The position numbers were made by a program, and so were the translations under genes. Shown in pieces: positions 1 to 64,000 of a stretch of 64,000 nucleotides of DNA (its first letter is position 1; the number at the start of each line of letters is the position of its first letter). This DNA is from Halorutilales archaeon Cl-col2-1 (GTDB lineage Archaea; Halobacteriota; Halobacteria; Halobacteriales; Afararchaeaceae). The notes under the pieces were generated by a model. That model saw nothing but the letters and a program-made list of their open reading frames with translations. It had not been told where the DNA came from and searched no databases. The stretch is from assembly GCA_041891055.1 (NCBI GenBank), contig CP169074.1:1088001-1152000 (forward strand), read 5' to 3'.

Positions 1-42
1 GAGATCGAGGAGACTCTAGAGGCTTACAAGGAAGCCCTATGA
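1..42 (+). CDS. hemL: 3' end of glutamate-1-semialdehyde 2,1-aminomutase (partial)
   Basis: Frame 1 reads EIEETLEAYKEAL*, resembling the haloarchaeal HemL C-terminus; the stop overlaps the hemC start (ATGA). Confidence 0.7.
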   Translation, partial: EIEETLEAYKEAL

Positions 43-953
43 TAAGGATAGGAACACGTGGAAGCGACCTCGCTCTATACCAGACACGTAAGGTTCAGTC
101 GTTTCTCAGGTCAGAGTCGGAGTACGAGGTCGTCGAGACGTCGGGAGACAGGAGCCAGGACAGGTTTGACTCGAAGGTCACCGAGATAGGCGGACAGGGG
201 GTCTTCGTGAGGGAGATAGACGCACGTGTCTCCGACGGCGACTTCGACGCCGCGGTACACTCGATGAAGGACATGCCCGTCGAACGCCCCGAGGGTGTCG
301 AGATCGCGGCTGTGCTCGAACGCGACACTCCCAACGACGTTCTGGTCTCGACAGACGAAAAGGAGATAGACGACCTCGGACACGGCGCTGTGATAGGGAC
401 TTCGAGCCAGAGGAGACGCGCACAGATAAAGAGGTACAGGGACGACCTCAACGTACAGGGTCTCAGGGGAAACGTCGACACACGTATAGACAAACTCAGA
501 AGGGGAGACTACGACGCAGTCGTCCTCTCGGGCGCGGGACTCGAACGTATGGACATCGATATTCCGAGCGTGAAACTCAGCCTCTCGGAGTTCGTGCCGA
601 GTGCGAACCAGGGCGTGATCGCTGTCACAGCGCGCGAGGAGACAGACGAGTTCGAGGAGATACGTGGGATAGACCACCCGAAGACACGTGTTGAGACGAC
701 AGCCGAGAGGGTCGTCCTCGCCGAGATAGGCGCGGGATGTGTGGCTCCCATGGGCGTCTACGCGCGTATAAAGGGCGAACACATAGAGATTACCGCCGAG
801 GTACTGTCTCTCGACGGAGAGGAACAGGTCAGGGTCGAGGACAAGATACCCGTCGAGTCGTACTACGAGGGCGCGCAGGAGGTCGCCGACGAGATGGTCG
901 ACAGGGGCGCGGTAGAGCTCGTCGAGGAGGCAACCCGGGACGAAAACAAGTAA
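39..953 (+). CDS. hemC: Hydroxymethylbilane synthase (porphobilinogen deaminase)
   Basis: IGTRGSDLA, VHSMKDMP, GTSSQRR, RGNVDTR and GAGC cofactor-Cys motifs. Confidence 0.97.
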   Translation: MIRIGTRGSDLALYQTRKVQSFLRSESEYEVVETSGDRSQDRFDSKVTEIGGQGVFVREIDARVSDGDFDAAVHSMKDMPVERPEGVEIAAVLERDTPNDVLVSTDEKEIDDLGHGAVIGTSSQRRRAQIKRYRDDLNVQGLRGNVDTRIDKLRRGDYDAVVLSGAGLERMDIDIPSVKLSLSEFVPSANQGVIAVTAREETDEFEEIRGIDHPKTRVETTAERVVLAEIGAGCVAPMGVYARIKGEHIEITAEVLSLDGEEQVRVEDKIPVESYYEGAQEVADEMVDRGAVELVEEATRDENK

Positions 954-986
954 ACTTGAAGTAATACAAATCTATTTGTAGAGTTG

Positions 987-1937
987 ATGGACGAGACGAG
1001 AAACGAGACCGTCGTGGGAGACGGAGCACGTGTCGAGTACGACCACGACGCCGAGGGAGAACGAGACACCGAGGCACGAAGTAAGGGTAACCACGATGAC
1101 TCCGGCGGTCTCGGGGACGTAGATGTGAACGCGAGGAAGAACGGAGGCGCGGAGAGCACGGAGGCGGAGACAACAAGATCCGAGAACGGAACGGTCTACT
1201 TAGTCGGCGCAGGACCCGGAGATCCCGAGCTTCTGACACTTAAGGCGGGACGTCTCCTCAAAGAGGCGGACTCGGTTCTCCACGACTCGCTAGTCGGCGA
1301 CGGTGTTCTCGACCTGATACCCGACTCGACCGACGTGGTTAACGTCGGAAAGAGACCCGACGGAAAGACGACTCCACAGGAAGAGATCAACTCGCTGATG
1401 GTCGAAGAGGCGCGCGAGGGGAAGACAGTAGTGCGTCTCAAGGGTGGAGACCCCGACGTATTCGGGAGAGGCGGAGAGGAGGCGGAACATCTCGCCTCCG
1501 AGGACGTCGAGTTCGAGATAGTTCCGGGAGTCACGAGCGTCGTCGCCGCCTCGGGCGTCTCGGGGATACCTCTGACACACAGAAACCACTCTTCGAGCTT
1601 TACCGTAATTACGGGACACGAAGACCCCACGAAGGAAGAGAGTGCGATCGACTGGGAAGCCCTCGCACGTAACATAGAAGCAGGAGGAACACTCGTAATC
1701 CTGATGGGGGTCAGACGTCTCCCCGACAACGTCGAAGCACTCACGCGACACGGGGTCGACGCAAGTACGCCAGCCGCGATGGTCGAGAAAGCGACACGTG
1801 ACGGCGAGAAGTACGTGACAGGGAGTCTCGAAAACATAGTCGAGAGGACGAGGGACGAGGGGATAGAGTCGCCGGCTATAACGGTTATAGGCGACGTAGT
1901 TAAGGTGCGCGACGAGATAGATGACCTCATACTCTAA
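987..1937 (+). CDS. cobA: Uroporphyrinogen-III C-methyltransferase with acidic N-terminal extension
   Basis: VYLVGAGPGDPELLTLK, VRLKGGDP.VFGRGGEE and GIPLTHR motifs; ATG at 987 (ORF track uses TTG at 984). Confidence 0.95.
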   Translation: MDETRNETVVGDGARVEYDHDAEGERDTEARSKGNHDDSGGLGDVDVNARKNGGAESTEAETTRSENGTVYLVGAGPGDPELLTLKAGRLLKEADSVLHDSLVGDGVLDLIPDSTDVVNVGKRPDGKTTPQEEINSLMVEEAREGKTVVRLKGGDPDVFGRGGEEAEHLASEDVEFEIVPGVTSVVAASGVSGIPLTHRNHSSSFTVITGHEDPTKEESAIDWEALARNIEAGGTLVILMGVRRLPDNVEALTRHGVDASTPAAMVEKATRDGEKYVTGSLENIVERTRDEGIESPAITVIGDVVKVRDEIDDLIL

Positions 1938-1938
1938 G

Positions 1939-2724
1939 ATGACGACTAAGACAGAAACTGATACTGAGGCTGAGACTGACACGGATACCGGGGCAGACAG
2001 GCTGAGAGTAGCTATATTCCGTCCGTCGGGAAGACGTGAGGACGAGAGCGTCGAACTCCTCGAAGGCATGGGGCACGAGGTCTTGAGCGACCCTCTCCTC
2101 GAACCCCGAGCGACGTCGGAGGCGCCTCTCGCCTCAGCGGATTTCACCGTGTTCACGAGCGTCACAGGTGTCGACCTCGCTCTGTCGTCGCTCGATCCCG
2201 AGGATCTGGAGTCTACACACGTCTGTGCGATAGGTCCCAAGACGTGTGACGCCCTCGAAGAAAGAGGAGTCGAAGTCTCGGTAGTCCCCGACGAGTACAC
2301 GAGCACGGGGCTCGTCGAGTGCCTCGGCGACGAAGTCGAGGAGAAGAAGGTCGAGGTCGCGAGGAGTGACCACGGATCACAGAAACTCATCGACGGACTC
2401 AACGACAAAGGTGCTTTCGTCCACGAGACGGTACTCTACAAGTTAGTGAGACCCGAGGGAGGCGGAGACGAGACTGTCGAAGGCGTCTTAGACGGCGAGG
2501 TCGACGCAGTCCTCTTCACGTCTTCTCTGACGGTCGAGCATCTCGTCGAGGCATCGGGAGACAAGTCGGAGAGTTTCATCGAAAAGCTCAACGACGGCGT
2601 CTTCGTTGGCGCGATAGGAGAGCCGACACGCGAGACTGCGGAGTCAGTCGGCATAGACGTCGACTACGTCCCCGAAGAGGAGACATTCGAGTCTCTCGCA
2701 GACGGTGTGGGTCTCAGCCATTAA
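1939..2724 (+). CDS. hemD: Uroporphyrinogen-III synthase
   Basis: VFTSVTGV, AIGPKT, VPDEYTS, FTSSLTV, AIGEPT motifs; hem operon context; ATG at 1939 directly after the cobA stop. Confidence 0.92.
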   Translation: MTTKTETDTEAETDTDTGADRLRVAIFRPSGRREDESVELLEGMGHEVLSDPLLEPRATSEAPLASADFTVFTSVTGVDLALSSLDPEDLESTHVCAIGPKTCDALEERGVEVSVVPDEYTSTGLVECLGDEVEEKKVEVARSDHGSQKLIDGLNDKGAFVHETVLYKLVRPEGGGDETVEGVLDGEVDAVLFTSSLTVEHLVEASGDKSESFIEKLNDGVFVGAIGEPTRETAESVGIDVDYVPEEETFESLADGVGLSH

Positions 2725-3607
2725 GATACGACTTCTGAGCCCCTCTCACGAGCGCGGTGAGTGTCTGGTTGAGGCTGACGTCGACGCCGCGGCTGTTCGC
2801 GATCTCGACGACGTAGCCGTTTATCGCATCGATCTCGGTTCGTCTCCGGCTTCTTAGATCCTGTAACATGCTTGAGTAGTTCGGAGCGGTAGCCCTCGCG
2901 ACCTCGACGGCTCTGTCTCCCGAGCCGTCTATATCGACGCCTTCTGATGACGCGACCTCCTCGACCTCACGCGCGGCTTTCTCTACGATGTGTCTGAGAC
3001 CGTCGTCCTCGATTACCTCGCCGTTGGTGAGACGTGTGATCGCTGTCACGGGATTTATACCCGCGTTGACGGCGGTCTTCGACCAGAGTCTCCGGGGCAT
3101 GTCGTCGCGCACCTGGACGTCGATACCCTTCGAGAGGAGGGCTACCACATCGTCGGCAGTCTCCGAGACGCCTCCGTCGGGGTCGCCGACCTCGACTGTT
3201 CCGGCTCCGGTGTAGCCCACGACACCCGGTTGGCGCAGGCTCGCGCCGTAGGTCGTCGTCCCAGCGAGGACGCGGCAGTCAGTCACAGAAGACAGAGTCT
3301 CCTCGTTCCCCATCCCGTTCTGGAGGCTCACGACGACGTTCTGGCGACCTCTCAGAGACTCGGCGGCTTCGCGGGTGTCGTAGCTCTTGACCGTAACGAG
3401 GGTGACCTCGGCGTCGCCGGGGGACGTCGAAGCCTCGGGGTAGACAGTGAGGTTCTCTTTGCCCTCGATCCTGAGACCATTACGACGTATCTCAGAGACG
3501 TGGCTCTGTCTTCCCACGAGCCTGACATCGAGACCCGCGTGAGAGAGTAGACCGCCTATCAGACTTCCGAGGCTTCCGGCTCCAAAGACCTGAACGTCGA
3601 CTCCCAT
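2714..3607 (-). CDS. panE: 2-dehydropantoate 2-reductase (ketopantoate reductase)
   Basis: GAGSLG Rossmann motif, VKSYD, SLQNGMG, W.K..VN..INP, SSMLQD, TEIDAING; start trimmed to MGVDVQ. Confidence 0.93.
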   Translation of the reverse strand: MGVDVQVFGAGSLGSLIGGLLSHAGLDVRLVGRQSHVSEIRRNGLRIEGKENLTVYPEASTSPGDAEVTLVTVKSYDTREAAESLRGRQNVVVSLQNGMGNEETLSSVTDCRVLAGTTTYGASLRQPGVVGYTGAGTVEVGDPDGGVSETADDVVALLSKGIDVQVRDDMPRRLWSKTAVNAGINPVTAITRLTNGEVIEDDGLRHIVEKAAREVEEVASSEGVDIDGSGDRAVEVARATAPNYSSMLQDLRSRRRTEIDAINGYVVEIANSRGVDVSLNQTLTALVRGAQKSYLNG

Positions 3608-3675
3608 CGTGTCTGAGTAGCCGAAACCCCGCCAAATAGTTAATGTTAACACAGTAACTGACGATATTCGTGATA

Positions 3676-4785
3676 ATGAGTGAGTCGAACGTCCGGCGGA
3701 TAGTAGTCCCCGTCGCCGACTCGGTCACGATGCGTGACACGGTGGCTTACGCCGTACGCCTCGCCGTCGGATCGTTCGAGGAAAACGGAGACGAGGGAAA
3801 GGGGGAGGACGTTCCGAGTTCACGACCACGTGTCGACTTCATACAGCCCGTGAGCTGGAAACGTGAGAGTCTGAGAGCCGAGGCGGTGAAGGAGTCGGAG
3901 GAGACACTCGACCGCGTGCGGACGTGGGTATACGACGACCTCGGCATCGAGGGGGAGGAGGAGACGGATATCGAGATCAACACCGAGGTCGTAGAGACCG
4001 ACGAGTACCTCTTCAGCCTCAAGGACTACGCCGACACGGTCGTGAGATACGCCCGGAGACACCGACTCGACCACGTCGTACTCGATCCCGAGTACCATCC
4101 GAGGGGGCGCGGCGGTCTTCTGACTCCCCTAGAGACGGAGATAGACTTGGCTGAGGGAATTACCTACGAAAAGGCACCCGTGGAACGCGAGGTGCGCGGA
4201 AGGGAGTTCCTCGGCAGGGTCGCCGAGCCGACGGCGTTCGGAGCCACGTTTCTTCTGTCTTTTGTGTTCTACCAGGTCTTAGGCGGCTTCTCGGGGAGCT
4301 TCGATTACATAACCGGCGGCATAACCGCTTTGGTAGTCGCAAGCGTCGTCTCGGGCATCACATTCGAGACACGTCTCGATCCCTCCTCGGCAGTCGCCAC
4401 GACTGTTCGGTGGCTGGGATACGTGCCACAGCTTCTCTGGAAGATCGCCGTGGCGAACATAGAGGTCGCATACATAGTCCTACATCCGTCCCTGCCGATA
4501 GACCCGAGCATCGAGTCGGTAAAGCCGGCTGTTCCGTCGGGGCTTCCGTCGACCACCCTCGCCAACAGTATCACGCTGACACCCGGGACTGTGACAGTCG
4601 ACGTCCGTGGACGTGAGTTCAAGGTTCACGCACTCACCGACTCGGCGCGTGAGGGACTCTACGCTGGCGAGATAGAGCGTCTGGTGAGGTTCGTCTTCTT
4701 CGGACGCGCAGCGATGGATCTGCCCTCACCGAGGGAACGAGGCGTAGTAGAGACACGGCAGACACAGGAGGACGACGGAGGATGA
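3676..4785 (+). CDS. mnhE: Mrp/Mnh cation/H+ antiporter subunit E with N-terminal USP-like domain
   Basis: C-terminal LANSITLTPGTVTVD and VHAL MnhE motifs; N-terminal IVVPVADS USP-like strand. Confidence 0.9.
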   Translation: MSESNVRRIVVPVADSVTMRDTVAYAVRLAVGSFEENGDEGKGEDVPSSRPRVDFIQPVSWKRESLRAEAVKESEETLDRVRTWVYDDLGIEGEEETDIEINTEVVETDEYLFSLKDYADTVVRYARRHRLDHVVLDPEYHPRGRGGLLTPLETEIDLAEGITYEKAPVEREVRGREFLGRVAEPTAFGATFLLSFVFYQVLGGFSGSFDYITGGITALVVASVVSGITFETRLDPSSAVATTVRWLGYVPQLLWKIAVANIEVAYIVLHPSLPIDPSIESVKPAVPSGLPSTTLANSITLTPGTVTVDVRGREFKVHALTDSAREGLYAGEIERLVRFVFFGRAAMDLPSPRERGVVETRQTQEDDGG

Positions 4786-5060
4786 CCATGTCTATCGAGG
4801 AGGTCTTCACAGTCTTCGCGGTGGCTTTCGTGGCTCTGGGTATAGGAGCTATGTACAGGGTGATACGGGGACCTACGACCTACGACCGCGTCATAGGGGT
4901 CAACGCAGTCGGAACGACGACTGTTCTGATAATAGTCGTCTTCTCTGTGAGTCTCGACGAGCCGATGTTCCTCGATGTCGCAGTCGTCTACGGTCTTCTC
5001 AACTTCGTGATGAGCATCGCAGTCTCGAAGTTCGGTGTCGAGTGGGGTGATGTCCTGTGA
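4782..5060 (+). CDS. mnhF: Mrp/Mnh antiporter subunit F
   Basis: RVIRGPTTYDRV motif, three hydrophobic helices, operon context. Confidence 0.92.
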   Translation: MTMSIEEVFTVFAVAFVALGIGAMYRVIRGPTTYDRVIGVNAVGTTTVLIIVVFSVSLDEPMFLDVAVVYGLLNFVMSIAVSKFGVEWGDVL

Positions 5061-5401
5061 CTCCTCTCGAATGGGCGAGTGTTCTTCTAGTCGCGGTCGG
5101 ATTCTTCTTCAGCTTGGTCGCCGTCGTGGGTCTCGTGCGTCTTCCCGACCTCTACACGCGCGCCCACGCGACATCGAAGGCGGACACCCTCGGAACCGTC
5201 CTGACACTCGGGGGCGCGGCTCTCGCCTTCGAGTCGTCGGTTCCACGTGCGAAGCTAGTCGTCTTAGCCGGATTCATGCTGATCACGAGTCCGACAGCTG
5301 CACACGCGATCACGAGAGCGGCGTACGACCAAGGAGTCGAAGTCTGGACTAAGACCAGTTCTGAAGACGACGACGCGAGTACGGGAGGTGAGAGGACATG
5401 A
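5057..5401 (+). CDS. mnhG: Mrp/Mnh antiporter subunit G
   Basis: RLPDLYTRAHATSKADTLG and SPTAAHAI motifs. Confidence 0.94.
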   Translation: MTPLEWASVLLVAVGFFFSLVAVVGLVRLPDLYTRAHATSKADTLGTVLTLGGAALAFESSVPRAKLVVLAGFMLITSPTAAHAITRAAYDQGVEVWTKTSSEDDDASTGGERT

Positions 5402-5940
5402 TGGGAGTAGTCGGGGAGGTACTCCTCGTCTTCGTCATAGTCGCGGCTCTGAGTACCGTCTTCCTGCGTGACCTCCTCGCCTCGATAGTCGCGTTCTCGG
5501 CGTACAGCTTAGGTCTCGCACTTCTCTGGCTCAGCCTACGTGCCCCCGACGTCGCGCTCACGGAGGCGGCGATAGGAGCGGGTGTAATGACTGCATTGCT
5601 TCTCCTTACACTCGCTAAGACAGCCCGTCCGTCGACAGACGGGAGTACCTTCGACACCGTGAGATGGCGCGGAGTCATCGTCGTGGGGCTCTTAGGCGTG
5701 GCACTCCTGTCTACGGTTCCGGCTATACCCGAGGTCGGCGACCCGAATGCGCCGGCTTACCAGAACCCCGACGTGACCCAGTACTACTTAGAGAACGCCT
5801 ACGAGGAGACAGAGGTTAGGAACGTCGTGACGGCGGTTCTCGCGGCTTACCGTGGCTTCGACACATTCGGCGAGGCTGTCGTCGTCTTCAGTTCAGGGAT
5901 CGCGGTTCTGTTAGCCGTCAAGAGGGAGGTGTTCACATAG
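5398..5940 (+). CDS. mnhB1: Mrp/Mnh antiporter subunit B, N-terminal part (DUF4040-type)
   Basis: APDVALTEAAIGAG and NVVTAVLAAYRGFDTFGE motifs. Confidence 0.9.
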   Translation: MMGVVGEVLLVFVIVAALSTVFLRDLLASIVAFSAYSLGLALLWLSLRAPDVALTEAAIGAGVMTALLLLTLAKTARPSTDGSTFDTVRWRGVIVVGLLGVALLSTVPAIPEVGDPNAPAYQNPDVTQYYLENAYEETEVRNVVTAVLAAYRGFDTFGEAVVVFSSGIAVLLAVKREVFT

Positions 5941-6465
5941 ATGAGTGATACTTCGTCGGAGTCGGCGTCAACGTCTACGTCTACTTCCGAAGACGGTTCG
6001 AGAAGACCCTATACTGAGAGTAGCGTCATAATGACGACTGTCCGTGTCCTAGCACCCTTCGTGATAACCTACGGACTCTTCGTGATGTTCCACGGAGCCG
6101 ACTCGTCGGGAGGAGGCTTCCAGGGAGGAGCGATAGTCGCCTCGATGGTGATACTCATCGGATTCGCGTACGGCATCTTTCCGACGATGAAGTGGTTCAC
6201 GAACACAGCCGTCGTAGTCTTAGCGACGGGAGGTGCTCTCGGCTTCGTCGCGATAGGACTCGGAGCTATCGTCTCGGGAGGAAGCTTCTTAGAGTACGCG
6301 GCGTATCCGATAGGTCACTCGTCGAAGTACGGCATAGAGGCTGTCGAACTCGGCATAGGAGGCGTGGTCGCGGGAGTCATATCGGGACTCTTCTTCGCCG
6401 TAGCACGTGGCTTCACCGAGAACGACAACGGGAACAGCCGAACCGACACGGAGGCAGAAAAATGA
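5941..6465 (+). CDS. mnhB2: Mrp/Mnh antiporter subunit B, C-terminal part
   Basis: HGADSSGGGFQGG motif. Confidence 0.9.
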   Translation: MSDTSSESASTSTSTSEDGSRRPYTESSVIMTTVRVLAPFVITYGLFVMFHGADSSGGGFQGGAIVASMVILIGFAYGIFPTMKWFTNTAVVVLATGGALGFVAIGLGAIVSGGSFLEYAAYPIGHSSKYGIEAVELGIGGVVAGVISGLFFAVARGFTENDNGNSRTDTEAEK

Positions 6466-6824
6466 TAGATATACTACTCACACGGTACAGCTACATCGGA
6501 GGAGTCTTTCTGATAGCCAGTGGACTCTACCTCGTCGCGACCAACCCCAACTTAGTGAAGAAGATAATAGGCATGAATATCTTCCAGACGGGAATATTCC
6601 TCTTCTTCATATCGACGGCTTTCGTCGAGGGAGGGTCGGCACCCGTGATAACAGAAGGCGAGACGGCATTACACGTGAGTCCGCTCCCCCACGTACTCAT
6701 ACTCACCGCGATAGTAGTGGGGCTGAGTCTGACAGCCGTGGGTCTCGCACTCGTGGTACGTATCTACACCGAGTACGGCACTCTGAACGAGGACAGCATG
6801 AGGGAGATAGAAGCACATGACTGA
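6462..6824 (+). CDS. mnhC: Mrp/Mnh antiporter subunit C
   Basis: NLVKKIIG and PLPHVLILTAIVVG motifs; ATG at 6462 overlaps the upstream stop (ATGA); the ORF-track extension to 6192 is spurious. Confidence 0.93.
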   Translation: MIDILLTRYSYIGGVFLIASGLYLVATNPNLVKKIIGMNIFQTGIFLFFISTAFVEGGSAPVITEGETALHVSPLPHVLILTAIVVGLSLTAVGLALVVRIYTEYGTLNEDSMREIEAHD

Positions 6825-8304
6825 CTCAATACCTCTCGCGGTAGTAGTGCCCATAATCGGTGGGGTAGTCTCGCTCCTCGTGGGACTCCGGCGCGAGAAG
6901 TCGGGATGGGCGGTGAGTGTAGTCACCGTCTTAGCCGAGGCTGTCCTAGTCGTCGACATACTCACCTCGGTGGCTTCGGCGTCCGGGAGACGTGTGACCT
7001 ACCACGTCGGTGGCTTCGCTCCCCCCGCGGGGATAGAGCTGGTCGCCGACGGCTTCTCAGCATCGGTCGTGGCTCTCGTATCAGCCGTAGCACTCGGCTT
7101 CTTAGCCTACTCACGTGAGTCCGACCGCGGTAACGCCTTCTACACAGCCTTCCTGGTTCTCGTGGGGGGGCTTTCGGGATTCGTCCTGACGGGCGACCTC
7201 TTCAACATGTACGTCTTCTTAGAGATAACGGGTCTCACAGCCTACGCACTCGTAGCAAGCGGTGACTCGCCGAGAAGCGCGGTAGCGAGTCTCAAGTACC
7301 TCGTAGTCGGAACGGTAGGAGCCTCACTCTTCCTCTTAGGCGTGGGGTATCTCTATATCGCTACGGGGACACTCAACATGGTCGACCTCTCGGAGAGGAT
7401 TGCGGATTTCGGATACTCGTCACGTCTCGTGGTATCCGGATTCGGTCTGATACTCACGGGTCTCTTAGTCAAGGCAGCAATCTTCCCTCTCCACACGTGG
7501 CAGCCCGACGCCTACGCCGAGTCGCCCGACAGCGTCTCGGCTCTCATCTCGGCACTTGTCTCGACCGCGGCGGTCTATGGACTCGCCCGGGTTATCTATA
7601 CGGTCTTCACGGTAGATTTCTTCGAGGCTGTACCCGTCGCACGTGACGTGGTACTCTACTTAGCCTCGGTGAGTATCGTCGCCGGCAGCGTCCTGGCGGT
7701 TCTCCAGACGGATATCAAACGTATGCTCGCATACTCGTCGGTCTCCCAGTACGGACTCATAGTCGCTGGATTCGTGATGGGAACCAAACAAGCCGCAGTA
7801 GGAGGTCTCATCTACCTTCTGGGACACGCCGTCCTCAAGGGCGGTGCCTTCGCCGCCGCTGGTGCCGTAGCCGCCGAGACCGGGGACAGAAAGGTCGACG
7901 AGTACGCGGGTCTCTTCGGGCGGTCTCGTGTCACAGCCGTGGGACTTGGGGTTATAGCTATGGGTCTGATAGGAGTCCCGCCAGGACCCGGCTTCGTCGG
8001 AAAGTGGTACATAGTCGTGGGGGCAGTCGAGACGGGGTCGTGGGTGGTCGCGGGAGTGATACTCGTGAGTACAGTCCTCTCGCTCGCTTACCTCGCACGC
8101 ATAGTCGAACGTGTCTTCTTCGCGGGCAGAGATACAACTGACGCACCAACCGGAGCCGCGGCAGACGGCGGGTCTCCCGGAGGAGCGTCGACAGGAATGG
8201 TAGCCGTCGTCGTCACCGCGGCAGTCGTCGGCATGGCTCTCGGACCTATGGGAACCGTAGTCGAGAGCTTCGCGGATCCCGTACTTACGGAGGTGTTCGG
8301 ATAA
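6817..8304 (+). CDS. mnhD1: Mrp/Mnh antiporter subunit D (copy 1)
   Basis: DLFNMYVFLEI, KAAIFPLHTWQPDAY, KRMLAYSS, FVGKW motifs. Confidence 0.93.
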   Translation: MTDSIPLAVVVPIIGGVVSLLVGLRREKSGWAVSVVTVLAEAVLVVDILTSVASASGRRVTYHVGGFAPPAGIELVADGFSASVVALVSAVALGFLAYSRESDRGNAFYTAFLVLVGGLSGFVLTGDLFNMYVFLEITGLTAYALVASGDSPRSAVASLKYLVVGTVGASLFLLGVGYLYIATGTLNMVDLSERIADFGYSSRLVVSGFGLILTGLLVKAAIFPLHTWQPDAYAESPDSVSALISALVSTAAVYGLARVIYTVFTVDFFEAVPVARDVVLYLASVSIVAGSVLAVLQTDIKRMLAYSSVSQYGLIVAGFVMGTKQAAVGGLIYLLGHAVLKGGAFAAAGAVAAETGDRKVDEYAGLFGRSRVTAVGLGVIAMGLIGVPPGPGFVGKWYIVVGAVETGSWVVAGVILVSTVLSLAYLARIVERVFFAGRDTTDAPTGAAADGGSPGGASTGMVAVVVTAAVVGMALGPMGTVVESFADPVLTEVFG

Positions 8305-9920
8305 TGTCAGAGGTAGAGTCCCTACGTCCGATAGCAGCAGTTCTCGTATCGGGGTTAGCTATTCCGGTCATACTCGCACTGAGCGACAGACCTAACCTGC
8401 GTGAGGCAGCCACTGTGGTCGTCGCAGTCGCGAAGGTGAGTGTAGTCGGAAGCATGGTACCCGGTGTACTCGGAGGCTCGGTTTACACGACCGACCTCGG
8501 AGAGTTAGCCACAGGGATCGGATTCGTCCTGCGTGTCGACGCACTCGGACTCGTCTTCGGTCTACTCGCGAGCTTCCTGTGGGTGGTCACGAGCTTCTAC
8601 AGCATCGGATACATGCGTGGACTCGACGAGGGGTCACAGACACGTTACTTCGCCTTCTTCGCCGCGAGCCTCAGCAGCGCGATAGGTGTGGCGTTCTCCG
8701 CCAACCTCGTGACCCTCTTCGTCTTCTACGAGGTTCTGACGGTCTCGACTTACCCACTTGTCACACACGACGAGGACGCCGAGGCGCGCAGAGCCGGAAG
8801 GAAGTACCTCGCGTACACCTTCTCAGGGGGTATCGCTGTCTTAGCCGGAACCGTCCTCGTACAGTCGATCGCGGGGACGACGGCGTTCAGTCCGGGAGGG
8901 ATAGAGGGACTCGCGACAGCAGATCCCGCTTTAGCGCGTCTCGGCTTCGGTCTCCTCGCGGGTGGCTTCGGTGTCAAGGCAGCCCTGATGCCTCTCCACT
9001 CGTGGCTCCCCGACGCGATGGTGGCTCCGACCCCCGTCTCGGGGCTCCTCCACGCCGTCGCAGTCGTCAAGAGCGGCGTCTTCGGAATAGCACGCGTCAC
9101 ACTCGACGTCTACGGTCCCGGTGCAGTGAGGGAGCTCGGAGTGGGTCTGCCACTCGCGGCGGTCGCGGCGTTCACGATCATAGCCGCGAGCCTGATAGCA
9201 CTCCGCCAGGACAACCTCAAGCGGCGTCTCGCGTACTCGACGATCAGCCAGCTCTCGTACATAGTCCTGGGTCTCGGCGTGATGTCGGGTAGCTCTGTCG
9301 TCGGCGGGCTTCTCCATATCCCCGCACACGCATTCATGAAGCTCACACTCTTCTTCTGCGCGGGGGTGATACACGTCGAGACACACACGGACGACATATC
9401 CGACATGGCAGGGATCGGTAGACGTATGCCCGTGACGATGACTGCGTTCGCGGTCGCTTCGGCGGGGATGGCAGGGATTCCGCTCGTGGCGGGATTCGTG
9501 AGCAAGTGGTACCTACTGATAGGAAGCCTCAACGCGGGACAGACGGTCTTCGCTCTCGCGCTTCTCGTCTCCGGAATGTTAAACATCGCCTACTTCTGGC
9601 CCATAGTCTACCAGGCTTTCTTCGAGACTCGTGACGACCACGACGAAAAGCCCCTGATAGAGGGCAGCTACGGAGGCAGAGAACAAGCCACCGACGGAGG
9701 ACAGACGGATCACGACGACGACCGCGACTACGATCACGGTCAGAGTCACACAGGCGGCTGGGAGAAACGAGGCTGGCGCGGCGACGAGTCGACGTGGTTC
9801 ATGCTGGGTCCGGTCGTGACTGCGGCAGTCGGAGCGGTCGGTCTCGGGGTCGCTCCCGCGGCGTTCGTCTTCCTGCGTCTCGTGAGTAAGGTCGCCGCGG
9901 ACGTGGGGGTGATGGGATGA
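8304..9920 (+). CDS. mnhD2: Mrp/Mnh antiporter subunit D (copy 2)
   Basis: LFVFYE, KAALMPLHSWLPDAMVAPTPVS, KRRLAYST motifs. Confidence 0.92.
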   Translation: MSEVESLRPIAAVLVSGLAIPVILALSDRPNLREAATVVVAVAKVSVVGSMVPGVLGGSVYTTDLGELATGIGFVLRVDALGLVFGLLASFLWVVTSFYSIGYMRGLDEGSQTRYFAFFAASLSSAIGVAFSANLVTLFVFYEVLTVSTYPLVTHDEDAEARRAGRKYLAYTFSGGIAVLAGTVLVQSIAGTTAFSPGGIEGLATADPALARLGFGLLAGGFGVKAALMPLHSWLPDAMVAPTPVSGLLHAVAVVKSGVFGIARVTLDVYGPGAVRELGVGLPLAAVAAFTIIAASLIALRQDNLKRRLAYSTISQLSYIVLGLGVMSGSSVVGGLLHIPAHAFMKLTLFFCAGVIHVETHTDDISDMAGIGRRMPVTMTAFAVASAGMAGIPLVAGFVSKWYLLIGSLNAGQTVFALALLVSGMLNIAYFWPIVYQAFFETRDDHDEKPLIEGSYGGREQATDGGQTDHDDDRDYDHGQSHTGGWEKRGWRGDESTWFMLGPVVTAAVGAVGLGVAPAAFVFLRLVSKVAADVGVMG

Positions 9921-11692
9921 GTCTGACAGCCGTACCCCCCGGAATCGTCGTACTACTCGCGGCTGTGGTAGTCGCACTCCCACGTCTCGACAGACGTCTC
10001 GGACACGGAATAGGCGCGGCGGCGACCCTCGGCTCGGTGGCGTGGATAGCCAGTCTTCCGTCGGGAAGATTCTTGGATGTGACCTTCCTCGGCTTCGACG
10101 CTGTGCTCTTCAACGTCGACGGCTTCTCACGTCTGATGGGTCTGATCTTCGCCTTCATAGGCGGGGTCGGAGTGATCTACTCTTACTCGACCGATGCCGA
10201 CAACAGACAGACCGCCTTCGCGCTGTCGTACGTCGGCACGAGCCTGGGTGCCGTGTTCGCGGGCGACTGGCTCACATTCGTCTTCTTCGTCGAGCTAATG
10301 GGGGTCGCCTCGACCCTCCTGGTCTGGCACTACGGCGGTAAAGCAGTCAGGGCGGGCTTTAGATACGCCCTCTGGCACGGTCTCGGCGGAAGCCTCATAC
10401 TCGCGGGGATAGTCTGGCACTACGTCGAGGTGGGTTCGTTTGTCTTCGGTGCCTACGAAGGCATCTATCCTGGAATACCCGCCGCACTCTACGCGATAGG
10501 ATTCGGAGTCAATGTCGGGTACGTCGGTCTCCACGTCTGGCTCCCCGACACCTATCCGCGTCCCCACATAGCCGCGAGCGTCTTCCTGTGTGTCTACACC
10601 ACGAAGACGGGAGTCTACGGTCTCGCGCGGGGATTCCCCGACGGACATCTCTGGATAGCCTACATGGGAGGTGCGATGGCTGTCTACGGAGCCTTCTCGG
10701 CGCTCCTCCAGGACGACATGAGACGTCTCCTGTCGTACCACATAGAGTCACAGGTCGGATACATGGTCGCAGGGGTCGGTGTCGGAACCGCACTCTCGAC
10801 CGCGGGGGCGTTCGCACACGTCTTCAACCACATACTCTACAAGGCACTCCTCTTCATGTGCGCCGGAGCCATAATCTACAAGACTGGAGAGGGGAGACTC
10901 AAGAAGCTCGGAGGTCTGAGGAGCGAGATGCCACTCACAGGAGTCATATTCGGCGTAGCCGCGCTCTCTATAGCCGGCTTCCCCGGATTCAACGGCTTCG
11001 TGAGTAAGGGCATGGTTATGACAGCAGCCCACCACGAACATCTCAACGTACTCTGGTACCTCCTCCTCTTAGGCGGTGTGGGTACATTCATGTCGTTCAT
11101 CAAGTTCGGCTACTACGCCTTCTTCCACGGAGACGACGGCTCTCCGACAGTCGAGGTCAGGGAGCTAAGCCTCGGACAGAAGACTGCGATGGGTTCGGTC
11201 GCCGCACTCTGTGTCATATACGGAGTCTACCCCGACGCACTCTTCGGTATACTCCCGGGAACCGGAGCCTCAGAGGCACATCCATTCACCACGAGCCACA
11301 TACTCGAAGGCTTAGGGCTCGCCGGAGCGGGTCTCGTGGGATTCGTCGTCGTCAAGAAGCCGCTGTCGAAGGTAGGTAGGGTTAGCGACATCGACGCAGT
11401 CTACAACCGCGCCATCTTCTACGGAACACGTAGCGCTGTGGTGGCTCTGACAGGGGTGTACGCGTGGGTTGACTCGGTGGTCGTCGAAGTAGTGGAAACC
11501 GGCGTGAAAAAACGGAGTGATCCGTCGCGGATCATCGCCAGGATAGTTCCATGGGTGAACTACTCCGAGGCAGCCGAGGAGTTCGACGACGGAGGGGTCA
11601 GACGTCTTCTGAGAGCGGGCATAGGAGACGCAACACTGATAGCCATCGCGGTTCTCACGGCGGTTCTCGTACTCCTCGGGATCAGCCTTTAG
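9917..11692 (+). CDS. mnhD3: Mrp/Mnh antiporter subunit D (copy 3)
   Basis: LHVWLPDTYP, RRLLSYH, NHILYKALLFM, GFVSKG motifs. Confidence 0.92.
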   Translation: MSLTAVPPGIVVLLAAVVVALPRLDRRLGHGIGAAATLGSVAWIASLPSGRFLDVTFLGFDAVLFNVDGFSRLMGLIFAFIGGVGVIYSYSTDADNRQTAFALSYVGTSLGAVFAGDWLTFVFFVELMGVASTLLVWHYGGKAVRAGFRYALWHGLGGSLILAGIVWHYVEVGSFVFGAYEGIYPGIPAALYAIGFGVNVGYVGLHVWLPDTYPRPHIAASVFLCVYTTKTGVYGLARGFPDGHLWIAYMGGAMAVYGAFSALLQDDMRRLLSYHIESQVGYMVAGVGVGTALSTAGAFAHVFNHILYKALLFMCAGAIIYKTGEGRLKKLGGLRSEMPLTGVIFGVAALSIAGFPGFNGFVSKGMVMTAAHHEHLNVLWYLLLLGGVGTFMSFIKFGYYAFFHGDDGSPTVEVRELSLGQKTAMGSVAALCVIYGVYPDALFGILPGTGASEAHPFTTSHILEGLGLAGAGLVGFVVVKKPLSKVGRVSDIDAVYNRAIFYGTRSAVVALTGVYAWVDSVVVEVVETGVKKRSDPSRIIARIVPWVNYSEAAEEFDDGGVRRLLRAGIGDATLIAIAVLTAVLVLLGISL

Positions 11693-12663
11693 CTACCTTC
11701 GTCGTTGGGATGTATGTAAGACCGTCCGACTATTCCTCCGAGGAGTACCTCCTTGAGACAGAGCTGGTCGTCGGCGTCTCCCCGTGCTACCTCGACACGT
11801 CTCTGTGTAGCCTGGAAGTAGTTGACAGCAGTGACGAGGAGGACACCGCCGAGTGTGTTACCCATGAGAACGGGAAGCACAAATCCCGAGAAGCCGGTTA
11901 CGAACTGTATGTGTCCTTCGAGGACTAAGAAGACCATCTCGGTAAACGAGACGACGACGTGGAACAGGTTGCCCGAGGGTATCGCTAGGAAGCCCATGTA
12001 GATTATCACGAGACGTGAGACAGTGTCACGTGCCGCGAAGTCGATCCAGACGACACCCGCGACTATGAATCCCGCGAAGACCGCCTTGTAGAAGAGATCC
12101 CAGAAGGGCGTCTCTATCCCCTTCATCGCTATGTCGACAGCCGCCGAAGCCGTCGACGGGTCGAAGACTCCCGTCTGCGAAAGTAGAACCGCACCCGCGG
12201 CTCCGCCTATGAAATTGGCTACGAGAACCACGACCCAGACACGGAGGAGGGCGGGTATGCTAGCCAGACGTTCGAGGACAAGTGCGACGGGAGGAAGCGT
12301 GTTCTCGGTGAAAAGCTGGTACCTTCCGAGGATTATGAAGACGAATCCGAGAGGGTATAGGATGACGCTTGCCACGGGATGACCCCCGGTGCTGTCGTAC
12401 ATCGACGAGTAGAGCATGAAGGTGAGTGTGATAGAGAAGCCCGCCGCGAGACCGCTGAAGAAGAGCTCACGTAAGCCCGTGTCTATCTCATGGTCTGCGT
12501 CAGCGAGTATACGCTGGAAGACCTCGTCGGTCTCGAACCTGTCGCGCACTACGGCTCCCGCAGCAGGGGCTCCCGACTGTGACCTTTCGACAGCCTTACG
12601 CACCGACTCACCTGGGTCTCCGTCGTCAGATCCAGAAGAAGTATCAGAAGACGAGTTATCCAT
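11689..12663 (-). CDS. Formate/nitrite transporter (FNT) family protein
   Basis: SGLAAG, YPLGF..LFTENT, NFIGG, FHVVV, GNTLGG FNT signatures. Confidence 0.88.
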   Translation of the reverse strand: MDNSSSDTSSGSDDGDPGESVRKAVERSQSGAPAAGAVVRDRFETDEVFQRILADADHEIDTGLRELFFSGLAAGFSITLTFMLYSSMYDSTGGHPVASVILYPLGFVFIILGRYQLFTENTLPPVALVLERLASIPALLRVWVVVLVANFIGGAAGAVLLSQTGVFDPSTASAAVDIAMKGIETPFWDLFYKAVFAGFIVAGVVWIDFAARDTVSRLVIIYMGFLAIPSGNLFHVVVSFTEMVFLVLEGHIQFVTGFSGFVLPVLMGNTLGGVLLVTAVNYFQATQRRVEVARGDADDQLCLKEVLLGGIVGRSYIHPNDEGS

Positions 12664-12725
12664 ATGCGGAATACTCCTCAGTCCACCAAAAGGGTTGTTC
12701 TCTGCTGTTTGAGTTAGTTGCGTTA

Positions 12726-12801
12726 CGGGCCGGACGGGATTTGAACCCGTGGTCCTCGGGTTAAAAGCCCGATGCTTTAAGCCAGGCTAAGCTACCGGCC
12801 C
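12726..12801 (-). tRNA. tRNA-Lys (anticodon UUU)
   Basis: Reverse complement GGGCCGG...TCGGG-CTTTTAA-CCCGA...GGTTCAAATCC...CCGGCCC-G folds into a cloverleaf; CCA not encoded. Confidence 0.96.
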
Positions 12802-12849
12802 ATATCCACATTGAATTATAGACTACGCCTGCTTTTCTTTCTTTCTGTT

Positions 12850-13893
12850 CTACACAACCACGGCGTCGGAGGGATCGAACTCGACTGTGACCTCGTCTCC
12901 CTCGTCTATCCCGCTCGGGAGGTCGGTCTTCGCTCTGAGGCTGAGACGTTCGGAGTCGCCACAGTCGAGGAAGACTGTCTTCGATCCCCTCTCTGGTACG
13001 ATACGTTCGACGACGCAGCCGACGGGATTTACCGACCGGCGTCCGCCGTCGCTCGTTGTTTCAGCGACCCTGAGTGACTCGGAGGGGACACCGACGGAGA
13101 CATCCGATCCGGGGTTCGGCGTCTGGGTAGTGTCGACCTCAACCTCCGCCACGTCTATGTCGACGACTGCCCGGTCGTCATAAGTCGCTGTGATCTCTCC
13201 GTCTATCAGGTTATCTATTCCAACGAAGTCAGCGACGAACTCGTTACGCGGAGAGTCAAGTATCTCATCGTAACTCCCCTGCTGAACAACGTCGCCGTCC
13301 CTCATCACGACTACCGAGTCGGCGACTACGGACGCCTCATTCTGGTCGTGTGTGACGTAGACACACGGTATTTCGAGGTCGGTGAGGACGCGTCTGAGCT
13401 CGTACCTGAGGCGTCGGCGTATCGGCTCGTCGAGACCCGTAGTCGGCTCGTCGAGGAGGAGTGCGTCGGGATCAGCCACAATCGCTCTGACGACTGAGAC
13501 ACGTCTCTTCTCGCCTCCTGAGAGGGTCTCCGGAGACCTTTCCGACTCGAATAGAGACTCTATCTCAAGCAGGTCACACAGCTGACGTATCTCCTCGGTC
13601 TCGAACTCGGCTCCGTACTCTATGTTCTGCCTTACGGAGAGATGAGGGAAGAGAGTGGGTCTCTGGAAGACAGTTCCGACGTTCCGATCCTCGGGCGCGA
13701 GTCCGTCGAGACGTCTGCCACCGAGGGTTACCGACCCCGAGTCGGGGGTCTCGAACCCCGCGATTATCTCCAGAAGTGTCGACTTCCCGCTCCCGCTTGG
13801 TCCTATGACGGCTGTGACGCCGTCGGTGAGGTCGAGGTCGGCACCCAGACTGAAGCCATCGTACTCCTTGGTTACGTCTTCGAGGCTTATCAT
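12850..13893 (-). CDS. wtpC: Tungstate/molybdate ABC transporter ATP-binding subunit with C-terminal TOBE-like region
   Basis: GPSGSGKS, LSGGEKRR, LLLDEP, VTHD motifs; operon with permease and binding protein. Confidence 0.85.
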   Translation of the reverse strand: MISLEDVTKEYDGFSLGADLDLTDGVTAVIGPSGSGKSTLLEIIAGFETPDSGSVTLGGRRLDGLAPEDRNVGTVFQRPTLFPHLSVRQNIEYGAEFETEEIRQLCDLLEIESLFESERSPETLSGGEKRRVSVVRAIVADPDALLLDEPTTGLDEPIRRRLRYELRRVLTDLEIPCVYVTHDQNEASVVADSVVVMRDGDVVQQGSYDEILDSPRNEFVADFVGIDNLIDGEITATYDDRAVVDIDVAEVEVDTTQTPNPGSDVSVGVPSESLRVAETTSDGGRRSVNPVGCVVERIVPERGSKTVFLDCGDSERLSLRAKTDLPSGIDEGDEVTVEFDPSDAVVV

Positions 13894-14714
13894 CGGCTCA
13901 TCCCTAGAGTCTTTCCGAAGTATCTTATACCCACGACAGCCGTGAGCCCCACAGACGCGAGTATCACTACGATAGGAAGTGTCGCGAAGACACCTCTCGA
14001 CATGAATGTGACCCAGATCTGTGTCGGCATAGTGTGGGGGTTGTAAGCCGTCATCATAGTGGCGCCGAACTCGCCGAGTGACCGCGCGAAGGTCAGGACG
14101 ACACCCGCGAGTATGTTTCCGCTCGCCAGCGGAAGCGAGACCCGGAAGAATGTCTCGACGGGCCCCTTACCGAGACTCCTCGAAGCCCTCTCGTACTCCT
14201 CTACGGAGTCGAAGCCCGCACGCGATGTTATGACGACAAAGGGCGACGCCACGAAGGTCTGTGCGACTACTATTCCGACGTACGAGTTCGTGAGGCTAAC
14301 GCCGAATGCGTTCGCTATGCTTCCGATGGGAGTGAAGCTACCGAAGCCCGTGAGGAGCATCACACCTCCAACGACGGGCGGGAGAACCAGCGGAAGAACG
14401 ACGACCGACTCGACGAGTAGCTTACCCTTGAACTCCGACCGTGAGAGGAAGTAGGCGAGAGGCACACCGAAGAAGGTGGCGAGTGCGGTCGAGACGGGCG
14501 CAGTCGTGAGAGAGTACCTCACCGAGGAGACGACATCGGAACGCGTGAAGTCGGCGAGCGAGACTCCGTGTGCCCCAGCGAAGAAGGTCACGAAGGGATA
14601 GAGTATATAGACTGCTAAGATACCGCCGAGTAGACCGAAGAGGGCGTAGTCACCGTCGAAGACTGATACTCCTACCAGAGACCCATCTCTTTCTCTCTCT
14701 TGTCTCTGACTCAC
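13890..14714 (-). CDS. wtpB: Tungstate/molybdate ABC transporter permease
   Basis: LPLVLPPVVGG, EAA-like loop (YERASRSLG), FARSLGEFGAT. Confidence 0.87.
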   Translation of the reverse strand: MSQRQERERDGSLVGVSVFDGDYALFGLLGGILAVYILYPFVTFFAGAHGVSLADFTRSDVVSSVRYSLTTAPVSTALATFFGVPLAYFLSRSEFKGKLLVESVVVLPLVLPPVVGGVMLLTGFGSFTPIGSIANAFGVSLTNSYVGIVVAQTFVASPFVVITSRAGFDSVEEYERASRSLGKGPVETFFRVSLPLASGNILAGVVLTFARSLGEFGATMMTAYNPHTMPTQIWVTFMSRGVFATLPIVVILASVGLTAVVGIRYFGKTLGMSR

Positions 14715-15640
14715 GGAATCACCTCTTCGGGAACCTCGCCCTTCTCTATCGGGAATCTGTCGTCGACTATGAGTCCGTTCTCCCTGAGGACGTCCGAGTT
14801 CTGGAGAAGATACTTTATGAAACGTCTTCCGTTGTCGGGACTGTCGGCGTCTTCGAGCACGGTGGCGTTGTAGAGAACGGGTGTTCCCTGGATAGTCTTG
14901 CCCTTGTCTGTGGTGTACTCGGCGCTCGCGTAATGGTCGGCGTACTCGGGGTTCGAGAAGTTTAACTCGTCGGGGAGAGAGACGAAGGGCAGACCGTGGT
15001 CGACCGCCATGTTCTTATAACAGACTGCGGCGGCTCTGTCGCCTGTCTCTATGCTCGCCAAGAGATGTGCCTCCTGGGGGTCGACTACGAGACGGTCTGT
15101 GAGGTCCTCAGTGAGACCGTCGACTCCGTAGTAATCCTCGGCTAGCTTGAACATCTGGACAGTCCTGTACCCGAGGGGATCGAGGTCGGGGTCACTCCTC
15201 GCAATCTCAGAGTCAGCTTCGGCGAGTGCCTCGTACCACGGATCGCCGTCTTCGAGCCTCTTGCCGACCTCAGTCTCGGGGTTGTACGTGATACCGACCG
15301 AGTTAGACGCGAAGACGACATCCCACGTCGCGTAGTCGGGCTTGAGTTCGTCACGCAGGAGATATGCGTCGGCACTCGCGGCGACGTCGGGTGACTTCTG
15401 TCCCGAGGTTATGAAACGCATCACAGCGTTCGATCCGTGGAACTCGCTCTGGAACTCTATACCCGTCTCCTTCTCGAAAGACTCGCCTATATTTTCACCG
15501 AGTATCACCGAGAGGCTGCCTGCCGAGAGAAGATAGACGTCTCCCGCCGAACTCGACCCACCTCCCGCACCCGTCGTACATCCCGCGAGACCCGTAGCCG
15601 CCGTGGCTCCAGCAGTTTTGAGGAAACTCCTTCTGTCCAT
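14711..15640 (-). CDS. wtpA: Tungstate/molybdate ABC transporter substrate-binding lipoprotein (Tat-exported)
   Basis: MDRRSFLK Tat motif, LAGC lipobox, AGSL, ASAD, DP..DPLGYR WtpA motifs; start trimmed to 15640. Confidence 0.87.
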   Translation of the reverse strand: MDRRSFLKTAGATAATGLAGCTTGAGGGSSSAGDVYLLSAGSLSVILGENIGESFEKETGIEFQSEFHGSNAVMRFITSGQKSPDVAASADAYLLRDELKPDYATWDVVFASNSVGITYNPETEVGKRLEDGDPWYEALAEADSEIARSDPDLDPLGYRTVQMFKLAEDYYGVDGLTEDLTDRLVVDPQEAHLLASIETGDRAAAVCYKNMAVDHGLPFVSLPDELNFSNPEYADHYASAEYTTDKGKTIQGTPVLYNATVLEDADSPDNGRRFIKYLLQNSDVLRENGLIVDDRFPIEKGEVPEEVIP

Positions 15641-15678
15641 GCTACACAAACACACGTGATTAACCTTAAAGCTTATTT

Positions 15679-15694
15679 TAAACAAAACTGTTTA
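15679..15694. promoter_or_regulatory. Inverted repeat TAAACA-N4-TGTTTA in the wtpA/tfx divergent promoter region
   Basis: Perfect 6-bp inverted repeat within a 60-bp AT-rich intergenic region. Confidence 0.45.
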
Positions 15695-15700
15695 TACACC

Positions 15701-16120
15701 ATGGACGCCGACTCGACGGTACTCACCCAGAGACAGATAGAGGTTCTGCGACTACGTGAGGAGGGACTGACACAGGAGGAGGTCGCCGAAGAGCTCGGGA
15801 CTACGGCGGCGAACGTGAGCGCGGTCGAGTCCGCGGCGCGTGACAACATAGAGAAGGCTCGTCGGACGCTAGAAGTCGCACGTCTCCTCAGGTCGCCCGC
15901 GAGCGTGACAGCCGAGGAGGGAACCGACATACGTGACCTCGTCGACGAGGTATACGAGAAAGGCGACGAAACAGGAGTAAAGATAGAGTACTGTGAGCCC
16001 GAGCTATACAGTCATCTCTACGAACATCTCAGACGCGAGAACGTAGTCGACGGCAGGAGCCTCGTCTCGGATGTCGAGGTCGGTATCACTCGTGAGGGTG
16101 AGGTCAAGATTCACGTCTGA
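15701..16120 (+). CDS. Tfx family DNA-binding protein
   Basis: LTQRQIEVL..R..GLTQEEVAEELGTTAANVS..E..AR.NI.KAR.TL HTH followed by Tfx C-terminal domain; ATG at 15701. Confidence 0.88.
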   Translation: MDADSTVLTQRQIEVLRLREEGLTQEEVAEELGTTAANVSAVESAARDNIEKARRTLEVARLLRSPASVTAEEGTDIRDLVDEVYEKGDETGVKIEYCEPELYSHLYEHLRRENVVDGRSLVSDVEVGITREGEVKIHV

Positions 16121-16179
16121 GAAGACACGAGGCGGTGGAGTTATGTTAGATTATAGACCATGTGTAGACGTGAAGTGAC

Positions 16180-16701
16180 GTGAAGCACGTAAAGGAAAAC
16201 GGTGGGGAGTCCGAGTACCTAGACGATGTCTGGAGCCTCAAAGAGAGGATAAGACGCCGTGACGGCTACCTCCGCCAGACGTGGGACTTCTTCTCGCGTG
16301 CGTATACGAAGAACGACTGCCATCTCTACATCGACAGCCCGACTGAGGGAAACGGAGAAAGCGGCAGAACCGAGACGATCGCGGGCTTCATAACCATGAG
16401 AGGCGACGGCTACATACTCTTCTTAGGGGTCGACCCGAGGTACAGGGGAAAGGGACTCGGAGAGAGGCTCGTCAGACACGCCGAGGAGAGCCACGGACGT
16501 GTCTCGTGCCACACTCGGACGACGAACGAGAGCGCGGTCGGCTTCTACCAACACCTCGGATTCGAGATACAGAAACAGATTGACTCTTACTACCGTGACG
16601 GCGAGTCAGCCTACTACCTCACGAAGAAGGTCGAGACCCAAAACGACAGGTCACTCAGAAGACGTATCTCGGAGATACTCGGCGAGTCGGACGGCGATTA
16701 G
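16180..16701 (+). CDS. GNAT family N-acetyltransferase
   Basis: LGVDPRYRGKGLG acetyl-CoA motif, N..AVGFY..LGF, YY.DGE.AY; start uncertain (GTG). Confidence 0.88.
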   Translation: MKHVKENGGESEYLDDVWSLKERIRRRDGYLRQTWDFFSRAYTKNDCHLYIDSPTEGNGESGRTETIAGFITMRGDGYILFLGVDPRYRGKGLGERLVRHAEESHGRVSCHTRTTNESAVGFYQHLGFEIQKQIDSYYRDGESAYYLTKKVETQNDRSLRRRISEILGESDGD

Positions 16702-16709
16702 TCTATACT

Positions 16710-17681
16710 TTACACGAGTTCGTGTCCCGTGTTATCGGGCTCGGCGACGTAGACCTCTCTTTCTTCGACGTCGACTGCGCCGGCGACTTCCTCGGCGCGT
16801 TCTTCCGTCGTGACTCCGTAGACAGAAGGACCCCACGACGACTGTCCGACACCTTCGACCCCGGGCAGGCTCCTTAGCTCTTCGACGACAGGCTTCGACT
16901 CCTCGCGGTAGACACCTCCCTGAAATCTCGTGTACCACGCGCCGTTGAGTCTACCTATCTCCTCGACACCCGCTCCGAAATCGTCTATGTCTCCCGACGT
17001 GACCCCGGGTAGGACACGGTCGAGGACGACGTTACTGATCTCGTCCGCTACCGACGGGTCGGCACTCTCTATGACGCGTCTTATGCTCTCTTCCTCGTCT
17101 CCGCCGTGTTTCCCCTCCTCGGCGTCGGGGATCACGACGACGAACCTCCAGTCCTCGGGGACGTCGTGGCGCGAGACTACGGCTGGGACGTCCCAGTCAC
17201 CTCTCTCAGGACTCTCCGAGGTAAATCTCTCAGAGGGATGTCCTGCGTCGAGGACGAAACCACCCGACTCGAAACACGCGACTCCGACACCCGACCTTCC
17301 GCCGCGTCCCATCTCTGGAGCGAGACTTCTGAGGTCAGACTCGACGCCGTGTGCCTCGGCGACTCCTCTCAGAACCCCGAGGGCTAGCTGTGTCCCGCTT
17401 CCGAGACCGACATGGCGGGGTAACTCGCTCTCGACCTCTACGGTCGCGCCGTCGACTCCTAAGACGGATACTGCCCTCTCGGCGTATCTCTGTGTCTCTT
17501 CGACAGAAGACAGGTCGCCGTGGGCTTCGACCGAGACCGACTCCGCGGCCTCGACTCTTAAGACAGTGTGTGGACGGTCTACTGCGACCCCAATGCCACC
17601 GTAGATACGTCTGCGTGCGAGAGACAGGTTGAGAAATCCAAAATGGAGCCTCGCAGTCGTCTCTACCTCGACGCGCGACAT
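16710..17681 (-). CDS. Beta-ribofuranosylaminobenzene 5'-phosphate (beta-RFAP) synthase family protein (GHMP kinase fold)
   Basis: ARLHFG, PRHVGLGSGTQ, GRGGRSGVG, GGFVLDAGH, GQSSWGP motifs; start trimmed to MSRVEV. Confidence 0.88.
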   Translation of the reverse strand: MSRVEVETTARLHFGFLNLSLARRRIYGGIGVAVDRPHTVLRVEAAESVSVEAHGDLSSVEETQRYAERAVSVLGVDGATVEVESELPRHVGLGSGTQLALGVLRGVAEAHGVESDLRSLAPEMGRGGRSGVGVACFESGGFVLDAGHPSERFTSESPERGDWDVPAVVSRHDVPEDWRFVVVIPDAEEGKHGGDEEESIRRVIESADPSVADEISNVVLDRVLPGVTSGDIDDFGAGVEEIGRLNGAWYTRFQGGVYREESKPVVEELRSLPGVEGVGQSSWGPSVYGVTTEERAEEVAGAVDVEEREVYVAEPDNTGHELV

Positions 17682-17686
17682 ATATA

Positions 17687-18352
17687 CTATGTCTCCGTCT
17701 CGTTGTCGTCTCCGTCTCGTGTATTCCGGAGCCGCCCGAGTATACACGCGTGGTCGGAGTAGAAAGGTTCGAGGTCGACTATCTCCTCGACTTCGTACGC
17801 GTCTTCGAGACTCTCGGCGACCTCGTCGTAGACCTCCTCGGGGTCTGCTGTGACGTCCTCGCTCCTCGCTTTGACCATCATACACAGCCTTCCGCCGTCT
17901 TCGAGGAACTTCGAGTTCTCGACTGCAACCTCCGCCTGATCCCTCGTAGCGACGTCCTGGTAGAGCAGGTCGACCTTTTCAACTAAGGGCGTGTACTCCT
18001 CGGACTTACGTGCGTCGGCTACCACAGGCATTAGGTTCTGACGCGACTCGGCGACCTCGACGAGTCTCTGTGACGGACTCGGAGCTATCTCGACGCCGTA
18101 GACGACCTTCGTGACGTCGGCAACGTAAGACGGAGTCGTACCTGCCGCCGCTCCGAGATAGAGTACCTTCGTCTCCGGGCTCAGAGGGACTTCATCGTCG
18201 TAGCCCTTTACGAGAAGTGCGGCGAGCTTGCTGTCGTGGGGATTCCAGACGCGCAGGCTCTCGACCATCTCCTCGTCGCTCACGCGGTCACCCTCGGTCG
18301 CGGGATACTCGTCGTCTCCTTTCTCGACCCATCTGATGTTGTTTCGTCTCAT
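17687..18352 (-). CDS. flpA: Fibrillarin-like rRNA/tRNA 2'-O-methyltransferase
   Basis: WNPHDSKLAA, VLYLGAAAGTT.S, DAR, YQDVA..DQA, KARS motifs. Confidence 0.95.
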   Translation of the reverse strand: MRRNNIRWVEKGDDEYPATEGDRVSDEEMVESLRVWNPHDSKLAALLVKGYDDEVPLSPETKVLYLGAAAGTTPSYVADVTKVVYGVEIAPSPSQRLVEVAESRQNLMPVVADARKSEEYTPLVEKVDLLYQDVATRDQAEVAVENSKFLEDGGRLCMMVKARSEDVTADPEEVYDEVAESLEDAYEVEEIVDLEPFYSDHACILGRLRNTRDGDDNETET

Positions 18353-19128
18353 CTTTGCCTTATCCTCTCTATCTTCTCATCTAGCTCCTCGGCGAGTTCC
18401 TCACGCAGGTCGCCCGAGTCCGAGTAGTAGTCGACCCTCGCGGCTATCGTGAGCTTCCCCGCGAGAGCACGTGACGCGCTACCCCTCTCGTCGGGCGACG
18501 TGTTCCTGACGTAGGGATGTGTGAAGATGATCCCGTGTTTGGGGGGCGGTGTCCCCGACTGGAGATGTCGGAAGAGAGCGTCCTCCGCCCCGAGTACCTG
18601 GAGGGTGCTACTCGGCTTCCTCGCGAGGTCTTCAAGTCCTCCAGCGAGCGAGATGAGGCGTGCGGCGAGGAAAGGTCCCGCGAGGTTCGAGAGGTTGGGT
18701 GCGACCTCCCACGCCTCTGTTTCTATAAACTCCCGGAGTTCGTCAGTAGTATCACGCAGTTCGTCGGCAGTCTCCCGGAGTCGGCCGAGTATCTCAGGAT
18801 CGTCGCCCGTCGACCCCGACTCCCAGTCACGTATCCTCTCGTCTATCTCGTTGAGAGACTCCTCGGCAGTCTCGAGAGACCGAACCGCATTGACGAGGTC
18901 GGCGTCGACGGTTCCGAGCTTCGACTCTATCCTACGTTCGGCGAGTTCGAGACAGACGTCGTGTAGGAGGTCGTAGTACTCGTCCTCGTCGTCGACAAAC
19001 CCCGACTCGACACAGACGCGGCTGAGCTCTCTCGGCGTCTCGGCTGTGAGACTCTCGACCCTCTCAGCTATCTCGCCGACGTCTTTACTGTTTTCGCACC
19101 AGTATCCTTCTTTGTCTGTGTCTGTCAT
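18349..19128 (-). CDS. nop5: Nop5 (Nop56/58) C/D-box RNP protein
   Basis: APNL..L.G..LAARLISLAGG, PSSTLQVLGAE.ALF, PKHGIIF motifs; adjacent to fibrillarin. Confidence 0.95.
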   Translation of the reverse strand: MTDTDKEGYWCENSKDVGEIAERVESLTAETPRELSRVCVESGFVDDEDEYYDLLHDVCLELAERRIESKLGTVDADLVNAVRSLETAEESLNEIDERIRDWESGSTGDDPEILGRLRETADELRDTTDELREFIETEAWEVAPNLSNLAGPFLAARLISLAGGLEDLARKPSSTLQVLGAEDALFRHLQSGTPPPKHGIIFTHPYVRNTSPDERGSASRALAGKLTIAARVDYYSDSGDLREELAEELDEKIERIRQR

Positions 19129-20444
19129 CTTTCTGTCTCGGATTCGGATTCGGCTTCGAGAGCGTCTCTGAGTATCTCCTTCGCCGACCCGAAGAGTTCT
19201 TCGGCGTCGTCCTCGTCACCTGACTCGGCGTTGAGACGTATCAGAGGCTCGGTACCGCTCGGGCGTATAAGGAACCAGCCCTTGTCGGTCTCGACACGCA
19301 CGCCGTCTATGTCGGTGTAGTCGCCGTACTCCGCCTCGGCGATCTCAGAGACCCTCGACATTACATCGTCCTTCGAGTCGTCGGGGCAGTCGTAGTTAGT
19401 CCTGCGGACGGTATATGTCGGAAGAGAGTCGGAAAGCTCGGAGAGCGACTCTCCTGAGTCAGACACGAGATCGACGAGCTTCGCGGCGGCAAGAACGCCG
19501 TCGGGGCAGTAGGTCTCGTCGGGGAAGATCCAAGAGCACGACGGCTCGCCCCCGAAGTCGCCGCCGGTCTCCTTTAGCTTCTGTGCGACGTGGACGTCTC
19601 CGACCTGTGTCCTCACGACGTCTGCGACCTCGTCTACTACGAGACTCGTGTTGAGGGGAGCTACAACTGTGTCGGCGTCCTCGTTCCGCGCGAAGAGTGC
19701 CATCAGACGGTCGGGCTCGACGTACTCCCCGTTCTCGTCGACAGCAGCCATCCTGTCGCCGTCTCCGTCGTGTGCGACACCTACGTCGGCGTCGGTAGAC
19801 TCGACAGCAGTCTGGAGGTCTTCGAGGTTCTCGGCTGTGGGCTCGGGGAGACGCGCGGGGAAGTTGCCGTCGTACTGGCAGTTGAGTGTGACGACCTCAC
19901 ATCCCATCCGTCTCAGGACGTGGGGTGTTATCCACGACGCCGCGCCACATCCCCCGTCGACGACGACCTTGAGACCCGATTCGCCGACAGATTCGAGGAC
20001 TTCGTCGGCGTGTCTTTCGAGTGCGCCGTCTATCTCCTCGGAGTCTCCGAACTCCGTCGGGTCAACAGGCGAAAGATCCGACTCAACGAGTTCCTCAACC
20101 CTCTGTCTCTGATCGACGTCGTAAGCTGTTCCGTCGGAGTTCCACGGCTTGAATCCATTATACTCGGGCGGATTGTGGCTAGCGGTTATCACGATTCCGC
20201 TGTCACGTGTGAGACGCGCAGTCGTGGGCGTCGTGGCGACTCCGAGGCGACGGACGTCGGCACCCTGTGACAGCACACCCGCGACGACCGCGTCTTCGAG
20301 AGCCTTTCCCGTGACGCGCGTGTCACGTCCCACAGTGACCTCGTCGGCGTCCCTGCCGACTGCCGCGCCTATCTCCAAGCCTAGCTCGGGAGTTATCTCG
20401 TCTCCGACTACTCCCCTGACGCCGCTCGTTCCAAACAGACCCAT
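19125..20444 (-). CDS. glmM: Phosphohexomutase (phosphoglucosamine/phosphomannomutase)
   Basis: LFGTSGVRG, ITASHNP, DGDGDR, GGEPS, RPSGTEP motifs. Confidence 0.88.
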   Translation of the reverse strand: MGLFGTSGVRGVVGDEITPELGLEIGAAVGRDADEVTVGRDTRVTGKALEDAVVAGVLSQGADVRRLGVATTPTTARLTRDSGIVITASHNPPEYNGFKPWNSDGTAYDVDQRQRVEELVESDLSPVDPTEFGDSEEIDGALERHADEVLESVGESGLKVVVDGGCGAASWITPHVLRRMGCEVVTLNCQYDGNFPARLPEPTAENLEDLQTAVESTDADVGVAHDGDGDRMAAVDENGEYVEPDRLMALFARNEDADTVVAPLNTSLVVDEVADVVRTQVGDVHVAQKLKETGGDFGGEPSCSWIFPDETYCPDGVLAAAKLVDLVSDSGESLSELSDSLPTYTVRRTNYDCPDDSKDDVMSRVSEIAEAEYGDYTDIDGVRVETDKGWFLIRPSGTEPLIRLNAESGDEDDAEELFGSAKEILRDALEAESESETER

Positions 20445-20529
20445 GGCTTAGAGTAGCCTCATGGACACTTGAAGCTTTAGAGATGTCAGAGCCAGAAACA
20501 TCAGGCTTATAACCAATCTCGTCCACCTA

Positions 20530-20562
20530 TTCAGATATGAGACGTGTTTCAGTACTGAGACG
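20530..20562. promoter_or_regulatory. Tandem imperfect palindromes TTCAGATATGAGACG / TTCAGTACTGAGACG upstream of gch3 (putative operator)
   Basis: Two 15-mers 18 bp apart, 12/15 identical, each TCA-N4-TGA; downstream of TATA-like CTTATAA at 20507. Confidence 0.5.
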
Positions 20563-20589
20563 CAAAATGCCCCCATCTGACTCTCAACT

Positions 20590-21333
20590 ATGGTACAGAT
20601 AACACTCATACAGATAGACAACTACGGACCCTGGACTGTCACCCCGGAGCCGAGGAGAGAGACGGATCTCCAGACACTCCAGTCACGTCTCTTCGCCGAT
20701 CTCTCACAGACCTTCGGAAGCTATGGCTGTCTCGTCTTTTTCACGCGTTTCGACAACATGATAGCCGTCACCAACGGGATGGACGTCGACGACCATCTCA
20801 GGGTGCAGGATTCGATCTCAAACCGGTACCCAGTCACGGTCTCGATGAGCATTGGCTGTCGCGACACGCCGAGAGATGCTCTCTTAGACGCGACAGAGGG
20901 TCTTCAGACTGCTGGAAGTGCCCAGGACGAGAAGAGACAGGAGGAGCTACTCGGAGGAGAGGCTTGTGAGATAGGCGACACCGCACAGATCGCACATTTC
21001 GACGTCAACGACGCCACCGAGAAGTACACCGACGAGCTCAACGCATTCGACACCTTCATACATATAGAGAGAGGCTACGCGTCGCTGATGGAGTATATGT
21101 GGAACGGGGAGTCGTCGGCGTCGTTCTTCGTCGGCGGAGACAACGTCATAAGCGTGACTCCCGAGATAGGTGAGAACGCACTCTTAGGAGCGATAGAACA
21201 CGTCGAGAACGAGGCGGAGGTCGAGTTAAAGGTCGGTGCGGGACGCTCTGAGACTCCCGAGGAGGCGAGCATGGACGCCAAGATTGGGCTCGAAGACTGC
21301 CGCGAGAACGGTGACCGCGTAGTGATTCTCTGA
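20590..21333 (+). CDS. gch3: GTP cyclohydrolase III
   Basis: QIDNYGPWT, RE.DLQ.LQ, RFDN, HFDVND, FVGGDN motifs. Confidence 0.95.
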   Translation: MVQITLIQIDNYGPWTVTPEPRRETDLQTLQSRLFADLSQTFGSYGCLVFFTRFDNMIAVTNGMDVDDHLRVQDSISNRYPVTVSMSIGCRDTPRDALLDATEGLQTAGSAQDEKRQEELLGGEACEIGDTAQIAHFDVNDATEKYTDELNAFDTFIHIERGYASLMEYMWNGESSASFFVGGDNVISVTPEIGENALLGAIEHVENEAEVELKVGAGRSETPEEASMDAKIGLEDCRENGDRVVIL

Positions 21334-21375
21334 CCCAACCCCTAACTCTATCTGTCTGAACTGCCTCTTACACTC

Positions 21376-22716
21376 ATGCCTCAGAGACCCAGACGCGCCG
21401 TGATAATGGGAGCGGCGGGACGTGACTTCCACGACTTCAACGTCTTCTTCCGCGGAAACGACGAGTACGAGGTAGTCGCGTTCACAGCCGAACAGATACC
21501 CGATATAGAGGGTCGGGAGTATCCCGAAGATCTCGCGGGTGACCTCTACGACGAGCCTATTCCTATAGAGCCCGCCGACGACCTCGAAGAGATAATTCAG
21601 GAGAGGGACGTCGACGACGTCTTCCTGTCGTACTCAGACCTCTCACACGAGTACGTGATGCATCAGGCTTCGCGGTCTCTCGCGTCGGGTGCATCTTTCA
21701 GTATCTTGGGACCCGACGACGTACAGATCGAGACCGACATACCGGTTCTCTCTGTCTGTGCGGTCAGGACGGGATGCGGAAAGTCACAGACTACACGTGA
21801 GATAACGCGTCTTCTCAGAGACCTTGGCTACGACGTCGGTGTCGTGAGACATCCGATGCCCTACGGCGATCTCTCCAAACAGAGGGTGCAGAAGTTCGCG
21901 GATTACTCCGACCTCGAGGAGTACGAGACTACCCTCGAGGAGAGAGAGGAGTACGAACACCACATAGAAGACGGCAACGTCGTCTACGCCGGCGTCGACT
22001 ACGAGGCTATACTCGAACGCGCTGAGGAAGACTCGGATCTTATCGTCTGGGACGGTGGCAACAACGACATTCCATTCTTCGAGACCGATCTACACGTGGT
22101 TCTCACCGATCCGTTACGTCTCGGCGACGAGACTCGGTACCATCCGGGTGAGACCAACCTGCGTATGGCAGACTACGTTCTCGTGAACAAGATAGACACA
22201 GCGAGCGGCGACGCCGTGAGGAGCCTGAGGCAGAATATCTACGAGACCAACCCCGATGCGCGTCTCTTTGAAGCAGCATCACCCATTTCTGTCGAGGATT
22301 ACGAGGATCTGAGAGGTAAGAGAGTTCTCGTCGTCGAGGACGGCCCGACGGTCACACACGGCGGAATGAGGTACGGCGCCGGGTACGTCGGAGCACGTAA
22401 GTACGGTGCCGAGCCCGTCGACCCCTCGGAGTACGCCGTCGGAAGCTTAGCCGATGTCCTCGAAGAGTACGACCTGAGAGATGTCGTCCCTGCTATGGGT
22501 TACTCCGAGTCACAGCTTGAGGATCTCGAAGAGACCATCAGGCGTGCGACTTCGGACATCGACGGCGTGGTTCTCGGGGCTCCTATTGACCTCGGAAGTC
22601 TCATAGATATAGACTCGCGTGTCCACACGACGAGATACGACCTCGAAACTGTCGGAAATCCGAACCTCGAAGACGTCGTCGAGGGGTTTGTCGAGGAGTA
22701 CGTCAGCGTGACATAG
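21376..22716 (+). CDS. arcE: Arginine synthetase (ArcE)-like P-loop NTPase, often annotated as cyclic 2,3-diphosphoglycerate synthase/GTPase
   Basis: IMGAAGRDFHDFN..F, FTA.QIP.I.GR.YP..LAG.LY, RTGCGKSQT Walker A, RHPMPYGDL, EEREEYE, WDGGNND, EDGPT.THG, PAMGY. Confidence 0.75.
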   Translation: MPQRPRRAVIMGAAGRDFHDFNVFFRGNDEYEVVAFTAEQIPDIEGREYPEDLAGDLYDEPIPIEPADDLEEIIQERDVDDVFLSYSDLSHEYVMHQASRSLASGASFSILGPDDVQIETDIPVLSVCAVRTGCGKSQTTREITRLLRDLGYDVGVVRHPMPYGDLSKQRVQKFADYSDLEEYETTLEEREEYEHHIEDGNVVYAGVDYEAILERAEEDSDLIVWDGGNNDIPFFETDLHVVLTDPLRLGDETRYHPGETNLRMADYVLVNKIDTASGDAVRSLRQNIYETNPDARLFEAASPISVEDYEDLRGKRVLVVEDGPTVTHGGMRYGAGYVGARKYGAEPVDPSEYAVGSLADVLEEYDLRDVVPAMGYSESQLEDLEETIRRATSDIDGVVLGAPIDLGSLIDIDSRVHTTRYDLETVGNPNLEDVVEGFVEEYVSVT

Positions 22717-22764
22717 GACTGGTCGGAGTCTGGGTTTGATATGCCGTCGACTCATAGACGTGGT

Positions 22765-24894
22765 ATGTCCAACTCAGACCCAAACCCAAACTCGAACTCC
22801 GACTCGTACACCGACACCAACCGTCTCGGTGACGAGAAGAGCCCGTATCTCCAGCAGCACGCCGACAACCCCGTGAACTGGCAGCCATGGGACGACGAGG
22901 CACTCGAAGAGGCGAGAGAACGCGATGTCCCGATCTTCGTCTCGATAGGTTACAGCTCGTGCCACTGGTGTCACGTGATGGAGGAGGAGTCTTTCGAGGA
23001 CGACGAGGTCGCCGAGGCTCTCAACGAGAACTTCGTGCCGATCAAGGTCGACAGGGAGGAGCGTCCCGACATCGACCGTATCTACCAGACGACGTGCCAG
23101 ATAGTCGCGGGTGGCGGCGGCTGGCCCCTCTCGGTCTGGCTCACGCCTGACCAGCGCCCTTTTTACATAGGCACCTACTTCCCGAAGAATCCGAAGAGGG
23201 GACAGAACGGCTTTCTGAACCTACTCGGAAAGCTCGCGGACGACTGGGAGAACGACAGGCAGAAGATCGAGGAACGCGCCGACAAATGGACGCGTGCCGT
23301 TAAGGGCGAGCTAGAGCTTTCGGAGTCGGAGGAAACCGAATCCGGAGAAGCCGACTTCGACGGGGTTCTCGAAGACGGAGTCCAACAAGCCGTGAGAAGC
23401 GCGGACAGAAAGTACGGCGGCTTCGGAGACTCGGGACCCAAGTTCCCCACACCTCCACGTTACCGTCTCCTCGTGTCGGCGTACGACCAAACAGGAAGAT
23501 CGGCTCTCAAGGTCGCAGTCGAGAGCCTCGACGCGATGGCGAACGGGGGTCTCTACGACCACGTAGGCGGCGGCTTCCACAGATACGTCACCGACAGGGA
23601 GTGGGTGGTTCCCCATTTCGAGAAGATGCTCTATGACAACGCCGAGATTCCACGTCTCTTCCTCGACGCCTACAGGGTTACGGGAAAGGAGAGGTACGCC
23701 GATGTAGTCGAGGAGACATTCGACTTCGTCGAGAGGGAGATGACATCGCCCGAGGGGGGCTTCTACTCGACACTCGACGCAAGGAGCGAGGGCGAGGAGG
23801 GCAAGTTCTATACTTGGACAGCCGACGAGGTCGACGACGTACTCTCGGAAGACGAAGCCAAACTCTTCCGTGAGAGGTACGGGGTGACCGAGAGCGGCAA
23901 CTTCGAGGGGAGTAACGTCCTGACTGTCTCGAACTCCTTCGACGAGATCGCCGACGAAGTCGGCATGGGAGTCGAAGAGGTAGAGAGGCTACTCGAAGAC
24001 GCGAAGGCGAAGGTCTTCGAGGCGCGCGAGGAGAGGGTGAGACCCGACAGGGACGACAAGATACTCGCGGGATGGAACGGTCTGATGGTCTCGGCACTCG
24101 CGAACTCGACGTGTCTCGACGGCTCGGAGGATTATATACGGATAGCCGACGACGCCCTCGGATTCGTGCGCGAGAACCTCTGGGACAGCGAGACACTTTA
24201 CAGAAGATACAAGGACGGCGACGTCGCCGTCGAGGGCTACCTGGAGGACTACGCCTTCGTCGCGAGGGGGGCACTCGACCTCTACGAAGCCACAGGCGAC
24301 CTCGACCACCTCGTATTCTCGCTCGAACTCGCGCGCCGCATAAGAAACGAGTTCTGGGACGCCGACGACTCGACTGTCTACTTCACCTCCGAGACGGGTG
24401 AGAGCCTCGTAGCGCGTCCACAGGAGATAAACGACTCGTCGACGCCTTCGAGTCTCGGGGTGACAGTCGATCTCCTTCTCTCTCTCTCGGGATTCGACCC
24501 CGACTTCGAGGAGATAGCCGAGGCGGTGCTCACGACACACGCCGAGACGGTGAAGTCGAACCCTCTCGGCTATCCATCGCTCGCTCTCGCCGCCGACCAT
24601 TACACGAGAGGCTCGTCGGAGATCACCCTCGCGGGAGACGAAGAGACTGTCGCCGACTGGATCGACGAGATAGGTGACATCTACATACCCCACCTCCTAG
24701 TCACGAGACGCCCCAACGATGCCGAGTATGCGGCGGATAGACTCGGGCTCGAAGACGTGCCTCCCGTCTGGAAGGGGAGAGGAACCGAAGACGGAGACGC
24801 GAGGCTGTACGCTTGCAGAGGATTCACGTGTTCACGTCCTCTCTCCGAGGTCGATGAGGCTGTCGACTGGCTGGAGGACAAACGTAACTCCTAA
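22765..24894 (+). CDS. Thioredoxin-domain / six-hairpin glycosidase-like protein (YyaL/SPATA20 family)
   Basis: [43 protein letters not shown] motifs. Confidence 0.92.
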
Positions 24895-24920
24895 TAAGAC
24901 GAATCCGGTACTTCGGGTAA

Positions 24921-25006
24921 GGTGAGGTGACAGAGCCTGGCCGATCGTGCCGGTCTTGAAAACCGGTAGGCGCAACGCCTCAGGGGTTCAAATCCCCTCC
25001 TCACCG
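24921..25006 (+). tRNA. tRNA-Ser (anticodon UGA)
   Basis: GGTGAGG/CCTCACC acceptor stem, CCGGT-CTTGAAA-ACCGG anticodon arm, long variable arm AGGCG-CAA-CGCCT, GGTTCAAATCC T arm. Confidence 0.95.
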
Positions 25007-25074
25007 TATTACTGATCCGTGAGGTTTGAACCAGGGAAGGAACTGACCGTGGTTCAAATCCCCTCCTCACCGTA
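24985..25074 (+). repeat. 24-bp direct repeat of the tRNA-Ser 3' end (24985-25008 and 25051-25074) flanking a 42-bp spacer that holds an inverted T-loop copy
   Basis: GGTTCAAATCCCCTCCTCACCGTA occurs twice; TTTGAACCA (25025-25033) is complementary to TGGTTCAAA (25050-25058). Confidence 0.9.
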
Positions 25075-25149
25075 ATTTGAGTCTTCTACGCTGACGCTGT
25101 GAGCGACCCATCAAAGAGTTTACTTGAGACTTCTGACGTATCTTGTGTA

Positions 25150-27336
25150 ATGGATGGCGAGGGTGCTTCGAGGAGCTACTCTACACATCTAGCTGCGGGA
25201 GTCGTAGGAACCGTAGGTCTCTACCTTATTGAGGCACGCAACTACCTTCTTTTCCACAGCCTCGTCGAGGTATTCAGCATACTCGTGGCGTTCGCCGTCT
25301 TCGTAATCGCGTGGAACACGCGCGAGAACCTCGAAAACCCCTTCTTAGGCGTGATCGGTGTGGGTTATCTCTTCGTGGGCGGAGTCGACCTGTTACACAC
25401 GCTCGCCTACAAGGGAATGGGAGTCTTCCCCGAGGCGGGTGCCGATCTCCCGACACAGCTCTGGATACTCGGGCGGTATCTCGAATCCGTCTCTCTCGTG
25501 GGAGCAAGTCTGGTAGGTTCTGCGCCTTTCCTCAGACTCAGATCCGAGCCGTATGACCCGTCTCTCAGACGTCTCGTGGCTGTCTACGCCGTAGTCGTAG
25601 GTTTAGGTCTCTTCTCAGTACTTGGCTCCGACATCTTCCCGGCGGCGTATATCGAGGGAGAGGGTCTGACACGGTTCAAGATACTCAGTGAGTACGTCAT
25701 CATAGGGCTTCTGGTAGTCGCAGTCGTACTCCTCCATTCGGGAAGGGAGAGACACGACGAGACCCTGTTCAGACTACTCGTAGCGGGAATCGTACTCAGT
25801 ATCGGCTCCGAGATGGCGTTCACACTCTACGTTGGTGTCTACGACATCTCGAACGCAGTCGGACATTTCCTCAAGTTCGGGTCTTTCTACCTCGTCTACC
25901 TCGCCGTGGTCAAGAACGGTCTCACCGATCCTCAGAGGACAGTTTACAGGAGACTCGCACGGAGAGAAGAAGAGGCACGTAAGTTCAAGAAGGCTGTCGA
26001 ACACTCGGGGCACTCGGTTCTGATAGCCGACGACGACGGCGAGATAGAGTACGTCAACCCCGCCTTCGAGAGACTCACGGGGTACGACGAGGACGAAGTC
26101 GTCGGCAGGACGCCTCGTCTCCTCAGGTCAGAAGAACACGACGACGAGTTCTACGAGAGGATGTGGGAGACGATACGGTCGGGTGAAGTCTGGGAGAACC
26201 AGATTACCAACACGAGAAAGAACGGAGAGAAGTACGTCGCTAGCCAGACTATCGCTCCGATTACTTACGACGGCGAGATACGCAGCTTCGTCGAGGTCAC
26301 TAAGGACATCTCGGAGATCAAGAGACAGGAACAGGAAGTTCTCAACAGGTACGAGGCTCTCTTCAACAGCATAGGTGACGCAATACTCGTCTCAGACACC
26401 CAGAGACACGTGGTGAACGCCAACCCGGCTTTCACGGATCTCTTCGGGTACGACCTCGAAGAGATAGAGGGAGAGTCGTCACGTCTCATATACGAAAACG
26501 ACGACGAGTTCGATCAGGTAGGCGAGGCGATACGCAACGAAGATTCGGGCCGTCTGACACGAACCGTGGAGTACCGAAAGAAGTCGGGGCAGAGCTTCCC
26601 GGGTGAGACCACAGTCTTCGAGATCGAGAACGCCGACGGCGAAGTTGCGGGTCTCATCAGTCTGATAACTGACGTCTCCGACCGTGAGAACCGTATCCAT
26701 CAGATACGTGTACTCGACCGGGTTCTACGCCACAACCTCAGGAACGACATGAACGTGATACGTGGACACGCAGAGCTCATACGTGAGAAGGGAGACGGGG
26801 ACGTCACCGACGACGCCGACAAGATCGTAAGCACGGGCGAGAAGCTCCTCGAAACCGTCTCGAAGGAACACGAGATAACTCGGTTTCTGTCGGAGTCGCC
26901 CCCGGTCGAAACGGTGGATATCTCTGAGACAGCCGAGTCAGCAGCCGAGGAGGCAAGGGAGAGATATCCCGACGCCGACGTCTCAGTTGACGCACCCGAG
27001 GACTGTGAGGTACGTGCGACACCCCATATATACGAAGCAGTCTGGGAGCTAGTCGAGAACGCCGTAGTCCACTCCGGGACAGAGTCTACTTCGGTTAGGA
27101 TAGAAGTGGAGGAAGGAGAGGCGACGGTAAGCCTCTCGGTTTCGGACGACGGTTCGGAGATTCCCGAGATGGAGAAAGACGTCGTTAGGGAGATGGAGAC
27201 AGATCCCCTATACCACGGGAGCGGTCTCGGACTCTGGCTAGTCAGCCTGATAGTCAGGGAGTCAGACGGTGTCCTGGAGTTCGGTGAGAGTAGCATGGGC
27301 GGCAGCTCCGTAGTCATAAATCTCCCCAAGCCATGA
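25150..27336 (+). CDS. Membrane sensor histidine kinase (MASE3 + 2 PAS + HisKA/HATPase)
   Basis: YLLFHSLVE/DLLHTLAYKGMGVF MASE3 motifs, two N.AF..L.GY PAS repeats, LRHNLRN H-box, ENAVVH, GSGLGL; start 25150 or 25099. Confidence 0.9.
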   Translation: MDGEGASRSYSTHLAAGVVGTVGLYLIEARNYLLFHSLVEVFSILVAFAVFVIAWNTRENLENPFLGVIGVGYLFVGGVDLLHTLAYKGMGVFPEAGADLPTQLWILGRYLESVSLVGASLVGSAPFLRLRSEPYDPSLRRLVAVYAVVVGLGLFSVLGSDIFPAAYIEGEGLTRFKILSEYVIIGLLVVAVVLLHSGRERHDETLFRLLVAGIVLSIGSEMAFTLYVGVYDISNAVGHFLKFGSFYLVYLAVVKNGLTDPQRTVYRRLARREEEARKFKKAVEHSGHSVLIADDDGEIEYVNPAFERLTGYDEDEVVGRTPRLLRSEEHDDEFYERMWETIRSGEVWENQITNTRKNGEKYVASQTIAPITYDGEIRSFVEVTKDISEIKRQEQEVLNRYEALFNSIGDAILVSDTQRHVVNANPAFTDLFGYDLEEIEGESSRLIYENDDEFDQVGEAIRNEDSGRLTRTVEYRKKSGQSFPGETTVFEIENADGEVAGLISLITDVSDRENRIHQIRVLDRVLRHNLRNDMNVIRGHAELIREKGDGDVTDDADKIVSTGEKLLETVSKEHEITRFLSESPPVETVDISETAESAAEEARERYPDADVSVDAPEDCEVRATPHIYEAVWELVENAVVHSGTESTSVRIEVEEGEATVSLSVSDDGSEIPEMEKDVVREMETDPLYHGSGLGLWLVSLIVRESDGVLEFGESSMGGSSVVINLPKP

Positions 27337-27413
27337 GACGACTGAGACTATCCATCGCATAGCATAGCCATCGAAGGCTTAAACCCCGGCTACACCATAG
27401 TACCGTCGAGGAG

Positions 27414-27746
27414 ATGGACTGGATTCAGAAGCTTGAGGAAGAGGGCGAGATCACTTCCGAGATACTCGACGAGATAGTACGTGAACACGGCGACAGGGGA
27501 AGACACGCAGTCGAGGCGGTCTCCGAGGGACGCGTGAAGGAGTACCGCGACTTCACAGTCGTCGTCGGCAAGGGAGACGAGTACATAGTCGAGGACGAGT
27601 CGTGTATGTGTAAGGACTACGAGTACAACCTCGACGTCGACGAGGGAGAGAAGTGCTGGCATATCATCGCCGTCGAGATAGCCGAGGCACTCGACGAGGT
27701 CGACGAACACGACATGTGGTACTCCGAGGTGCGCGAGCTAATCTGA
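27414..27746 (+). CDS. SWIM zinc-finger protein
   Basis: C.C.D...CWH SWIM motif; YRDFTVVVG typical of haloarchaeal members. Confidence 0.85.
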   Translation: MDWIQKLEEEGEITSEILDEIVREHGDRGRHAVEAVSEGRVKEYRDFTVVVGKGDEYIVEDESCMCKDYEYNLDVDEGEKCWHIIAVEIAEALDEVDEHDMWYSEVRELI

Positions 27747-27793
27747 GATTTCGTGTCCCTGAGTATAAGTGAGAGGGGCACGAAGACGTCGCC

Positions 27794-29041
27794 ATGGAGT
27801 ACACCGACTACGTCGACGAGGGTTATAGCCCCGACGACTCCGAACTCGTCTGCCGTTATCACGTCGAGCCACACGAAGGTGTGGAGTTCAGACGCGTCGC
27901 GGGTGGGGTAGCGGCGGAGTCGTCTGTGGGTACGTGGGATCCCGACCTCAAGACTATGACAGAAGGAATCGAGGACCTCGCGGCGACGGTCTTCGAACTC
28001 GACGCCGACGCGAACGAGATAGGCGTCGCCTACACGACAGAGGTCTTCGAACCGTCGAGCCTGCCTCAGCTACTCTCGTCGATAACCGGAAACATATTCG
28101 GTCTCGAGGAGATACGACATCTCAGACTCGAAGACGTCGACTTCTCCGAGAGTTTCGTCGAGAGCTTCGAGGGTCCCGAACTCGGTGTAGAAGAGATCAA
28201 GTCGAGAGTCGGTGCCGACGACAGACCCCTGTGTGGTACGATAGTCAAGCCGAAGCTCGGTCTCCGGTCAGACGAACACGCCGATGTCGCCTACGAAGCC
28301 TGGGTTGGAGGTCTCGACCTCGTGAAGGACGACGAGAACCTCACCGACATGGAGTTCAACCCGTTCTACGAAAGGGTCGAGGAGACACTCGAACGTAAAC
28401 GCGAAGCCGAGACCGAGACGGGCGACTCGAAGCTTTACTTCCCCAACATAACCGCACCCGTCTCGGAGATGAAGAGACGTGCCGACGCAGTCGTCGAAAA
28501 CGGCGGAAGCTACGTCATGATCGACATACTCACAGCGGGCTGGTCGGCTCTCCAGGAAATGAGGGAGTACCTCGACGACGGTATCGGAATACACGCCCAC
28601 CGCGCCCAGCACGCCGCTTACACACGTCTGCCGTACCACGGTATCTCGATGCTCTCGGTAGCCAAGTTCGCACGTCTCGCGGGGGTCGACAACCTCCACG
28701 CAGGAGCCGTCCTCGGGAAGATGGAGGCGGACGCCGACGAGATAAGAAGAATTTACGACTTTCTCAGAAACGACTGGTACGGTACTGAGAACGTCATACC
28801 CGTCGCGTCGGGAGGTCTCCATCCCGGAGTCGTCCCCGGTGTCGTCGAAGAGTTAGGTACCGACACCGTAGTACAGGCGGGAGGCGGCGTCCACGCACAT
28901 CCCGGCGGCACGAGATCCGGAGCGAGGGCTCTTAGGGACGCAGTCGACGCCGTAGCCGAGGGGGTCACGCTCGACGATAAGGCGGAGGAGAGTCCCGAAC
29001 TTGCCGAGGCGCTCGGGAAATGGGGGAAGCAGAAGACGTAA
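27794..29041 (+). CDS. rbcL: Ribulose-1,5-bisphosphate carboxylase, form III
   Basis: AAESSVGT, GNIFG, KPKLG, GLDLVKDDE, HAHRA, LHAG..LGKM, ASGGLH, QAGGG: all catalytic residues present. Confidence 0.95.
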   Translation: MEYTDYVDEGYSPDDSELVCRYHVEPHEGVEFRRVAGGVAAESSVGTWDPDLKTMTEGIEDLAATVFELDADANEIGVAYTTEVFEPSSLPQLLSSITGNIFGLEEIRHLRLEDVDFSESFVESFEGPELGVEEIKSRVGADDRPLCGTIVKPKLGLRSDEHADVAYEAWVGGLDLVKDDENLTDMEFNPFYERVEETLERKREAETETGDSKLYFPNITAPVSEMKRRADAVVENGGSYVMIDILTAGWSALQEMREYLDDGIGIHAHRAQHAAYTRLPYHGISMLSVAKFARLAGVDNLHAGAVLGKMEADADEIRRIYDFLRNDWYGTENVIPVASGGLHPGVVPGVVEELGTDTVVQAGGGVHAHPGGTRSGARALRDAVDAVAEGVTLDDKAEESPELAEALGKWGKQKT

Positions 29042-29072
29042 GGAAAAGGCGGGTCTACTCTGAGGAACCAAG

Positions 29073-30569
29073 ATGGAGTTCGAAGTAAAGGAGGTCGACC
29101 TCGGAACGCGGTCACCCACGGTCATACTCAACGAGGCGGACGCCGAGGAGCTCGGGGTTCACGCGATGGATCGTCTCCAGATACGTCAGTACGAGGGAGG
29201 ACACCAGACTACGGGTATAGTCGAGGTCACGAGCGGTCTCGTAGAGAAGGGAACTCTGGGAGTAAGCAGACGTCTCAGCTACCTGTCGGGGAATGAGACG
29301 GTCGAAGTCACACTCTCACCGAAGCCTAGCTCTGTCAAGTACATAAAGAAAAAGCTCGAAGACATAGAGCTCGACTCGGCGGAGATCACATCTGTGATAC
29401 GTGACATAGACGAGAACCGACTCAACGATGTCGAGCTCGCGGCGTATGTCTGTGGAACCTTCACAAACGGGATGTCGATAGAGGAAACCATACATCTCAC
29501 CGAGGCTATGACTCAGACCGGCAAGAAGATAGACTGGGACGACGACGTCATCGCCGACAAACATTCGATAGGGGGTGTCTCAGGAAACCGCGTGACTCCC
29601 ATAATTGTACCCGTAGTCGCCGCCGCAGGGGTCAAGATCCCGAAGAACTCATCGCGCGCGATTACCTCGCCCTCGGGAACCGCGGACACAGTCGAGGTTC
29701 TGTGTGACGTCGAGTTCGGTCTCGAAGAGATAAAGGAGATAGTCAAGGAGACCAACGGCTGTATGGTCTGGGGAGGATCAGTCAACCTCTCGCCCGTCGA
29801 CGACAAGATCATACGTGTCGAGAATCCTCTCTCGATAGATCCGCCGGGACAGGTCATAGCCTCGGTTCTCTCGAAGAAGGAGAGTTCGGGGTCGAACCAC
29901 GTCGTTATAGACATACCCTATGGCGAGGGGGCGAAGGTCGAGAGTCTCGAAGGAGCAAGGGAGCTTGCCGACGACTTCAAGAGGGTTGGTAAGCATCTCA
30001 ACATAAAGCTCGACTGTACGATTACGGGAGGCTCACAGCCCATAGGACGCGGGATTGGTCCCGTGTTAGAGGCACGCGACGTCCTCAAGGTTCTCGAAGG
30101 AAAGGGTCCTGAGGATCTCAGAATAAAGAGCCTACGTATCGCCGACATACTCTTCGAGATGTCAGACACCGACGCCGACGCGCGCGAGATACTCGACTCG
30201 GGAAGAGCACTTGAGAAGTTCCGTGAGATAGTCGAGGCTCAAAACGGCGACCCCGAGGTCACTGTCGACGACCTGAGACCCGCGTCACGTAAAGCTGTCG
30301 TGAGCGCAGACAGGTCGGGGATAGTCAAACACATCGACAACAGTCTCATAAGTCAGATAGGCAGACGTGCGGGCGCACCGAAAGACAAGAGAGCCGGGAT
30401 CTATCTCGACAAGAAGGTCGGCGCGAGGGTCGACGAGGGTGACAGGCTGTTTACTATATACGCCGAGAAGGACGAGAAGCTCGAACACGCAAAGCATCTC
30501 GAAGAGACGTCTGAGTCGGAGGCTTTCAGGATCAGGAACAGGGAAGAAGCCCTCGTCGAGAGGGTCTAA
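29073..30569 (+). CDS. deoA: AMP phosphorylase
   Basis: N-terminal extra domain, DKHSIGGV.GNR, SSRAITSPSGTAD, SKK, GRGIGP, AGAP.D..AG; next to rbcL. Confidence 0.93.
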   Translation: MEFEVKEVDLGTRSPTVILNEADAEELGVHAMDRLQIRQYEGGHQTTGIVEVTSGLVEKGTLGVSRRLSYLSGNETVEVTLSPKPSSVKYIKKKLEDIELDSAEITSVIRDIDENRLNDVELAAYVCGTFTNGMSIEETIHLTEAMTQTGKKIDWDDDVIADKHSIGGVSGNRVTPIIVPVVAAAGVKIPKNSSRAITSPSGTADTVEVLCDVEFGLEEIKEIVKETNGCMVWGGSVNLSPVDDKIIRVENPLSIDPPGQVIASVLSKKESSGSNHVVIDIPYGEGAKVESLEGARELADDFKRVGKHLNIKLDCTITGGSQPIGRGIGPVLEARDVLKVLEGKGPEDLRIKSLRIADILFEMSDTDADAREILDSGRALEKFREIVEAQNGDPEVTVDDLRPASRKAVVSADRSGIVKHIDNSLISQIGRRAGAPKDKRAGIYLDKKVGARVDEGDRLFTIYAEKDEKLEHAKHLEETSESEAFRIRNREEALVERV

Positions 30570-30571
30570 GA

Positions 30572-32131
30572 CTAAGACGCCGACGACGGTTCGACGACGT
30601 ACTTCTCGCTTATAGCGGGATCGAGTAGACGGCTCACAGGGGCGCGGTCGTCGTAGAGTACAGGTGTCTCTGAGGTGTTGGCGTCGACGTCGTGGATGTA
30701 GCCTCTTATCTCGTGGCTCAGATTTACTCCGACGTCTCTGTTTCGGCTCAGACTACGTAGCTCCGACTCCGAGAGACGGTCGGATCTCTTCGTCGCTACT
30801 ATCTCGATGTTCTGAACCCTGTCAGTCTCCGAGGTTCTGAATGCGTACGTCTGTGGAAAGACAGTGTCGAATGTCCTGTACTCCGACCTGTAAAACCTCG
30901 ACGCCTCACCCTCGGGCGCTGCTATGACGTTGGCGAGCATCACTCCGTCGTCTGTGAGCTTCGACCTGACGAGAGATGAGAACTCACGTGTCGTCATCTG
31001 GAAAGGCACCTTATCCTTCCTGTAAGCGTCAACGACGATCAGGTCGTACTCCTTCTGAGTCTCGGAGAGGTAGTCGCGCCCGGGCTGGTTATAGATGTTT
31101 AGACGGTCGGACTCGTTCACGCCGAAGTAGGTCTTGGCTGTCTCTATCACAGCGGGATCTATCTCAACGACGTCGACCTCTACGTCGTCATAGGTCGAGA
31201 CGAACGCCTTCGGACCCGTGAACCCACCCCCGCCTATGAAAAGCACGCGCTTGGTGTCGTTCTGGATAAGAAGAGGGAGATGGAAGTACTTCGTGTAGCT
31301 CCAGACGTGGTGTCGGCGGCTGTCGTTAAGGTAGGTCGCGCTCTGGGGATGTCCGTCGAGGTAGAGAGTACGTACACCGTCTTCGTCGACTACGGTGAGT
31401 CTCTGGTACTCGGTCTGTGTCGAGTAGACGGTATCTCCCGAGAAACGCGTCTCGTCGACTGCGTTCCCGAGAGGTAGTCCCGCGACGACTATGAGGAGTA
31501 CGAATGCTACGGGGAGAAGACTGCCTCTGTCAGGGGGATAGACCGAGATTACTGCTGCCGCCACGAGCATCAGACCGAAGAGGACTCCTATCGCCCTTAT
31601 CGAGAGGCTCGGAATGAGTACGAAGGTCGTGAGAAACGCCCCGAGTATACTCCCGACGGTGCTGACGGCGAAGATGTCTCCCGATGCCTCGCGCGTCTCC
31701 TCCTTCGCGGTTATCTCGGTCGCTATCGGGACTATGCTTCCTAAGAGGTACGACGGAGGACCGAAGAGGACGGCTATCGCGGGGAGCGACTCGAACCTCG
31801 GGGGTAGCGGAAGAAGTTCGAAGACTGACAGGGTCGACTCTCCCGTCGCTATGACTACGGAGACGTAGACGGTCGCAAAGAGGAGTAGACGGAATATACC
31901 GTAGTACGACGCCTCGGATCTCCTGCCTCCGCGGTAGTATCCGAGGCTGAGACCCGTGAGGAAGACACCGATTATGCTTCCCCACGTGTAGATACTGCTT
32001 CCGTACTCGGGCGCGACTATTCTGCCCGCGAGGATTTCGAGACCCATAGAGACAGTACCTGCGATGAGGACGACAGCCTCTATTCTCTCGATCCGTGACC
32101 GTGATCCCGAGGCATTGAGGCGAATATCCAT
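30572..32131 (-). CDS. Membrane-fused spermidine-synthase-like SAM-binding protein
   Basis: About 7 TM N-terminus (MGLEILAGRIVAP.YGS) plus LFIGGGG, VVEIDP, IVVDAY Rossmann motifs. Confidence 0.85.
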   Translation of the reverse strand: MDIRLNASGSRSRIERIEAVVLIAGTVSMGLEILAGRIVAPEYGSSIYTWGSIIGVFLTGLSLGYYRGGRRSEASYYGIFRLLLFATVYVSVVIATGESTLSVFELLPLPPRFESLPAIAVLFGPPSYLLGSIVPIATEITAKEETREASGDIFAVSTVGSILGAFLTTFVLIPSLSIRAIGVLFGLMLVAAAVISVYPPDRGSLLPVAFVLLIVVAGLPLGNAVDETRFSGDTVYSTQTEYQRLTVVDEDGVRTLYLDGHPQSATYLNDSRRHHVWSYTKYFHLPLLIQNDTKRVLFIGGGGFTGPKAFVSTYDDVEVDVVEIDPAVIETAKTYFGVNESDRLNIYNQPGRDYLSETQKEYDLIVVDAYRKDKVPFQMTTREFSSLVRSKLTDDGVMLANVIAAPEGEASRFYRSEYRTFDTVFPQTYAFRTSETDRVQNIEIVATKRSDRLSESELRSLSRNRDVGVNLSHEIRGYIHDVDANTSETPVLYDDRAPVSRLLDPAISEKYVVEPSSAS

Positions 32132-32236
32132 GTCGTTTTCCAGGGACTTCGTCCTCGGAGCGTATAACCATGGGGATTAGAACCGAGGACAGCCGGGACA
32201 ACCTATTTATACACGAGACTCAGTATGTAGTCGAGT

Positions 32237-32674
32237 ATGAGGCGCAAACTCAAGCCGTTCAAGAGACTCGATGAGATAGCCGAGAGGCTCGACGAGGTCA
32301 CGCGTGACATAGAGAGGGACGTCGGAGAGCTTCCGAGTCCTGAGAATCTGGTGAGCCGTGTCTCGGTAGACATAGCAGACCTCGGCGGCGAGGTTCTCGT
32401 GAGAGCCGACCTGCCGGGTTTCGAGAAGGACGAGATCTCGGTACAGGCGAACGACGACACTGTGACTATCTCGGCGGAGTCAACACAGATGTCGGAGATA
32501 GACGAGGAAGACTTCCACCGAAAGGAGAGGAGAGACGAGAACCTCAAGAGGACAGTCCGTCTTCCCGCGGCGGTCGAAGCCGACGACGCAGAGGCGACGT
32601 ACGACAACGGCGTCCTCGAACTCCGTCTGCCTAAGAAGGAGGTCGAGACGGGCGAGAGTATCGAGATAGAGTAG
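32237..32674 (+). CDS. hsp20: Small heat shock protein (Hsp20/alpha-crystallin)
   Basis: ADLPGF.K..I, R.V.LP..V, A.Y.NGVL...LPK motifs. Confidence 0.95.
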   Translation: MRRKLKPFKRLDEIAERLDEVTRDIERDVGELPSPENLVSRVSVDIADLGGEVLVRADLPGFEKDEISVQANDDTVTISAESTQMSEIDEEDFHRKERRDENLKRTVRLPAAVEADDAEATYDNGVLELRLPKKEVETGESIEIE

Positions 32675-32719
32675 GTCGGGAGCCGAAACACGGAAAGGCG
32701 GTCGGAGAGTATCCTATTT

Positions 32720-33691
32720 ATGGCGACTCCGTTCGAAGACATTCCGTACGTCCCAGACAAGGACGAACTCCTCGACAAGTCTTTCTCTAAGGCGAAGAGG
32801 GCGGCGGGCTCTAACTCGGGTGTGGACGCACAGAGGAGTATGTTGATGACGTCGTCGAACATACTCCACGACAACCTTGAGTACATAGTCACGAGCTTCC
32901 CGTCTTTCGACAGGGTGGACGACTTCTACCGCGAGATAGCCGACGCAGCCGTTGGTCTCGACGAGATAAAGCAGTCGCTCGGCGCAGTAGACTGGGCGTC
33001 GACGAAGGTGAAGGAGATTGCGAACGAGACACAGAGAGAGATGTCGGGGGGCGACTACGAGGAAGCGATAGAGGCGAGGAAACGTGCCTTCGCACGTATG
33101 GACTCGGTACTCTCGAATATATCCGACGACCTAGACCGTCTCGGGGAGGCGAGGTCGATACTTACACAGGTTCCCGAGGTAGAGGATCACCCTACGGTCG
33201 TACTCGCGGGCTACCCCAACGTCGGCAAGTCGACATTCCTCGAAGACGTCACGAACGCGAAGCCGAAGATAGCCGAGTACCCGTTCACGACGAAGGGCGT
33301 CGGTATAGGACATTTCGAGCGCGACTACATACGGTACCAGATAGTCGACACCCCCGGACTCCTCGACCGTCCGATAGACGACAGAAACTCGATGGAGAAA
33401 CAAGCGGTCACAGCCCTCGAAAAGCTCGCCGACGTCGTAGTCTTCGTCCTCGACCCGAGCGAGTACTGTGGATACGAGATAGAGTCACAGGTCGATCTCC
33501 TCGACGAGATACGTGGTGGCTTCGACGTTCCCGTCGTCACCGTGGCTAACAAGACCGACCTCTACGACACTGACTCCGTCGAACTCGACGTCAGCATCGA
33601 CATATGGATGAGTCTAGAGGACGGTGAGGGGGTCGAAGAAACACTCGAAGCCGCTCTCGACGAGATCTCTTCTGAAAAACTAAAACCGTGA
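32720..33691 (+). CDS. NOG1 family GTPase
   Basis: GYPNVGKS, YPFTTK, DTPG, NKTD G-motifs with helical N-domain. Confidence 0.93.
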   Translation: MATPFEDIPYVPDKDELLDKSFSKAKRAAGSNSGVDAQRSMLMTSSNILHDNLEYIVTSFPSFDRVDDFYREIADAAVGLDEIKQSLGAVDWASTKVKEIANETQREMSGGDYEEAIEARKRAFARMDSVLSNISDDLDRLGEARSILTQVPEVEDHPTVVLAGYPNVGKSTFLEDVTNAKPKIAEYPFTTKGVGIGHFERDYIRYQIVDTPGLLDRPIDDRNSMEKQAVTALEKLADVVVFVLDPSEYCGYEIESQVDLLDEIRGGFDVPVVTVANKTDLYDTDSVELDVSIDIWMSLEDGEGVEETLEAALDEISSEKLKP

Positions 33692-33730
33692 GTCTATTAG
33701 GCGGGCATACTCTACTTCCCACGACTAAGT

Positions 33731-36700
33731 ATGCCCACGCGAACTGACCTCGACAAGGTCCTTCTCATCGGCTCAGGACCCATTGTGATTGGACAGGCGG
33801 CAGAGTTCGACTACTCGGGATCACAGGCATGTCGCGCGATACAGGAGGAGGGGATCGAAGTAGTCCTCGTCAACTCGAACCCCGCGACGATAATGACTGA
33901 CCCAGACATAGCCGACGAGGTCTACCTCGAACCTCTCGAGCCCGAGTACGTCGCTAGGATAATAGAGAAGGAAGACCCCGACGGTCTGATAGCCGGACTC
34001 GGAGGGCAGACGGGACTCAACGTCGCCGCACAGCTCGCCGATATGGACGTTTTGGAGGAGAACGACGTCGAGCTCCTCGGAACTGACCTCGAAACTATAC
34101 ATCTCGCCGAGGACAGACAGAAGTTCTACGACTTCATACAAGATATAGGCGAGAAGACGCCGCGGTCTATGACTGTGACGAGCCTCGACGAGGTCGACGA
34201 CGTCATAGACGAGTTCGGTCTTCCGGTTATCGTCCGTACGACCTACACTCTCGGAGGAAGCGGAAGCGGAGTCGTCGATACACGCGAGGAGTTAGAGGAG
34301 AAGGTCAGACGCGGTCTCAAGCTCTCGATGAACAACGAGGTAACTATTGACGAGTCGGTCGAGGGCTGGAAGGAGTTCGAGTACGAGGTCATACGTGACT
34401 CGACTGACACGTGTATAACCATCTGTAACATGGAGAACATCGACCCGATGGGTATACACACCGGGGAGTCGACCGTCGTCACTCCGTCACAGACGATAAG
34501 CGACGACGCACACCAGAGGATGCGCTCGACCGCTATAAAGGTCATACGCGAACTCGGAATAGTGGGCGGATGTAACATACAGTTCGCGTGGAGCGACGAG
34601 AAGGACGACTACACCATAGTCGAGGTCAACCCGCGTGTCTCGAGGTCGTCGGCTCTCGCGTCGAAGGCGACGGGATACCCCATAGCACGTGTGACTGCGA
34701 AGATATCGGTCGGTAAGAGTCTCGACGAGATAGAGAACGACGTCACTAAGGAGACTCCTGCCGCCTTCGAGCCGACTATAGACTACGTCGTCACTAAGAT
34801 ACCCCGTTGGCCCTTCGACAAGTTCCCCGAGGTCGACCGCACTATAGGAAGCGCGATGAAGTCGACCGGGGAGGTGATGTCGATAGGACGCACATTCGAG
34901 GAGTCGTACAAGAAGGCTCTGCGTTCGCTCGACATAGTAGAGCCCGAGTTCGAGTCGGAGGAAGAAGTCAGGAGATACCTCGAAACACCCACAGACATAC
35001 GTAACTTCGCCGTCTTAGAGGCGTTCAGGCACGACATAGACGTCGAGGAGGTCGCCGAACTCACCGGATTCGACGAGTGGTACGTCGCACGCGCGAAGAA
35101 GATAGTCGAGAAGGAGAGGGAGATAGCCGAAGAAGGCGACCAACTCACCGAAGAGACCGTGGAGGAGGCGAAGCAGATGGGATTCACCGACGACGAGATC
35201 GCCGAGAACGCCGGGGACGGTCTGACGAGAGGCGATGTCGACGAACTCAAGGGCGACGCGACCTACAAGATGGTCGACACGTGCGCCGCCGAGTTCGAGG
35301 CTGAGACGCCCTACTACTACTCGTCGTGGGAGTCGAAGAACGAGATCAAGGAGACAGAGGGCGACAAGGCTCTCATAGTCGGAGCGGGTCCGATACGTAT
35401 AGGACAGGGGGTCGAGTTCGACTACTGTACCGTCCACGCGATACAGGCACTCCGTGAGAGGGACATAGAGGCTCAGATAGTCAACAACAACCCCGAGACG
35501 GTATCGACAGACTACGACACCTCCGACAAGCTCTTCTTCGATCCCCTCACACTCGAAGACGTCGCCAACATAGTCGAGACAGAGGAGATAGACTCGGTGA
35601 TGACACAGTTCGGAGGACAGACGAGTGTCAACCTCGCCGTCCCTCTGTCGGAGGAGATAGAACGCAAGGGTCTCGACTCGGAGGTCGTCGGAACTTCACC
35701 CGACTCGATGGATCTCGCCGAGGATCGTGACCGTTTCAACTCGCTGATGGACGAGATAGGTGTTCCCCAGCCCGAGGGCGGAACGGGATACTCCGAGGAG
35801 GAGGCTCTCGAGATAGCCGACGAGATCGGCTATCCCGTCCTCGTGCGTCCGTCGTACGTCCTAGGAGGACGTGCGATGGAGATAGTCTGGGACGAACTCG
35901 AGCTCAGAGAGTACATGGAGGAAGCCGTCCGTGTCTCTCCCGACCATCCCATACTCATAGACGACTTCCTCGCCGACTCCGTAGAGCTCGATGTCGACGC
36001 CGTGAGTGACGGAGAGGACGTCCTCATAGGCGCGATAATGGAGCACATAGAGGAGGCAGGAGTCCACTCAGGTGACTCGGCGTGTGTCATACCGCCACAG
36101 AACATAGGCGAGGACGTCCTCGACAAGGCGCGCGACTACGTCCGCAGGATAGCACGCGCTCTCGACGTCGAGGGTCTTCTCAACGTCCAGATGGCTGTAC
36201 AGGACGACGAGGTCTACGTATTAGAAGCCAACCCGAGGTCGTCACGTACTATCCCCTTCGTGAGCAAGTCGGTCGGAGTCCCGATCGCGAAGATCGCCGC
36301 CGGGGTCATGATGGGAGCCTCGATAGACGACTTCGACTACGAGGACGAGCCATACGGCGAACACGTCACTGTCAAGGAGGTCGACCTGCCGTTCGACCGC
36401 CTTCCGGGTGTCTCTCCGACACTCTCGCCCGAGATGAAGTCGACGGGAGAGGTCATGGGGGTCGACTACGACTTCGGACGTGCCTTCTACAAGGCTGAAC
36501 TCGCCGCGGGCAACGCACTCCCCGACACCGGGAAGATATTCATAAGCGTGAGGGACAAGGACAAGGACGAGATAGTACCTGTGGCGAGAAAGCTCGACGA
36601 CCTCGGCTTCGACTTAGTGGCTACCGAGGGAACACAGGCACATCTCAAGCAGAACGGAATAGAGGCGGAGTTCATAGAGAAGGTACACGAGGCATCTCCC

Positions 36701-36937
36701 AACGTCGTCGACCTCATGAAACGTGACGAGATCGACCTCATAATAAACACACCCGACGAGAAGACGGCGAGGGACGACGGAGCCGACATACGACGCGCCG
36801 CAGTCGACAGGGACGTCACCTATATCACGACAGTGAGAGCCGCCGACGCCGCAGCCGACGCCATAAAGGCAGCGAGGGACGAGGAGATGTCGGTCAAGTC
36901 GATAGAGGACTACATAAACGAGTCGGAGGACGAGTAG
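33731..36937 (+). CDS. carB: Carbamoyl-phosphate synthase large subunit
   Basis: GSGPIVIGQAAEFDYSG, two ATP-grasp halves (EVNPRVSRSS, EANPRSSRT), C-terminal MGS domain. Confidence 0.98.
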   Translation: MPTRTDLDKVLLIGSGPIVIGQAAEFDYSGSQACRAIQEEGIEVVLVNSNPATIMTDPDIADEVYLEPLEPEYVARIIEKEDPDGLIAGLGGQTGLNVAAQLADMDVLEENDVELLGTDLETIHLAEDRQKFYDFIQDIGEKTPRSMTVTSLDEVDDVIDEFGLPVIVRTTYTLGGSGSGVVDTREELEEKVRRGLKLSMNNEVTIDESVEGWKEFEYEVIRDSTDTCITICNMENIDPMGIHTGESTVVTPSQTISDDAHQRMRSTAIKVIRELGIVGGCNIQFAWSDEKDDYTIVEVNPRVSRSSALASKATGYPIARVTAKISVGKSLDEIENDVTKETPAAFEPTIDYVVTKIPRWPFDKFPEVDRTIGSAMKSTGEVMSIGRTFEESYKKALRSLDIVEPEFESEEEVRRYLETPTDIRNFAVLEAFRHDIDVEEVAELTGFDEWYVARAKKIVEKEREIAEEGDQLTEETVEEAKQMGFTDDEIAENAGDGLTRGDVDELKGDATYKMVDTCAAEFEAETPYYYSSWESKNEIKETEGDKALIVGAGPIRIGQGVEFDYCTVHAIQALRERDIEAQIVNNNPETVSTDYDTSDKLFFDPLTLEDVANIVETEEIDSVMTQFGGQTSVNLAVPLSEEIERKGLDSEVVGTSPDSMDLAEDRDRFNSLMDEIGVPQPEGGTGYSEEEALEIADEIGYPVLVRPSYVLGGRAMEIVWDELELREYMEEAVRVSPDHPILIDDFLADSVELDVDAVSDGEDVLIGAIMEHIEEAGVHSGDSACVIPPQNIGEDVLDKARDYVRRIARALDVEGLLNVQMAVQDDEVYVLEANPRSSRTIPFVSKSVGVPIAKIAAGVMMGASIDDFDYEDEPYGEHVTVKEVDLPFDRLPGVSPTLSPEMKSTGEVMGVDYDFGRAFYKAELAAGNALPDTGKIFISVRDKDKDEIVPVARKLDDLGFDLVATEGTQAHLKQNGIEAEFIEKVHEASPNVVDLMKRDEIDLIINTPDEKTARDDGADIRRAAVDRDVTYITTVRAADAAADAIKAARDEEMSVKSIEDYINESEDE

Positions 36938-36950
36938 ACGGCTAACTACC

Positions 36951-36975
36951 TTTCTGTTTCAGCTTCGTATTTTTC
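36951..36975 (+). terminator. T-rich tract after carB (probable archaeal terminator)
   Basis: TTTCTGTTTC...TATTTTTC directly downstream of the carB stop. Confidence 0.45.
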
Positions 36976-36985
36976 GTGTCTTCGT

Positions 36986-37000
36986 ACCCAACTGGTTTGG
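36986..37000 (+). promoter_or_regulatory. Bat UAS-like site ACCCAACTGGTTTGG upstream of the htr-opsin operon
   Basis: 12/13 defined positions match the Halobacterium bop-regulon UAS ACCCNACTAGTTNGG; followed by TATA-like GATATATA at 37010. Confidence 0.7.
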
Positions 37001-37102
37001 CTGTGTCTTGATATATATCTGTGACGTATATAAGCCGATGCCAGCACCAGGTTCGAGACAGAGTTCTGAGCCGAGAAGGGATTCAAGGGGGGACACGAGG
37101 TA

Positions 37103-38728
37103 ATGCGAGGGTCTGAGTCTGTTCTTCCGAGTAGGCTACGGGAGAGCTACACCGCGAAGCTAACCGCGGTTCTCTTCACAGCCGTAGTGACCACGGTGGT
37201 CTTCGGTGTAGTCCTCCTCAGACAGGTCGAAGAGGGAGTCTCAGACACTACTTCGGGTGTCGTGGGTCTGATACTCCTAAACGTCGTCAACCTGGGTCTC
37301 ATAGGATCGACAATAGGGAGTAACACGGCTATATCACTCGAAGTTCTCCAGAGGAAGTCGTCGAGAATGGGTCGGGGAGACCTCGACGTCGACCTCGAAA
37401 CCGACAGACAGGACGAGATGGGAGACCTGTATGACTCGTTCTCCAAGATGAGGGACTCGCTGAGACAGAAGATAGACGAGGCGGAGCGCGAAAGGGAGAG
37501 GGCAGAGAAACAGAAGAGGATAGCCGAGGAGAGACAGGAGGAAGCCGAGGAACTCAACAGACGTCTCGCGGAACAGGCTGAGAGGTACAAGGACGTCATG
37601 AGGGACGCCGCAGACGGAGACCTCACGAGACGTGTCGACGCCGAGACACGTAACGACGCGATGAGGGAGATAGGAGAGGCTTTCAACAGCATGATGGACG
37701 GCTTAGAGGAAACTGTGGCTAAAGTAAAGGGATTCTCGGACGAGGTCTCCGACTCGACACGTGAGGTCGAGAGAGGCGCGAACGAGATACGTGAGTCGAG
37801 CGAGCAGATAAACAGTTACATACGTGAGATATCACGCGACACCGACGAACAGGACGACAAGCTACAGAACATATCGACCGAGATGAGCGACCTGTCGGCG
37901 ACTATAGAGGAGGTCGCGTCGTCGGCTGACGAGCTAGCGGGGACTTCACAGAGGATGGCTGATCTGGGTCAGGAGGGAAGAGACGCAGCCGAGATAGCCA
38001 TAGACGAGATCAACCAGGTCGAGTCTGAGACCGAGAAGACGGTCGAGGAGATAGTCAAGCTCGACGAACAGATGAAGGAGATAGAGGAGATAGTCGATGT
38101 CATCACCGACATAGCTGAGGAGACCAATCTACTCGCTCTCAACGCGAGCATAGAGGCGGCGAGGGCGGGAGAGGAAGGAGACGGCTTCGCTGTCGTCGCC
38201 GATCAGATAAAGGAGCTCGCCGAGGAGACAAAGAAGTCGGCGTCCGAGATAGAAGAGGTCATATCCGACGTACAGGATCAGACCGAGAGCACAGTGGACG
38301 ACATACGTGAGACGAGCGACAGGATAACCAAGGGTGTCGAGACAGTCGAGGACACCGTCGAATCCCTCGAAGAGATAGTCGGATACGTCGAGGAGACCAA
38401 CTCGGGAGTCCAGGAGATCCGTGACGTGACCGAGAGCCAGGCTAACTCAACACAGGAGGTCGTGTCGGTCACCGACGAGGTCTCCGAGCTCAGCAGAAAC
38501 ACAGCCGACGAGGCGAAGAAAGTCACCGACGAAGCCGAGAGCCAGACCGAGATAGTCAAGTCAGTCTCGGAGAGAGCCGAGAGACTCGCCGATGGAGCCG
38601 ACGACCTCAACGAACTCCTTGAGGGCTTCGATGTCAAATCTAAGTCTGACGTCAACGGCAATGTAACGGCGCGAGGAGTAGAGAGGTCGGATTTAGCACA
38701 CGCAGACGGAAAGGGAGGTGAGAGGTAG
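37103..38728 (+). CDS. htr2: Phototaxis transducer, HtrII-like (2 TM, 2 HAMP, MCP signalling domain)
   Basis: LPSRLRESYTAK and VNLGL..SRMGRGDLDV.LET.R.DE.GDLY..F..MR closely resemble Natronomonas HtrII; IAEETNLLALNASIEAARAGE.G.GFAVVA hairpin. Confidence 0.93.
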   Translation: MRGSESVLPSRLRESYTAKLTAVLFTAVVTTVVFGVVLLRQVEEGVSDTTSGVVGLILLNVVNLGLIGSTIGSNTAISLEVLQRKSSRMGRGDLDVDLETDRQDEMGDLYDSFSKMRDSLRQKIDEAERERERAEKQKRIAEERQEEAEELNRRLAEQAERYKDVMRDAADGDLTRRVDAETRNDAMREIGEAFNSMMDGLEETVAKVKGFSDEVSDSTREVERGANEIRESSEQINSYIREISRDTDEQDDKLQNISTEMSDLSATIEEVASSADELAGTSQRMADLGQEGRDAAEIAIDEINQVESETEKTVEEIVKLDEQMKEIEEIVDVITDIAEETNLLALNASIEAARAGEEGDGFAVVADQIKELAEETKKSASEIEEVISDVQDQTESTVDDIRETSDRITKGVETVEDTVESLEEIVGYVEETNSGVQEIRDVTESQANSTQEVVSVTDEVSELSRNTADEAKKVTDEAESQTEIVKSVSERAERLADGADDLNELLEGFDVKSKSDVNGNVTARGVERSDLAHADGKGGER

Positions 38729-39433
38729 ATGGTTGAGATAACCGACACGACGACATGGTTCTGGATAGGCGCGGTAGGTATGTTCGCGGGAATGGTAGTC
38801 TTCGTAGCCTCAGGTGTCAGGAGCGACGACGAGACGAGGAAGTACTACGGTGTCATAGCCGCGGTCGCCTTCATAGCGTCCGCAGCCTACGCTGCGATGG
38901 CTCTCGGTATAGGCTCGCTCGAGTCCGACGGAGTGACCGTATACCTCCCGAGGTACGCAGACTGGCTGATAACGACACCCCTACTCATACTTGACCTGGG
39001 TCTCCTCGCGGGTGTCAATAAGAAGACGTACGCGGCTCTGATAGGCTCAGACGTCGCGATGATAGGATCGGGAGTCGCGGCGTCGCTCTCGACCTCCTGG
39101 GTCAAGTACGTCTACTTCGGCGTGGGATCGGTGGCTTACGTGGTTCTCCTCTACCTACTCATGAGAACCCTCTCGGACGCCGCGAGGGGCAGAGGAGTCG
39201 CGTCTCTGTTCCAGAAGCTAAGGAACCTGACAGTAGTCCTGTGGTCGGTCTATCCCGTAGTCTGGCTGGTCGGACCCTACGGAACGGGTCTCTTAGAGCC
39301 CGCTACCGAGACTATCATAATACTCTATCTCGACCTCATAACCAAGGTCGGGTTCGGTTTCATACTCGTCAACAGCCACGACGTCCTGTCGTCGATACGT
39401 ACCCCCTCGACGGCGGACGTAGCCGAGACGTGA
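38729..39433 (+). CDS. Microbial rhodopsin, SRII-like/middle-rhodopsin-like, with D-T-D motif
   Basis: 7 TM; PRYADWLITTPLLILD (helix C), LRNLTVVLWSVYPVVW (helix F), YLDLITKVGFG with retinal Lys206; abuts the transducer stop. Confidence 0.95.
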   Translation: MVEITDTTTWFWIGAVGMFAGMVVFVASGVRSDDETRKYYGVIAAVAFIASAAYAAMALGIGSLESDGVTVYLPRYADWLITTPLLILDLGLLAGVNKKTYAALIGSDVAMIGSGVAASLSTSWVKYVYFGVGSVAYVVLLYLLMRTLSDAARGRGVASLFQKLRNLTVVLWSVYPVVWLVGPYGTGLLEPATETIIILYLDLITKVGFGFILVNSHDVLSSIRTPSTADVAET

Positions 39434-39439
39434 TCAGTC

Positions 39440-39646
39440 TCAGTTCCCTTCTACCTCAAAGATAACACCGAAGACGTGGTCGTTAGGACACGAGAGACGT
39501 CTTAGCTTTCCTCCTTGGCTTCGCCGTCCCCGGCTTTCCTCGTTCTCGTAGTCAGTCTCGAAGACCCCTTTTACCGTCGCGTCCCACGGGAGACCCATCT
39601 TGACATTGACACCGCATATGGGACACCGTATATCCCGAACAGGCAT
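39440..39646 (-). CDS. brz: Brz, bacteriorhodopsin-regulating CPxCG zinc-finger protein
   Basis: MP...I.CP.CG..VKMGLP..ATVK.V...C.NDH.F.V.FE matches Halobacterium Brz as recalled; divergent from brp as in the bop cluster. Confidence 0.85.
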   Translation of the reverse strand: MPVRDIRCPICGVNVKMGLPWDATVKGVFETDYENEESRGRRSQGGKLRRLSCPNDHVFGVIFEVEGN

Positions 39647-39695
39647 CGTTGGGAGACGATGGTAGACAAGTGCTTAAGCCTACTCCTTGTTGTAC

Positions 39696-39710
39696 ACCCC
39701 AACAGTTAGG
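39696..39710 (+). promoter_or_regulatory. Bat UAS-like site ACCCCAACAGTTAGG between brz and brp
   Basis: 11/13 match to ACCCNACTAGTTNGG; TATA-like TTTTAATA at 39716; brp ATG 36 nt after the site. Confidence 0.65.
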
Positions 39711-39746
39711 CCTCGTTTTAATAGTGTGACGGAGCCTATTCTAAGT

Positions 39747-40766
39747 ATGACGAGTTTTGGTCTCCGAAGACTACGGAGACGCGGACGGTCGAGTTCGTAC
39801 CTCACGAGGTCGAGGCTCGGTTTACTTTCACTGACGGTCGGCTTCGGTATCTTGGGTCTCGCGGGCATAGGAGTCTCACTGCGTCTCCAGTCTGCCGTCT
39901 ACCTGATAGGGATGGTGGCGATGAACCTCCCCCAGGGTGGCTACGAGAACTTACATAACCTCGACGGACGTGGCACGAGGTTCCAGATGGGATACATAGC
40001 CTCCTACGTACTCACCATAGCGGCTTTCACAGCCGTCTTCTTCTTCGACCCCGTCGTGGGACTGGGTCTCGGCGTCTTTGTCGCGATGGCTAAGGGAGGC
40101 TTCGGAGACCTCAGCGTCTTGGAGACCATCTACGGCGACCACATAAAGACAGATATCCAGAGATGGCTAGCTGCGGCGGTCAGAGGTGGTGTCGTGATGG
40201 TAGTTCCGATGGCTTTCCATCCCGAAGCTTTCTACGGTCTGAGCTCCGTGATGGTGAATATATTCGATCCCGGTGGTCTCACGAGACTCGGATACGGGAG
40301 CTTCGAGACCGCGAGCCGTGTCCTCGGGGCTGTTCTCTGTGCCATAACTGGGGTTTACCTGGTTCTGGGGTACATACGGTCAGACGCGACGGGGTCGTTC
40401 AGGTCTGACGCGGGCGAAATCTTCCTCCTAGTCGCCTACTTCGCAGTGACTCCCGTCGTGGTAGCCGTTGGTCTCTACTTCCCCCTGTGGTACTCGGCGA
40501 GACAGGTCGCCCGTATGAGGGCGGTCGACGACTCCGAGACGGAACGGGACGGCTTTGACGCCCCGGCTGTAGTAGTCTCACTCGTCGTGGCGAGCGTCGT
40601 GTTAGGTGGTCTCGTGTGGTCAGTCTCGCCACAGCCCCTCGGTGGTGCGAGAATCCTACCAGGACTCGTGGCTTTCTGGACGGTATTCGTGAGCATAATA
40701 GCACTTCCCCACGTAGTCATTGGAGGGCTTATAGACAGGTCGAGGGGGATATGGTACGTCCCATGA
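39747..40766 (+). CDS. brp: Brp/Blh family membrane protein (beta-carotene 15,15'-dioxygenase fold; iron-ligand His residues apparently replaced)
   Basis: Polytopic; NLP(Q)GG, AVRGG.VM.VP, YFPLW(Y)SAR(Q), IALPH; located between brz and bat; start trimmed to MTSFG. Confidence 0.82.
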   Translation: MTSFGLRRLRRRGRSSSYLTRSRLGLLSLTVGFGILGLAGIGVSLRLQSAVYLIGMVAMNLPQGGYENLHNLDGRGTRFQMGYIASYVLTIAAFTAVFFFDPVVGLGLGVFVAMAKGGFGDLSVLETIYGDHIKTDIQRWLAAAVRGGVVMVVPMAFHPEAFYGLSSVMVNIFDPGGLTRLGYGSFETASRVLGAVLCAITGVYLVLGYIRSDATGSFRSDAGEIFLLVAYFAVTPVVVAVGLYFPLWYSARQVARMRAVDDSETERDGFDAPAVVVSLVVASVVLGGLVWSVSPQPLGGARILPGLVAFWTVFVSIIALPHVVIGGLIDRSRGIWYVP

Positions 40767-40841
40767 CCAAAAACGACAGTCACCCGGAGAGAAATCGAGA
40801 AATAACCACGAAAGAAACAAGACTAGACAGGTCAAGATAAG

Positions 40842-42872
40842 ATGACGGATCAAGGAAGGATACTCTACGCAGGCGGTGAGATAGACGGTATCAGCCCTGA
40901 GTCGGTAGACGAGAGTCTCGACCGGCTCGAGGTCGTACACGAATCCGACTTCGTCACGGCTCTCGAATCCGCCAGGGAAACCGACGTCAGAGGCGTGATC
41001 GCCTCCCACCGGACTAACGGCTTCAGAGGCGTCGACCTACTTGAGTCGATGCGTCAGGAGGGGCTGGGAATCCCCGTAGCCGTGGTAGTTCGGGAGGAGG
41101 AGGCAGGCGAAGTGGCACGCAGAGCAGTCGAAGCCGACGCCACGGCTTTGGTGCCAGCAGGCGATGACGACGCTCTCGAAGCCTTAGCTGACGCGATCGA
41201 GAGAAACATGAGCACCGAGGATGGACGTAGACGTGAAGAAGACAGACGTATGCCAATATCCGACCTGCCCTTCGAGGACGAGAGACGTCTCAAGGAACGT
41301 GTCCTTGACGAGGCACCCATAGGAATCACGGTCTCGAACGCCGACGACCCCGATAACCCCATAATCTACCTCAACAAGTCGTTCGAGAGTCTGACTGGGT
41401 ACTCGGCCGAGGAGGTAGTGGGTGCGAACCACAGGTTTCTACAGGGAAGCGAGACCGACACCGAGAAGGTCGAGGAGCTCGGAAGAGGTGTCTCAGAGGG
41501 GCGTGACACACGGGTTACACTGCGTAACTACACCCGGGACGGTGACCTCTTCTGGAACCAGGTAGACGTAAGCCCTATATCCGACTCAGAGAACGAGACG
41601 TCTTATTACGTGGGGTTCCAGATGGACGTCACCGAGCGCGAGAGATTCAGACACGAGCTTGAGGAGGAGCGCGAGGCTTTCGACCGTCTCATAGACCGGA
41701 TGAACAGTCTCATCAACGACATCACGAGATGTCTTGTACGTGCCGAGAGCCGCGAGGAGGTCGAGGAGTCAGTCGTCGAAAAGCTCGGCGAGGAGTACGA
41801 TCAGGCTTGGATCGGAAGGTACAGCCCCACGGACGGCGAGGTGACTGTAGACGAGACCTCGATACGAGACAGAGAGGAACGACAGAATAGAATCAGCGTC
41901 GGAGAGGAAGACTCCGAGCGAGTAGTGAGTGACGTAGTCGAGAGACACGAGACAAGTGTCGTCGAGGGCGACGAAGCCGAGTCCCTCCGTCGTCGTATAC
42001 TGGACGGGTCAGTCGACGACTCCAAGTCGGGGTCTTCTTTCTGTGTCACCGTCCCCGTGACCTACCAGTCGACGACATACGGTGTGATTGGTGTCTGGGG
42101 AGACGGTGAGAGACTCGACACCAGGGAGCCTGGGCTTCTCGCGTCGGTCGCCAGAAGCGTTGGGGCATCGATCAACGACGTCTTGACTAAGAGGACTATG
42201 TCGACCGACTCGGTGGTGCGCCTGGGTATTCGGATAGAGAACGACGGATCGCCTCTCGTGGAAGTCGCCGACGAGGTTGGAGGGAGTCTCGAATACGAGG
42301 GTGCCGTGACACAGGGCGGCGGTATAGCTATACTCGTGAGTACGTCAGCCGACCCAGGGGAAGCCGTCGAAGCTGCGGGACAGAACAGCGGCGTTGTAGA
42401 CGCCGAGGTACTCGTCTCAGACGAAGAAGGAACTGTTGTACAGATACGTGTCGATCGAATCGGTCTCGTGAGTGAGGTCTCCGAGCACGGTGGCCGTCTG
42501 AGGTCGATGGAGGTGACACCCAACGGCGTCGAGGCGGAGCTGGACGTCGGAAACGAGAGAGAAGCACGCCGTCTCCTCGACCGTCTGAAACAGACCTACT
42601 CAGGGTCGGAAGCTGACGTCAGTCTCGCAACCTACAGAACAGTAGAGGAAGCATCACAGACGACACAAGGCTTCAGAAACGAGGTAAGAGACCGTCTGAC
42701 ACAGCGTCAGATGACAGCCCTCCAGAAGGCGTATACGGGAGGCTTCTTCGACTGGCCCAGGCGTGTCGAGGGCGAGAGGCTCGCCGAGTCGATGGACATA
42801 GTTCCGTCGACCTACCACCAGCATCTACGTACCGCGGAGAGAAAGCTCATAGAGGCTTTCCTAAACGGCTGA
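40842..42872 (+). CDS. bat: Bacterio-opsin activator (receiver-like + LOV/PAS + GAF + HTH_10)
   Basis: DNPIIYLN..F..LTGY..EEVVGANHRFLQG LOV, GAF, and LT.RQ..AL..AY..GFFDWPR...HLR.AERK HTH. Confidence 0.92.
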   Translation: MTDQGRILYAGGEIDGISPESVDESLDRLEVVHESDFVTALESARETDVRGVIASHRTNGFRGVDLLESMRQEGLGIPVAVVVREEEAGEVARRAVEADATALVPAGDDDALEALADAIERNMSTEDGRRREEDRRMPISDLPFEDERRLKERVLDEAPIGITVSNADDPDNPIIYLNKSFESLTGYSAEEVVGANHRFLQGSETDTEKVEELGRGVSEGRDTRVTLRNYTRDGDLFWNQVDVSPISDSENETSYYVGFQMDVTERERFRHELEEEREAFDRLIDRMNSLINDITRCLVRAESREEVEESVVEKLGEEYDQAWIGRYSPTDGEVTVDETSIRDREERQNRISVGEEDSERVVSDVVERHETSVVEGDEAESLRRRILDGSVDDSKSGSSFCVTVPVTYQSTTYGVIGVWGDGERLDTREPGLLASVARSVGASINDVLTKRTMSTDSVVRLGIRIENDGSPLVEVADEVGGSLEYEGAVTQGGGIAILVSTSADPGEAVEAAGQNSGVVDAEVLVSDEEGTVVQIRVDRIGLVSEVSEHGGRLRSMEVTPNGVEAELDVGNEREARRLLDRLKQTYSGSEADVSLATYRTVEEASQTTQGFRNEVRDRLTQRQMTALQKAYTGGFFDWPRRVEGERLAESMDIVPSTYHQHLRTAERKLIEAFLNG

Positions 42873-42915
42873 TATGTCGGGAGCCTCTGAAGCAAACCCA
42901 AGAGGGTGGTAGATT

Positions 42916-43734
42916 ATGTCTTACCTCGCCTATGTGACTGTGTCAGTAGTGGGGGTCTCAGGTGTGGTGGCTATCGTAGCGTGGCACAGACGGGGACTGA
43001 GAAGGCTGTCCGACGTCCTCGGTGTAGGTGTCCTGAGCCTGATAGCCGTGGGTTACACATTCGGATGGGACGCGTATCTCATATACAGGGATGTATGGTG
43101 GTACGGCGACGGTGTCGTAAGCTTCCGCATCGTAGGAGTCCCCGCAGGGGAGATACTCTTCTTCGTAGCCCAGACTTCGCTGACATCGTTCTGGCTGTAC
43201 AGTCTCAAGCCCGACTTCGGCAGGAGTCTCGGAGAGACCGAGCCCGATAGACACCGCGACGGATTCGGGCTCGACCCGGCTCTCGTTACTGTCGTTCTAG
43301 GAGGCGTATCAGGTCTCCTTCTCGTCTTCGTGGCTCCCCAGAGGTACTACTACCTGGGTCAGATACTCGTCTGGGGAGCCCCGATGGTGTTCTTCCTCTG
43401 GTACGTCGGCAGTGAGATACTCCGTGAAAACATACGTCTCGTCGTAGCCGGAGTGGCTGTTCCGACCGTATACCTCTGGGGAGTCGACAGAGCCGCTATA
43501 CAGAGGGGTCTCTGGACCATCTCGGAGGAACACTCGACCGGAATAGGACTTCTAGGTCTACCCTTGGAGGAGATGGTGTTCTTCGGAGTGACTAACAGCC
43601 TCGTCGTCTTCGGCTTAGTCCTATATCTCTGGGTGGCTGAGCGCGCTAGAGACGGAGAAAAAGAAGAGGACTATCTGACTGGCATGAGACGCCTGATACT
43701 CGGGGTCAGAGACGGGGACGGGAACACGAGATAG
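42916..43734 (+). CDS. crtY: Lycopene beta-cyclase (fused CrtYc/Yd type)
   Basis: Two repeats: WD.YLI...VW.Y/GVP.GEILFF and D..AI..G.W.I/GLPLEEMVFF. Confidence 0.9.
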   Translation: MSYLAYVTVSVVGVSGVVAIVAWHRRGLRRLSDVLGVGVLSLIAVGYTFGWDAYLIYRDVWWYGDGVVSFRIVGVPAGEILFFVAQTSLTSFWLYSLKPDFGRSLGETEPDRHRDGFGLDPALVTVVLGGVSGLLLVFVAPQRYYYLGQILVWGAPMVFFLWYVGSEILRENIRLVVAGVAVPTVYLWGVDRAAIQRGLWTISEEHSTGIGLLGLPLEEMVFFGVTNSLVVFGLVLYLWVAERARDGEKEEDYLTGMRRLILGVRDGDGNTR

Positions 43735-43743
43735 AGGTCAAGG

Positions 43744-43995
43744 TCAGAAGAAGACTACCGACACGGCGTTGATGACTACGAGGACAACCCCGGCTCCGAG
43801 AAGAAGACTGCTATCTCTCTTTCTGCCCTCGTAGACGTAGTAAGCAGCCACGATGACGGCGGAAAGAGCGACGAAGTTCGCCGACATGAGGTTGAGGATA
43901 TCGAGGAGTATCCCGAGACTAAAGAAGATGACGACTCCCTGGAGAAGTACTACGAGCGCGTTCTTCGAGGACTGATCCATCGTCGACATACTCAT
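43744..43995 (-). CDS. Small hydrophobic membrane protein, function unknown
   Basis: 83 aa, about 3 TM segments, fills the gap between convergent genes. Confidence 0.65.
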   Translation of the reverse strand: MSMSTMDQSSKNALVVLLQGVVIFFSLGILLDILNLMSANFVALSAVIVAAYYVYEGRKRDSSLLLGAGVVLVVINAVSVVFF

Positions 43996-44042
43996 CTATA
44001 CGTGAGACTGACGCATATGGCTGTCGAATACGACGAGTTTTC

Positions 44043-44534
44043 CTATCCCCTTACAGGGATCTTCCCGAGCTGCACAGTCCTCTCAACTGTCTCACCGTCG
44101 GCGCGAGCCGTGACGTCCATCTCGGCGGGGGTCGAACCTCTCGGTATCTCCCACGTCGAGGTTACCTCTCGCGACTCACCAGGAGGCACAGTCACCGAGT
44201 CGCCACCCTGAGACTCCTGTCCGTCTGCGACCACGTTTCCCAGGATGAGTTCGTAGTCGTCCTGTGTCGGGTTGTCGACGGCGACAGTAATGGTGAGGCT
44301 CCACGTATCCTCACCCCTCTCGATAACTCCCGACTCCAGAGTCTCTGTCTGTGGTGTCTCGGTCAGAACCTCGTCTCCTATTCCGACTAGGCGTTGTTCC
44401 TCTTCCTCCTCCTCTAGCCATGGTATGTCGAAGAAATGCTGTCCTATCAGACCCGAGAATGTGAGTATCTCGGTGAGTATCGGGATACCTATACCGAGCC
44501 CTATCATGAGACGTATCAGGGTTCGTCTCTTCAT
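44043..44534 (-). CDS. Membrane-anchored acidic protein with beta-rich (Ig-like) domain, associated with the cba cluster
   Basis: N-terminal hydrophobic anchor, acidic beta-strand-rich body, normal codon usage. Confidence 0.7.
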   Translation of the reverse strand: MKRRTLIRLMIGLGIGIPILTEILTFSGLIGQHFFDIPWLEEEEEEQRLVGIGDEVLTETPQTETLESGVIERGEDTWSLTITVAVDNPTQDDYELILGNVVADGQESQGGDSVTVPPGESREVTSTWEIPRGSTPAEMDVTARADGETVERTVQLGKIPVRG

Positions 44535-44690
44535 AGATACCTCAGCTCCTGTTGACGGAAGACCTGGTTGATTCTTTCCGTTGAGCCTACTACGTTCATA
44601 GTAACACTTTGCTCGCTTTATTATTAAGCATTGTCACAACGCAAACGGCTGTATAGTTCTGTGACTCGACTTCGCTTCTGTGGTATGCGT

Positions 44691-44706
44691 CGAAAAAAGT
44701 AAAGTA
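44691..44706 (-). terminator. T-rich tract after cbaA (probable terminator)
   Basis: Minus strand reads TACTTTACTTTTTTCG about 20 nt after the cbaA stop. Confidence 0.5.
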
Positions 44707-44724
44707 CGGATAAGACCGGTTAAG

Positions 44725-46434
44725 CTACGGTCTGACCGGAACTGCTCCCGGCGTGAGAGGACCGTCTGCTACCCAGCTCATCACGGGTACTCCGAAGGCG
44801 AGTAGGAGGAGCACGACTGCTATTGCTCCCCAGAGCTTGAGGTTGTCGAGTATGAGAGGACCGTCCTCGGGACCCGACAGGGGCTCGGGAATCGTGAAGT
44901 CGTGCTGAGCGGCGTCTATCCTACTTCCAGCGAAGACCGAAGCGACAAGGACAGCTATGAACGCGAGCGACGATATGAAGAGGAATACTCCTCCTATCGC
45001 TAGCTGCCATCTGATCTCCGACATGCTTCCGAGAGGAGCCGTGAACTCGAAGAGCCTGTAAGTCGGCTCGGCGGTTCTCCTCGGCGATCCGGCGAGTCCG
45101 GCACGGTGCATCGCGTTCGACATGAAGGTCATTCCTATGAACCACAGGTAGGGCTGAACCATGGCGAGACCCTTGAGGCTGAGATCCTTGCCCGTGAGCT
45201 GTGGGTAGAGCCAGTAGATGAGTCCCATCATCGTGAGCGTGACCGCACTACCGACTGTGAGATGGAAATGTCCGGGTACCCAGAGCGTGTTGTGGACGAG
45301 GTAGTTGAGGTTGAGTGCTGCGTTGACCATTCCGCTGAATCCACCCGCCGCGAAGAAGAGTCCGGCGAGTGCCATCGCGGAGAACTGAGGCTTCTCCCAC
45401 GGAAGTGCCTTGAGCCAGCCGAGTCTTCCGGTTCCGCCACGCTGTCTCGCTCCGTGCTCCATGCTCGCCACCGCGGTGAAGGCGGTGAGGAGGCTCGGGA
45501 GGAGGAGGAACATCGTGTTAGACATCACGACGTACTTGAAGCCGTTCGGAACACCCGGATCCATGTACTGATGGTGGAATCCGACGGGTGCCGAGAGCAG
45601 GAGGAAGAGTATGAAGACGACCCTTGCGAGCGGATCGCTGAAGAGACGTCCTCCCGACAGCTTCGGAAGTACGGTGTACCACGCGAGGTACGCGGGCATC
45701 AGCCAGAAGTAGACGATAGGATGCCCGGTTATCCAGAACAGGGTACGTGTCAGAAGCGGGTCAACCTGTCCTATGATGCCTAGCGACCACGGGAGGAGGA
45801 AGAAGATAACCGATATCGCGATACCGAGAGACGCGAGCTGCCAGAACATCATCGTCGTGACAGCGATAAACGTCTGGAGAGGTATGCGCTCGTCGGGGTT
45901 GTCCTTCTTCCAGTCCCAGAGTGCCGTGAAGTAGTCGAATCCGGCTAGCCAGCTCGCTACGACGTAAAGCACGAGACCGACGTAGAATATGGGATGTGCC
46001 TTGAGCGGGGCGTAGAAGGTGTAGAGGACGTCCGCCTGCATATTGCCGAGTATCGGGACGTCACCCTTGATGAATCCCGCGAACATCGCTATCTCGGCGA
46101 GTATTATGCCGATCAGACCGAGTCTGACCCAGCCACACGTGAACTTGGGATTACCGAGTGACCTGTCTAGGCTCCTCGGAACCGCCCACGTGAATGTGCC
46201 GAGTATAGCGAGTATCGCCCAGAAGATCACCATGTTGACGCCGTGGAGCGTCAGGTAGGTGTAGTAGTCTCCCGACGATATTATTCTTAGCTTATCTGTC
46301 CTGTGCAGCACCTGGAGAAGACCCATTATGGCTCCTATCCCCAGGGTGATTACTCCGACCACGAAGATTCGACGGACTGCCTTAGCCTCCGTAGGGAACT
46401 TGTCCTTGAAGAGCTCGTTCTGTCCTGTTGCCAT
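44725..46434 (-). CDS. cbaA: ba3-type (B-family) heme-copper oxidase subunit I
   Basis: TLHG, W..GHPIVY, GFHHQ, HNTLWVPGHFH, PRR motifs. Confidence 0.95.
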   Translation of the reverse strand: MATGQNELFKDKFPTEAKAVRRIFVVGVITLGIGAIMGLLQVLHRTDKLRIISSGDYYTYLTLHGVNMVIFWAILAILGTFTWAVPRSLDRSLGNPKFTCGWVRLGLIGIILAEIAMFAGFIKGDVPILGNMQADVLYTFYAPLKAHPIFYVGLVLYVVASWLAGFDYFTALWDWKKDNPDERIPLQTFIAVTTMMFWQLASLGIAISVIFFLLPWSLGIIGQVDPLLTRTLFWITGHPIVYFWLMPAYLAWYTVLPKLSGGRLFSDPLARVVFILFLLLSAPVGFHHQYMDPGVPNGFKYVVMSNTMFLLLPSLLTAFTAVASMEHGARQRGGTGRLGWLKALPWEKPQFSAMALAGLFFAAGGFSGMVNAALNLNYLVHNTLWVPGHFHLTVGSAVTLTMMGLIYWLYPQLTGKDLSLKGLAMVQPYLWFIGMTFMSNAMHRAGLAGSPRRTAEPTYRLFEFTAPLGSMSEIRWQLAIGGVFLFISSLAFIAVLVASVFAGSRIDAAQHDFTIPEPLSGPEDGPLILDNLKLWGAIAVVLLLLAFGVPVMSWVADGPLTPGAVPVRP

Positions 46435-46437
46435 TCT

Positions 46438-46953
46438 TTATACCTCCGATGCGTTGAACTCCGACTTGGGAACCACGTTTAGCTTACCCTCCATCGTGTG
46501 GTGTCCCGAGCCGCAGTACTCGTTACATACTATGCCGTACTCTCCGGGCTCGTCGAAAGTCGTCGTCATCTGCCCGACCTGTCCGGGTATAGCCATCGAG
46601 TTGACGTTGGTGTCGACTATCTCGAAGCCGTGTATGACGTCGGGGCTCGTGTAGTAGAAGGTGACCTCCGAGTCGGTCGGAACTGTTATGGGCTGTGTCG
46701 TTCCGGGCATGTAGAGGAACTGACGTACAAGGACGTTAACCTCGTACTCGTTGGGACCCACCTTATGTACACCACGGTTCTGTGCCGAGAATCTCTCACT
46801 CTGTGTGACGTTCGCGGGACTGATGGTTCCTCCGCTGTCACTTACCATCTTGATACCCGGACCGAGCGCGCCGTACGTAACGGTGGCTACGAGACCGACT
46901 ATGAAGACGAGTGCGACCGCGAGCCATATCTTCTCGTACTTGTGTATATCCAT
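46438..46953 (-). CDS. cbaB: ba3-type oxidase subunit II (CuA)
   Basis: Single TM; DVIHGF and CNEYCGSGHHTM CuA motif. Confidence 0.95.
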   Translation of the reverse strand: MDIHKYEKIWLAVALVFIVGLVATVTYGALGPGIKMVSDSGGTISPANVTQSERFSAQNRGVHKVGPNEYEVNVLVRQFLYMPGTTQPITVPTDSEVTFYYTSPDVIHGFEIVDTNVNSMAIPGQVGQMTTTFDEPGEYGIVCNEYCGSGHHTMEGKLNVVPKSEFNASEV

Positions 46954-46959
46954 GAGTTA

Positions 46960-47118
46960 TCACGCTCCTATTACTGAGGGTCTTCCGAGGAACTCTAGGA
47001 AGTACACCCAGATCCAGAGGAAGACCAGTATTAAGAAGTATATTGCTACGAGCGTTGCTGTGCCTGATGGCGTGAAGTCGTCGTGTCCCAGCTCGCGTTC
47101 GATCTCCTCCGAGCTCAC
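46960..47118 (-). CDS. cbaD: ba3-type oxidase small subunit (IIa/CbaD-like), 52 aa; missing from the ORF track
   Basis: GTG start after GGGGGTGGT; MSSEEIERELGHDDFTPSGTATLVAIYFLILVFLWIWVYFLEFLGRPSVIGA with the P.GT...W...Y..F pattern. Confidence 0.8.
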   Translation of the reverse strand: MSSEEIERELGHDDFTPSGTATLVAIYFLILVFLWIWVYFLEFLGRPSVIGA

Positions 47119-47258
47119 GATACCACCCCCAAACTGTACTTGCGTCTGTGCAGCCGCATATTCTAGTCTTTGACCAACTGATACTTAAATCCTCCAGTCT
47201 GTTTTCAGAGGCTGGGAAAAATGCTTAAGTATATGACACCCGACCCTAACTAGTAAAC

Positions 47259-47447
47259 ATGGTAAGTTCACGCATAGTAGCTGTGATGGCGGCGGTAGCT
47301 GCCGCTCTGTTTGGCATAGCATACGCGACAACCACGTCGAGCCCCGCTACATACCTCTCGACAGTCAGCGTACTTCTCACGGGACTCAGCCTCTACCTTA
47401 TGTTCGGTCCCACAGAGGCGGAGAAGAAGGGTCTCTCGACGCACTAA
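47259..47447 (+). CDS. Small 2-TM membrane protein divergent from the cba operon
   Basis: 62 aa, two hydrophobic helices, TATA-like CTTAAGTA upstream. Confidence 0.65.
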   Translation: MVSSRIVAVMAAVAAALFGIAYATTTSSPATYLSTVSVLLTGLSLYLMFGPTEAEKKGLSTH

Positions 47448-47498
47448 GATAAGACGAGAAGTGCGCTTTCTTCATAGCCATCCTACCGAGAAAGCCTG

Positions 47499-48308
47499 AT
47501 GCTAGGACTCACAATAGGGTCTGACGGCGTCGGCTTAGCGCTCTTCTTTCTCATAGGACTCCTGGGTGGTGCACACTGTCTAGGTATGTGTGGACCCCTC
47601 GTGATGCTGTACTCGTCGAGGATAGACGAGAAGAAGAGCCACGACGCTCTGACCTTCTACGAGATACGTCAGCACGCTCTGTTTAACCTCGGACGTACGG
47701 TTAGCTACGCGGCTATAGGCGCGGCGATGGGTGTGCTCGGCACCGTTTTCTTCTCGTTCGGCGAGATAGCCGACATAGGCGAGTGGTTTCAGGCAGCGAC
47801 GGGGGTCGGAATAGGAGTTCTGATCGCAGTCTCAGGTGTGAGCTACGTCGTAGGAGGGTCGGGAGGAAGCTTCGACGTGACATCGACTACCGGAGGCGTC
47901 ATAGGACGCGCACTCGGGGCTCTCAAGGAACGTATAGACGAGAGGGTACAGGGACCCGGCATACTCGTCTTAGGTATGTTACACGGTCTGCTTCCGTGTC
48001 CCATAATCTATCCCGCCTACTTCTACGCATTCGGGACGGGATCACCCGTCGAGGGATTCGTCTACCTCGCTGTCCTTGGGCTCGGAACATTCCCGACACT
48101 CTTCGTCTACGGAACCTTCTTCCAGTCGCTCGGTGCCGAAAGACGCGCAAGCCTCCACAGGGTTCTCGGCGTCGTCTTCATAGTACTCGGATACATGACC
48201 TTCTCGATGGGTCTGAGCGCGATAGGTATCAGCCTCCCGAGCGTGATGCCGCCGTTCTACCAGCCGCTTGAGAGGTTCAGACAGCTGTGTGAGCCGATTC
48301 TAAACTAA
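47499..48308 (+). CDS. DsbD_2/TauE-like membrane protein (oxidase copper-maturation factor)
   Basis: GGAHCLGMCGP, NLGR..SY, GLLPCP..Y, LGT.P motifs. Confidence 0.85.
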   Translation: MLGLTIGSDGVGLALFFLIGLLGGAHCLGMCGPLVMLYSSRIDEKKSHDALTFYEIRQHALFNLGRTVSYAAIGAAMGVLGTVFFSFGEIADIGEWFQAATGVGIGVLIAVSGVSYVVGGSGGSFDVTSTTGGVIGRALGALKERIDERVQGPGILVLGMLHGLLPCPIIYPAYFYAFGTGSPVEGFVYLAVLGLGTFPTLFVYGTFFQSLGAERRASLHRVLGVVFIVLGYMTFSMGLSAIGISLPSVMPPFYQPLERFRQLCEPILN

Positions 48309-48325
48309 GCTAAGAGGGTGGTAAT

Positions 48326-50680
48326 ATCTCGAAAGTAAAGACAGAGACAGAAGAAGACTCCAACTCGTGTACACTCTGTGACCTCCCCACACCCGAGCCT
48401 CCGGTGACCGACGACGAGACGGAGGGCGAGTTCTGCTGCCGCGGCTGTCTCGAAGTCTACAAGGCGCTCGGAGACGTCGACCCCGACGAGGCGAGCGAAG
48501 AGCTAGTCGACGACGAGCCTGACGATATCGAAGGAGCCGAGACCGAGTTCCTCTCTGTCGAGGGCATGCACTGTTCGGCGTGTGAGGCGTTCATAGAGTC
48601 GAACGCGGTCGAGAAGGAGGGGGTCAAGACAGCCGAGGCGAGCTACGCCACCGACATGGTGAAGATGAGCTACGACCCCGACGAGGTCACGCCCGACGAT
48701 CTCCCCGGAGCCATAACCGGGATGGGGTACACGGCTCGGAGACAGGACGAGGAGGTCAGGGAGGACGAGAGGACGACACTCCTAGGACGTCTCTTGGTCG
48801 GAGGCTTCTTCGGAATGCTCGTGATGATGAGCTATGTCCTCTTCCTCTACCCCAAGTACCTCGGTCTCGACTCTCTCCTCTTGGAGAGCTTAGACACGAG
48901 CGCGGGAACCTACTTACTCGGAAACCTCTGGGTGATGACCTCGGTCGTCCTCTTCTACACGGGATTCCCGATACTCAGAGGAGCATACGTCAGCCTCAAG
49001 GCGGGACAGCCCAACATGGATCTCTTAGTCGCTCTCGCAGCCGTGAACGCTTACGTCTTCAGCAGTATCCGTCTCCTCTTAGGCGGCACAGACCTCTACT
49101 TCGACATCTCGGTAACCATAGTCATGGCTGTCATGGTAGGCAACTACTACGAGGACACTGTGAAGAAGAGGGCGGTCGAGGGTCTCTCGGATCTCACCTC
49201 GATACAGGTCAACGAGGCGACTCTGAGGAGAGACGGCGACCAGGAGAAAGTAAACGTCGACGAACTCGAACCCGGCGACGAAGTCGTCGTCAAGCCGGGA
49301 GAGAGAATACCTGTCGACGGGATCGTCTCCGAGGGGGTCGCGGCGGTAGACGAGTCGCTCATCACGGGTGAGTCGGTTCCCGTCACGAAGTCGGTGGGTG
49401 ACGAGGTCGTCGGAGGTGCTGTAGTGACAGACGCAAGCCTCGTCGTCGAGGTCGGGGACGATGTCACGAGCACACTCGACAGACTCGTCAACCTACTCTG
49501 GGACATACAGTCGTCGCGCACAGGCGTCCAGAGGCTTGCCGACAAGATAGCCGCCGTCTTCGTGCCTCTCGTCGTGACGGTAGCCGTCGTCGTCTTCGTA
49601 GCCAACATCGTGATGGGATCGGCTCCGACCTCCGCCTTCCTGACTTCTCTCGCAGTACTCGTCGTCTCGTGTCCGTGTGCACTCGGTCTCGCCACACCGC
49701 TCGCGGTTGCATCGGGGATGCGTGAGTCACTCGACAAGGGAATAGTGATAGCAGACGGCTCCGTCTTCGAGGACGCGGACGAGGCGGATGTCGTAGCCTT
49801 CGACAAGACGGGTACTCTCACGACGGGAGAGATGACTGTCGCCGACGTCCACGCCGACAGCCCCGACGAGGTAGCCGAGAGGGCATCGGGAGTCGAACAG
49901 TTCTCCGAACATCCGATAGCCGAGGCGGTCACCGAACACAGTAAGCCGAAGAGAGACGTCGAGGCGGACTCCTTCGAGCGTCACCCGGGCGAGGGGGTCA
50001 GCGGCGTCGTCGATACGGACAGGGTCGCGGCGGGAAGCCAAGACCTCTTCGGAAGCCTCGGCTGGGAGATAAGGAACGAGGATAACAGCCGCGCCGACGA
50101 GGTCGAGAGTAACGGTAACGTCGCCGTATTCGTGGGATGGGACGGCGAGTCGAAGGGCGTCATAGAGATCGGCGACAGCCTCAGAGACGGCTGGAAGGAC
50201 GTCCTCTCAGATCTGTCGGAGAGCCACGAGGTAGTCGTCATAACCGGCGACTCGTCGGGCGACCGTCTGAGGAGACACGGCTTCATAGACGAGGTCTTCG
50301 CGGGGGTACCGCCGGAGGCTAAGGTCGAGACTGTCGAGAGGCTCGACGGAACGAGCGTGATGGTGGGAGACGGAACCAACGACGCTCCCGCTCTCGCTAC
50401 CGCCGACTTAGGAATAGGAATGGGAGGCGGAACCGCCGCGGCGACAGACGCAGCCGACGCCGTCGTGACGACTGACAGTCTCGAAGACCTCACGAGCATC
50501 TTCAGGATAACACGTTCGACACGGTCGAGGATAAGACAGAACCTGGGGTGGGCTTTCCTCTACAACATCATAGCCATACCCGTCGCCGCGCTCGGCTACA
50601 TAAATCCGCTGTTCGCCGCGCTCGCTATGGCTGCGAGCTCTATAATAGTCGTGGTAAACTCATCACGTTCGATGGACTGA
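48326..50680 (+). CDS. Copper-translocating P1B-1 ATPase (FixI/CcoI-like)
   Basis: CTLC/CCRGC, GMHCSAC, TGES, CPC, DKTGT, HP, YN, MAASS motifs; frame open from 48314, but the first canonical start (GTG 48404) lies after the CTLC motif, so the start is uncertain (ATC 48326 proposed). Confidence 0.9.
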
Positions 50681-50690
50681 GTCAGCCGTG

Positions 50691-51035
50691 TCAGTCGCGG
50701 CTGTGAACCAGACGCGTCTCGAAGACGTAGTCGGAGTCGGCGTCTATCTCGACACAGATACCCTCGAAGTTGGTGTGGTACTCACGTGTATTTCTGGCGT
50801 CAGACCTGACGTCTATCTCGACCTCAACGACAGATGCTTCGACTAGACAGTCGAGCTTTCTGTACGTCGTTGAAAGAGGTATTCCCGACTCGTCGGATAT
50901 CTCACCCGCTGTGAGACTCGACGGCGTGTCAACTCCTTCAGTCGTCTCACGTATGACCGAGAGTATCTCACGGCAGTCGGGGTCAGTAAGAGCATCCAGA
51001 ACTTCCTGAACGCCTGTCTGTGTCGTGTTAGGCAT
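50691..51035 (-). CDS. Winged-helix (ArsR/HTH_20-like) transcriptional regulator
   Basis: VLDAL.DPDCR.IL, TA.EIS....IPLSTTYRKL..L motif. Confidence 0.85.
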   Translation of the reverse strand: MPNTTQTGVQEVLDALTDPDCREILSVIRETTEGVDTPSSLTAGEISDESGIPLSTTYRKLDCLVEASVVEVEIDVRSDARNTREYHTNFEGICVEIDADSDYVFETRLVHSRD

Positions 51036-51144
51036 TCGGCTAAAGGTACGTTACACAGGGTAATGAGTCGAACGGTCGGTGACTGACTTTCAACGCATGT
51101 ACCACAAGAAAGAACCGACCTACATAAGTCGTGAGACGTCGTAT

Positions 51145-52605
51145 ATGAATGAGATGACGAGACTCCGAGTAAGAGGTATCTATACCACAGCACTCACAAA
51201 GATGTTTCTCGATGAGGGCTACAATGTGGTCGACGTCTCAGAGGCGATAGACAGGAGGTTCAACGCCGACTTCGACGACGCGCGACCCGACGTGACGGTC
51301 GAGACCACCTACGACTCACAGGGTCTGAGACTGTCGGGTGACGCCACCTATGTCGACGGGGTCTCAGATCTGATCGCCGGCATCGGACGTGACGTCTTCG
51401 TCTGGGACTCCGACCATCCAAAAGGGGCGGTCTACAATACCGAGGTTACCGAGACGATCAGGAGCGGCGCAGTCGTCTCAGTTCCCGACGCCGACTCCGA
51501 CGGATTCCTCCCCTACTCGAACTCCGACGAACACATAGACGAGGGCGACAGGCTCAGGGTTACGGTAGTGAACCCCGAACCCCCGTGGTCCTCAAGAAAG
51601 CCCGGAGTCTCGACTGGGATACGTGTCGAGGGTGAACTCCTCGACATGTCGAGAGACGCAGAGTCGAAGACCGAGTTCGAGGGACTCCGCAGGCGTGAAC
51701 GAAACGAGGTTTCGAGGATCGCAGACATGCTAGGACTCTCACCTCCCGACGGCTGGGGAACCATCTGGAAGTCGAGGTCAGCGGATGCGGAGATGTCGGA
51801 GATAGGGGCTGAAGCCGAGGAACTCATCGAACGTGCCAAGAGTATCGAGTCGGCGGTCTCCGACGCTCCGAAACCCGAGAACGGTTCCCCCCTCGAAGTA
51901 CACACGTCCGACTCCAAGACGGTCTGGATCTGGTTTGGACGTGACGCACGTTCCGAACTCGACGAGATTAGACACGAGGTCACGACGACCACCGAAGGAC
52001 ACCACAGAATAAAGGCAGGGTCGGGAGACGCGTCGGCAGCAGTCGACTTCTTCGAGGCGGTACACGGGAGACACGGCGAGTTTCCGTTCGAGGGGGTCGT
52101 CGAGGCGTTCGGACCCAGCGAGGGCGACGAGGTCAACATCGTACACGGAAAGCCCGACGGAAGACGGATAGAGCTCGGAGACGCCGAGGTGGTATCCGTC
52201 GAATACGAGGAGGAGTCCATCGTAGTCGAGAGACGGATGTCGGCAAGGGGAGACTACGACGAGCTTGACGTCGAGAAAGAGAAGGGGGACGTCGCAGTCA
52301 CACGGTTCACCGAGGGAAGTCCCTACTATACGACCGTCTACACAGACGAAGACGGCGAGGAGAAGGGTGCCTACATCAATATCTCCACGGAGGTCGAGGT
52401 CTTTCCCGACAGGGTTAGATACGTCGATCTCCACGTCGACGTCGTGAGACGTAACGACGGAAAGGTCGAAACCGTCGACGAGCCTCTTCTGCGCGAGTCG
52501 GTCGAGGAGGGACACGTCCCGGAAGAGTTAGCCGAGACGGCAGTCGATGTCGCCGAGGAAGTAGAAGAGAAGATCAAAGACCAAGAAGAACTACTCAGTA
52601 GATAA
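51145..52605 (+). CDS. fau-1: RNA-binding protein / RNase FAU-1 (S1 + DUF402)
   Basis: RVRGIYTTALT, GHHRIKA, HGKPDG, G.Y.NI.T..E...YVDLHVDV; start 51145 or 51154. Confidence 0.9.
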   Translation: MNEMTRLRVRGIYTTALTKMFLDEGYNVVDVSEAIDRRFNADFDDARPDVTVETTYDSQGLRLSGDATYVDGVSDLIAGIGRDVFVWDSDHPKGAVYNTEVTETIRSGAVVSVPDADSDGFLPYSNSDEHIDEGDRLRVTVVNPEPPWSSRKPGVSTGIRVEGELLDMSRDAESKTEFEGLRRRERNEVSRIADMLGLSPPDGWGTIWKSRSADAEMSEIGAEAEELIERAKSIESAVSDAPKPENGSPLEVHTSDSKTVWIWFGRDARSELDEIRHEVTTTTEGHHRIKAGSGDASAAVDFFEAVHGRHGEFPFEGVVEAFGPSEGDEVNIVHGKPDGRRIELGDAEVVSVEYEEESIVVERRMSARGDYDELDVEKEKGDVAVTRFTEGSPYYTTVYTDEDGEEKGAYINISTEVEVFPDRVRYVDLHVDVVRRNDGKVETVDEPLLRESVEEGHVPEELAETAVDVAEEVEEKIKDQEELLSR

Positions 52606-52608
52606 AGT

Positions 52609-53217
52609 ATGAGTATGCGCGTCATAAACCTCGCTGAAGACGTCGAAGTCTTCACCTCGAACGCCTACCTCGTGCTCGGTGACAGTAGTACCGACCTCGT
52701 AGACGTGGGCTCGTTCCCCGGCGTAGAGGAGGAGATACGCGAGTACGCTGACGACATTGACTCCGTCTACCTCACACACGGACACTCCGACCACGTCGGT
52801 AACCTCGACGAGGTAATAGACGGGTTCGACGCCGACGTCTACGCCTACGACTACTCGGGAGCCGAGGAAGTCAGAGACTGTGACGAGGTCGAGATAGGCG
52901 ACGAGAGCTTCGAGGTCGTCTACACGCCGGGGCACGCCGACGACCACGTGACTTTCGTGGGTGAGGAGACTGTCTTCAGCGGCGACGTATTCGTCTACAA
53001 CGACGGCGCGTACGACGACGGAAGCTTCGGCAGAACCGACATGGCGGGTCAGTCACGTGAGACACTCATCGAGAGTCTGCGCCGTGTGATCGACCGTCTT
53101 CCCGAGACCGCCGAAAGCCTCTATCCGGGACACGGCGACGAGTTCCACGGCGAAATAAGTGAGGTAGTCGAGAGGGCACTCGAAAGAGCCGAGCGACGTG
53201 AGCCTAAGTACCAATGA
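52609..53217 (+). CDS. Metallo-beta-lactamase fold hydrolase
   Basis: THGHSDH, TPGH, SGD, PGHG motifs. Confidence 0.92.
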   Translation: MSMRVINLAEDVEVFTSNAYLVLGDSSTDLVDVGSFPGVEEEIREYADDIDSVYLTHGHSDHVGNLDEVIDGFDADVYAYDYSGAEEVRDCDEVEIGDESFEVVYTPGHADDHVTFVGEETVFSGDVFVYNDGAYDDGSFGRTDMAGQSRETLIESLRRVIDRLPETAESLYPGHGDEFHGEISEVVERALERAERREPKYQ

Positions 53218-54277
53218 GTCGACTGTAGATTCTTCGGCATCTTCTCAGAACACTGAGACTCACGCTCTCGTCTGCGGTGTGTGCCTCGCCCCTCTCCGCC
53301 GCGCCACAGACTACACAGTCGGTACCAGCGCGTGATAGCCAGCCTGCGTCGGTGGCGTGAGGCTTGACGACTGCGTCTGGATCTCGATCGGTCTCATCTG
53401 AGTCGGAGGAGGCTGCGAGAACCGACGAGACGAAGTCGTCGTCGTCACACTCCATCGCTGGAACCTCCGAGACGACGTCCGACTCCAGCCCTGAGACGGG
53501 TTCCAGACCCTGAGTACGTGGGACGGTTCTCTCGTCGACGGTGAATCTACACGTCTCAGGTATGACGTTCGACGCGCCGTCGACGTTCGACTCGATACGC
53601 GTCACTGCGGCGGTTCCGGATATCTCCTCACCCGCGACCTCGACAGTCTCGAAGCCGTAGTTCCTTACCTCCTCGACGCCGGCGAGAGCCTCGTAGACGG
53701 CGTTGACAGCCTCGTCGGGCTGGCTAGCGTGTCCCGACTCTCCTCTCGCAGTCAACTCCCACTCACGTCTTCCCCTGTGGGCGACTCCGACGTCGACGGT
53801 TCGTGGCGACGAGTATCCCGTCGAGCCCTCGACGACGACCGCGCGGTCGGGTGAGACTCCGTTCTCTACTGCGTGTCTCGCGCCTATGCCGCCTTTCTCC
53901 TCTCCGACGAAGCTACACAGGAGAACCTCGGAGGACGGATCGGCGTCACCGAATCCGAGCATCGCGGCGGCGAGCGATCCCTTCATGTCGGCAGTTCCCC
54001 TGCCGTAGAGTCTTCCGTCTCTCTTATCGACGACGAAGCTTCCGTCCTCGATCTGACTCTCGTCGGGGGGCACGACGTCGTGGTGTCCGACGAGTCCGAG
54101 GGACGGACTGCCCTCTCCCTTCCGAGCTATGACGTTTCCGACGGCGTCACGTTCTACTTCGGCGTCTGTCTCACGTCTGAGCCACGACTCGACTAAGTCG
54201 CCCGTCTCTTCCTCGCCGCAGTCGTCTCCAACACCGACGGTAACGAGACGTCTCGTGAGGCTCTCGACCTCGTCCAT
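53204..54277 (-). CDS. M20 family metallopeptidase (ArgE/DapE-like deacylase)
   Basis: GHHDVV, GRGTADMKG, GEE, GHAS.P, AHTADE motifs. Confidence 0.9.
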   Translation of the reverse strand: MDEVESLTRRLVTVGVGDDCGEEETGDLVESWLRRETDAEVERDAVGNVIARKGEGSPSLGLVGHHDVVPPDESQIEDGSFVVDKRDGRLYGRGTADMKGSLAAAMLGFGDADPSSEVLLCSFVGEEKGGIGARHAVENGVSPDRAVVVEGSTGYSSPRTVDVGVAHRGRREWELTARGESGHASQPDEAVNAVYEALAGVEEVRNYGFETVEVAGEEISGTAAVTRIESNVDGASNVIPETCRFTVDERTVPRTQGLEPVSGLESDVVSEVPAMECDDDDFVSSVLAASSDSDETDRDPDAVVKPHATDAGWLSRAGTDCVVCGAAERGEAHTADESVSLSVLRRCRRIYSRLIGT

Positions 54278-54283
54278 CTCGGT

Positions 54284-54760
54284 CTAACCTGCTTCTTCGA
54301 CTGCGTCTTTTATCTCGTCGAAGTCGGGTAGTACGCTCGGATCGTCCGAGACCCATCTGTATACTACCTCTCGGTCGTCGATAACGAAGACGCTCCTCTT
54401 AGCTAAGCCGTGAAGTCCCGCGAGTTCCTCCATCCTGACGCCGTATTCGTCTATGACCTCCTTGTCGAAGTCACTGAGTAGAGGAAAGTTGAGGTCATTC
54501 TCGTCACGGAAGGCGTTGAGAGCGAAGGGCGTGTCGACGCTTACGCCGTAGACTTCGGCTCCGAGATCCTCGAACTCCGAGAGTGAGTCCCTCATCTCAC
54601 ACATCTCGTCGGTACAGACGGGTGTGAAAGCACCGGGGAAGAAGGCGAGGACGACAGTTCCGTCGGTGTCTTCGAGGTCGAACTCGCCGACATCTCCGTC
54701 AGCCATGGGTACTCTGAACGTCGGTGCTGTGTCTCCTTCTTGAGGCGGTGAGTCTGCCAT
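54284..54760 (-). CDS. Peroxiredoxin (AhpC/TSA, BCP-like)
   Basis: FFPGAFTPVCTDEMC, GVSVD, LLSD motifs. Confidence 0.93.
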   Translation of the reverse strand: MADSPPQEGDTAPTFRVPMADGDVGEFDLEDTDGTVVLAFFPGAFTPVCTDEMCEMRDSLSEFEDLGAEVYGVSVDTPFALNAFRDENDLNFPLLSDFDKEVIDEYGVRMEELAGLHGLAKRSVFVIDDREVVYRWVSDDPSVLPDFDEIKDAVEEAG

Positions 54761-54800
54761 ACTCCCAAGACGAGCTACAGATACATAGGGTTAGGGTCGG

Positions 54801-54911
54801 TCAGTCCTTGAGTCCCCTCTTGAAGTCGACGACTACGCGGCGTATCAGAAGCCCGAGTATGAGAACGACTACGACGACTGTTCCTATCACGACGTAGTCG
54901 ATGATGTTCAT
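54801..54911 (-). CDS. 36-aa single-TM microprotein; missing from the ORF track
   Basis: MNIIDYVVIGTVVVVVLILGLLIRRVVVDFKRGLKD*; fills an otherwise empty gap and has positive-inside topology. Confidence 0.7.
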   Translation of the reverse strand: MNIIDYVVIGTVVVVVLILGLLIRRVVVDFKRGLKD

Positions 54912-54951
54912 ACTCCGTAGACGTCTCGGCGGAAGATAACTCTGTTGGGTC

Positions 54952-55455
54952 TTAGCCCGAGAGCTCTATGAGTGTCTCACGGCTTCGGCTTTCGAGACTC
55001 ACGACCCCGCCCTCGTAGTCGCCGTCTTCTACCTCTATCTCGGCGTAGGTGGGAGGCGATCCCCGGGGACGCGTCGGACTTCCGGGGTTGAGAAGATCCA
55101 CACCGCGAGACGAGAAAGACGGGGTGTGGGAGTGTCCGTAGACCACGAGGTCGGCGTCGGTCTCCATCGCCGCGTACTCGAGCTCGTGTGACGACGAGAT
55201 ACGGTGTCCGTGGAGTACTCCAACGCGGAGTCCCTCGACCTCGAAGACACGTCTCCTCGGAAGGTTCGTCTTTAAGGCGTCGTCGTCGGCGTTTCCGTGT
55301 ACAGCCACTAAGCTGTCGGAGTCGGAGACGAAGCCGTCGTAGACCTCCTCGGAGACGAAGTCGCCCGCGTGGACGACGTAGTCGGCGTCGTCGACCGGGA
55401 CGGAGTGGTCGTACTCCCTGAGATGGGTGTCGGATGTGATGACTACCTTCTCCAT
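54952..55455 (-). CDS. Calcineurin-like metallophosphoesterase (YfcE/Vps29-like)
   Basis: SDTH, HAGD, GNAD, HGH, GHSH, NPGS motifs; start trimmed to MEKVV. Confidence 0.92.
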   Translation of the reverse strand: MEKVVITSDTHLREYDHSVPVDDADYVVHAGDFVSEEVYDGFVSDSDSLVAVHGNADDDALKTNLPRRRVFEVEGLRVGVLHGHRISSSHELEYAAMETDADLVVYGHSHTPSFSSRGVDLLNPGSPTRPRGSPPTYAEIEVEDGDYEGGVVSLESRSRETLIELSG

Positions 55456-55520
55456 ACGGAGGGTTTTCTTCTCAAACACTAAACCTAAACCTATTTCTCC
55501 GAAGGCATACTACGCCTGCC

Positions 55521-58148
55521 GTGGAAGACAAGACGAAGATACGCGGCGTTGTCACCCATCTCGGTGAGACGAATAAGTACGACGGGAGCCGTATAGCCGA
55601 GATAAGTATAGAGACCGGCGAAGTCTCTGAGTCGGAGTCGGTCTCGGTGACCCTCTGGGGAGACTGGGTCGAGACTCTCAGCGTAGCCGAGGAGGGCGAC
55701 GAGATACTCGTCACCGATGTCGAGGAGCGAGGAAGCCGAGAGTACACGACGACCACCGACTCGTACGTCATCGTCGAGCCCGACTACCTCGTCAATGTCA
55801 CGGATATCCGTTCGTGGGTGGAATGTCCGCGTCTCTACTACCTCAACAAGCTCACAGGAATACCGCTTAAGTACGAGGTGATACGTGGCACAGTCGTACA
55901 CAGAGTCTTCGGAGACCTTCTTAGGAACATCGACCTCGAAGACGCAGTCGAAGACAGGGTCGAGGAAGTCGGGCTCGAACTCGGTCTCCTCGGACGTGAC
56001 GCGGGAGAGGTGAGACGGGAGGTCGAGGAGCACGCTCGCGGCATAGAGTCGTGGCTTGAACAGACAGCACTCGTCGACGACTCGTGGAGGAGCGAGAAGA
56101 CACTTCTGAGCGAGAAGTTCGGCATCAAGGGGAGATCCGACGCCGTGAGACGCGGAACCCCTGTCGAGCTAAAGACGGGGAAGAACACGTCGGGAGACGC
56201 TAGGTTCAAGGACAAGGTACAGGCGGCTTCTTACTGTCTTCTTCTGAGGGAGAAGGGCAGAGAAGTCGACTCGGCGACAGTCCTCTACACGCGAAACGCC
56301 GCACGCAACGAGCCCGTCGCAAGAGACTTCCGTGTCACGAAGGGACTCCTCGACTTTGTGGTGAGGACGAGGAATGAGATCGCAGCGGCGGAGACACGTA
56401 ACGAGTCTCCGACGGGAGAGACGTCGAACCTGCCGTGTAGCTCGTGTTTCGAGCAGGACACGTGTATGGTAGTCTCGGGAAAGCTCGACCAGGAGTCGAA
56501 GGCGGGTAAGATAGGTTCTCCGATTCCCGAGAAAGAGAGGGACTACTTCGACGACGTCTACTCCTTCATAGAGAACGAGAGACAAGCCGTCCACGACGAG
56601 TTCGCTAAGCTCTGGAGACAGTCTCCCGAGGAGAGGGCGGAAGACGACCGCGCGCTCGTCGACCTCGAACCCGTGGGAAAGTCGGAGGTAGGGGGTAAGT
56701 GGGAGCTAAGAGCCGAGAGGCTCTCGGACGGCGTCTCGAAGATACGTGAGGGTGACACCGTATTAGCGAGCGACGGCGACCCTATACGTGGAGACGCCGA
56801 GATCGGACGTGTCGAGAGGCTCGACGATCAGGTCGTCGTAACCACAGACGAACCTCTCGAACTCAGACGGATAGACGTCTATCCCTCGGAGATAAACGTC
56901 GACCGTCTCCTCAACTCACTCCACGACTTCGTCCTCAAGTCGGAGCCGAGGGAGAAGAAGGTCTTCCTCGGAGACGCAGATCCCGAGTTCGACGACTCGT
57001 GGGAGGAGTACGTCCCGAACAACGAGAGACAGAACGAGGCTGTCAACCTGGGCGTCAACGCGCGTGACCTCGCCGTAATACACGGTCCTCCGGGGACGGG
57101 AAAGACCTACACGATAGCACATCTCGTGCGCGCTCTCGTGAGAGACGGTCAAAGGGTACTCGTCTCGGCACTCACCAACCGCGCCGTCGACAACGTACTC
57201 GAAGCAGTCGAGGAACAGGGCTACGACGGCTTCGTGCGTTTCGGCACCGAGTCGGGAGTCACAGACTCGATGACGGAGTACAGGGTAGAACACAGAGGAG
57301 ACCCCGACGAGAGGGCGGAGGAGCTTCTACGTGCCGACGTCGTGGGGGCGACCACGTCGTCGTGTTCTTCGCGCGTTATGAGGGAACAGGAGTTCGACGT
57401 CGCAGTCGTCGACGAGGCGTCTCAGCTTACCGAACCCGAGACGCTCGCAGCCGTGAGCTTAGCCGAGAAGTTCGTCCTCGTAGGCGACCACCACCAGCTA
57501 CCGCCCGTGACAGCCGACGGAGCACCCTCGGCTTTCGAACGTCTAACCGAGACGTACCCCGAGGCGACAGTGATGCTCGACCGCCAGTACAGGATGTCAC
57601 AGAGGATACAGGCGTACTCGTCACGTGAGTTCTACGACGGAGGTCTGTATCCCGCTCACCGCGAGGTGGCGGCACAGTCGCCCGAAGATATAGACGGTGT
57701 CGACTCCGGGAGTCTCCCCGACGAGATACAGAGTCCCGTCTCGTTCGTGAACGTCGAAGGCGAACAGGAAGGAAACACGAACACGGAAGAGGCGGACGAA
57801 GTAGCGCGTATCGTCGACGGTCTCTTAGACGCCGGCGTCGACGGTTCCGACGTGGGAGTCATAGCTCCTTTCAGGGCACAGGTCGCCGCGATAAAACCCA
57901 GGATAGACGACTCGGTAGCAGTCGACACAGTCGACAGGTTCCAGGGTTCAAGCAAGGAGATAGTCGTAGTCTCTTTCGTCGCGACGGGGAGCCTCGAAAG
58001 CCCCGTCTTCGATGACTACAGACGTCTCAACGTAGCTCTGACACGTGCGAAGAAGTCGCTCGTCCTAGTCGGCGACGAGTCGGCTCTGCGTGACGACGGT
58101 CTCTACTCACGCATGGTCGAGTGGGCGGACAGATCCTACTCGGATTAA
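55521..58148 (+). CDS. Dna2-like nuclease-helicase (OB-like + RecB/Cas4-type nuclease with Fe-S Cys + SF1B helicase)
   Basis: CPR, H..E..D..ELK nuclease motif, C..C.....[41 protein letters not shown]. Confidence 0.88.
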   Translation: MEDKTKIRGVVTHLGETNKYDGSRIAEISIETGEVSESESVSVTLWGDWVETLSVAEEGDEILVTDVEERGSREYTTTTDSYVIVEPDYLVNVTDIRSWVECPRLYYLNKLTGIPLKYEVIRGTVVHRVFGDLLRNIDLEDAVEDRVEEVGLELGLLGRDAGEVRREVEEHARGIESWLEQTALVDDSWRSEKTLLSEKFGIKGRSDAVRRGTPVELKTGKNTSGDARFKDKVQAASYCLLLREKGREVDSATVLYTRNAARNEPVARDFRVTKGLLDFVVRTRNEIAAAETRNESPTGETSNLPCSSCFEQDTCMVVSGKLDQESKAGKIGSPIPEKERDYFDDVYSFIENERQAVHDEFAKLWRQSPEERAEDDRALVDLEPVGKSEVGGKWELRAERLSDGVSKIREGDTVLASDGDPIRGDAEIGRVERLDDQVVVTTDEPLELRRIDVYPSEINVDRLLNSLHDFVLKSEPREKKVFLGDADPEFDDSWEEYVPNNERQNEAVNLGVNARDLAVIHGPPGTGKTYTIAHLVRALVRDGQRVLVSALTNRAVDNVLEAVEEQGYDGFVRFGTESGVTDSMTEYRVEHRGDPDERAEELLRADVVGATTSSCSSRVMREQEFDVAVVDEASQLTEPETLAAVSLAEKFVLVGDHHQLPPVTADGAPSAFERLTETYPEATVMLDRQYRMSQRIQAYSSREFYDGGLYPAHREVAAQSPEDIDGVDSGSLPDEIQSPVSFVNVEGEQEGNTNTEEADEVARIVDGLLDAGVDGSDVGVIAPFRAQVAAIKPRIDDSVAVDTVDRFQGSSKEIVVVSFVATGSLESPVFDDYRRLNVALTRAKKSLVLVGDESALRDDGLYSRMVEWADRSYSD

Positions 58149-58206
58149 TAGGTCTCAGACGCCGTACCGTAGTCCTTATTATATCTGTGGAGTAATTTAA
58201 TATAAA

Positions 58207-59028
58207 ATGAGATCGAGACTCGGATACATAGGACTCGTAAGCCTCGTGGCTCTGTCGGCTCTCGGAGCCGCGAGCGGGATGTGGAAGCTGATAGGAATTT
58301 CGTGGGTCGCCTTCGGAATAATGGTGGTCGGCGGCTTCATATCCGAGAGGAGCGACACTACGCATCCCATGAACTTAGTCTGGGGGTACGGGCTCTCAGG
58401 AGGAGCGATGGTCACGAGTGCGTCGATATTCCTCGTCTCGTCGGCTATAAACCACGATCCCGTCTACGGAGGTATCGGAATCGCCTCCGGAATAATCGGC
58501 GGATACGCGGGGCACAACATAAGACACAGGCTCGCCCACGTCGACCTACCCGTCGAACGCACTACAGCAGAGATCTCGGTGCATTCGGTCTCGGCGGGCG
58601 TCATAATAGGCATAGTCTACGGAAACATGCCGTCCCTCGGACCTCTCCTGGGTCTCTCGATAGTCTCACACAAGGGACCCGCGGGGTATGCGGTCGCCCA
58701 CCGTCTGAGGGAGGCGGATCTCCCAATCTCGGCTCTGATGCTTCCGGCGTCGGGAGTCGGAATAGCCGGAATAATATCGGGCTTTCTCAGTCTGCCTAAC
58801 ATACCCGAGGTAAACGGCCTCGTCTTCGGCTTCGCCTCGGGGATATTCCTACACGCCGCGATGGACTTCCTCCCACCGTGTGAGACGGAGGGCGAGATAT
58901 ACGAGGTCGCCGCAGCACGCGGAAAGGGACACGAGTACCTCGACAAGCTACGTGACCACGCCCTGATAAGCACAGTTATAGGAGGGGTCGTCGTCCTACT
59001 CGCACGTCTCGTCTTAGGCATGGGTTAA
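58207..59028 (+). CDS. ZIP family divalent metal transporter
   Basis: G.SGGAM, HS...G..IG, HKGPAG, ASG.FLH..MDFLP motifs. Confidence 0.88.
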   Translation: MRSRLGYIGLVSLVALSALGAASGMWKLIGISWVAFGIMVVGGFISERSDTTHPMNLVWGYGLSGGAMVTSASIFLVSSAINHDPVYGGIGIASGIIGGYAGHNIRHRLAHVDLPVERTTAEISVHSVSAGVIIGIVYGNMPSLGPLLGLSIVSHKGPAGYAVAHRLREADLPISALMLPASGVGIAGIISGFLSLPNIPEVNGLVFGFASGIFLHAAMDFLPPCETEGEIYEVAAARGKGHEYLDKLRDHALISTVIGGVVVLLARLVLGMG

Positions 59029-59084
59029 TACTACTCGCCCTAAGATGCTAGATATTAATAAGTCAGTAGCTATTGTTATTAGAC

Positions 59085-59783
59085 ATGGCGCACATACATC
59101 TCCCCGACGGTGTGATACCCGTCTGGGCGGTAGCTCTCTGGTACTTAGTAGGAGGAGTAGTCGTAGCAGGAGCCGTCTGGAAGCTACGTTCGGGAGAGAC
59201 CGAGACACGTAAGATAGCATTGGGAGGAATGGCGGCGGCAGCGAGCTTCGCCGTCTTCCAGCTCAACCTACCCGTCTTAGGAGGTGTCCATCTCAATCTG
59301 ACTCCTCTCGTCGGCGTACTCGCGGGTCCGGCTCTCGGAAGCCTAATAGCTCTCGTCGTCAACGTCCTGTCAGCGATGCTCGGACACGGAGCGTGGGGCT
59401 TCCTCGGTGCTAACACGTTAGTCAACGCCACCGAGGTGACAGTCGCATACTACGTCTTCGTGAGTCTGAGGAGGATGAACTGGAACGCCTTCGTGTCGTC
59501 GAGCCTGTCAGCGATGGCGGGTCTAGGAGTCGGCTCCCTGCTGATGGGAGGAATACCTCTAGTGAGCGGTCTCAACGGCGTCGAGTTAGGCGGCTCCGAC
59601 CTCGCCGTCTACATGGGAGCACTCGTCGCACTCAACCTCGGTGTCGCAGTAGTCGAGAGCCTCGTCACGGGATTCATAGTCACTTACATAGTCAAGCTAC
59701 GTCCCGACCTCGTCTCAGGAGGACTGCTTCCGTCTGAGTCGGCTGCGGGGAGTCAGAACGAGAACGCGGAGGTGTCAGCGTGA
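59085..59783 (+). CDS. cbiM: Co/Ni ECF transporter substrate-specific component (CbiM/NikM)
   Basis: N-terminal MAHIHLPDG, GGVHL, GHG..G..GAN, E...TG motifs; ATG at 59085. Confidence 0.9.
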   Translation: MAHIHLPDGVIPVWAVALWYLVGGVVVAGAVWKLRSGETETRKIALGGMAAAASFAVFQLNLPVLGGVHLNLTPLVGVLAGPALGSLIALVVNVLSAMLGHGAWGFLGANTLVNATEVTVAYYVFVSLRRMNWNAFVSSSLSAMAGLGVGSLLMGGIPLVSGLNGVELGGSDLAVYMGALVALNLGVAVVESLVTGFIVTYIVKLRPDLVSGGLLPSESAAGSQNENAEVSA

Positions 59784-60097
59784 AGAGTCTAAGACAGTAC
59801 GTGGCTTACGTACTGTCTCTGGCTGTCTTCGGTGCCCTGGGATACTTAGGCTTCAGATCCACCGGAGGCAGTGTTCCGTACGCAAAGAGGTTCAAGACCG
59901 TCGTCGACGGCACGGTGAGATCGGGTGACGGGGATCTAGTCGACCTGGCACGCGGCGTTCTCGTCGCAGGACCCATACGTAAGTCGGGTCTCACGACGAC
60001 GTACATAGGCATAACAGCCGTTCTCCTCGCCGTAGGCGTCGGTTTCTACGTCTATGCCACGAGATCGGAGGACGAGACACCGACGGCTGAGAGGTGA
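59780..60097 (+). CDS. Small 2-TM auxiliary component of the Co/Ni ECF system (CbiN/NikN-like position)
   Basis: Two TM helices with a loop between them; GTGA-coupled between cbiM and cbiQ. Confidence 0.7.
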   Translation: MKSLRQYVAYVLSLAVFGALGYLGFRSTGGSVPYAKRFKTVVDGTVRSGDGDLVDLARGVLVAGPIRKSGLTTTYIGITAVLLAVGVGFYVYATRSEDETPTAER

Positions 60098-60915
60098 ATA
60101 TGTCAGTGTCACAGTCCTCGAACCACAGCCACGTCCCCGACCCGCGTTATCTCACGCATTACGCGGAGAGCCACGACAGCCGTCTCCACCGTCTGAACCC
60201 GTGGACGAAGGCGGCGGTACTTCCCCTCTTAGTCGTGGCTGTGACTGTAGCCCGGGGACTCGTCGCTGTCGGGGTCTTATACGCCGCAGTCCTTGGTCTT
60301 TATGCGGTCTCGGGGCTTCCGGTGAGACGTCTCGTGGGATGGTACAGCCTTCCCTTCGTCTTCGTGTCGGCTGTAGGAGTTCCCGTGGCTTTCGGCGTCG
60401 AGGGTACACGTCTCGTCGGAGTCGGAGTCGGAGGCATAACTCTGACAGTCGAAGGCGTCACGGCGTATCTCGAAATGCTCGGAAGGGGGCTCACCGTCGT
60501 GACCTACTCGTTAGGCGTATGGATGACGACGAGGTACAACGAGGTCGCATACGTACTCGGAAGGAGTCTTCCCGAGCCTCTCGACCAGATACTACTCCTC
60601 GCGTACCGTTTTAGCTTCGTGATGGTCGAGGTCGTCGAGGATCTCGTCAAAGCACTCAGGTCACGAGGCTCCGACTTCCTGACCGAGTTCTGGAGTAACA
60701 GAGCCCTCTACGGTAGCATAGTCGGAGCCGCGTTCATAGACTCGGTCGAGAGATCCGAGAGAATAGTCAAGTCGATGGAGTCACGTGGGTACGACGGAGA
60801 CCTAACAGTCTATACGACTGTCGAGAAGCCTCCCATGAGAGAAACCGTCTTACTTGCCGGATTAGGCGTGGGTGTGCTGACATACAGCCTCAGGTTCACC
60901 TACGGGGTGGTGTGA
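60094..60915 (+). CDS. cbiQ: ECF transporter T component (CbiQ)
   Basis: LHRLNPWTK, AYRF, A.RSRG and SMESRGY Arg motifs. Confidence 0.9.
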   Translation: MNMSVSQSSNHSHVPDPRYLTHYAESHDSRLHRLNPWTKAAVLPLLVVAVTVARGLVAVGVLYAAVLGLYAVSGLPVRRLVGWYSLPFVFVSAVGVPVAFGVEGTRLVGVGVGGITLTVEGVTAYLEMLGRGLTVVTYSLGVWMTTRYNEVAYVLGRSLPEPLDQILLLAYRFSFVMVEVVEDLVKALRSRGSDFLTEFWSNRALYGSIVGAAFIDSVERSERIVKSMESRGYDGDLTVYTTVEKPPMRETVLLAGLGVGVLTYSLRFTYGVV

Positions 60916-61775
60916 TGACAGACAGACAAGACGAGGTTCTGAGTCTCCGGTGTAAGTCACACACATACCCAGACGGAACGACGGGTATACACGAAGTCGA
61001 GTTCGAGGTTTTCGAGGACGAGACGGTCTTCGTCTGCGGCGGAAACGGAGCGGGTAAGTCGACCCTCCTCGAACATCTCAACGGAATACTCACACCCGAC
61101 GACGGGGAGCTACGTGTCAAGGGCGAGGAGATAGACGACTCGAACCTCAGGCAAGCGAGGCGCGAGGTCGGTCTCGTCTTCCAGGACTCCGACTCACAGA
61201 TAATAGCTCCGACGGTGATCGACGACGTCTCGTTCGGTCCGAAGAACTACGGCGCTACCGACGAAGAGGCGGAGAGACGCGCCGAGGAGGCTCTCGACTC
61301 ACTCGACGCTCTGGGTCTGAGGGACAGATCGCCCCATTACCTCAGCGGAGGTGAGAAACGTATAGTCGCACTCGCCGGGGTTCTCGCGATGAACCCCTCG
61401 GTCGTAGTGATGGACGAGCCCTTCGCGGGACTCGACCCGACGAGAACCGAACGTCTGATAGAACGCATCGGGGTTCTGAGGGAAGACGGAATAAGCGTCG
61501 TAGTCTCGACACACGACATAGACTCGGCGGCGAGGATGGCTGACAGGGTCTTCGTGATGAACGACGGCAACACGGTCGCCGAGGGCAAGCCTCGTGAGGT
61601 CTTCTACGACTACGAACTCCTCGACTCCGCCAACCTCAGACCCCCGTCGGCTGTGAGACTCGCGCGTGAACTCGGGGTCGACGGAGAACGTCCGATCACC
61701 CAGGACGAAGTGGTGAGACTGGTTCGGGAGTCGAGTCTAAGAGGTCGAGATATCGACGCGCCCGCTCGTGGCTGA
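60912..61775 (+). CDS. cbiO: ECF transporter ATPase (CbiO)
   Basis: GGNGAGKST, VFQD.D.Q, LSGGEKR, MDEP, STHD motifs. Confidence 0.92.
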   Translation: MMTDRQDEVLSLRCKSHTYPDGTTGIHEVEFEVFEDETVFVCGGNGAGKSTLLEHLNGILTPDDGELRVKGEEIDDSNLRQARREVGLVFQDSDSQIIAPTVIDDVSFGPKNYGATDEEAERRAEEALDSLDALGLRDRSPHYLSGGEKRIVALAGVLAMNPSVVVMDEPFAGLDPTRTERLIERIGVLREDGISVVVSTHDIDSAARMADRVFVMNDGNTVAEGKPREVFYDYELLDSANLRPPSAVRLARELGVDGERPITQDEVVRLVRESSLRGRDIDAPARG

Positions 61776-62345
61776 CCTCAGACGGTCGTAGAGTTGGTCG
61801 GTCGACTCAACAGGGACGCGAACCTCGAAGGTCACCGTCTCGGCGTACTCGGCTTCGTAGTCGCAGTCGAACCTCGACGAGTCGAGAACAGACTTGACGT
61901 CTCCCAAGTCGTCGTATCCGACCTCAACGACGGCTGTCTGACGCGGCTTTTCGTCGACTGTGTCGGCTTTTTCGAGACTGTCCTTGACTGCCTTGGTGTA
62001 CGCCCTCACGAGGCCGCCGTATCCTAACTTGGTTCCTCCGTAGTACCTCGTGACCACAGCGACGACGTTACGTAGCTCCTCTTTTTGGAGGACGTTGAGG
62101 ACGGGTTTTCCCGCAGAACCCGAGGGCTCGCCGTCGTCGTCGTACTTCTCACGGACGGGATCGTTCGGACCGACACGGTACGCTGAGACGTTGTGTGTCG
62201 CGTCGGGATGTCTCTCCTCGACCGTCTCGACGAACTCCTCGGCGGAGTCGACAGTCTCGGCACGCGAGACGTGTCCTATGAACTCCGATCCGTCTACCTC
62301 GAAAGACGAGGCGACCGTGTCGTCTCCTACCGTCGTGTAGGTCAT
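61737..62345 (-). CDS. IMPACT/YigZ family protein
   Basis: ATHNV.AY, DDDGEPSGSAGKP, VTRYYGG.KLG.GGLVRAY motifs. Confidence 0.93.
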   Translation of the reverse strand: MTYTTVGDDTVASSFEVDGSEFIGHVSRAETVDSAEEFVETVEERHPDATHNVSAYRVGPNDPVREKYDDDGEPSGSAGKPVLNVLQKEELRNVVAVVTRYYGGTKLGYGGLVRAYTKAVKDSLEKADTVDEKPRQTAVVEVGYDDLGDVKSVLDSSRFDCDYEAEYAETVTFEVRVPVESTDQLYDRLRSATSGRVDISTS

Positions 62346-62444
62346 CTTTTCTTTATTTCGAGACTTCGAACTAAGATCTGCCTATAAACCAAAACCGAAG
62401 ACATTTGACCCTCGCGCGACTATGTCAAACATACCCACGTTATT

Positions 62445-64000
62445 ATGAACGAAGTACGTCTAGAAGTCGAGAAGGCATACCCTAACGACTCGGGGAGAGG
62501 AATTGCTCGTCTCGATCCGGATACTCTGCTACATCTCAAGCTAAGCCCGGGAGACATAATCGAGATAGAGGGCAACGACACCACAGCGGCGAAGGTCTGG
62601 CGTGCCGACCGTCAGGACTGGAACACCGACTCGGTACGTATAGACGGATTCACGCGTCAGAACGCCGACGTCGGCATAGGTGAGCGTGTCACTATACGTA
62701 AGGCTGAGACGGAGGACGCCGACAAGGTGGTTCTCGCGCCGCCCGAGGAAGCGAGTGTCCAGTTCGGAAGCGACGCCTCGGGGATGGTGAAGAGACAGAT
62801 ACTCAAACGTCCCGTCGTCGAGGACGACGTAGTTCCGGTTATGAGCTCGACGAACCATCCCTTCATGAGCTCGCCCGGACAGGCTGTTCCTCTCATAGCC
62901 GTCGAGACGGAGCCCGAAGGTATCGTGATGGTCACAGAGGACACCGAGATAGAGCTGAGGGAAAAGCCCGTCCACGGCGTCGAGTCGCGCGCGAGCGGTA
63001 TCACCTACGAGGACATAGGAGGTCTGAGCGAGGAGATACAGCGCGTGAGGGAGATGATAGAGCTCCCGATGAAACATCCTCAGATATTCCAGAAGCTCGG
63101 GGTCGAGCCGCCGAAGGGTGTTTTACTACACGGTCCGCCGGGTACCGGAAAGACACTGATGGCGAAGGCTGTCGCAAACGAGACAGGAGCGGAGTTCTTC
63201 TCGATAGCAGGACCCGAGATAATCTCGAAGTACTACGGAGAGTCGGAGCAGCAGCTAAGGGAGATATTCGAGGAGGCGCGCGAGGAGGCGCCCTCGATAA
63301 TCTTCATAGACGAACTCGACTCGATAGCCCCGAAGAGGGAGGAAGTCACGGGAGAAGTCGAGAGACGTGTTGTCGCACAGCTTCTCACGATGATGGACGG
63401 CTTAGAGGAGAGGGGACAGGTAGTCGTGATAGGAGCGACCAACCGTGTCGACTCGATAGACCCCGCTCTCCGACGTCCCGGAAGGTTCGACCGTGAGATA
63501 GAGATCGGTGTCCCGGGACACGAGGACAGGAAGGAGATACTCCAGATACATACCCGGGGAATGCCTCTCTCCGACGACTTCGACCTCGACGAGTTCGCCG
63601 ACGACACACACGGCTTTGTAGGGGCGGACATAGAGTCTCTCGCGAAGGAGGGCGCGATGAAGTCGCTCCGGCGTTACCTCCCCGAGATAGACCTCGAAGC
63701 CGAGGAGCTACCTCCCGAGCTCATAGACAGGATGGTCGTCAAGCCCGACGACTTCAAGAGCGCACTCAAGGAGATAGAGCCGAGTGCGATGAGGGAGGTG
63801 ATGGTCGAGCTTCCCGAGGTGACGTGGGATCAGGTCGGAGGACTCCAGGGTCCGAGAAGGGAGGTCAAGGAGGCGATAGAGTGGCCCCTCAACTCGCCCG
63901 AGAAGTTCGAGAGGATGGGTATCAACCCGCCGAAGGGGATTCTCCTCTACGGACCGCCCGGCACGGGTAAGACACTCATAGCGAAGGCTGTCGCAAACGA
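62445..64000 (+). CDS. cdc48: Cdc48/VCP AAA+ ATPase (partial, runs off the window)
   Basis: ATG 62445 [25 protein letters not shown]; GPPGTGKT twice, [17 protein letters not shown]; absent from the ORF track because there is no stop in the window. Confidence 0.96.

Follow-up and report, generated by a model that had tools for sequence, protein, structure and literature searches.

What does a bacteriorhodopsin-type regulon switch on in a genome whose only opsin is coupled to a transducer? The question is raised by a gene cluster within the window, by which we mean the whole stretch of 64,000 nucleotides of Halorutilales archaeon Cl-col2-1 that was analysed. The explanation we favor, with a probability of about 0.6, is that Bat, Brz, Brp and CrtY make up a bacteriorhodopsin-type regulon here, and that the opsin it targets is a phototaxis receptor with a transducer rather than a proton pump.

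The opsin unit and its promoter

Gene order and profile families bear out the arrangement given in the sequence-only reading. After carB come a UAS-like site, a 21-codon open reading frame, htr and the opsin gene on the forward strand, then brz on the reverse strand, then brp, a 25-codon open reading frame, bat and crtY on the forward strand. The htr gene (37103-38728, +) encodes a two-TM transducer with Pfam HAMP (PF00672) and MCPsignal (PF00015) domains. The opsin gene (38729-39433, +) begins with an ATG (38729) immediately after the htr stop (38728), and the two genes form one tightly packed unit. The 234-residue product has the seven-helix Bac_rhodopsin fold by its match to PF01036 (E 8.7e-64, 215.5 bits) and holds the Arg, the counterion Asp, the second Asp and the retinal-binding Lys. 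A Pfam Bac_rhodopsin search of the whole genome (2.06 Mb in 4 contigs, 99.47% complete) returned this opsin as its single match, in agreement with the earlier statement that bop is absent.

Transducer genes lie directly upstream of the opsin in 46 of 60 opsin-anchored loci, and htr is 41-53% identical to these transducers over most of its length. The genome also encodes downstream phototaxis machinery, with nine complete MCPsignal matches above the cut-off out of 13 rows, three CheW-domain matches and three archaellin matches; phototaxis itself is a prediction from this gene content.

The UAS is said to have been defined by Baliga and DasSarma in 1999 and by Baliga and colleagues in 2001. In our scans, an empirical matrix from nine bop-promoter sites of other genera (training range 17.7-28.3 bits) took the place of the consensus ACCcnactagTTnG. 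With this matrix the bop-type upstream activator-like site before htr (TACCCAACTGGTTTGGCTG, 36985..37003, +) scores 21.76 bits, within the training range, and ranks first among 4,129,110 genome positions, although the matrix carries some freedom in that its sites were chosen by eye after the window's motif had been seen. Two TATA-like A+T stretches (gatatatat and gtatataag, 37010..37034, +) can be read from the sequence downstream of the site. The UAS-to-TATA spacing equals that of bop promoters, and the spacer GCTGTG also occurs in the bop promoter of locus L034. In activator site, spacer and TATA spacing, the predicted htr-opsin promoter is thus the same as the bop promoters of other genera, and the genome-wide rank strongly supports the putative UAS that had been placed upstream of htr. 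In the sister species (G001) the counterpart site differs at two positions, GCC.. and ..TTT; its score is 16.1 bits.

A second UAS had been proposed in the divergent brz-brp promoter region. Here the motif ACCCCAACAGTTAG (39696..39709, +) is a weak candidate that matches a loose pattern only; at -0.16 bits, the bop-promoter matrix lends the proposal no support. The loose pattern, ACCN6GTTNG, has 151 matches in the genome and 10 in the window against 6.8 expected; it was dropped as a UAS criterion because it is not enriched. The motif is unchanged in G001, and motifs resembling it stand in the brz-brp spacers of L008, L009, L011 and L020. A scan with a palindromic consensus gave nothing decisive, and neither copy of crtB showed a clear site ahead of it.

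Residues and phylogeny of the opsin

The opsin carries the D-T-D motif that had been read from its sequence (RYADWLITTPLLILD). According to PMC9117797 and PMC12078690, sensory rhodopsins are marked by DTF or DTY, without a carboxylate at the BR Asp96 position; the Cl-col2-1 opsin has D-T-D instead. An Asp at this position is present in 0 of 136 sensory-type sequences, and Met at BR position 118 is a second pump-like state beside it. The same protein carries Tyr174, Tyr199 and Thr204 (NpSRII numbering), the transducer-binding and signalling residues of SRII, with Glu at the Thr189 position. Five further sites are in the sensory-type state (Thr46 to Ile, Glu194 to Tyr, Ser141 to Gly, Val210 to Tyr and Ala215 to Thr); Thr46, Glu194, Ser141 and Ala215 are each found in 62 of 62 BR-type sequences of our set, and none of them is kept.

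Judged by these residues, the opsin is a hybrid of a pump-type D-T-D with SRII signalling residues and, without Thr46 and Glu194, would not be a full pump. The sequence-only reading had called it a pump-motif opsin. That name fits the D-T-D, Asp96 and Met118 and is otherwise overstated, because five other sites are in the sensory-type state and because there is the precedent of HwMR, which combines D-T-D with Thr and still pumps no protons (PMC12078690). A purely sensory role would nevertheless leave the Asp at the donor site unexplained.

In the careful tree (49 rows) the opsin lies inside the sensory-rhodopsin clade with support of 99/95, and the quick tree (110 rows) gave 98 SH-aLRT for this placement. 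BR-type rows form a basal grade outside the 99/95 clade, and the opsin does not group with them. An AU test did not reject a position nested beside one SRII-like subclade (p 0.126), in which case the Asp would be a reversion. A joint clade with HwMR-like sequences was rejected (AU p 0.004); this result and the presence of htr led us to reject an identity as middle rhodopsin. The tree allows the earlier suggestion that the module may be a preserved intermediate between the BR and SRII systems.

Regulators and retinal supply

The product of bat (40842-42872, +) is a predicted activator with the order PAS (LOV-like, His variant), GAF, BAT and HTH_10, in which PAS_9 (62.9 bits), BAT (90.6 bits) and HTH_10 (74.7 bits) exceed their Pfam cut-offs and GAF_2 falls below (19.9 versus 28.6 bits). 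It is 39-51% identical to the Bat encoded beside bop in other genera, with 386-570 bits against 11 canonical clusters. Its motif GANHRFLQG does have His at the LOV Cys position, as had been noted. The same His is found in 5 of 11 orthologues of other genera, these beside classical BR-type bop genes, and since it is this common, sequence comparison makes it a subfamily trait and not a deviation. The proposal that three components deviate together is not sustained, given how widespread the Bat change is and that Brp has lost its conserved His in part only. Convergent with the opsin gene, brz (39440-39646, −) encodes a putative small zinc-ribbon regulator matching Zn_ribbon_Brz (PF23454, 53.7 bits, cut-off 27.9); with the equivalog NF041795 it reaches 69.2 bits, below the cut-off of 100.

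All frames are intact in Cl-col2-1 (G000). In G001, a MAG in 120 contigs, an insertion of 43 bases puts bat out of frame; it lies at a G8 homopolymer, and the shift may be an assembly error. Together with the altered activator-like site, the frameshift suggests that Bat control may be relaxed in the sister species or that the assembly is wrong there. Between the two species, dN/dS is 0.15 for the opsin gene, 0.18 for htr, 0.22 for brp and 0.37 for brz, which indicates purifying selection on all four.

Retinal supply may draw on crtY (42916-43734, +), a lycopene cyclase gene (TIGR03462, E 3.1e-33; PF18916), and on brp (39747-40766, +), whose product is Brp-type within the Brp/Blh family (BCD PF15461, E 2.7e-59, 201.4 bits; TIGR03753, 193.5 bits) and is the sole member of that family in the genome. 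Brp is 44-56% identical to the Brp of bop clusters and 26-34% identical to the Blh type beside other htr-sop operons. It has PQGGYEN in place of PHGGYEH, with Gln and Asn at a His pair that 24 of 24 other Brp/Blh sequences keep as PHG..(D/E)H, and a third His, shared by 10 of 10 proteins of the Brp type, is also lost. The HxxxH pair is missing in 12 of 12 Brp-type proteins. His-21, 78, 188, 192 and 256 of Blh have been proposed as iron ligands in a preprint (bioRxiv 10.64898/2026.08.06.743266); on Brp positions mapped to the Blh numbering by inference, Brp departs from this set through the Gln and Asn at the PHG..H pair. The earlier statement that Brp lacks its His ligands is accurate for that pair, but the equivalents of His132 and His322, the other two near-universal His, are retained. 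A search of the genome found no RPE65-type (alternative carotenoid) oxygenase.

Function, origin and relation to known systems

Taken together, the single opsin, its place in the sensory clade and the orthologous Bat and Brp support the proposal that the cluster is a bop-type regulon and that its one opsin is coupled to Htr. Low oxygen or light would presumably be the condition in which Bat and Brz activate htr and the opsin gene alongside brp and crtY. The retinal would be isomerised by light, and the Schiff base proton would pass to Asp78 (BR Asp85); the ensuing helix movement would turn TM2 of Htr, and the signal would run through HAMP to CheA, CheY and the archaellum. Asp89 (BR Asp96) would most likely speed reprotonation of the Schiff base rather than make a working pump. 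The cluster may trace back to the canonical order brz-[UAS]-bop: an htr-sop unit would have taken over the bop promoter and been inverted, or else the sensor would have evolved in place.

The arrangement is rare: in surveys of 301 genomes, the sister species alone was found to share it. Among loci anchored on Brz in other genera, 9 of 9 with an opsin gene have a BR-type one in that place. The 46 htr-opsin loci in other genera contain neither a Brz match nor a Bat orthologue, and the 60 opsin-anchored loci gave no Brz HMM match and one distant Bat paralogue (24% identity, L098). The literature searched, which took in few subscription journals, yielded no description of a transducer-coupled D-T-D rhodopsin or of a bat cluster that contains an htr-sop operon.

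The locus resembles SRII-HtrII of Natronomonas pharaonis and Halobacterium salinarum in its htr-opsin operon, in a transducer that has two TM, a short outer loop and HAMP and MCP domains, and in an opsin of the sensory clade that has equivalents of Asp75 and Asp201 besides the signalling residues named above and is 42-52% identical to SRII-type proteins. It differs from them in having Asp for Phe/Tyr at BR Asp96, Met at BR 118 and Glu for Thr at NpSRII 189, and in that a bop-type promoter precedes the operon, which lies within a brz-brp-bat-crtY cluster. With the regulon known from Halobacterium salinarum and other genera (bop, brz, brp, bat, crtY/blp), it shares orthologous Bat and Brp, a probable Brz, the divergent brz/brp promoter region and the activator site, spacer and TATA before the opsin unit. 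Here, however, the predicted target is htr with a sensory-clade opsin in place of a BR-type pump, the opsin unit and brz converge whereas in those clusters the unit follows brz, there is no space for brb after brz, and Brp is without three conserved His. HwMR of Haloquadratum walsbyi (also L113, L150 and L151) is alike in its D-T-D and in the sensor-specific Thr beside the Schiff-base Lys (PMC12078690), but it has no transducer, has Met/Val for Tyr199, keeps Thr46 and is 41-43% identical to the Cl-col2-1 opsin.

A different comparison bears on whether the adjacency could be incidental. In five of the 46 htr-opsin loci of other genera (the Natrialbaceae-like L066, L083, L092 and L101, and L063), crtY and a Blh-type gene adjoin the sensor operon, and most of the retinal in those genomes, too, may go to the sensor. 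The opsins there are DTF/DTY, the Blh-type enzymes have all their His, no Bat or Brz is nearby and the conserved promoter motif is another one. Cl-col2-1 could likewise have an ordinary SRII-type operon beside retinal-synthesis genes, with Bat and Brz controlling brp and crtY only and the Asp being neutral or a tuning residue. The AU test, which does not reject a sister relation between the opsin and one SRII-like subclade, and the degraded site in G001 would fit, yet the genome's top bop-promoter match lies exactly upstream of htr and at promoter distance, the 46 loci are devoid of Brz and Bat orthologues, and Brp is of the bop-cluster and not the Blh type, so that we find this reading decidedly improbable. 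Less credible still, and very improbable indeed, is that the regulon is eroding after the loss of bop, with an opsin system on its way out or reliant on scavenged retinal. The His lost from Brp, the insertion in G001 bat and the lack of an alternative oxygenase in the genome search could be taken as decay, but the dN/dS values and the intact frames of Cl-col2-1 speak against it, and the G001 frameshift may itself be an assembly error.

Whether the opsin has a dual function deserves more serious weight, although we consider it unlikely. Htr-bound opsin would signal while a free pool pumped protons outward with Asp89 as donor, as the genome's only phototrophy. We count in its favor that free NpSRII is a weak pump and that F86D together with L40T makes the NpSRII photocycle faster. 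We likewise count the pump-like D-T-D and Met118 with an Asp unseen in sensory-type sequences, the absence of any other rhodopsin from the genome, and the bop-type promoter and regulators, whose role in Halobacterium is in phototrophy (PMC2253796 and PMC3184054). The loss of Thr46 and Glu194, the sensory state at the Ser141, Val210 and Ala215 positions and the HwMR precedent argue the other way, as does the translational packing of the opsin behind htr, which favors complex formation.

It is also conceivable, though rather unlikely, that the genus stands near the ancestral sensory-rhodopsin state, with an opsin that arose from bacteriorhodopsin within the Bat/Brz regulon, already Htr-coupled and with the donor Asp kept. 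If so, one protein could serve phototaxis and, free of Htr, some proton pumping. Bacteriorhodopsin and middle rhodopsin have been made sensor-like by few mutations in laboratory work cited in PMC13269893. No natural pump-to-sensor link with a transducer of its own has been known so far, and the locus is a candidate for one: an Htr-coupled sensory-clade opsin with a donor Asp, in the pump's regulon and behind a pump-type promoter, in a genome without a pump. On our preferred reading of a phototaxis receptor under a bop-type regulon, as on this one, the locus makes testable the role of Asp96 in a sensor, whether Bat and Brz can drive a taxis receptor, and retinal formation by a Brp without conserved His.

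Two short reading frames complete the cluster. The putative 21-codon frame (37038-37103, +) has a stop that overlaps the htr ATG (TAATG), and its frame is retained in G001 with three amino-acid changes and a TGATG junction. Between brp and bat, the 25-codon frame or purine-rich spacer (40763-40840, +) overlaps the brp stop and ends 1 base before the bat start; 77 of its 78 bases are the same in G001, a conservation above that of the flanking genes.

Gene order and promoter sites

We read the locus, with a probability of roughly 0.6, as a phototaxis receptor and its transducer under a bop-type promoter and Bat/Brz control, expressed together with retinal-synthesis genes. It is a novel variant built from known kinds of system. 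ORF listing and family scans bear out the gene map of the sequence-only reading: downstream of carB, which ends at 36937, a 21-codon ORF (37038–37103) overlaps, as TAATG, the start of htr (37103–38728, + strand; HAMP and MCPsignal domains), and the first base of the opsin gene (38729–39433, +) is the one after the htr stop. On the opposite strand, 6 bases past the opsin stop, lies brz (39440–39646), followed on the + strand by brp (ATG at 39747, to 40766), bat (40842–42872) and crtY (42916–43734). Bat contains PAS, BAT and HTH_10 above the Pfam cut-offs, and GAF_2 below its cut-off. The purine-rich spacer between brp and bat (40763–40840) holds a 25-codon ORF that overlaps the brp stop and ends 1 base short of bat; 77 of its 78 bases are the same in the source and sister species, with a dS of at least 0.25 in the flanking genes. 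This stretch could encode a conserved small peptide or act as an RNA element or internal promoter.

Upstream of bop, nine canonical clusters share the site TACCGAAnTGnTTTGG, followed after about 9 bases by a TATA-like box. The region upstream of htr has TACCCAACTGGTTTGGCTG (36985–37003, +) with the same spacing, and its spacer GCTGTG recurs in L034, a locus of another genome. A weight matrix was built from the nine foreign bop sites only, with five same-genus sites down-weighted. Of 4,129,110 genome positions, the htr site scored highest with this matrix (21.76 bits), in agreement with the activator site claimed earlier; the training sites, picked by eye after the window's motif had been seen, score 17.7–28.3 bits. 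The sister-species counterpart has two changes and scores 16.1 bits. A second activator site claimed between brz and brp (39696–39709) is identical in the sister species and is not upheld by this matrix, scoring −0.16 bits. The runner-up (19.43 bits; G000:C1:780272-780290 in the source genome, or L158:3773-3791, minus strand) precedes a DUF7110 gene divergent from a PAS histidine kinase gene, and is a possible further regulon member.

A sensor-type opsin with pump-type residues

The closest database relative of the opsin is that of the sister species (96% identity), the next best reaching only 52%, and a search of solved structures matches it to deltarhodopsin and NpSRII about equally well (E about 5e-53). 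Helix C carries Arg, Asp, Thr and Asp, so the D-T-D motif is present as claimed, and Tyr174, Tyr199 and Thr204 (NpSRII numbering) are also found. We compared 218 opsins taken from search hits and fetched loci. At the position of BR Asp96, where this opsin has Asp, 91 of the 136 sensory-type sequences have Tyr, 45 have Phe and none has Asp; Met118 is likewise a state seen in pumps. Thr46, Glu194, Ser141 and Ala215, each present in 62/62 BR-type sequences, are replaced by Ile, Tyr, Gly and Thr, while Asp115 and Glu204 occur widely in pumps and sensors alike. By this comparison, the opsin is a sensor-type protein that carries one or two states typical of pumps, and is not a pump sequence to which sensor features were added; its description as a pump-motif opsin fits D-T-D and Met118 but not the four replaced positions.

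A careful IQ-TREE analysis of 49 rows, with halorhodopsin as outgroup, places BR-type rows as a basal grade, followed by a middle-rhodopsin-like row, two small groups and a sensory clade (99/95). Within that clade the genus, SRI-like rows and all remaining sensors form a three-way split (83/89), and a quick 110-row tree gives the same picture. The opsin belongs firmly in the sensory clade. The AU test rejected its grouping with the middle-rhodopsin-like row (p 0.004). The tree allows a basal position of the genus in the sensory clade, so the donor Asp may have been retained rather than reverted. Placement beside the SRII-like subclade holding its best BLAST hits was not rejected either (p 0.126), and the preserved intermediate proposed earlier is only allowed.

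We also searched with a degenerate DNA pattern encoding D-T-D plus Thr; it demands GAC before TGG and exact residues, so variants can escape it. It matched only two Haloquadratum MAGs among one-genome-per-species contigs, and six metagenome contigs. The five of these with a called opsin all lack Tyr199, the sixth (L157, 1843 bases) having no opsin call or match, and none of the six has an htr match.

Bat, Brp and the rest of the genome

The His in place of Cys in Bat is present, but it is not the deviation it was taken for: 11 orthologues from other genera have NHRFLQG in five cases and NCRFLQG in six, and the His-form genes neighbour ordinary BR-type bop genes. It is a subfamily trait. In the sister-species MAG, a 43-base insertion beside a run of eight G (L049:985-1038, the counterpart of window position ~42027) splits the bat frame into pieces of 402 and 334 aa, either a real pseudogene or an assembly error.

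Brp had been said to lack its His ligands, which holds in part. The PHG..(D/E)H pair, invariant in 24/24 other Brp/Blh proteins, is PQGGYEN, and a third His kept in 10/10 Brp-type proteins is Tyr, but two further His are retained. A passage of a preprint names Blh His-21, 78, 188, 192 and 256 as candidate iron ligands (bioRxiv 10.64898/2026.08.06.743266), a numbering that we carry over to this Brp by inference. In our Brp/Blh alignment, the HxxxH pair occurs in 0/12 Brp-type versus 14/14 Blh-type proteins; the WH(S/A)xRH of all 14 Blh-type proteins corresponds to WYSxRQ in all 12 bop-cluster (Brp-type) proteins, and canonical Brp is therefore already without two of the proposed ligands.

The source genome (2,064,627 bases, 4 contigs, 99.47% complete) has one Bac_rhodopsin match, the locus opsin, and therefore no ion-pumping rhodopsin; bop is absent, as had been claimed. 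Its single Brp/Blh match is the locus brp, so a search for blh elsewhere came back empty, and no RPE65-type oxygenase was found in this genome. There are 2 phytoene-synthase matches and 3 BAT-domain proteins. With 9 full transducer signalling domains, 3 CheW-domain matches and 3 archaellin matches, a Che and archaellum pathway is available to an Htr. One CheW-domain match (G000:C1:1395918-1396292), adjoining che and archaellin genes, lies in a 695-aa frame read through one TGA, which could represent either two genes or a disrupted cheA.

Distribution and alternative readings

Pfam Brz scored above cut-off in 62/301 genomes of the order, and we fetched the best 60 matches outside the source genome (59 from other genera, one from the sister species). 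Twelve of the 60 loci have a Bat orthologue. Nine other-genus loci have an opsin within 10 kb, the one closest to brz being BR-type in 9/9, and an htr match occurs in 0/59. Only the sister-species locus mirrors the window's layout. From the opsin side, we fetched 60 stretches that together cover 61 of the top 74 rows outside the genus. An htr lies directly upstream of the opsin in 46, five of which additionally carry crtY and a Blh-type gene, so a sensor next to retinal genes is a recurrent pattern. None of the 46 has a Brz match; in one, L098, a gene distantly paralogous to Bat (24% identity, 93 bits; L098:7167-8708) lies some 900 bases downstream of its opsin. In these two surveys, which took up the suggested synteny check, a sensor inside a Bat/Brz/Brp cluster is seen in this genus only. 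In three other genera (L066, L083, L092), where crtY-blh is divergent from htr-sopII, the crtY-htr intergenic regions hold two conserved motifs, TAATGAACGAT..GGC.AACG and CACTGTTGGCCA, which closely precede a TATA-like box and are unlike the bop-type site.

An opsin that is both pump and sensor, as D-T-D might suggest, seems unlikely: Thr46 and Glu194 are missing, and the precedent of Haloquadratum middle rhodopsin weakens the case, since passages of two reports (PMC12078690; PMC13269893) describe that protein as sharing the D-T-D plus Thr signature, without a transducer and without proton pumping. Less likely still is incidental adjacency of the sensor operon and the cluster, which we hold to be improbable with a bop-type site ahead of htr; a decaying relic, to which the altered Brp might point, is the most doubtful. 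Comparison of the two species gives dN/dS values of 0.15 (opsin), 0.18 (htr), 0.22 (brp) and 0.37 (brz), which indicate that these genes are maintained. A Bat/Brz-controlled phototaxis receptor is the most likely reading, and the locus merits experimental follow-up because a natural transducer-coupled D-T-D rhodopsin sits in a pump's regulatory setting.

Synonymous divergence from L049 is uneven across 37103–40766 (htr 0.15, opsin 0.13, brp 0.25, brz 0.49). In many genomes of one family, a Brz-like gene adjoins a Bat paralogue (28–31% identity, 147–182 bits) far from any opsin (L021-L023, L026, L030, L031, L039).

Follow-up and report, generated by a model that had tools for sequence, protein, structure and literature searches.

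Within the window, by which we mean the whole 64-kb stretch of DNA analysed, a gene for a phototaxis transducer runs directly into a gene for an opsin, and the two are followed by genes of retinal synthesis and of Brz-like and Bat-like regulators (Table 1). The remainder of the window is ordinary chromosome.

Table 1. The transducer–opsin gene pair and the features that flank it (positions are those of the window).
Feature	Position	Strand	Evidence or remarks
Intergenic stretch, presumed promoter of the two-gene operon	36941..37102	+	A/T-rich TATA-like stretches ~65–90 nt before the transducer ATG
HtrII-type phototaxis transducer, 541 aa	37103..38728	+	Pfam HAMP E 2e-16 (2 stretches), MCPsignal E 2.3e-45
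Gene junction	38712..38731	+	Htr stop TAG directly abuts opsin ATG; Shine-Dalgarno-like GGAGGTGA upstream
Opsin, 234 aa	38729..39433	+	Intact ORF; Pfam Bac_rhodopsin E 8.7e-64, residues 7–217
Brz-like zinc-finger ORF, 68 aa (CPxC ... CPxxH)	39440..39646	-	NCBIfam NF041795 Brz E 2.9e-19
Brp/Blh beta-carotene 15,15'-dioxygenase (retinal-forming)	39687..40766	+	Pfam BCD E 2.7e-59; TIGR03753 E 4.1e-57
Bat-like activator: LOV-like PAS, GAF, BAT, HTH_10	40842..42872	+	Pfam BAT E 1.2e-25, HTH_10 E 5e-21
Lycopene cyclase (beta-carotene, retinal precursor)	42916..43734	+	Pfam Lycopene_cyc E 7.3e-08; TIGR03462 E 3.1e-33

The strength of the Bac_rhodopsin match means that the opsin reading frame is not a chance one. 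Alignment to relatives places the retinal lysine at K206, with R75 and D202 also present, and an AlphaFold2 model (mean pLDDT 92.4) has seven helices, so that Pfam match, residues and model together describe a seven-helix opsin with a retinal lysine and an aspartate counterion. The helix-C motif, read by script from the translation, is D78-T82-D89. When the model was searched against solved structures, ranks 1–7 were all entries of sensory rhodopsin II from Natronomonas pharaonis (NpSRII; TM 0.93–0.96, target-normalised), followed by deltarhodopsin at rank 8 and bacteriorhodopsin (BR) from rank 16 at about 0.90, which is a small margin. A phmmer search of solved structures gave a tie between deltarhodopsin (4FBZ, 4.9e-53) and NpSRII (6.2e-53).

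In the HMMER alignment to the NpSRII chains, which is gap-free to about residue 150 and has a single two-residue gap beyond, D78, T82, D89, M111 and G133 correspond to Asp75, Thr79, Phe86, Val108 and Gly130, and Y175, E190, E194, Y200 and T205 to Tyr174, Thr189, Asp193, Tyr199 and Thr204. The relay and contact residues of SRII (NpSRII Tyr174, Thr204 and Tyr199) are thus present as Y175, T205 and Y200. At 42% identity the window opsin shares with NpSRII the equivalents of Asp75, Thr79, Phe127, Gly130, Tyr174, Tyr199 and Thr204; it differs in having Asp for Phe86, Met for Val108 and Leu/Ser for Ala/Ala at positions 213 and 216. The residues listed in an earlier note on this DNA (D78, T82, D89, D108, M111, F130, G133, Y175, E194, Y200 and T205) all lie where it had put them, and alignments to relatives likewise agree with its placing of Ile (I43) at BR Thr46, Tyr (Y184) at BR Glu194 and Glu (E190) at NpSRII Thr189. 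Three of the listed residues, however, have no power to tell a pump from a sensor: Y175 is Tyr in 121 of 121 rows (the opsin and its 120 best relatives), and D108 and E194 are both common in the DTY-type sensory group as well.

An MCP signalling domain and two HAMP stretches accompany the transducer's two transmembrane helices, between which the outer loop is very short. Its residues 6–144 match NpHtrII chain 2f95_B (E 2.3e-32), and it is 41–48% identical to 13 HtrII proteins from named genomes. As in the SRII/HtrII system of Natronomonas pharaonis (PDB 1H2S, 5JJE and others), the Htr gene precedes the opsin gene and the transducer, which has no outer domain, is short, with 541 aa as against 538 aa at a Natronomonas locus. 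Since HtrM of Haloarcula is described as having neither a methyl-accepting domain nor the CheA/CheW tip (PMC6450946), the window transducer is not of the HtrM kind. Residues Q41, S51 and N63 align with NpHtrII Glu43, Ser62 and Asn74, on the assumption that the PDB chain index runs 3 behind the native numbers (index 71 = Asn74); according to the review PMC3274258 these three hydrogen-bond to SRII Thr189 and Tyr199. The equivalents of Ser62 and Asn74 are therefore kept, N63 being the Asn of VNLGL, whereas at the third site the window pairs Glu for Thr189 with Gln for the transducer's Glu43. This Glu190–Gln41 combination recurs in two Halonotius pairs (SRII proteins with short HtrIIs). Across 23 short HtrIIs (22 from named genomes plus that of the window) position 51 is invariably Ser, and position 63 is Asn in nine, Ser in nine and Gly in five. 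Domains, alignment and junction bear out the claim that a full HtrII gene with the conserved TM2 Asn directly abuts the opsin.

For comparison with other loci, contigs of named genomes were scanned; of 603 matching stretches 571 were confirmed, and the 80 best of these 571 were used. In every one of the 50 related Htr–opsin pairs among the best 80 the two genes are adjacent and on the same strand, with Htr directly upstream of a DTY or DTF opsin (50/50) and a spacing of −8 to +3 nt in 45 of the 50. A model of the opsin in complex with Htr residues 1–125 sets opsin helices F/G against Htr TM1/TM2, with at least 78% of contacts common to three runs and a partner pLDDT of at least 71. Its score is 0.72 (best control 0.00); of 80 solved complexes 58 reach that mark, as do 2 of 110 mismatched pairs. 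Because the NpSRII–HtrII complex is already solved, this pass may reflect memory and speaks for likeness, not binding.

We compared the alignment columns of 65 BR-type and 126 SRII-type rows. Four residues form a pump-type set: the state of D89 occurs in 100% of BR-type and 0% of SRII-type rows, that of M111 in 100% and 3%, that of L213 in 100% and 0%, and that of S216 in 91% and 2%; T195, D34, A27 and F211 are also in the BR state. The SRII-type set is F130, G133, Y175, P183, Y200 and T205, and the positions in the SRII state by this comparison include F11, A15, P74, F130, G133, Y137, P183, Y200, T205 and N215, with Tyr200 in 0% of BR-type and 100% of SRII-type rows. I43 is in neither state, since this position holds Thr in 65/65 BR-type rows and Leu in 98% of SRII-type rows, and Ile in 0/65 and 0/126. 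Y184 likewise matches neither state, this position being Glu in 98% of the 65 BR-type rows.

We take L213 and S216 to be the counterparts of BR Leu223 and Ser226, helix-G residues next to Asp96, I43 that of the donor partner Thr46, and Y184 and E194 those of the release pair Glu194/Glu204; the window's Met, Leu, Ser and Glu would then stand at BR 118, 223, 226 and 204 as they do in pumps. With D89, L213 and S216 all pump-type, the cytoplasmic donor pocket is largely pump-like, and with Tyr at the Glu194 position the proton-release pair is incomplete, E194 being retained. Judged by residue type, both the retinal pocket and the face towards the transducer are those of a sensor, and the incomplete release pair is on the extracellular side. 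The opsin has the D-T-D motif of BR-type pumps (BR, archaerhodopsins and deltarhodopsin 4FBZ, to which it is 46% identical over the structural alignment), but it lacks their Thr46 partner (Ile) and their Glu194 (Tyr) and hence the Glu194/Glu204 pair, has Phe130, Gly133, Tyr200 and Thr205 instead of the pumps' Trp, Ser, Val and Ala, and is not transducer-free, having a cognate transducer of the kind found at 0 of 30 pump-type loci (best 80 of 571). Nor does it carry the aromatic Phe or Tyr in place of the BR donor Asp96 that is described as typical of all classical sensory rhodopsins (PMC10519204, PMC9117797), this site being D89.

This combination is rare. In a search of 5.8 billion protein clusters the best match to the opsin was a 96%-identical MAG protein ('Halobacteria archaeon'; P0001), and the next was 52% identical. 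The opsin and its best 120 matches (121 rows) have the helix-C motifs DTY (44), DTD (37), DTF (32), QGY (6) and QAY (2). Of the 37 DTD rows, 35 have Val, Ile or Met at position 200 and Ala at 205; Tyr200 with Thr205 occurs only in the window opsin and P0001. Nine positions, 195 among them, distinguish the two proteins, and P0001 keeps I43, D89, L213, S216, Y200 and T205. When 1.84 billion cluster representatives were scanned without a profile, 1319 matched at E ≤0.001, and DTD with Tyr200 and Thr205 appeared in none of the best 150 of these (top identity 47%). The 8 records that tblastn drew from a plasmid collection had at most 42% identity and were uninformative.

Among the best 80 of the 571 named-genome loci, which include neither the window genome nor P0001, the best identity is 54%. 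They hold 84 opsins: 35 are DTY with Htr, 15 are DTF with Htr and 30 are DTD without Htr; the others, again without Htr, are two TSA, one DTL and one DTE. A donor-site Asp is found in 0 of the 50 Htr-linked opsins and an Htr beside 0 of the 30 D-T-D opsins, a clean split that leaves the window as the sole case of D-T-D with Htr in this comparison. In the literature searched, no haloarchaeal rhodopsin with both D-T-D and a linked Htr is described. The mosaic of BR-like and SRII-like residues claimed by the earlier note is therefore both real and rare, as judged by relatives, cluster representatives and loci. A carboxylate at the donor site is not wholly unique in the sensory clade, since the SRI-like representative P0161, whose best PDB match is 9WXR (Haloarcula taiwanensis SRI–HtrI), has Glu there; and with only two sequences of the D-T-D sensory type found, the conservation of D89 is thinly sampled.

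These results bear on whether D89 does any work. It is possible, though we think it the lesser likelihood, that the protein is an ordinary slow repellent receptor of the SRII type in which D89 is a silent leftover or chance reversal, permanently protonated or badly connected. Loss of the Thr46 partner would leave the aspartate functionally silent, and we count both I43 and the Tyr184 at the Glu194 site against a donor role as far as residue identities can tell. The SRII-type pocket and relay (F130, G133, P183, Y200, T205), the NpSRII structures as the closest solved folds (ranks 1–7) and the variability of the donor site within sensors, with Glu in the SRI-like P0161, all agree with such a receptor. 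It explains less readily why L213 and S216 next to D89 should also be pump-type, in states seen in 0% and 2% of 126 SRII-type rows, why all three should be kept in P0001 despite nine residue differences, and why Asp should be found at the donor site in none of the 50 Htr-linked opsins of the best 80 loci.

We then consider descent. In a FastTree phylogeny of 205 rows the window opsin and P0001 (hereafter the opsin pair) are sister to the other 134 sensory-type rows. A careful IQ-TREE analysis of 77 rows with a halorhodopsin outgroup supports the sensory clade including the pair at 96/92 and the other 52 without it at 98/94, and a careful 99-row tree that includes 49 diverse cluster representatives gives 98/96 with the pair and 91/95 without. 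The N- and C-terminal halves of the alignment, analysed separately, place the pair alike. When the nine pump-like columns were removed the pair stayed in the sensory clade (98), the base of which became a four-way fork. No named SRI was used in the trees, and P0170 and P0159 match NpSRII best; the best match of P0161 to 9WXR indicates that an SRI-like branch is probably in the 99-row tree. Membership of the opsin pair in the transducer-linked lineage is thus robust. The alignment and tree proposed in the earlier note group the opsin with transducer-linked sensory rhodopsins, as sister to the rest of those sampled, and outside any characterised D-T-D sensory clade, of which none appeared in the trees or the literature searched.

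The exact position is less sharply defined. In approximately unbiased (AU) tests neither of two constrained placements was rejected, the pair being held to the BR-type clade in one (p 0.112) and next to the NpSRII-like subclade, as its sister, in the other (p 0.123), so the tree is compatible with both retention and reversal of the aspartate, and D89, L213 and S216 may be either ancestral leftovers or reversals. In a quick tree of 46 transducers the window Htr has a long branch and joins the short, NpHtrII-like transducers (99) and not the base; forcing it to the base costs 2.33 log-likelihood units (AU p 0.276). In a published reconstruction the ancestor of SRI and SRII is D-T-Y and that of archaeal rhodopsins D-T-D (PMC9117797), and the lineage of the opsin pair bears directly on the former node. 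A pump/sensor chimera or gene conversion was also considered and rejected, since pump-like and SRII-like positions interleave and the two halves place alike.

Haloquadratum walsbyi middle rhodopsin (HwMR), which we take to be the protein of PDB 9JWS and 8XHW, is reported to be a light-driven magnesium transporter. Like the window opsin it is described as joining the BR aspartate pair to the SRII-type Thr before the lysine (PMC12078690), a likeness the earlier note had drawn. The mosaic itself stands, but the kinship does not: at window positions 130, 133 and 200 the residues of HwMR are Trp, Ser and Val (its locus entry, L033, 5971..6717, is labelled DTD_WSVT), it has no Htr, and its gene adjoins CrtY, Brp and the BR-I gene. 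Both careful trees put it among the BR-type proteins, the 77-row one together with a DTL opsin, and kinship of the window opsin with middle rhodopsins was rejected on this ground.

Another reading takes the window opsin for a BR-type pump, or a cation transporter like middle rhodopsin, lying by chance next to the transducer of another receptor. We regard this as very improbable indeed. The D-T-D motif, the phmmer tie (deltarhodopsin 4.9e-53 versus NpSRII 6.2e-53), the BR-side placement left standing at AU p 0.112 and the union of D-T-D with an SRII-type Thr in HwMR (PMC12078690) are in its favour, but the Htr stop and opsin start abut, relatives with the Htr–opsin order are sensory-type in 50 of 50 cases (best 80 of 571 loci), Tyr200 is present throughout the 126 SRII-type rows (100%) and absent from the 65 BR-type rows (0%), and HwMR itself lies in the BR-type clade with Val at 200 and no Htr. 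Another parallel is an engineered protein, BR A215T/P200T/V210Y, which signals through HtrII (Sudo and Spudich 2006, via review PMC3274258). Like it, the window opsin combines the BR donor Asp with the HtrII-enabling Thr and Tyr; unlike it, the window opsin is natural, is mostly SRII-like and carries Glu at the third position in place of Thr.

The surroundings of the operon are those of a pump gene. The Brz-like ORF scores 69.2 bits against NF041795, below the curated cut-off of 100, and covers 59 of the 60 profile positions, whereas the Brp/Blh ORF scores above the TIGR03753 cut-off and has its likelier start at the ATG at 39747. The PAS domain of the Bat-like activator matches Pfam PAS_9 (E 3.7e-17) and LOV families (YtvA family, E 6e-43). 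Among the best 80 of the 571 loci, 11 of 30 pump-type opsins but 0 of 50 Htr-linked ones have a full-length Bat relative (E 1e-80 to 1e-92) as a neighbour, and Brp or CrtY is nearby at 24 of 30 pump-type and 4 of 50 Htr-linked loci. These counts put the window's sensory operon in a pump-type neighbourhood, flanked by Bat, Brz-like, Brp and CrtY genes unlike NpSRII/HtrII, and by Bat, Brp and CrtY genes like BR-type pumps. Beside the opsin loci of the best 80, phmmer found no Brz-like ORF, and a zinc-finger pattern gave 16 candidates, none alike. In Halobacterium, Brz is reported to be encoded in the bop–brp intergenic region and, with Bat, to induce bop (PMC2253796, PMC3184054). From its position among Brz-like, Brp, Bat and lycopene-cyclase genes, the window operon is probably switched on together with retinal synthesis, much as Halobacterium bacterio-opsin is.

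The host is a deep-branching member of the class Halobacteria. Elsewhere in the window, CarB is 80–82% identical to 'Halobacteria archaeon' proteins (some from MAGs) and next, at 63%, to methanogens, and classical haloarchaeal genera are absent from its best 120 matches. A type III RuBisCO is 94% identical to that of the MAG carrying P0001, the next matches being Nanohaloarchaea (68%) and then MSBL1; this RuBisCO, an AMP-phosphorylase-like gene and a GC content of about 58% fit the description of the order Halorutilales, a tentative lead, since none of the matches bears that name. Neither the host nor the pump-type surroundings figure in the earlier note.

Such a neighbourhood and host would suit a two-purpose protein, the host's main D-T-D opsin, that pumps when free and steers when bound to Htr, the ratio of the two gene products deciding which. 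The pump-type setting (the Bat and Brp/CrtY counts and the Brz-like ORF) and the reported pumping by SRI and SRII without transducer (PMC9117797, PMC3274258) are consistent with this, as is the likeness to Halorutilus, the sole described organism to show the window's unusual traits (about 59% GC, a small genome, and AMP phosphorylase together with type III RuBisCO), although the Halorutilus link is by shared traits only. However, translational coupling favours production of opsin and Htr at 1:1, the proton-release pair is incomplete, and the 64-kb window is only part of a genome that may hold a separate pump gene elsewhere. We consider this double role quite improbable.

On balance we suggest that the products of the abutting genes would be a receptor pair for phototaxis, of the SRII/HtrII type, the opsin of which has kept a pump-like path of reprotonation. 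That the opsin is an Htr-coupled sensor is highly probable; that D89 is a working donor that speeds the photocycle we would put at about even chances. The earlier note had proposed a fast-cycling sensor or a dual pump/sensor governed by transducer binding; the pump-type L213 and S216 next to the donor Asp and the reported pumping by transducer-free SRII favour such a proposal, and I43 and Tyr184 speak against it. In the receptor we favour, light would isomerise the retinal and the Schiff base proton would pass to D78. Helices F and G of the opsin would relay the change to helix 2 of the transducer, and from there it would pass through HAMP to the Che kinase, with the Tyr200 contact presumably facing Asn63 of transducer helix 2 and Tyr175–Thr205 acting as the relay pair. 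The Schiff base would then be reprotonated from D89, and M decay would consequently be faster than in classical SRII. Because the opsin presumably keeps two of the three SRII colour-tuning residues, a blue-green receptor is expected. Phe86Asp alone in NpSRII reportedly does not confer BR-like kinetics. Free of Htr, the window receptor may be able to move protons outward; SRII without HtrII is described as pumping protons until HtrII binding stops it, in the same review that names slow kinetics as the key difference between sensor and pump (PMC3274258).

By its residues the window opsin seems to be a natural intermediate between pump and sensor. The slowness of haloarchaeal sensory rhodopsins has been ascribed to the Phe or Tyr that replaces the donor Asp (PMC10519204, PMC9117797), and a natural Htr-coupled opsin that keeps the donor Asp and its neighbours breaks this rule. 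The opsin pair thereby offers an experimental handle on whether a slow photocycle is needed for signalling and on the order of steps that led from pump to sensor. The window opsin is also a natural counterpart of the engineered BR that signals through HtrII, and if it cycles fast while signalling it would be a template for fast light-controlled chemoreceptor chimeras. An unlikely but consequential reading is that the pair is a surviving early stage of the passage from pump to sensor, in which a still-pumping D-T-D ancestor gained a transducer and the Tyr/Thr relay and both jobs persist. The ancestor meant here is that of all haloarchaeal sensory rhodopsins, and the host in which both jobs would persist is streamlined and deep-branching. 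If it were true, the ancestral sensory motif would shift from D-T-Y to D-T-D, and the donor would have been lost after coupling to the transducer, not before.

The PAS domain of the window's Bat-like activator resembles LOV families (YtvA family, E 6e-43), and its motif reads GANHRFLQG. By contrast, in 7 of 11 Bat proteins adjoining pump genes the motif is G(R/H)NCRFLQG, including the Cys, which we take to be the flavin-adduct residue. The zinc-finger ORF beside the opsin matches the NCBIfam Brz model with an E-value of 2.9e-19 and 69.2 bits, under the cut-off of 100. We looked for its counterpart beside 80 related opsin loci (the best 80 of 571 confirmed matches) and found none alike. The Brp ORF as listed begins with a TTG at 39687; an alternative ATG lies 20 codons downstream, at 39747, and is the likelier true start.

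Features of the window discussed here, with coordinates and strand
Feature	Coordinates	Strand	Remarks
Type III RuBisCO, then AMP-phosphorylase-like gene	27794..30569	+	
Brz-like zinc-finger ORF, 68 aa	39440..39646	-	CPxC...CPxxH; occupies opsin-brp gap
Bat-like activator	40842..42872	+	PAS domain matches LOV blue-light families

Retinal-synthesis genes next to a sensory operon are not unique to the window, since four Htr-SRII operons from Natrialbaceae and Halorussus (loci L008, L009, L027 and L028) are immediately preceded by CrtY, Brp or both, with no Bat gene alongside. At L028 it is Brp alone that lies upstream, with no CrtY shown.

Among the homologous proteins, the SRI-like representative P0161, whose top solved-structure match is the Haloarcula taiwanensis SRI-HtrI entry 9WXR (E 6.3e-36), carries Glu at the donor position (D89 of the window opsin) together with Tyr200, Leu213 and Ser216. 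Besides the window opsin type, P0161 is the second case of a carboxylate at the donor site within the sensory clade. In one clade within the sensory rhodopsins (P0042, P0062, P0068, P0074, P0082, P0087, P0095, P0115 and P0124), Gln replaces the Schiff-base counterion Asp, giving the motifs QGY and QAY, and Tyr200 is kept. A D-T-L motif is found, without Htr, in homologue P0144 and in the opsin of locus L052 (3621..4409 of that locus), which has CrtY and Brp as neighbours. Both FastTree and the C-half tree place the D-T-L opsins adjoining the sensory clade; the more careful IQ-TREE analysis places them inside the BR-type side.

Other genes of the window bear on the host lineage. After one MAG, the closest named relatives of the window RuBisCO are from Nanohaloarchaea and MSBL1 (60-68%), and those of the window CarB, again after MAGs, are from methanogens (63%). 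The host of the window looks like a deep-branching haloarchaeon, perhaps akin to Halorutilales, by these relatives.
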